From a virus (lineage: Duplodnaviria > Caudoviricetes): DNA of 24,095 bases. Numbering within the stretch: the first letter of the stretch is position 1; every line of letters begins with the position of its first letter. Below are positions 1-24,095 of the stretch, in pieces. The stretch lies in the IMG/VR virus record IMGVR_UViG_3300005611_001279, positions 1-24,095 of that record; one strand, written 5' to 3'. The translations under genes were made by a program, and so were the position numbers. The notes under the pieces were generated by a model that saw only the letters and a program-made list of their open reading frames with translations, ran no database searches and was not told where the DNA came from.

Positions 1-285
1 AGCGGCACCTTCTGCCACTCGGCCCCAGACTGTCTTGCGCTCACCGAAGTCCACATCCCAATCGGGCATGAAGTCTCCGGTGGCGTAGTCAAGCATGTCA
101 TAAGCGCCCTCAGCAGCCTCAGCAACGCCGCTGACGATGCCCACGCCGACATCAGCCGCCGTGTCAATGAACCCTACTTCTTCGTCCTTGGGTGCGTAAT
201 CTTCTCCGGCCTCGACGCGATACGCATTTTCGCGGCGCTTCTCGTCATCAAGAAGCTGCTGCCGAAGGATGTCTTGGTAGCTCAT
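1..285 (-). CDS. Internal virion protein (T7 gp16-like position), N-terminal fragment truncated by window edge
   Basis: Hand translation from ATG at 285 (ATGA overlap with upstream stop) gives MSYQDILRQQLLDDEKRRENAYRVEAGEDY..., open to position 1. Identity comes from synteny after the gp14/gp15-like genes only. Confidence 0.65.
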   Translation of the reverse strand, partial: MSYQDILRQQLLDDEKRRENAYRVEAGEDYAPKDEEVGFIDTAADVGVGIVSGVAEAAEGAYDMLDYATGDFMPDWDVDFGERKTVWGRVAEGAA

Positions 286-3182
286 TGGATGTAGCCCTTC
301 TCTTTCTTGAGGTCTAGCAGGCGGCGTTGTGCGCCAATGAACCCAGCGCGGGCCTCTTGAGGAATCGGGAGCAGGCTTCGGTACGGGTGACTGAAGCTGT
401 TCTCATACTCGTCGATTTCGGACTGAGACCCGAAGACCAATACGGTGCCAGGAGAGTCCAGCACCTTCTTGACAATGTAGTCCTTGTCTACATTGACCGT
501 TCGAGAAGGGTTTCGCAGGATCGCGTCATAGTGGGCCAGGAGGGTTTCCCGGTCCTTCTTGTATTCAGCCTCGCTGTAAAAGAGTTCAAAGCCGCGAACA
601 GCGTCTTTGCCAGGAAGCCCCCTCCTCACTCCGGGGTAAATCAGGCCCTTGTGGTCTGCTACGCGGGCACGGTTGGCCCGCATACGCTCAACCGCTGCGC
701 CAGGGAGGCTTGCGTCCACACTTCCAGACACAACCTCATCAACGCTGAATCCTCTAGTGGCCGCCAAGAACTCAAACGCTGCTCTAGGGGCAAGGGAGGG
801 CTGCGATGTAGCTTCCCACAAGCCGACCTGATACCGCTCACTGCGCGGCATGGGCTCAGGAGACACAGGGTCAAATGCTGAGACTTCGCCCCGATCTTGG
901 AACGGCTTGGCAGGAACCCGAGATCCAGATTCAGCACTGCGAATAGATGCGGCGACAGCGTTCTGGACATCAAGGCTGCCTCCGATGGTGTATTCGCTTG
1001 CCGTTGCCGTCTCAATCTCTGTGACTGATTTGTAGCGACCAAACCGCTCGGCAAGAGTTCCTGGGGCAGACAGGCCAAGCGACTTGAAAGCCCGCTTTTC
1101 ATCCTCGCTGCCGTAGGTCTCAAACAGGTCGCTCACCTGGTCATTGAGGTAATCGGCCAGATCAGTCTTGTATTGGCCGTAATCGGCATATTTGCCGCGA
1201 TTGGATCTGTAGAAGCTGCGAGCCTGGTCAACCAGAAGACCGCCAAGGCGGTCGGTTACGGCTGTCTGCGGCTTCTCATCAGCACCAGTCGAAACAATCG
1301 GGTCGCCAATCAGCTTCCCGAGATCGCCCTGTGAACCAACCCCGCTGAGGATGCCCCGCAAGCGGGCGTACACATCAGCTGTGACGCCGTTTGAGTCCGT
1401 GATGGCGTGGTCATTTTCCTCACGCTCTTTGGATCTTTCGATCTGACTGAGGAGGGCGTTCCTCTTGTCCTCAGACATGGCACCGTCTGCCCGCACAGCC
1501 GCCTCAGCGCCACGGAAGTCCCCCGTCTTCAGGAGGTCCATGCCGCCGCGGATTGCGTCCTCACGCCTGTTGACCTTCTGGTTGCTGGCGTCGGTGAGGA
1601 TCTTGATGTCCTCGATGTAGGTGTCAATGAGGCGCTGGGCCTCATCCATGTTGCCAGCCCGCACCGCATCAGTGACGGCAGCCTCCATGGGTCCTTTGAG
1701 TTCGCCCATGCGGAACTCCAAGGCAGACTGGTCTTGGGTGCTCAGTTCCCGCGAGGCGATCTTGAGAGCACTCTCGGCACCACTGATCTTGCTGCCCGCC
1801 AGAGTAGTCTGGACCTGGTTCCTGAGTTCGGTGTTCTCGTCACCGTAGATGTCTTCAATGGTCCTATAGGCTGCCGAGATGTCAATGCCGTGGCTTTCGG
1901 CCCGAGACAGGATCACACGCTCGGCATCTTCACGGGAGAGGTAGTCCTTGTTTGCCCTCAGGTATCCCAAGGTCTCTTCCGTGCTGGTCTCTTTCGTGAC
2001 GCTGCCCGCATTCCTCGAGTTGGTCAGAAGCGTAGACCAGTATTCCATGAGGACTCCGCGATCCTCAGGAGAGTAGTCCTGGAACACACCAGTCCCTTGG
2101 GCAAGCTCACGGCGAAGCTCCACCAACTCTTGAGCCCCAAGCGCCCCAAACTCCAGAGATGCGTCACGACGGAGCCCACGCTCCCGCTCTTGGCGCTGGT
2201 CATCACGGCGCTTCTCTGCGCGGTTCTCCGCTGCGTCCAGGCCAGCAATCAGGCGGTCTACCCGCTCGCGGTACACAGGGTCATCAGCGTAGTTGCGGTT
2301 GCCGTTGAGCCCTTTGTGGTTCAGAAGCTCACTGACGAAAGCTCCCACAGCGTCCAGGTCAGTGTCTTCGCCCCTGATCTGCTCAGACACAAACTGCTCA
2401 ATCGCCACGAAACCGTATTCGCTGGGGTTGTCGGGCAGGGGAACGCCATAAGACTGGGAGAGACTCTTCATCTTCTCCGAGAATGCCGAGAGGTTGCCGC
2501 TGGTCGGCAAAGCACCCTCCGCTTCATACCACTCTTGGATGCCGTTGCTCAGGTCCGAGGTGACTAGGCTGGCAACCCGCTCTTCCTCAAACTTGTTCAC
2601 CGCATCGGTGTAGCTGGAGGCCACTTTGCTGATGTCTCGGTCAGCGTAGGTGTTGTACCCCGTGATGAAGTCGATGTTGCTGCCCATGCCCAGCTTGGAG
2701 ACAAACTCAGACCGCTTGCGGTTGAGTTCTTCAAGGGGGTCTTTCCTGGGCAGAGGGACTCCGTTTTCGTCCACCAAGGCCCCGCCAGCGATGTTCTCAC
2801 GCAGCCAAGGGTCCAAGACCTCTTGCCGGAACCTGTCCGCTTGGTTGCGGCCCTGAATGTTGTAGAAGCCTTTGCGCCACTGCTTGCTGGCGTTCTTCGG
2901 GATGATCCCCTTCTCGACAAGCTCCTTCTCAGTCAGCCCAGTGGGGCTGTCTTCGGCAGCTGCGGCTCCAGCCAAGAACTGCTCCTCACGACGCTCCTCG
3001 AGCCCCACACGCTTCAGTGAAGCCATAGCACTCGTCAGCGACTCGGATAGAGAGGCAAAGTTGGCCGCAGGGCCAGTCACCCCTGCCCCACCAAAGCCGC
3101 CACCAGTCGGGCGGGCAAGGGGCTGGAGACGCGGGATGTTGCTAGACGGGCCTTGCTGGGGTGATTGAGGGCGAGGGGTCAT
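282..3182 (-). CDS. Internal virion (ejection) protein, T7 gp15-like
   Basis: 966 aa, charged and probably helical, with a P/G-rich N-terminus; lies after the gp13/gp14-like genes; ATGA overlap with the next gene. Confidence 0.7.
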   Translation of the reverse strand: MTPRPQSPQQGPSSNIPRLQPLARPTGGGFGGAGVTGPAANFASLSESLTSAMASLKRVGLEERREEQFLAGAAAAEDSPTGLTEKELVEKGIIPKNASKQWRKGFYNIQGRNQADRFRQEVLDPWLRENIAGGALVDENGVPLPRKDPLEELNRKRSEFVSKLGMGSNIDFITGYNTYADRDISKVASSYTDAVNKFEEERVASLVTSDLSNGIQEWYEAEGALPTSGNLSAFSEKMKSLSQSYGVPLPDNPSEYGFVAIEQFVSEQIRGEDTDLDAVGAFVSELLNHKGLNGNRNYADDPVYRERVDRLIAGLDAAENRAEKRRDDQRQERERGLRRDASLEFGALGAQELVELRRELAQGTGVFQDYSPEDRGVLMEYWSTLLTNSRNAGSVTKETSTEETLGYLRANKDYLSREDAERVILSRAESHGIDISAAYRTIEDIYGDENTELRNQVQTTLAGSKISGAESALKIASRELSTQDQSALEFRMGELKGPMEAAVTDAVRAGNMDEAQRLIDTYIEDIKILTDASNQKVNRREDAIRGGMDLLKTGDFRGAEAAVRADGAMSEDKRNALLSQIERSKEREENDHAITDSNGVTADVYARLRGILSGVGSQGDLGKLIGDPIVSTGADEKPQTAVTDRLGGLLVDQARSFYRSNRGKYADYGQYKTDLADYLNDQVSDLFETYGSEDEKRAFKSLGLSAPGTLAERFGRYKSVTEIETATASEYTIGGSLDVQNAVAASIRSAESGSRVPAKPFQDRGEVSAFDPVSPEPMPRSERYQVGLWEATSQPSLAPRAAFEFLAATRGFSVDEVVSGSVDASLPGAAVERMRANRARVADHKGLIYPGVRRGLPGKDAVRGFELFYSEAEYKKDRETLLAHYDAILRNPSRTVNVDKDYIVKKVLDSPGTVLVFGSQSEIDEYENSFSHPYRSLLPIPQEARAGFIGAQRRLLDLKKEKGYIQ

Positions 3183-3700
3183 TCTTCTAGTGCCTTCCCG
3201 GTGGCGTAACCTTGGACTCCAGCAGAACCGATGGCGAGAGCCTCAGCCAGAAGCCCTGGAGTTTGGATAGCTGGCTGCATCGCAAAGCTGGCGTCCAAGC
3301 CCGCCTTCTGTCCTTCAAGGACATCAAGACTGTTGGCAAGGTTGCGCTTGCTGATCTCAGTGCTCTGAGCGGCATCCGAGGCGATCTCGTTCAGGACCGC
3401 TTGGTAGCTGGCACCTGAACCTGATTGCATCGCCATGCTGGCGGCCTGAGAACTCATCGCACGCATGGCATCGCGCTCGATCATCTCCTGCTCTTGGGCT
3501 TGGGCGGCCTGCTCTTGCAGCTGGCGCTTAGTGAGCTCCGTCTGGCTACGGGCGGTCTCGTTCCGACCGATTTCGCGGGACTGCCGCTGCGCTTGGGCGA
3601 CCTGCCTGTTCTGAAGAACAGACATGGCGGTGCCAGCGGCAGCGATGGTTGCCATGCCCTGCGCTGATTGAATAAACGCAATCGTTGCCGGATCACACAT
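3179..3700 (-). CDS. Internal virion protein B, T7 gp14-like
   Basis: 173 aa starting MCDP, with a hydrophobic Ala/Gly N-terminus, Gln/Ala-rich helical core and Gly/Ala C-terminus; synteny. Confidence 0.75.
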   Translation of the reverse strand: MCDPATIAFIQSAQGMATIAAAGTAMSVLQNRQVAQAQRQSREIGRNETARSQTELTKRQLQEQAAQAQEQEMIERDAMRAMSSQAASMAMQSGSGASYQAVLNEIASDAAQSTEISKRNLANSLDVLEGQKAGLDASFAMQPAIQTPGLLAEALAIGSAGVQGYATGKALEE

Positions 3701-4190
3701 CAGACATCACCATCCCGAAGCTGTAGAACGAAACATCACCCACTTTGAACTTGTTGTAGAACTTGAACCCCATCCACTTGAGCCAGCGGATGTGGACTGT
3801 GTTGAACGCCGCCACACCGTTGCCGATGTGGTGGTAGCCAGCACCCAAGGAAAGCAAGACCTCCCTGCCGTGACGGAGAAGGGGCTTACGCATCTTCTTT
3901 AGGTCGTCTGTGGCGAGCATCCAGACAGCGCCAAAGATGCCTGGAGCATCCATGTCGTCCACCACACCAGCCATGAGGACGGGAGTGCCGTCGTACTCGA
4001 CCGTGATGCAGCGCCTTGAGTTGATAAGGCCGCCTCTCAGGGACTCGTAAGGCGTGGAGCCCGCCGCCATGACCTCTCTGATGTCGTCACGGCGCATGTG
4101 GTCAGAGATCCACACCACATCCCTGTGGTTAGCCTGGCGAACTACCGTCCTGCCCAGGTCCGCGCACGGGGACGGTAGTTCATCTCCCAT
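3693..4190 (-). CDS. T7 gp13-like protein (GNAT-like fold; start uncertain)
   Basis: Motifs MRRDDIREV, GAVWMLAT and N..HIRWLKWMGF are typical of this family; follows tail tubular B. Confidence 0.8.
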   Translation of the reverse strand: MGDELPSPCADLGRTVVRQANHRDVVWISDHMRRDDIREVMAAGSTPYESLRGGLINSRRCITVEYDGTPVLMAGVVDDMDAPGIFGAVWMLATDDLKKMRKPLLRHGREVLLSLGAGYHHIGNGVAAFNTVHIRWLKWMGFKFYNKFKVGDVSFYSFGMVMSDV

Positions 4191-6850
4191 TGGATGTTCT
4201 CCAGTTTGACGGGGTTACTGCTGGTGTCCCTGATCGTGATTTCAAGGTCATCCGTGGGAAGGTGGATGCCGACCTCAAGAACACCGCTCTGCGGGTCTGG
4301 GGTATCGGCCTTTGCACCGATGTCACCAGTGATGTTGTAGGGCCTGTTGAACACGCGGGCAGCCCTGTGCTTGGAGTCGATCTCCACATCAAACGGCAGA
4401 GTGTCCGTGTAGGTCAGGTCCATCTTGTTGACCAGGATTCTCTGAGCACGCTCAGGGGACTGGGTGCGCTCTGTGTTTCGGATGGCGAGCACAGGTGCGT
4501 GGAGGCCAACGGAGAAGTTGAACGGGACTCCGACCTGCAAGGTGTCTCCAGCAACATCGCCGTCAAGGTAGACGGTCGTAGAGGAGGCACCTGGGGTGGC
4601 TGAAACCACATCCTCCCAGACAGATTGAGTCTGGTTGTAGACGGCCACAGTGTCATCATCGGTCGTGCCATAAGGCAGGACGATGCTGGTCTGGTCTGTC
4701 GTGGCGTTGTAGGAGCCCGAGAAGGTCCCCGAGGAGGAGTAGTCCGCGTGGAAAGTGTCAGCGTTGTCAGGCTCGTAGTCGATGACAACAAGCTGGCTGG
4801 TGCTCGCGTCCGCAGAGGTCTTCTTCTCCGCGACGATGCGGAGGGTGTCCCCCACAAACTGTGCAAACCGCACCTTGCCGATGTTGGCTGGCAATAGCTC
4901 CCACCAAGCCTGCTGGAGCAGCTGGTTGCCTTGGCGGAAGTAGTTGTGGCAGAACAGTCGTCCGGTGTCCGTAGGGACTGCGATCATGCCCACAACGCTG
5001 CTGGCGGACAGCCCAATAGCAGGGCCTTGGATGTACCCAGGAACCGCCTCAGTGGTCTCAGCTGCGTTGTAGGAGACATCATCCTGGCGGTACATCTGCC
5101 AGACCTGATTGTGGTTAGTCCCCGATGACGCGAACACTGCCGTATTCTCGAGCACGACTGGCCGCGCTTGCTGGGACATCTCGTAGCCGCTGATGCGGTC
5201 AATCGAAATCGTCCTGGGGCTGGTGACACCGCCTCCGTTGTTGAGGCTGTATTGGACATTATCGCCAAGAACAAGAAGCTCGCGGCTGAACGGGAGAGCG
5301 TAGCGGAACTTGCCCGTGGTAGCTCCGCTGATGCTGGCGTGGATCGGGTCAGTGTCGAGCAGCTGGTTTACGCTCTTGCGGTAGAACTGGAAGTAGCTCC
5401 CAGCCTCGCTCAGGCTGATGTCCCCGTCACGGGTGATGAAGCCCAGGCGGTTGTTGTAGAAGAACATATCCTCGATGCCCTTCCTGATGCCCTTGCTGAT
5501 GTCTCCCAAGAATGCAGGCTTGGGCTGGCTATTGTCGCCACACCTCTGGTAGCCCCAAGGGTCGCCGTCGTTGATGTCGGAGACGGAGCCGTCTAGCGGA
5601 GCGTACTCGAAGTAGATTTGGTTGGCGGTTCCCGTGACGACGCCCGTAAAGTCCTGACGGCGAATCAGAAGGTGAGGCATCTTGGCCGGATCAGGGCCAA
5701 CCTTGTTGTAGGGGAAGTAGGCCGTCTCCTCCCAGACGCCCTTACCAAAGAACCCTTCAGTCGTGCGGAAGGTCACATAGTAGTCGTCTTGGTCCGAAGC
5801 CGGATTGCCCGTGACCCTTACGGTCTTGCCGTTGTGGCACACCGTGGGCAGGTCGTCAATGTAAGACACCTTGTCCGTGAAGGCGCTCACAAAGGCTTCC
5901 CCGTTGCTGTAGTGGGCTTTCAGGTTGTCTATGTTTTCCGCGATACCGTGGTTCGAACCGTCAATAGCCAGTGGCAGGACATAGGTGTCCATAACAGGCC
6001 ATGTCTGCGAGTTCGTTGAGTCGTAGTCGAAGGACTCGTTAGTAGTGGGGATGTCCAGCCCATCATCCCCTGGGAAATACATATCATCGAACAGAACAGG
6101 GTAGCTCGACCCGCCTTCGATACGCTTACGAAGCATCGAGAGCATGAGGTCGGGCCTCACATGCTGCTTATCGAGATCGTACTGCGTGTTGTACGGGACA
6201 GGAGCTTGGGGGACAACTACAGTCGCATCTACAAGCTGGCCCGAATAGCCTGATCGCTGGAACTCGATGGTCAGCTTGCTCGGCTGGCTGCTGCTTGGTG
6301 ACGCCAGCTGCTTGAGAAACACATAGCCCCAGAAAAGCGTGTCAGGGGTCGTCCCTGAGACCACATGCTCATCCGTGAACACTTTGCGGTTCAGGATCAG
6401 GGTGGTGTCGCCCAGCGTAAGGAACTCAAAGTCCTTTACAGGGTCAGGCGTAGTGAACGGTGAGGTCCCGCTGGGAGAAGCGTTGTTCAGGTAAGCCAGG
6501 TCAGTTGGAGTAACCAGGGTCCCGCCTGTAATCGACCCGCCCGTGTTCCGGGTCAGCTTGTAGACACCAAGGTTGTCTCCAGTCTGGGCGTCCATAGCCT
6601 GCACAGAGTCCGTGGTGGCGGCCAGGACATACTCCTCAACGCCGTCTTGGAAGATGCTGTGGAACTTGGCGTTGGACGGGTTGGTGGCAAACGCCCCCTT
6701 GAAGGCCGTCTTGGCCCTCTTACGCAGGCCCTCGATGATGCTGGGCTCGGCGTTGGTCTGACTCTTGGTCTGGTTGGGCTGTCGGTGGGCCTCAGCAAGA
6801 GTGCTAACCCCGCCAACAAGGTTGCCAGTTACCTGCTTGATGAGGACCAT
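4142..6850 (-). CDS. Tail tubular protein B (T7 gp12-like nozzle)
   Basis: N-terminal LIKQ..NLVGGVS...GLRKR, plus WEET..MPHLL, FFYNNRLGF, DTDPI and QQAWW; follows the gp11-like gene. Confidence 0.92.
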   Translation of the reverse strand: MVLIKQVTGNLVGGVSTLAEAHRQPNQTKSQTNAEPSIIEGLRKRAKTAFKGAFATNPSNAKFHSIFQDGVEEYVLAATTDSVQAMDAQTGDNLGVYKLTRNTGGSITGGTLVTPTDLAYLNNASPSGTSPFTTPDPVKDFEFLTLGDTTLILNRKVFTDEHVVSGTTPDTLFWGYVFLKQLASPSSSQPSKLTIEFQRSGYSGQLVDATVVVPQAPVPYNTQYDLDKQHVRPDLMLSMLRKRIEGGSSYPVLFDDMYFPGDDGLDIPTTNESFDYDSTNSQTWPVMDTYVLPLAIDGSNHGIAENIDNLKAHYSNGEAFVSAFTDKVSYIDDLPTVCHNGKTVRVTGNPASDQDDYYVTFRTTEGFFGKGVWEETAYFPYNKVGPDPAKMPHLLIRRQDFTGVVTGTANQIYFEYAPLDGSVSDINDGDPWGYQRCGDNSQPKPAFLGDISKGIRKGIEDMFFYNNRLGFITRDGDISLSEAGSYFQFYRKSVNQLLDTDPIHASISGATTGKFRYALPFSRELLVLGDNVQYSLNNGGGVTSPRTISIDRISGYEMSQQARPVVLENTAVFASSGTNHNQVWQMYRQDDVSYNAAETTEAVPGYIQGPAIGLSASSVVGMIAVPTDTGRLFCHNYFRQGNQLLQQAWWELLPANIGKVRFAQFVGDTLRIVAEKKTSADASTSQLVVIDYEPDNADTFHADYSSSGTFSGSYNATTDQTSIVLPYGTTDDDTVAVYNQTQSVWEDVVSATPGASSTTVYLDGDVAGDTLQVGVPFNFSVGLHAPVLAIRNTERTQSPERAQRILVNKMDLTYTDTLPFDVEIDSKHRAARVFNRPYNITGDIGAKADTPDPQSGVLEVGIHLPTDDLEITIRDTSSNPVKLENIQWEMNYRPRARTWAGR

Positions 6851-6853
6851 AGA

Positions 6854-7429
6854 TCAGGCTCCAAACGCTCGCCAGGTGGCGAAGTGGCTATCGGTGTTGT
6901 CGAAGATGGTGCGGTACTGCTGACCAGTCTCAGCACGCCAGAGGGAAGCCTTGGCCTCATACTCCTCCTGCTGAGTGTAGGTGTGCATAGCCTGGTCTCC
7001 GACAAGGCGATCCGCAAACAGGCGGGCGCTCTTGATCGTGATGTAGCGGCGGGCCTCTTCCGGCAGGTCTTCCCAAGGCAGCTGGAGGACAAGCTCTAGC
7101 TCAAGCGAACCATCGAAGGTGTAGCTCCGCTTCTTGAGGTCGTAGATACGCCCGTTGCGAAGCACTAGATCGGTGGAGCTAGTGGACCTAGGGAAGTGCG
7201 CCCCCAGCGTGTTGGCTGGAGCATTCAGGTAGCCCGCGTTGTCAGGGCTGAGTGTGAAGGGCTCGGTGTTCCACCGCCACCCGTGGGACTGAACAGCCCT
7301 CGAGGTTTCCTCAAGGATCTTGTCAGCCATGACCCCCGTGACATGGCCCTCATCAACAGCGGCGATGGGAGCTTCGCCAATGACCGCGAGAAGGATGTTG
7401 ACTGCGTTGAGGTAGCTAGTGCTTGCCAT
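6854..7429 (-). CDS. Tail tubular protein A (T7 gp11-like)
   Basis: LNAVNILLAVIGEAPI, VQSHGWRWNTE and LPEEARRYI..KSARLF motifs. Start moved to ATG 7429, downstream of the hairpin. Confidence 0.93.
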   Translation of the reverse strand: MASTSYLNAVNILLAVIGEAPIAAVDEGHVTGVMADKILEETSRAVQSHGWRWNTEPFTLSPDNAGYLNAPANTLGAHFPRSTSSTDLVLRNGRIYDLKKRSYTFDGSLELELVLQLPWEDLPEEARRYITIKSARLFADRLVGDQAMHTYTQQEEYEAKASLWRAETGQQYRTIFDNTDSHFATWRAFGA

Positions 7430-7445
7430 TGTATTAGGGGGAAAT

Positions 7446-7482
7446 GGGGGAGACTCTGACACACACAAACAGAGTCTCCCCC
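7446..7482 (-). terminator. Strong hairpin after the major capsid gene (T-phi-like position)
   Basis: Perfect 13-bp inverted repeat GGGGGAGACTCTG / CAGAGTCTCCCCC with an 11-nt loop. Only ATTT follows on the minus strand, so the U-tract is weak. Confidence 0.65.
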
Positions 7483-7534
7483 GCAGGAAGGAGGGTTAGA
7501 GCGATGGGGGAAGCTGCCCCTCCCCCCTGCTCAA

Positions 7535-8560
7535 TCAGACAGGCCCAGCCGCCGTCTTGCCAGAGATGTTGCTGACAATCGGGACAGAGCACTCAGGGCG
7601 AAGAACATCGGCACCGCACGCAAGGCGCGACATGACGAAGGTGCCCTGGTGGAGAGCAGAGTATTGCGTCTGGACTTCCATGTCCCAGAGCGTCACCTGA
7701 CCAACAGCCTCAGGATGCATGGCAAGAGCCTCCATCTTGATCTGAGTGGTCGGCTGGTAGCTGCCGTTCAGCTGGCCGTTCTCCGCAGTGCCCGCAGTGG
7801 CATCCCAAGGAAGGTTGTTGGAGGTCAGAAGCGTGAAGCCCGCAACACGACCGATCACGGCACGCGCATAGCTGCCGTTGTCGATGCTGTAGTCACGGTC
7901 GATCAGCTTGTTGGCCGCATCATCCTTGACGAGGCCGATCTCCCAGGCCGGGGGAACAACCAGGACGCGACCATCCATCGGCACATCACGCTCGTCCATC
8001 TTCTGCTTCGCAGCGAAGATATGGTCGAGCATGTCGCTAACGCTGAAGGTGGTTCCAGTCTGCGTGATGGTGTGTCCAGCGTAGGTGCCGGGGACCGTCG
8101 CAGCAGTGGAGCCCGCAGCATCGAACACGCGGAACAGGAGCTTGTCCCACTTGTTCGCAAGAGCTTGACCCAGCTGGTGAGCGTACTCAGACCTCACCTC
8201 ATAATGATTGAGGGCCTCATCCCATTCTGAGATGAAGACAGGAGCCACAAGCGGGTAGTCCACCTTGATGATCTTCTCGGCGTGCTCGATCTCTTGCATC
8301 AGACCGTTGGTCGGATCAGAGATGTCGCTACCAGGCTGGTGGTAGCCAGCCGCGGCAGTGCCGATGATCGGGAACTGGGCCTCTTTCGCGCCGCTCAGAC
8401 GGCGGGTACGGACGAGATCCTTGAGCACCTGTTTCCGGTCGAAGACCTCGAGGACTTCCCCGGAAAACACCTTCAGCATGAGCGCCTGGTTGGCGGGATC
8501 ATACCAGTTGGTTGCTGCCCCCCCGGATGCACCGAGACGGCTACTAGTCGTGTTGACCAT
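7535..8560 (-). CDS. Major capsid protein (T7 gp10-like)
   Basis: ALMLKVFSGEV, R.LSGAKEAQFP.IG, HYEVRSEY..QLGQALA..WD and G.DVLRPEC motifs; AAGGAG SD upstream. Confidence 0.96.
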   Translation of the reverse strand: MVNTTSSRLGASGGAATNWYDPANQALMLKVFSGEVLEVFDRKQVLKDLVRTRRLSGAKEAQFPIIGTAAAGYHQPGSDISDPTNGLMQEIEHAEKIIKVDYPLVAPVFISEWDEALNHYEVRSEYAHQLGQALANKWDKLLFRVFDAAGSTAATVPGTYAGHTITQTGTTFSVSDMLDHIFAAKQKMDERDVPMDGRVLVVPPAWEIGLVKDDAANKLIDRDYSIDNGSYARAVIGRVAGFTLLTSNNLPWDATAGTAENGQLNGSYQPTTQIKMEALAMHPEAVGQVTLWDMEVQTQYSALHQGTFVMSRLACGADVLRPECSVPIVSNISGKTAAGPV

Positions 8561-8661
8561 TAGAAAAGCTGCTCCTTAGCAGCAAAGAGAAAGAAACGAA
8601 ACAAAGGGTAACAGCCTCAGCTTCTCACTCCCTGGTTATCCCGCGCACGGGGCCAGCAGCT
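8561..8661 (-). promoter_or_regulatory. Structured 5' leader of the capsid gene (bulged UGCG hairpin, pyrimidine tract, SD-containing hairpin)
   Basis: Minus strand CTGG-C-CCCG-TGCG-CGGG-ATAA-CCAG (8656..8632); a U-rich tract; GCTGCT-AAGG-AGCAGC (8583..8568) enclosing the SD. Confidence 0.55.
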
Positions 8662-8689
8662 ACAGCGCATTGGCGTGTAAGGTTGCCCT

Positions 8690-8941
8690 CTACCACTTCT
8701 TGCAGGACCAATACCTTGCAGTCAGTTTCGAGGGCGGATTAGAGTCGCACTTGTGGCGAGCCCGGAAGCTCTTGCGGCGGCCTGGCTGGTCCTTCTTGAT
8801 CGACATATTGGGGTCGCCGAACCGGACCAGCTTCACCTTGTTGCCATCCTTAGCCAGGACGGCAAACTTCTTAGACTTGCCTGGCGTGCGCTTGGGCTTG
8901 TTGTAGCCGCTGAAACGCTCGCCACGGTACTCAATAGCCAT
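8690..8941 (-). CDS. Small highly basic phage protein
   Basis: 83 aa, K/R-rich, with KLVRFGDP..RRKSFRARHKC...YWSC..W, a pattern I recognise from aquatic phage hypothetical proteins; TGATG overlap with the upstream gene. Confidence 0.75.
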   Translation of the reverse strand: MAIEYRGERFSGYNKPKRTPGKSKKFAVLAKDGNKVKLVRFGDPNMSIKKDQPGRRKSFRARHKCDSNPPSKLTARYWSCKKW

Positions 8942-9294
8942 CAGTGCTTAGACAGGTAGACCGTGATGTAGCCAGTAGCCGCCGCGGACTCGGCGGTCTT
9001 GACTTTGATCTTGCAGGTCTTGGCAGTGATGTGCTTACCCTGCGTGTTGAACTCGCGCAGGGTCTCGTCAATGAAAGTTATCACCGACAGGGACGATCCC
9101 GTCGAGTAGGTCTTAGCGATGTCGTAGTTGCGACCGTTGCTTGAGACCTGAAGCTGGATGTAGCAAGCACTAGGACTCCCCGTCGCGTAGTCAAGACCGA
9201 AGGAGATGTAGTTGTACCCTTGAGTGCTGAACTCAAACTCCGAAGAGGTGCTCGTAAGGTCCAGCAGAGGGGAGACTAGATACTTGGTATCCAT
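8941..9294 (-). CDS. Hypothetical beta-rich protein, possible capsid decoration
   Basis: 117 aa, S/T/Y-rich with alternating hydrophobic residues and a LQVSSNG motif; packs between its neighbours. Confidence 0.65.
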   Translation of the reverse strand: MDTKYLVSPLLDLTSTSSEFEFSTQGYNYISFGLDYATGSPSACYIQLQVSSNGRNYDIAKTYSTGSSLSVITFIDETLREFNTQGKHITAKTCKIKVKTAESAAATGYITVYLSKH

Positions 9295-9299
9295 TGGGG

Positions 9300-9620
9300 T
9301 CAGTCTTCGTCAGAGGGGATTTCGGTATCAGGCTCGTCTTCAATGACTGCCTTGGTTTTGCGGCGAGGCTTCTTGGCCGTGACGGGCTTGAGCAGCTGCT
9401 CAACATCGTTCTTGTACCAAGCCTGCATAGTGCCGTCAGGCCAGACCACAATGGCCTGGTCTAGTCCAAGAACCCAAGTCTTGCCGACAGGATTGTCATA
9501 GACCCATTGGCCCATGTGCTTGCGGATGGGACCTTCGGGCTCCTCGGAAATGATCCGGCCCATACGGTCACGCTGGACCTTGACGGCCCAGACATCCACA
9601 GTCGCTTCGTACTTAGCCAT
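9300..9620 (-). CDS. Hypothetical protein
   Basis: 106 aa; TGATG overlap with the scaffold stop; basic then acidic tail. Confidence 0.65.
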   Translation of the reverse strand: MAKYEATVDVWAVKVQRDRMGRIISEEPEGPIRKHMGQWVYDNPVGKTWVLGLDQAIVVWPDGTMQAWYKNDVEQLLKPVTAKKPRRKTKAVIEDEPDTEIPSDED

Positions 9621-10360
9621 CAGAAGTTACTCTTCTCCAGGCGAGCCATCACTGACTCGCGGTACTTGGGGGAGGTCTTGTAGCGCGGATCACTCTGCGC
9701 TTGGATCAGCTGACCAAGGGTCTCAAAGGGCTCAAGGCCATCCGAAGGGCCAGAGGCAGCGCCCATGCCCTGCTTGAGCTTTGACCCAGTGCCAGCAACA
9801 GCGTCCCGCCTAGCCTTGAGGCCCATGACGGCGAACTTAGCCTGGTCAATCGAGTTGCCCGTGACCATCTGGTTGAAGCTCGCCACTTCCTGCTCAGAAA
9901 GGTTCTGGGCGGCCCACTGGACAAGATCAGTGTAAGCCTGCTGGCCGCCAACGGCAGAGACGACGCTCTGGACGCGACCATTCACAAGCGCCTTCTGGCC
10001 CTCGATGTAGGACTCCACAAAGCGTCGGGGCAGCCCGCGCTTCTCAAGAGAGGCGAACGACTCCTCGCTCAGTCCGCCCTTTTCGCTGAACTCCTTGCTG
10101 AACTCCTCAACCCAGTCAGCAGCCTGCTTGGCGCTGACATCAATCTTGAGGTCCATATCCCCACTGACGGGGACATCCTCAGAAGGCTCAGGCGCAGACT
10201 CAGCGGGAGAAGCCTCTTCAGGCTCAGGCTGCGGTTCAGCAGCTTGCCCGGAAGACAGCTTCTTCTCCAACTCAGCGTAGGCTTCCGCCATCTGCTTGGT
10301 GTCTTTGAACTTTTCGGGAAGCCACTGCGGGCGTTCCTCTTCCCCTTGTTGCTCACTCAT
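9620..10360 (-). CDS. Capsid assembly scaffolding protein (T7 gp9-like)
   Basis: RPQWLPEKF..MAEAYAELEKKL, VGG..Y..LVQWA..NLS..E...FN and DPRY..SPKYR..V..RL..SNF motifs; follows the portal. Confidence 0.93.
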   Translation of the reverse strand: MSEQQGEEERPQWLPEKFKDTKQMAEAYAELEKKLSSGQAAEPQPEPEEASPAESAPEPSEDVPVSGDMDLKIDVSAKQAADWVEEFSKEFSEKGGLSEESFASLEKRGLPRRFVESYIEGQKALVNGRVQSVVSAVGGQQAYTDLVQWAAQNLSEQEVASFNQMVTGNSIDQAKFAVMGLKARRDAVAGTGSKLKQGMGAASGPSDGLEPFETLGQLIQAQSDPRYKTSPKYRESVMARLEKSNF

Positions 10361-11909
10361 TTGGTGTGTTGGTGTTACGGTTCATCATCGCCTTAGCGCC
10401 TTCTTGGACGACGCCAGGGATACTCTTCTGAGCAAGCTGCTGCTGGGCAGCCTGCATCATCTCCTGCTGGATCTGCTCCTGACTCTTGACCAGCCCCTCA
10501 GGCTGGAGGCCGTCAGCGTGAGCAAGGCGTTCCATGAACTCGCGGGCATCGCCGTACTGCGCGAGTGCCTGGGGACCAGCAACGGTAGCCACAGTCTGAG
10601 CCCACTGGAGTAGGCGGTTGCGGTCGTGGCCGCGGCCCAGGGCCTCCACACCACCGACCACTTGGATGCTGACCACATCCTCAGGCAGCTGGGGCAGGCG
10701 CTTCTGGTCACGCATCCGCTTCATCACCCGCTCAATGAACGGCACCTGGAACTCCCTCGAGATCACCGTGTAGGCACCCGACAGGAGGTCTTGGAGCTCC
10801 TGGGCCATGTAGCGGATCTCCTCAGCAGTCACACGCTCACCACTCCGCTGAACAGCAGTGTTGAGCATGAAGGCAAACCCGAGACGGTCACGGATGCCTT
10901 GGATGGCGCTGTAAGTCACGCTCAGGTCAGCCTGCTTGCCAACCTGGAGGGCCACCGCGTCACCCTCTTGGCCCTCGATGAACGCCCCGTTGGGGGCTTG
11001 GGCCAGATCCTTGACGCTGACCATAGCGTTAGGGCGCACCATCCAGAGCAGGCGGGCACTGGCGGCGCTGGCCTCGACCACTGCCTTCTGAAGCCAGTCC
11101 AGAGAGCGGAGATCGCCCAAGAACTCCTCCACATAGGAGCGTCCGTAGGACTCACCGCTGATCCTGTTCCAGCGGACGGCAATCCAGGGCAGACCTTCTT
11201 CCTTGTAGGTCCCGCGGGAGCCGTCGATCTCAACGCCAGCAACCTCTTGGTAGACCTCGAAGGTCTCCTGGTCAATGCGCTGGACATTGGTGTAGAGGTC
11301 GAACTCCGTGTCAGGCTGGATGTCCCCAGCGACCTCTTGGGAGACTGCCTCCTGCTCAGAGTCAGAGAGGGCCGCGTAGGCGATTGCCTCCCGCGTCACA
11401 AGGCGCAGGAGCTTGCCCTGAGGGTCACGCAGGCACACGAAGTCCCGCAGGGTGTAGACCCGTCCATCCTCAAGATCATCAGGCAGGTAGACCACGGCGT
11501 TGCCGCTGATAATCAGCTGGCGGAACGCTTCGTGGGCAATCGAACGGAGTCCCGTAGTCTCAAGCTCAGACTGCACCGCCTTCTCTTGGCGGCGGAGGGC
11601 ACGCTGGATCTCGGAGGCCGCTGCGCCGATGCCCGTAACCTGCTCCAGCTGGTACTCATCAGGGACCAGACGGATAGGCGAAACGCCCGGAGGGAAGAAG
11701 GAGAGCAGGAGCTTGGAGGCCAAGTTGTTGACCCCGCGGCTACCAATCGACTGGTAGGGCTCCCTGAGGGTAGAGGTCGCAGTGTGCCCTTCGGGGACGA
11801 AGAGGGCGGGCAGGGTGTACCTGGCGCAGTCTTCAGCCCTACGCTCGAAGGGGTCCCGCTTGCCCAGCATCCGCTGGAAGCAGCCCTCGAGGCTCTCCTC
11901 CATGTGCAT
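10353..11909 (-). CDS. Portal / head-to-tail connector (T7 gp8-like)
   Basis: PYQSIGSRGVNNLASKLLL..FPP, GESYGRSYVEE.LGDL.SL, RSGERVTAEEIR and EALGRG.D motifs. Confidence 0.97.
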   Translation of the reverse strand: MHMEESLEGCFQRMLGKRDPFERRAEDCARYTLPALFVPEGHTATSTLREPYQSIGSRGVNNLASKLLLSFFPPGVSPIRLVPDEYQLEQVTGIGAAASEIQRALRRQEKAVQSELETTGLRSIAHEAFRQLIISGNAVVYLPDDLEDGRVYTLRDFVCLRDPQGKLLRLVTREAIAYAALSDSEQEAVSQEVAGDIQPDTEFDLYTNVQRIDQETFEVYQEVAGVEIDGSRGTYKEEGLPWIAVRWNRISGESYGRSYVEEFLGDLRSLDWLQKAVVEASAASARLLWMVRPNAMVSVKDLAQAPNGAFIEGQEGDAVALQVGKQADLSVTYSAIQGIRDRLGFAFMLNTAVQRSGERVTAEEIRYMAQELQDLLSGAYTVISREFQVPFIERVMKRMRDQKRLPQLPEDVVSIQVVGGVEALGRGHDRNRLLQWAQTVATVAGPQALAQYGDAREFMERLAHADGLQPEGLVKSQEQIQQEMMQAAQQQLAQKSIPGVVQEGAKAMMNRNTNTPNE

Positions 11910-12082
11910 CAGAATCCACCAATGTTCTGGTTGATCGGGATACGAAGCGAACCCATGCCCAGCGAGGCAAATGTGTTCTGCTGCTGCCGTGCTTCCTGGT
12001 TCTCTCGGCTGGTCGCCGCCGTCTCAGCAGGCGGGCCGGGAACCGGGGGAGGCTCAGGCATCTCCATATCAGGCATACACAT
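11909..12082 (-). CDS. Small proline-rich virion protein (T7 gp6.7/gp7.3-like), not in the ORF track
   Basis: Hand translation MCMPDMEMPEPPPVPGPPAETAATSRENQEARQQQNTFASLGMGSLRIPINQNIGGF (57 aa); GGAG SD; TGATG overlap with the portal start. Confidence 0.75.
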   Translation of the reverse strand: MCMPDMEMPEPPPVPGPPAETAATSRENQEARQQQNTFASLGMGSLRIPINQNIGGF

Positions 12083-12085
12083 GGT

Positions 12086-12262
12086 CTACATCTCCTGCTC
12101 TTTCAGGCGTTTCTTGAGGTAACGGATGACTTCCTGCTGGCCCACCAAACGGCTGACATCAGCAACAGTGATCCCGGCAGCAGAGTCAGGAAGACGATCA
12201 GGAAACAGCTTCTCAAGGGCTGCAACCAGCTTGTCATCAACATACGGGAACTTGCTGCTCAT
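12086..12262 (-). CDS. Conserved small T7-like phage protein (gp6.5-like position)
   Basis: MSSKFPYVDDKLVAALEKLFPDRLP...VGQQEVIRYL; lies directly after the exonuclease. Confidence 0.7.
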   Translation of the reverse strand: MSSKFPYVDDKLVAALEKLFPDRLPDSAAGITVADVSRLVGQQEVIRYLKKRLKEQEM

Positions 12263-12992
12263 CTTTCTTGCCCCAGAGGGCGATGGCCTTGGTCTTGAAG
12301 TTGTATTCCCCACGGCGGAGGATTCGAGCAAGACGCAGTGACATCAGGGCGTCGTTATGAGAGCACCCCTTGTCCTTATACGCGGCTAGAACTTTCTCCC
12401 AAAGCTCGTCTTCGGTCTTAGCGTCACCAAGCAGCTTCTCGGCAGTCTTGGGGCCAACACCTTTGAGGCCGCTGTAGCCGTCCGTGGCGTCTCCTGTGAG
12501 GGCCTGCATGAACAGCATCCGGTCGGCATCCTCCACGCTCACCGTGACGACCTCAAGGGTCTCAAGGTCCAGATGCTTGCCCGGAACCGTCTTCAGGTCC
12601 TTGTCGCCACTGGCGATCACACTGGTCTTGGTCTGACTCAGACCCAGAAGGTCATCAGCCTCAAGACCTGGCTCGTAGAGGGAGTCGTGGAGGCCCAGGG
12701 ACCAGTCAACCAGTGGGCGGAACAGCAAGGGCTTGGGAGTGCCTCTGCGGTTGGCTTTGTATTCCGGGTACATCTCATGCCGGAAGGTCGGGTTGCAAGT
12801 GTAGGCAACCTTGAACTTCTTGCACTTGGCAGCCTTCATCCACTCGGTCACTTGGTTCTCGAACAGGAGCTTGGCTTCCTTGAGGTCGCCAGTGAAGCTC
12901 CAGATGTCCTCAGACCATTCAATCGGCATCTGGACGGCAGCCGCGATGCGGTATGCCAGGATGTCCCCGTCAATCAGTAGCGTGCGTGTCAT
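12237..12992 (-). CDS. 5'-3' exonuclease (T7 gp6-like)
   Basis: LLIDGDILAY, YKANR, LEADDLLG, SGDKDL and GDATDGYSGLKGVGPKTA motifs; start set at MTRTLL. Confidence 0.95.
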   Translation of the reverse strand: MTRTLLIDGDILAYRIAAAVQMPIEWSEDIWSFTGDLKEAKLLFENQVTEWMKAAKCKKFKVAYTCNPTFRHEMYPEYKANRRGTPKPLLFRPLVDWSLGLHDSLYEPGLEADDLLGLSQTKTSVIASGDKDLKTVPGKHLDLETLEVVTVSVEDADRMLFMQALTGDATDGYSGLKGVGPKTAEKLLGDAKTEDELWEKVLAAYKDKGCSHNDALMSLRLARILRRGEYNFKTKAIALWGKKDEQQVPVC

Positions 12993-13374
12993 GTTGTGTT
13001 TTCTTGGCTTGAGAGCAGAGCCTCTTGAGTAGACCGCGCTTCTCCCCGCGAGGCACGGAATCCATCCACTCAAGCATGATCTCGACTTGGCGGCGCTTCT
13101 CTCGTAGATGCGGCAACAACTGGAGGAGCAGGGGCCGTGCAGGAAGGCCACTCACCCGCCACTTCCATTGTGGCTTCCATGTGGCGCATCTCTTGTAAGG
13201 GCCGCAGAGAATCCCCCCGAACTCTCTGTGGATGTCAGTCAGAACTTCAAGGTAGGTGTGGGATATCTCCAGGTACACACGGTCCTCGAAGACCTGAATG
13301 CACCCCTCACCGTCAATGAATCCAGCTAGGTACTCCAAGCTAGGGTCAGTGTGTTTCGCTCCAGTTTCGTCCAA
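12970..13374 (-). CDS. Free-standing LAGLIDADG homing endonuclease (start uncertain: TTG 13410, 13374 or 13338)
   Basis: Single YLAGFIDGEG motif followed by LEIS..., FGG, W.WRVS and LLPHLREKRRQ. Confidence 0.85.
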   Translation of the reverse strand: MDETGAKHTDPSLEYLAGFIDGEGCIQVFEDRVYLEISHTYLEVLTDIHREFGGILCGPYKRCATWKPQWKWRVSGLPARPLLLQLLPHLREKRRQVEIMLEWMDSVPRGEKRGLLKRLCSQAKKTQHDTHATD

Positions 13375-15088
13375 TCCTGTATTCAGCGTCCAGCGGGACA
13401 GACAGTCCAAGACGGCGGCCCGCCCTGGCCGCTGCCTCTACACAGAGCTGCCCAATCGACTCTGCGTGCTCCTTCGGAACCTCAAGTTGGACTTCATCGT
13501 GGACCATCGCTACCAGCTTCGCGCCACAGGCGTCCAACTCCCCATCGAGGAGAATCACCCACTCCTTTGCCAGGATCGCTCCCGCAGACTGGAGTAGGCT
13601 GTTCAGTGCAGCGTGCTCAGGCGTGAAGGTCGGCCTCCCGTCCAGACTCTTCAGCCATCCACGCTTCTTCGCCACCCGCTTGGCGTTGGCGATTAGGCGG
13701 TCCAAGGCTGGCAGGTTCTTGAGGAACCGCTTGCGAGCCGCAGCACCCTCCTTCTGGCCGCCGCCCAAGATGTCGCCAAGAAGGGCATCACCGCCTCCGT
13801 AGAGGCAGGCATAGGTCAGACGCTTGCCCAGCGACCTATCATCTATGCCCCACGCCTTCATGTTGTAGGTGTGGATATCACCGTCGAGCAGGGTCTCGGT
13901 GTATTTCTTGTCGGCCATGTAGTGCGCCAAGCACCGAAGCTCGAGGCCGCTGAGGTCGCACCCCACCAGCACCCTGCCTCCAGGCACGGTGAACAGGGAC
14001 CGCATCCTTTCGGACTTGTCCACTTGCCCAAGGTTGGGGCGACGGTGGGTGCATCTGTGGGTGCGCGTCCCCGAGTGGTTGACCTGGGCGTAGATCCGGC
14101 CATCCCTCGACAGCTTCATCCAAGACTGTTCGCCCTCTGCCAACATGCCAAGCATCTTCTGGAGGCGCATACGGCCAGCAAACAGCTTCGCCTCAGGGTA
14201 TGGCATTTTGGTCAGAACCGCCTCATCGAGAAGGGGCTTGCCCGCAGGCGTAAACAGGACGGGATCCCATCCGTACTTTGCCTTGAATCCTTCTGCGATC
14301 TGTTGGCGGCTCTGTGGATTGAACGGCTGCACCTTCCACCAGTTGCCCTCTTCGTCCTGCTCATGCAGGTCAGGGTCGATGGTCTTAGGCTTGCGCTTGT
14401 ATTGCTTGACACGGGTGGGAGCGAACGCTGTAGACACCTGGCTGTTCAACGCCTCCCTCTTGTCCGATAGCTCGCTGTAAAGCTCAACAGCTGCAACATC
14501 ATCGAACTCGAACCCGTTGGCATTCATCCGGGCGATGGCCTTGGAAAACTCTAGCTCCCTCTGGTAGATGGGCAGAGTGAGGTTGTATTCGCCCTTCAGG
14601 CTTTGCCACAGGCGCTCCAGGACCGTGACATCCTGGAGGCAGTAATCGAGCATCTGCTGGTCGAAGGCTGACCAGTCCGTCTCGATCTCTTGTTTGGACT
14701 CACCAAGGCGCAGACCCCAGGCTTTCAGGCTGTGGCGGCCCACCAACTCCTTGGGGAAGCCGTCAATCCTGTAGTCGATGTGGCTGGGGTCAGGGACCAC
14801 GGCACGGGCCGCCAAGAGCGAGTCCATGACCTGATCGTGGCAGGCAGCAAACTCTGGATAGAGCTTGGTGATCGCGGGGCTATCGAACCCGAGGCCGTTA
14901 TGAGCAACAAGGCCCTGGCCGCTGTGGTCGATCAGCCACTTCACCCCATCCGCCACAGAACCGCTGCACGGTTCCAGATCAGGGCGATCATGGAACGCAA
15001 GGAGCAGACCTTCTTTCTTGGCAGCGATGACATGGATCTTGGTCATCTGATCCAAGAGCCCGTCCGTCTCAATGTCGAAGTAGATCAT
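13346..15088 (-). CDS. DNA polymerase, family A (T7 gp5-like)
   Basis: Exonuclease motifs FDIETDGL, HNGLGFD and YCLQDV; polymerase motifs DLSGLELR, KRLTYACLYG (Tyr at the PolI-762-equivalent site) and VHDE; intact C-terminus IGRNWSETH. Confidence 0.97.
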   Translation of the reverse strand: MIYFDIETDGLLDQMTKIHVIAAKKEGLLLAFHDRPDLEPCSGSVADGVKWLIDHSGQGLVAHNGLGFDSPAITKLYPEFAACHDQVMDSLLAARAVVPDPSHIDYRIDGFPKELVGRHSLKAWGLRLGESKQEIETDWSAFDQQMLDYCLQDVTVLERLWQSLKGEYNLTLPIYQRELEFSKAIARMNANGFEFDDVAAVELYSELSDKREALNSQVSTAFAPTRVKQYKRKPKTIDPDLHEQDEEGNWWKVQPFNPQSRQQIAEGFKAKYGWDPVLFTPAGKPLLDEAVLTKMPYPEAKLFAGRMRLQKMLGMLAEGEQSWMKLSRDGRIYAQVNHSGTRTHRCTHRRPNLGQVDKSERMRSLFTVPGGRVLVGCDLSGLELRCLAHYMADKKYTETLLDGDIHTYNMKAWGIDDRSLGKRLTYACLYGGGDALLGDILGGGQKEGAAARKRFLKNLPALDRLIANAKRVAKKRGWLKSLDGRPTFTPEHAALNSLLQSAGAILAKEWVILLDGELDACGAKLVAMVHDEVQLEVPKEHAESIGQLCVEAAARAGRRLGLSVPLDAEYRIGRNWSETH

Positions 15089-15107
15089 GTGTGTGTGTAA
15101 GTGTGCG

Positions 15108-15332
15108 TCAGTCTTCCTTCTCTTCCTGTTCCGGCTCGTCAAAGCCAGCCAGCTTCATCACGCCCCGCACAATCCCGGTCTCAGGCGGCAAGCCAGCTTT
15201 CTGCAAGGTGATGCCGATCTCGCTCAGGGTGTACGCATAGGCGCGGTTGATAGCCTCCGCTTTTGCAGCACGCTTCTCAGCAAGCAACAGATCGCGCTGG
15301 GCCTCAACCAGTTTCGATTTCCAAACCAGCAT
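15108..15332 (-). CDS. Hypothetical protein (coiled-coil N-terminus)
   Basis: 74 aa; TGATG overlap with the upstream ORF; fills the gap before DNA polymerase. Confidence 0.6.
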   Translation of the reverse strand: MLVWKSKLVEAQRDLLLAEKRAAKAEAINRAYAYTLSEIGITLQKAGLPPETGIVRGVMKLAGFDEPEQEEKED

Positions 15333-15562
15333 CAGTCTTCTTCCTCGTCTTCCTCTTCAGCGTCAAAGTCCCCCAGGGCCTCGAGGATCGTCTCGCGGAC
15401 GGTCTCCTCAATCCCCGCCATGTGGTAGTTCAGCAGAACCGTAAGCAGACACCCGACAACCTGTTGTTCAGTCAGTGACGGGTATTCGTAGATGTGGTGA
15501 TTTACGCACTTGAGCAGGCCGTCAGTTAGGTGCGCCTCTACGCGCTCATTCCTGCGGGCCAT
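15332..15562 (-). CDS. Hypothetical protein with acidic tail (alternative TTG start 15586)
   Basis: MARRNERVEAHL...DFDAEEEDEEED; GGAGG lies 6 nt before TTG 15586. Confidence 0.6.
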   Translation of the reverse strand: MARRNERVEAHLTDGLLKCVNHHIYEYPSLTEQQVVGCLLTVLLNYHMAGIEETVRETILEALGDFDAEEEDEEED

Positions 15563-15578
15563 GCGGCTATCGAAGTCA

Positions 15579-17288
15579 TCACTCAAAGGGAACCTCCACA
15601 CTTTCGCTCTCGAACGGTGACTCAGTGCTGCCTTGCAGGCGGCCAGTCTCAGGGTCATAGACCAGATAGCAGGCGACCCCGGTGTCACCTGTATGCCTGT
15701 TCTTGAGGACCCTCACTGTCGTCGTGTTCCGGGCCTCATCATCATCAGCCTGCTGGTTGCGCTCCAAGCCAATCACAGCATCACTGAGTTGACCGATAGC
15801 AGCTGAACCGCGCAGCTGGGCAAGACTGGTCTGTGCCCCCTCCTCATGCCCCTTGCCTTCGGGGCGCTTGAGATGGCTGACCACAAGCATCCCGACATCT
15901 AGCTCATGGCAGAGCAGCCTGAGCTCAGTCATCACCTTGTCGAGCACTTGGCGCTCTCCGAAGTTGCCTGACACCTCATCTTGGCTAGACACCACAATCG
16001 AGATGTGGTCGAGGATGATCCACTTGCAGTCCATGCCAGCGGCCATGTAGCGGATCTGGCCCATGAGAGTCTGGCTTGCAAGACTGCCCCAGTGGTCTAG
16101 GTAGACGGCACGGGCGAACAGCCTGTCAAAGGTCTCCTTCAGCTGGTCCTGAGGGATCAGCGTCGGGCTCTGGGCGAGCGGCTTCCCATGCTCGATACCA
16201 AGCACTCCAAGCACGCTCCTCTTCACTGGTTCTTCCAGACCCAGATACCCGACGCCTTGCCCTTTGCTCATCAACCAATGAGCGATCTCTCTCACTACTG
16301 CGCTCTTGCCGATGCCTGTGCCCGCGGTGATTGTGACAAGCTCCCCGGTTCGCAGTCCCAGCAGCTTGTCGTTTAGACCTTCCCACGGATACTCGATTGC
16401 AACGCAAGACTCCTCTCTAGTTACCTCCTGCCACAGGTTGTCGCCATGCAGCAGGCCATCGGGCCTCCAGGTGCTTGCGTCCCAAAGAGCCCGCACAAGC
16501 TGCTGACCCTCTCCAGCCAGCAGCATCTCGTTAGCGTCCTTGCGGGTCAGCGTGGCGACCTTGAGCTTCCCTGGGCGGAACAAGGCAGCACAAGCCTCCA
16601 CGGCCATGCGCCCTGCATCATCCTGGTCGAAGCACAGGACCACCTCCTCGAAGGAGGACAGCCACGGCAGGGAAGCCGCTACAGACTTCTTGGCGCTCTG
16701 TGCGCCATTTGGAAGAGAGACAACGGGCCACTTGAGACCAAGCACCTGAGCGCAGGTCAGAGCGTCAATCTCACCTTCAGTGATGATGACCCTCTTCCCC
16801 CCCTCGCGCCATAGGTGTTGGCCCCAAAGGCCCATTGTCTTGGCATCCCCAGCGATGGTGAATGCTTTTCCTTTCTTGCGGACCTTCTGAGCGACGACTC
16901 GCCCACGCTGGTCGCAGTAGTTTGCGATCTGGCATCCAGGTGCCACTCCGTACCCGAACTTGCGGCAAGTCTCCTCAGATATCTTGCGGCTGCCCAAGGC
17001 ACGGTACTCGATTGACAGTAGGTCCCCCATAGGTGTGTGTGTGCTGGTCTGTTCGCCACCGTAGCGCCGCTGGCATCGAAAGCAATACTCGTACTGGCTT
17101 CCGTCCACGCGCTCGTAGACGGCTCTGGCGTCAGAGCTACCGCATTGGTCGCAAGAGGTGTGGCCCTTGAACTCAGCGTCCTCTTGCGCCCTTTCTGCGG
17201 TTAGTGCCCCGACTGACGACTCTCTGGTTAGAGCGTGAGTTGCTGCCGCCCTTACTGAGCGGGACGATGTGGTCAACCTCCTTGCCAT
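15579..17288 (-). CDS. DNA primase-helicase (T7 gp4-like)
   Basis: Zn ribbon CDQCGSSD..YCFRC, TOPRIM ITEGEIDAL and FDQDDAG, Walker A AGTGIGKS, IILDHI, LRGSAAIGQLSD and KNR.TG.TG. Confidence 0.97.
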   Translation of the reverse strand: MARRLTTSSRSVRAAATHALTRESSVGALTAERAQEDAEFKGHTSCDQCGSSDARAVYERVDGSQYEYCFRCQRRYGGEQTSTHTPMGDLLSIEYRALGSRKISEETCRKFGYGVAPGCQIANYCDQRGRVVAQKVRKKGKAFTIAGDAKTMGLWGQHLWREGGKRVIITEGEIDALTCAQVLGLKWPVVSLPNGAQSAKKSVAASLPWLSSFEEVVLCFDQDDAGRMAVEACAALFRPGKLKVATLTRKDANEMLLAGEGQQLVRALWDASTWRPDGLLHGDNLWQEVTREESCVAIEYPWEGLNDKLLGLRTGELVTITAGTGIGKSAVVREIAHWLMSKGQGVGYLGLEEPVKRSVLGVLGIEHGKPLAQSPTLIPQDQLKETFDRLFARAVYLDHWGSLASQTLMGQIRYMAAGMDCKWIILDHISIVVSSQDEVSGNFGERQVLDKVMTELRLLCHELDVGMLVVSHLKRPEGKGHEEGAQTSLAQLRGSAAIGQLSDAVIGLERNQQADDDEARNTTTVRVLKNRHTGDTGVACYLVYDPETGRLQGSTESPFESESVEVPFE

Positions 17289-17433
17289 CACCTTTGCTGA
17301 CCCGCCCCTCTCGCTCCGCTTGTCGGCGTGCCTTGTTCCTGGCCGCCCTCTGCTTCTTGGCCTTCGTGCTCGACTGGTCCCTGCGGTACTCCTTCTTGTA
17401 GTCGCGCTTGCGGCCCCGTGAGTCCTTCTTCAT
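17173..17433 (-). CDS. Small basic HNH endonuclease
   Basis: RDYKKEY...RAARNKARR...KGDGKEVDHIVPLSKGGSN..SNQRVVS...NR; GGAGG lies 6 nt before ATG 17433. Confidence 0.85.
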   Translation of the reverse strand: MKKDSRGRKRDYKKEYRRDQSSTKAKKQRAARNKARRQAEREGRVSKGDGKEVDHIVPLSKGGSNSRSNQRVVSRGTNRRKGARGR

Positions 17434-17650
17434 CTGCATCCTCCAGGTAGTACCGTGCATAGCGCCGATCCCTGATGTCGGTGCTCAACACAGTCTGTAT
17501 CGCGTGCCCCTCCTGGCGGAGCTCAAGGACACGCGCCGCTAGGCGGAAGGTGCCGTAGAGAAGCAGCGCCTCGCCAGCGGTCAAGCTGCGCGACCGGAGG
17601 TGCTCAAGTATCTGTTCCTTCTGTTTGAGTGGCGTTTTGGATGTAGGCAT
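17288..17650 (-). CDS. Helix-turn-helix DNA-binding protein with low-complexity tail
   Basis: Q...ILEHL....LT..EAL..YG.FRLAARV.ELR..GH.I.T...YARY.L is a phage winged-HTH pattern. Confidence 0.8.
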   Translation of the reverse strand: MPTSKTPLKQKEQILEHLRSRSLTAGEALLLYGTFRLAARVLELRQEGHAIQTVLSTDIRDRRYARYYLEDADEEGLTGPQARLQEGVPQGPVEHEGQEAEGGQEQGTPTSGARGAGQQR

Positions 17651-17957
17651 CAACGAAGTCCCCCGAGTGTTTGATGTCGAACATGACATACCAGGAAGGG
17701 TTGCCGTCCTCACGCATGAGGACCACGGGCAACTCGCCCTTACAGTCACGCACGGCCTGCTTGTAGAAGTTCAGTGCAGCGATGCGCTTGTAACGCTTCA
17801 CCTCAACATGGAACCCCGGCAGGGCGTCAAGAAGGTCAGCGGACCAGGCCCCGCAACTCTGCGCCGCCCGGATGCAATCAGGACTGTGCCAGTGCTTCCG
17901 CACCGAGTCTCGAGCATCCCGCTCACCCCTTGCTCCCTTTTGCCTGCTGTTGACCAT
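17604..17957 (-). CDS. Holliday junction resolvase-like PD-(D/E)xK nuclease (Hjc type)
   Basis: MVNSRQKGARGER..., ADL, HVEVKR, QA..D and PVV..R motifs; GGAG SD. Confidence 0.8.
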   Translation of the reverse strand: MVNSRQKGARGERDARDSVRKHWHSPDCIRAAQSCGAWSADLLDALPGFHVEVKRYKRIAALNFYKQAVRDCKGELPVVLMREDGNPSWYVMFDIKHSGDFVDAYIQNATQTEGTDT

Positions 17958-18207
17958 CTCTCCTCTCTTGCTCTCTCCGTTTACGCAACCGCTCCTCACG
18001 CCTGCGCTTGGAATTCTCGTTCCACTTGATGACTCGGTTGATGTCGTCGTACATCAAGGGGTTGCCACGCTGGAAAGCTCTCTCCCTTAGCTTTTCCATG
18101 CGACCGTTGCGCGACATGAAGTCGGCATAGCAGCGGTTGCAAATAGGGCGGCCCCCAAACACTAGCTGTGCTTGGGAGCCGCAGGTAGCGCAGTCCTCAG
18201 AAGTCAA
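17923..18207 (-). CDS. Small Zn-finger protein (start uncertain)
   Basis: CATC..x12..CNRC then a basic helix; fills the SSB-resolvase gap; TTG at 18207 overlaps the end of SSB. Confidence 0.5.
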   Translation of the reverse strand: MTSEDCATCGSQAQLVFGGRPICNRCYADFMSRNGRMEKLRERAFQRGNPLMYDDINRVIKWNENSKRRREERLRKRREQERRDGQQQAKGSKG

Positions 18208-18826
18208 AGTCTTCGTCCGACTCAGCGGCGTCTTCGGATGCGACTTGGGAGGGAGTATCGGGCCGCACACCCGACTCGTCGCGGAATCCGAAGCTGCTTG
18301 CGTCTCCACTATAGGAGTTGGCCTTGAGCACCTGAACAGCGCGGAGCTTGAGGCTCACGCCAATTCCCAAGGCGGGGACATTCCAAGCTGTAACCATCAG
18401 GGCGCACTTGATGATGGACCCACCGCCGACTTGCTCGTCAGTGGGCTGCGCGTCCGCTCCGATCAGCTGGACCTTGCGTTCAGCGGTCTGCCCGGAGGCA
18501 TCCTTGTAGACCGCCTTCTGCTTGCACTTGAAGATGATTCGACCAGTGGCCTCACCAGTGTCCTCATCCACCTCTTCCTCCCAGGGCTCCATAGCCAGAC
18601 GCGGCTTGGTCTTGCCCGTGTGGAGGCGTTGCACTGCTTCCTTGCGGAAGGCCGTGAGCTTCTCCAGAAGCTCCTTGCCATCATCACCTTCGAGCAGAAG
18701 GTTGACCTTGTAGACACCATCCTCATCGAACCGAGTGTCCGGGCTGTTGAGGCGCGGATACTGGGCGGTGCCAGCGGGAGTGGTGATGAACAGAGGTTTG
18801 ATGTCGTGTGTGTTGCGTGTCTTCAA
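18197..18826 (-). CDS. Single-stranded DNA-binding protein (T7 gp2.5-like)
   Basis: TP.G.A.YP.L..PD..F...G.YKV.L, VGGGS and GVSLKL.AVQV motifs; acidic tail ending in Phe (ESDEDFDF). Confidence 0.93.
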   Translation of the reverse strand: MKTRNTHDIKPLFITTPAGTAQYPRLNSPDTRFDEDGVYKVNLLLEGDDGKELLEKLTAFRKEAVQRLHTGKTKPRLAMEPWEEEVDEDTGEATGRIIFKCKQKAVYKDASGQTAERKVQLIGADAQPTDEQVGGGSIIKCALMVTAWNVPALGIGVSLKLRAVQVLKANSYSGDASSFGFRDESGVRPDTPSQVASEDAAESDEDFDF

Positions 18827-21234
18827 GAAACGAAGTACCTGCTTTTGAGAAGTCGTTTGATGTCAAATCCACCCTGCACTGGAGCAGGGGGGATGTCTGT
18901 AGTGGGCGGGAGGTACTGGCGGAACTCAGCTTCGAGGTCAGCCAGCAGGTCTCCGCTGAACACCTCATGGTAGGTGTGCTTGACGATGCGGACGATAGCA
19001 GCCACATCATCAGGAAGTCCAGCAAAGCTGTCGTGGATCACAGACAGTGAGTCGATGCCTTCAGCGCGAGCCCTGGCGCAGACCAGGTGGAGACAAGCAG
19101 CGTCAAAGCTGTGGATGACATTGGGGGCCACACCATCGGCCTGACCGCGCTTGTCGAAGCCATCGACTTCCTGCCGATACATCACGCGCACGCGCCCACG
19201 GCTGGCAAGTTGCACCTCACAGTCCTTGGTCGGCTTGGTGTGCATGAAGCACGGGAAGCCGCTGGGGCTTGTCCAGCGCACAGGCATATCGTTCTGCGTG
19301 TGGATGTCCGCGATCTTCCTCAGCCAAGCCATAGCGTTTCGGCTACTGCTGATGACCTGGCCGATAGCGGCCCAGACCTTGCCCGTGATCCACACCAAGT
19401 CAGAGAAGGGGACACCATCTCCTGAGACGAAGCCAGGCTTGCCGTGCTTCTTCGCATACGCGGTGTATTCCGCCACGATGTAGTCCTGGGCTGAGTGGCG
19501 CGTGCCCGAGTACGGGGTAATCATCACAGGCCGCTTGACCAGACTCCTGGGCAACTCGCCCCCGAAGTATTGCAGCCAAGGGCGGGCTTTGTCGGGGTCA
19601 TCCTCAAGCATCAACTTGCTTGCAGCAGCAGCAACCTGCAAGTAGATGTCCTGACGATCCTCGAGGTCGCCACAGTTAGTGGCCTCAGCGCCAACCTCAT
19701 CCCGCAAGAGCAGGCTATAGATAGCCAGACCGTTGCAGCTGCCATCTACATGACAAGGCAGGCGGATCTCCGCGTTGGGGTCATGGTGCCACCTACCGAA
19801 CTCCAAGCACCAAGCGAGGAACTGGAAGGGCTCGTCCTGCTCTGACCACCACATGCAGTCCAGGGGGTCTTCGCTGACTGCAAGGATCTGGTCCACATTC
19901 TCGTCCACCCAAGCGATGCGGTCTTCGAGCGACAGCTTGTCGTGCCCTGCGAGGTTAGCCCCAGTGATGTAGAACCAGTTGATCCCCGCCTCAGTGGTGA
20001 TGGGCTTGCCCTCACGGAACAACAGCAGAGAGCGGGCGATGTCGTCCCCTTGGGGACTCATGTAGGAGACATGGCTGTAGAGCCGCCCCCTGAAGTCAGC
20101 GAACCAAGGGAAGTAGAACCTATCGGCCTGCTTCATCGTCTTGGCAGTGAACAGCGTCTTGGCGATGTAGACCCTGCGGCTTGCGTTGCTACGCAGCTGT
20201 TCCCGGTGCATCTGGCCCGCACGCGCCATGTCCCTGCGTACTTCAATGGGCGCGTCCTCATCAGCCCTAGGCGGGGCAGGGGGATCAACCTCAGGCAGAC
20301 CAGGGACGGCTACCTCCGTCTCATACAGGTGGCTGATGACTTCGTAGACATCCGCATTCACTTGCCAAGGCACGGACTGGAGGGTGTTCATGCAGGCAAA
20401 CACTTGCTCCAACTGTGCGTCCTCCATGTGCCGCAGGTAGTCACGGTTACGGCTACGGACTGCGGGCTTCTGGATCACCTCAAGGTTGTGATATCCGCCC
20501 TCCCAGAGAGAGGTCCAGGGGCGCGGAAGCTCAACGCAGGGCATCCAAAATGGGCGCAGCACCTCAGCGTGCTCATGCGACTGCTTCAGGTACTCAAGTG
20601 TCTCCGCGGTGGGCTCGATGTACCTGTTCTTGCGGATCTGCCCGCGTGACACAGTGGTCTCATTGGCGATCTGGATGATGCCTGTGTATTCATTCAGAAG
20701 GTCCAGCATCAAGGCCCCGAACTGGATGCAAGTCTTGCGGTCCCAAGAGTCCTCTAGCCATGCGTTGCGCCGCCCGTAATCAAACATGATCTGGACTGCG
20801 CGGCGGGGGTTGCTCTTTTCACGCTTCTGCACCTGGGCAAAGAGGCGCGGGTTACGGGCACGGACCTCCTGAAGCACAAACTCATCAGACGCGGCTTGGC
20901 CGATCTGTGCTGATGCTGATGCGTACTTGCGCTTGTGGACGATCTGGTCCAAGACCACACGGCACACCAAAGCAGACAGAGCAAGGAAGTCGCCGCTCTC
21001 CTCACGGAAGCTCTCAACCTCTCTCAGGCTCGAGGCGTTCCTGCCTGCCTTCCCGTTCACCTGGGCGTACCAGTCCTTGATCCCGCGGTTCAGGCTGTGG
21101 ACGGCCTCCTTGGTAAGCGCGATGCCTGGACCTACACGGCTGGCGTACTTGTTCTTTTCGGCATTGGCGGCCAGGCTGCGGTAACGCTGGCGGCCAATCT
21201 CCGTCATCTGGCGCTCAAGGTCAGCTTGCTTCAT
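18823..21234 (-). CDS. Single-subunit DNA-directed RNA polymerase (T7 gp1-like)
   Basis: DFRGRLY, PQG.D, DGSCNG (motif A), R..VKRPVM..PY (motif B), APNVIHSFDA and IHDSF (motif C). Confidence 0.97.
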   Translation of the reverse strand: MKQADLERQMTEIGRQRYRSLAANAEKNKYASRVGPGIALTKEAVHSLNRGIKDWYAQVNGKAGRNASSLREVESFREESGDFLALSALVCRVVLDQIVHKRKYASASAQIGQAASDEFVLQEVRARNPRLFAQVQKREKSNPRRAVQIMFDYGRRNAWLEDSWDRKTCIQFGALMLDLLNEYTGIIQIANETTVSRGQIRKNRYIEPTAETLEYLKQSHEHAEVLRPFWMPCVELPRPWTSLWEGGYHNLEVIQKPAVRSRNRDYLRHMEDAQLEQVFACMNTLQSVPWQVNADVYEVISHLYETEVAVPGLPEVDPPAPPRADEDAPIEVRRDMARAGQMHREQLRSNASRRVYIAKTLFTAKTMKQADRFYFPWFADFRGRLYSHVSYMSPQGDDIARSLLLFREGKPITTEAGINWFYITGANLAGHDKLSLEDRIAWVDENVDQILAVSEDPLDCMWWSEQDEPFQFLAWCLEFGRWHHDPNAEIRLPCHVDGSCNGLAIYSLLLRDEVGAEATNCGDLEDRQDIYLQVAAAASKLMLEDDPDKARPWLQYFGGELPRSLVKRPVMITPYSGTRHSAQDYIVAEYTAYAKKHGKPGFVSGDGVPFSDLVWITGKVWAAIGQVISSSRNAMAWLRKIADIHTQNDMPVRWTSPSGFPCFMHTKPTKDCEVQLASRGRVRVMYRQEVDGFDKRGQADGVAPNVIHSFDAACLHLVCARARAEGIDSLSVIHDSFAGLPDDVAAIVRIVKHTYHEVFSGDLLADLEAEFRQYLPPTTDIPPAPVQGGFDIKRLLKSRYFVS

Positions 21235-21457
21235 GCTCGATGTCGTGAACCGTCTCGATCAGCCTCCTGAGATACCACTCAGCTTTGTGGAGATCCTGCA
21301 CTGCCTTGCCCTTGTAGCGGTAGCGCCACAGGTACTTGAGGGTGTTGCCCTTGCAGTAGGCAGCGAAGCCCTCCAGGTCCATAGACGCCTTGATGGCGTC
21401 GATGCACTCAACCTCACCTTGGTTGTAGTGCTTGGGCTGGTTCACAGGGTCAGTCAT
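21221..21457 (-). CDS. DUF3310-family protein (related to T7 gp1.7 nucleotide kinase)
   Basis: DPVN.P.HY..G.VECIDAI...GN..KYLWRY..KG....DL.KA.WYL. Confidence 0.88.
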   Translation of the reverse strand: MTDPVNQPKHYNQGEVECIDAIKASMDLEGFAAYCKGNTLKYLWRYRYKGKAVQDLHKAEWYLRRLIETVHDIEHEAS

Positions 21458-21555
21458 CAGCGGTGCCCTGAAAAGTCATCTGCACGGCCTGCTGCAACGC
21501 ACAGGGACCACATGAAGAGGAGAAGTCCACAGAGGAAAAGTAGTGCCAGAGTCAT
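21457..21555 (-). CDS. 32-aa hydrophobic membrane peptide, not in the ORF track
   Basis: Hand translation MTLALLFLCGLLLFMWSLCVAAGRADDFSGHR; AAGGA SD; TGATG overlap with the DUF3310 start. Confidence 0.6.
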   Translation of the reverse strand: MTLALLFLCGLLLFMWSLCVAAGRADDFSGHR

Positions 21556-21572
21556 GTCGTATCCTTTTGAAG

Positions 21573-21761
21573 TCAGTCGTTCATCTCCTCCAGCTGCCGC
21601 AGGCTTTCGAGGGCTCTGCGAAGCTCAGACTGGAGGCGGTCAGTTTTCTTCACCATGATCTGATGGACCTCTTCCTGAAGCTCGAGCCGCCTGCTCTGCG
21701 CCGCGATAATCTGCTTCAAGGTGTCAATCAGTATCTCGATCTGCTCGGAATGGTCAGCCAT
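21573..21761 (-). CDS. Small coiled-coil protein
   Basis: 62 aa with heptad-like L/I spacing; TGATG overlap with the DpdA-like stop. Confidence 0.65.
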   Translation of the reverse strand: MADHSEQIEILIDTLKQIIAAQSRRLELQEEVHQIMVKKTDRLQSELRRALESLRQLEEMND

Positions 21762-22438
21762 CAGTAGCTCTCGAAGAGTTCGGGGTGCCCCTCAGGCTGC
21801 TGGAAATACAGCCGATGAGGTTTCAGGCCTTCGCCGTGGTCTCGCAGGTAGTTGATTAGCCCCTGGATGCGCTGCTGGCCGCCCCGGAACCAGCCAGTCC
21901 CATCGCAGCTTTCTGCACCATGCTCATGGCAAGCCATCAGCCCGCGCAGGCTGTTGATCCTACCCACATGGACTCTAGGGAACTCTGCACACCATTCGCC
22001 CAGAGTGGACATCTTCCAATCGGTTGAGCCACCGATGAAGACAACATCCGGCTCGACCCCATGAGTGGCAAGATCAGACGGCTTCATGCCGTCCTGAGCA
22101 GCAAAAGCAAGGGGAGCACCATAACTGGCAACTCTGTCTTTCCACTTGTGCCAAAGCTCAAAGGTCGCTTCCGCGTCAGTCACGACATCGGGGACAACAA
22201 TCCACTGCGGGCGCACTGGACGGCCCACGGTCCACTCAAGGGCTTTCAGGAACTTGCCTTCATTCCACGGCTCCCCGTTAGTCCAAGCGGGGAACGCACC
22301 GTTGTCGATGGCATAGAAAGGGAGATGAGGGTACGGGCCACGCATTCCATCAGGGGGCAGTAGCAGGCCCATGCCCCCATACCTGCCCTGAAGGTAGTGC
22401 GTTCTCCAGCTAGTGCAGTTAGAGACCATGACGATCAT
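21761..22438 (-). CDS. dpdA: DpdA-like 7-deazaguanine DNA transglycosylase (TGT fold)
   Basis: AIDNGAF (cf. DSGAF/DSGGF), VVPDVV, QDG, FIGGS, VHVG and SCDGTGW (cf. S.DSSSW); ATGA-coupled to queC. Confidence 0.75.
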   Translation of the reverse strand: MIVMVSNCTSWRTHYLQGRYGGMGLLLPPDGMRGPYPHLPFYAIDNGAFPAWTNGEPWNEGKFLKALEWTVGRPVRPQWIVVPDVVTDAEATFELWHKWKDRVASYGAPLAFAAQDGMKPSDLATHGVEPDVVFIGGSTDWKMSTLGEWCAEFPRVHVGRINSLRGLMACHEHGAESCDGTGWFRGGQQRIQGLINYLRDHGEGLKPHRLYFQQPEGHPELFESY

Positions 22439-22986
22439 TTTCTGCCCTCGAGGCTTTGAGCCCTCAGGACGCAAGCACTGCAAACTCCGCATGGACCGTC
22501 AGGCCTGTAGCAGGAGTAGCTGACGAGTTCTGCATAGTCAGCCCCACTCTTCTGCATGATCTCCCTCTTGGTCATGTTGACATACGGGGCGTGGACAGTG
22601 ATGTCACATCCGCTGTGCGCCAGCATGGCGTTGCACAACTCGACAAACTCGCTGTCGCAGTCAGCGAAACCGTACCTGTCCTCTTTGCAGAAGCCGATGT
22701 AAAGCTCGCCTCCTCCACGCGAGTGCAGGATGTTTGACGCCCAAGCAACAAGCAGCATGTTCCGCGCAGGGATGATGTCCTCATGCTTTTCGGTCTGCAT
22801 GATCTTGCTGCGGACAAGCTCAATCCCCAGGTCTATGGCAGTCTTTTCAGCTGCCCACTGCTCTTTCGCAGTTGAGTGCGTCATCATCGCGTGGAACGCA
22901 AGAAGGTCTTTGTTCCCGCCTTCTTTCCAAAGGTTGTAAGCAAGGATTGTCGAATCCATGCCGCCGCTCAGAAGAATGCCCCGCAT
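22435..22986 (-). CDS. queC: 7-cyano-7-deazaguanine synthase QueC-like
   Basis: PP-loop LLSGGMDS, IPARN, F.DC..EF, K.EI and Zn site SCY..CGVCSAC..R; TGATG overlap with queE. Confidence 0.88.
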   Translation of the reverse strand: MRGILLSGGMDSTILAYNLWKEGGNKDLLAFHAMMTHSTAKEQWAAEKTAIDLGIELVRSKIMQTEKHEDIIPARNMLLVAWASNILHSRGGGELYIGFCKEDRYGFADCDSEFVELCNAMLAHSGCDITVHAPYVNMTKREIMQKSGADYAELVSYSCYRPDGPCGVCSACVLRAQSLEGRK

Positions 22987-23645
22987 CACTTCACCCCCCA
23001 GAACTTGTGGGCCTGTAGTGCCGCCAGCCATTGGCGTCCGTTGTGGTGCCTCTGGAGTCCGTCATCGTTGCTGCGCCGATTGAGCCGGATCACCGCGTCC
23101 GCCGTGGCGCGGGCGTTCTCCATCTCATTCGCCTTAGGCAGCCACAAAGGCGACAGGTAGTAGTACCAGAACCCCGTCGTGCGGCTCATCTCCAGCAACT
23201 CTTCGTCGCTCTGGCCCTGATACACCACGACCATCTCCTGACCATAGGTCTGCTTGAGGGTGCTGATGTGCGCCTTCGGGCTGACCGTCAGCCAGTCATA
23301 CGGGGCCTCGATAGCTTTGATCCCGCTGGTCTGAATGTGGACCTTGAGTCCAGCTTCCGATGCTGCCTTGACTAGCGGCAGAAAGGCAGGGCTCTGAGTC
23401 GGCTCACCGCCTGTGATGTGGATCCATCCGCCGTAGCCAAGAGACTCGAGGGCTTTGTCCACAACCGCCTGCACGGTGGTCCTGCTTCCAGAGTGAGCGC
23501 CAAAGCTGCGTGCTTCATCACACAAAGCGCGAATGTGGCACGCCTTGTAGCTACAGCCTGACAGCCTGATGAAATATTGAGCGACACCAGCCAGGTGCCC
23601 CGTGCCTTGGACAGTCAATCCTTGCGAGGTGTACCACAGGTCCAT
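22986..23645 (-). CDS. queE: 7-carboxy-7-deazaguanine synthase QueE-like radical SAM enzyme
   Basis: TVQGTG...G....FIRLSGC, ITGGEP, IQTSG, WLTVSPK and C-terminal LQAHKFWG; GGAGG SD. Confidence 0.88.
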   Translation of the reverse strand: MDLWYTSQGLTVQGTGHLAGVAQYFIRLSGCSYKACHIRALCDEARSFGAHSGSRTTVQAVVDKALESLGYGGWIHITGGEPTQSPAFLPLVKAASEAGLKVHIQTSGIKAIEAPYDWLTVSPKAHISTLKQTYGQEMVVVYQGQSDEELLEMSRTTGFWYYYLSPLWLPKANEMENARATADAVIRLNRRSNDDGLQRHHNGRQWLAALQAHKFWGVK

Positions 23646-23646
23646 A

Positions 23647-24093
23647 TCAGTCCTCCTCTCCATCGAAACAGCCACAAGCCAGAGGAGGAGCCTCAGGCCA
23701 CAGCTTCAGTTGTGCGTTGTCAGCCTCCACAAGAGACTGCCAGGAGTAGTTGCGGCCAAGACCTTGGACCGTGCCCAGGTTCTCCGCAGCGTTCTTCTCC
23801 ATAGCCACGGCACGCTCGAACAGATCCGGGCGGCGCTGGGCCAAAGCGATGACCTCTTGCTTGCGGTTAGCTGGGCAGAACCAGCAAGCAGACTTGCCAG
23901 GCGTAAACCCAAAGACCCGCTCACACGCTTCAAGGCACTCCTCCCTGGCCCACCCCCACTCAATCAGTGGACGGCGGTAAATGAACCTGGGGTCATCGGC
24001 TTCCTCCAGTGCCGCTGAACGGGGCGCCTCACCCGCGTCAATGCCGATCAGGCGCCACGTCTTCTGGCCCCTGCTCCAAAGATCGGCACAGGC
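23647..24093 (-). CDS. PAPS-reductase-like / adenine-nucleotide alpha-hydrolase family protein, C-terminal part (N-terminus outside window)
   Basis: The frame of the 65-aa track ORF is open to the window edge: ...LIGIDAGEAPR...YRRPLIEWGWAREEC...PGKSACWFCP...CGCFDG. Confidence 0.7.
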   Translation of the reverse strand, partial: ACADLWSRGQKTWRLIGIDAGEAPRSAALEEADDPRFIYRRPLIEWGWAREECLEACERVFGFTPGKSACWFCPANRKQEVIALAQRRPDLFERAVAMEKNAAENLGTVQGLGRNYSWQSLVEADNAQLKLWPEAPPLACGCFDGEED

Positions 24094-24095
24094 GC

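Follow-up and report, generated by a model that had tools for sequence, protein, structure and literature searches.

A predicted 7-deazaguanine DNA-modification cassette with a compact TGT/DpdA-fold protein in a T7-like phage

A coupled gene block upstream of the RNA polymerase gene

The window analyzed here, 24,095 nt of the viral record IMGVR_UViG_3300005611_001279, represents 24 kb of a T7-like phage in which all genes lie on the minus strand (Table 1). In the order of transcription, a PAPS-reductase-like gene is followed by queE, queC, a gene for a 225-aa predicted transglycosylase, two ORFs of 62 and 32 aa, a DUF3310 gene and the gene of the RNA polymerase (RNAP). Four translationally coupled genes about 0.5 kb before the RNAP gene had been described in the original prediction, and inspection of the junctions confirmed them: the PAPS-reductase-like frame ends with a TGA (23649-23647) 1 nt before the queE ATG at 23645, queE and queC overlap in TGATG (queC start at 22986), queC and the transglycosylase gene overlap in ATGA (22435 versus 22438), and 527 nt separate the end of the latter from the RNAP start at 21234. 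Coupling runs on from the transglycosylase gene to the 62-aa ORF (TGATG), the 32-aa ORF, the DUF3310 gene and the RNAP gene. The 62-aa ORF has no counterpart in locus L008, which shares about 80-86% DNA identity with the window.

Table 1. Position and best profile matches of the genes in the block and of those that follow it up to the RNAP gene.
Feature	Position	Strand	Match or remark
PAPS-reductase-like (SspD/DndC-type PP-loop) gene, 3' half	23647..24095	(-)	phrog_424 E 2e-14; open at window edge
QueE-like radical SAM enzyme, 219 aa	22986..23645	(-)	phrog_2076 E 2.5e-16
QueC-like 7-cyano-7-deazaguanine synthase, 183 aa	22435..22986	(-)	PF06508 E 8e-30
Compact TGT/DpdA-fold guanine transglycosylase, predicted, 225 aa	21761..22438	(-)	phrog_15826 E 2e-33
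62-aa ORF, coupled to transglycosylase gene	21573..21761	(-)	no Pfam/PHROG family
32-aa hydrophobic ORF, TGATG-coupled to DUF3310 gene	21457..21555	(-)	
DUF3310 gene, overlapping RNAP start	21221..21457	(-)	PF11753 E 4e-21
T7-type single-subunit RNA polymerase	18823..21234	(-)	PF00940, PF14700

Besides the RNAP, Pfam and PHROG profiles identified gp2.5, primase-helicase, PolA, exonuclease, portal, scaffold, capsid, tail tube, nozzle, gp13 and gp14 genes in the rest of the window. The single-subunit RNAP together with T7-type replication, portal, capsid and tail genes makes the phage Autographiviridae-like, a placement by gene content; its RNAP is about 31-32% identical to that of the nearest cultured phages (2,754 matching records).

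A second contig, IMGVR_UViG_3300001419_000118 (loci L001 and L107), is 99.7% identical to the window over 6,480 nt and reaches further upstream. It carries the whole PAPS-reductase-like gene (271 aa, L001 7977-8792; PF01507 E 2e-6; PADLOC SspD E 1e-18), two small ORFs and a tyrosine integrase (PF00589 E 4e-31), which suggests a temperate phage, as well as more small ORFs, T7-type terminase subunits and a long virion-like ORF. The original prediction noted that folE, queD, queF and arcS are missing from the window and placed them upstream or in the host. Their absence from the window stood, since FolE-, QueD-, QueF- and ArcS-named families of Pfam and PHROG matched none of the 30 window ORFs, and our own profile HMMs, built from 3 (FolE), 12 (QueD) and 1 (QueF) sequences, found no FolE, QueD or QueF in the window, L107, L109 or L008. 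An upstream position of folE, queD and queF did not: in the 9.2 kb covered beyond the PAPS-reductase-like gene, which exclude the contig's first 1.45 kb and the stretch to window position 1, integrase, terminase and virion-like genes were present instead. Those steps would therefore come from the host. The phage does not fall into Hutinet group 2 (phages with dPreQ0 and their own FolE, QueD, QueE and QueC), as only QueE and QueC of this set were found in the window and upstream contig.

Fold, conserved residues and relatives of the 225-aa protein

Pfam and NCBIfam gave no match for the 225-aa protein; its best match, phrog_15826, is a family of unknown function, and phrog_887 (queuine tRNA-ribosyltransferase) was hit weakly (E 0.008). 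The predicted structure is a TIM barrel (pLDDT 93.7), for which the top five Foldseek matches in the PDB are all TGT/DpdA, including Thermotoga TGT, Zymomonas TGT and the DNA insertase DpdA (7ui4). In a wide fold search, TGT, DpdA and Cap10 (9ntn, sixth) were among the top six, with TGT matches tied with aldolases and epimerases, and the viral fold matches with names were mostly annotated as queuine tRNA-ribosyltransferases.

One search found 1,044 relatives among 1,148 candidates, and we aligned 120 listed relatives with the query. Among these listed matches, Asp45, Asp84, Gln115, Gly136-137, Lys142, His157, Arg160 and Asp179 are kept in 121/121, and position 49, the aromatic gate, is F, Y or W across the aligned family members. 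The DpdA active site comprises Asp95, Phe99, Asp130, His181, Gly206-207 and Asp256 (PMC10164549). The D(S/N)GAF, second Asp, GG and catalytic S.D motifs align with those of 9g and CAjan DpdA, and this mapping, by sequence motif and not by superposed coordinates, places the active site at D45, F49, D84, Q115, G136-137 and D179. By its modeled fold and the three catalytic Asp residues, the 225-aa protein is thus predicted to belong to the TGT/DpdA superfamily, in agreement with the original description of the fourth gene as dpdA-like.

Assignment to a described DpdA subfamily did not hold. The His conserved in bacterial DpdA (His181 of S. Montevideo DpdA) is replaced by Gln115 in 121/121 listed sequences, the C-terminal CxCx2C..H zinc site of bacterial DpdA and tRNA TGT occurs in 0/121 members listed, and the Gly loop GG[ST]TxWK, the reader of the 7-substituent, fits neither published motif. 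For DpdA1, NF041059 gave no match, hhalign to phiG7 DpdA returned a probability of 4.4%, and 9g and CAjan were outside the tblastn matches. DpdA4 (DUF6610, PF20314; HVTV1_69, PMC10516641) is the nearest named Atlas cluster (score 0.92), but PF20314 matched 0/121 listed members, with HVTV1_69 as a control matching at 3e-56, and hhalign of the family to HVTV1_69 gave a probability of 0.1%. Neither nt-1 (DpdA2) nor phiST (DpdA3, CGPG_00065) was among the tblastn matches to the family, and one protein of each phage was a weak fold match (ranks 30 and 39). Sequence comparison thus points to a separate subfamily that is neither DpdA1 nor DpdA4 and probably not DpdA2 or DpdA3.

Among the described systems, the DpdA1 phages 9g, CAjan and Rosebush (PMC6884629) likewise combine a TGT-fold enzyme with que genes. 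In contrast to them, the window phage has an enzyme about 80 aa shorter with Gln for His, lacks folE and queD, and is T7-like; 9g and CAjan DpdA matched the family profile (14-sequence set) at only E 0.002-0.006. Nearest among the kin tested is the singleton DpdA of Pantoea phage MED16 and Salmonella phage BTP1 (PMC8306585), which is alike in size (E 2.5e-8 and 4e-8 for two uncultured members); it keeps the His, forms a separate sequence family and occurs in cultured members without que genes. The DNA of the Pantoea phage MED16 contains dADG at about 0.13% of G (PMC8306585) and that of phage 7-11 at about 0.02% of G (PMC6884629).

Some members of the family have a name already. The "DpdA-like tRNA-guanine transglycosylase" of SEA-PHAGES, as far as we found an annotation only, is the same family (phrog_15826) at 30-37% identity, and its carriers, mycobacteriophages Phegasus, Majeke and kin and the Arthrobacter phages Aoka and Sonali, are siphovirus-type. 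Two tblastn queries against 50,697 records of cultured phages gave, taken together, 27 family matches, in mycobacteriophages, Arthrobacter phages ('DpdA-like'), Rhodococcus, Erythrobacter, Synechococcus, Roseobacter and Vibrio phages and two Escherichia phages. T7-type RNAP was absent from the stretches examined of six cultured carriers, and the remaining carriers were judged by name.

Partner genes and carrier phages

To describe the gene neighborhood of the family, we fetched the 80 best-scoring loci from 377 in viruses and the 80 best-scoring from at least 462 in metagenomes, together with all 19 from genomes, a set that is thus not a random sample, and clustered them at 85% identity. In 93 clusters, with five cultured records and the QueE-fetched loci left out, the 399 kb up to 3 kb away from the transglycosylase gene contain 77 queD, queE or queC genes, and the 505 kb beyond contain 0. 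The que profiles were partly built from these neighbors, and the QueD and QueC neighbors were also called independently by Pfam. The transglycosylase gene is tightly linked to que genes family-wide. Of the clusters flanked by 3 kb or more, 39/72 have a que gene and 33/72 have none within 3 kb; QueD was found in 21, QueE in 21, QueC in 16, FolE in 3 and QueF in 0 of the 72, and a C5 methylase in 16.

The partial que sets vary (D only, E only, EC, DE, DC), a mixture that would fit phages topping up a host pathway. In Phegasus and CRP-701, a Vut_1/VUT-family gene, which we take to be a preQ0 importer, adjoins the transglycosylase gene; in Phegasus, this transporter stands in place of queE and queC. 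Import of preQ0 is described for the family (as YhhQ) in PMC6884629, and topping up of the host pathway by phage que genes is also proposed in a review of jumbo phages (PMC7824862). The PAPS-reductase-like gene, part of the cassette in the original prediction, does adjoin queE, but its family-wide link is loose (near the transglycosylase in 8/72 clusters), and it probably travels in this gene block as an independent passenger.

The QueE-like protein has QueE families as its best NCBIfam models, each below its cut-off, and its predicted structure is poor (pLDDT 58). A profile of eight such sequences matched three solved QueE sequences best (E 1e-14 to 9e-8), among them those of E. coli (6nhl, E 1e-14) and B. 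multivorans (4njg, E 7e-14), with which the catalytic Arg, TGGEP and the C-terminal Q.HK are shared. The cluster motif differs: it is C31-x4-C36-x5-C42 in the window and C-x3/4-C-x5-C-DE in the group, with the three Cys and Arg39 invariant in 8/8, whereas the Cys spacings of 6nhl and 4njg are x3/x2 and x14/x2. In most flanked loci of a QueE search, this QueE or a longer variant adjoins the transglycosylase or the MED16-type family (the latter in L113, L114 and L119-L122); L109 and L117 end too early for their neighbors to be judged, and L118 was left unplaced. No report of the C-x3/4-C-x5-C QueE motif was found in a literature search at the level of titles and abstracts. It is a candidate addition to the cluster motifs of radical SAM enzymes.

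QueC scored 104 bits against a PF06508 cut-off of 22, lies under the NCBIfam equivalog cut-off, and has the SGGMDS PP-loop and the C-terminal CY..C..C..C zinc cysteines. In L008, queC is missing and the queE stop joins the transglycosylase start directly. The same 562 nt are skipped in a contig of run X5, and in run X3 the queC-less join is accompanied by a copy that has 67 differences over 1,269 nt; a 1,677-nt contig of run X1 carries queE, queC and the transglycosylase gene with 123 differences (93% alike). QueC is therefore optional among close relatives, and such natural pairs with and without queC would offer a direct test of substrate choice.

T7-like carriers make up 8/100 clusters: seven are recognized by a gene for RNAP, portal or T7 terminase (L001, L008, L011, L014, L043, L044 and L189), and in L140 a T7-type PolA gene adjoins the transglycosylase gene. 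RNAP identity between lineages is 24-52%, with L001 and L008 (89%) as the exception, and in a quick tree of 98 rows the carriers fall into three separate groups mixed with other phages, with starred branches that force at least four changes. The window lineage, L008 and L043/L062/L182 carry the block between integrase and RNAP; L011 and L014 have it between primase and PolA, and L140 and L189/L197 directly before PolA. Because its position differs between T7-like carriers, the cassette is a mobile module and no fixed stand-in for the early anti-restriction gene of T7; the location of the latter, invoked in the original prediction, is a mere positional likeness.

Proposed function and its alternatives

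We infer DNA modification, with DNA as the substrate, as well as the base, its density and its benefit, from sequence, and consider it probable that preQ0 or a close derivative is inserted post-replicatively into phage DNA, probably sparsely. Host FolE and QueD, whose genes are assumed to be present, would make CPH4, which phage QueE would convert to CDG; phage QueC, or host QueC in the queC-less relatives, would then make preQ0, so that the phage que genes top up the host pathway and do not replace it. The 225-aa barrel would excise guanine via an Asp179-DNA intermediate and insert the new base, with Asp45 as the putative acid/base and Asp84 reading the base edge. A 7-deazaguanine base, in all likelihood preQ0 or the amide derived from it, would thereby take the place of some guanines in the replicated DNA, and the marking, probably sparse or motif-limited, might protect against some host nucleases only. 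Against this reading stand the 33/72 clusters without a que gene, Gln115 in place of DpdA His181 and the aldolase ties in the fold search.

Phage DpdA, as the original prediction noted, protects against restriction. In the window and upstream contig (33.6 kb), 6-bp palindromes occur at 0.23 of expected, and 31/40 testable sites are nearly absent, whereas CAGCTG, CTCGAG and CCGCGG are spared. T7-like controls without the cassette gave 0.18 (Cd1) and 0.50 (P26059B) of expected, and the heavily modified CAjan and 9g 0.70 and 0.72 (35 kb each; GA-containing sites 0.91-0.96), so that the window phage, in contrast to the DpdA1 systems, does not show relaxed palindrome use. This comparison, a hint from few controls with differing hosts, argues against dense, blanket protection and hints at a modification that is sparse or motif-limited, or at a recently gained block.

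In Vibrio phage R29Z and Escherichia phage phiG7, a family member lies beside a separate DpdA1-type gene (split in phiG7), and the 225-aa family may therefore do something else. One improbable role is that of a second-step or editing enzyme, swapping derivatives of 7-deazaguanine in DNA or removing the base; Gln for His and the invariant Lys142 and Arg160 also suggest another substrate. However, none of the 72 uncultured clusters has a DpdA1-like gene within 3 kb, and the barrel stands alone with QueE and QueC in the window and upstream contig, which lack a second transglycosylase.

A block that is recently gained or decaying, with no present effect on phage DNA, is very unlikely. It would agree with the unrelaxed palindrome avoidance, with relatives that lack parts of the block or run on in sequence unlike it, and with mycobacteriophage Orion, which has DpdA only and no modification (PMC6884629), but every reading frame is intact and coupled, no catalytic residue is lost, and the block recurs in the eight T7-like clusters and the run X1 contig. 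We give just as little credence to auxiliary metabolic genes for host tRNA queuosine, with the barrel as a tRNA-guanine transglycosylase. tRNA TGTs carry Gln at the position of the DpdA His, as Gln115 does here, the PDB fold matches are mostly tRNA TGTs, and partial que sets resemble pathway boosters; yet the protein has 225 aa, the zinc motif is missing from all listed members, QueF is absent, DNA methylases are among the neighbors, and no tRNA genes were found in the window or six loci. Hutinet 2019 (PMC6884629) also reports no QueA, QueG or QueH from phages. Least probable is a cassette that makes or binds a deazaguanylated protein, like CBASS Cap9/Cap10 or QatC, as counter-defense: Cap10 appeared in the wide fold search and QueC has weak QatC matches over about 40 residues, but canonical QueC matched far better, queC is absent from close relatives in which queE and the barrel are retained and is near the family in few clusters (16/72), and the nucleophile Asp is invariant.

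Alongside sparse preQ0 insertion, we tentatively put forward a bolder proposal that is rather unlikely: a sixth viral DpdA subfamily, in several T7-like lineages, might insert CDG, held by Lys142 and Arg160, and not preQ0. Together with a new-motif QueE, an optional QueC and an SspD-like enzyme, this would let phages switch deazaguanine chemistries, one of them maybe with an undescribed DNA base.

Three podoviruses appear in the 2019 survey: 7-11, SE131 and BTP1 (PMC6884629). The names of the cultured carriers and 'Autographi' were absent from the searched supplements of PMC6884629 and PMC10516641, the 2023 table of which may use other names. At the level of titles and abstract starts, outside subscription papers, we found no report of 7-deazaguanine, DpdA or QueC in T7-like or Autographiviridae phages, in keeping with the original view that such a carrier is unusual. 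The chemistry is known; what appears to be new is the transglycosylase subfamily, the unusual QueE and a phage group for which no report was found.

If the proposed function is true, T7-like phages join the groups with 7-deazaguanine marking, and their own RNA and DNA polymerases would need to read the altered base. A large transglycosylase subfamily (1,044 proteins in the one search) would have been missed by Pfam and NCBIfam, and surveys by DpdA signatures would therefore undercount modified phages. The 225-aa enzyme, which has no zinc domain, would also offer a small tool to introduce deazaguanine handles into DNA.

Arrangement and presence of the que block

In the T7-related locus L044, genes for an integrase, a dCMP deaminase, a transglycosylase of the same family as the window's 225-aa TGT/DpdA-fold protein, QueC and QueE share one orientation, and the RNAP-like and terminase genes point in the other direction. 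In record 8 of X1, a sequencing run with related contigs, the end of the PAPS-like gene was found joined to DUF3310-like sequence (window 21359-23647). This join, which has a short side of 54 nt and intervening letters that are not known, omits queE, queC and the transglycosylase gene, and the PAPS-like gene may exist without the que block.

On the near-identical contig that reaches upstream, a CA-rich leader with a CCATG end is common to three early genes, including the integrase gene (L107 6208-6251, 6995-7046 and 7691-7728), and a gene for a PAS-domain protein (PF08447; L001 719-1288) is directly followed by the small terminase gene. A LAGLIDADG/HNH-like endonuclease ORF (window 12970-13410) is flanked by PolA and exonuclease genes.

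Transglycosylase relatives and adjoining QueD-like genes

Among cultured phages, Seuratvirus phiG7 carries a member of the transglycosylase family that is split in two pieces (L007 5887-6479), flanked by clamp and DNA polymerase genes and 1.4 kb from a canonical dpdA, while in Vibrio phage R29Z (L004 4767-5351) the family member is intact in the same setting. No family member was found in the 35 kb examined of each of CAjan and 9g.

Where the motif was readable, QueD-like genes adjoining the family lack the Cys of CxxxHGH in 8 of 27 clusters, and two of the Cys-less genes occur in T7-like lineages. The DpdL motif, LxxxHRHxF, is also unlike that of the Cys-less genes, which possibly represent another altered QueD.

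QueD-like genes next to the transglycosylase family in which the CxxxHGH Cys is missing
Locus	Coordinates
L014	9610-10014
L062	8372-8749
L009	4191-4571
L029	4528-4971

Spared and avoided palindromes

The window and L107 1-9500 avoid the majority of 6-bp palindromes and contain hardly any ACGT (1 vs 81 expected), but CAGCTG (32/26), CTCGAG (21/10) and CCGCGG (12/11) are spared. The same three are retained in L008, a close relative without queC; CAGCTG is underrepresented in all six of the other T7-like sets counted. This pattern may be the imprint of host nucleases, or may reflect a protected motif.
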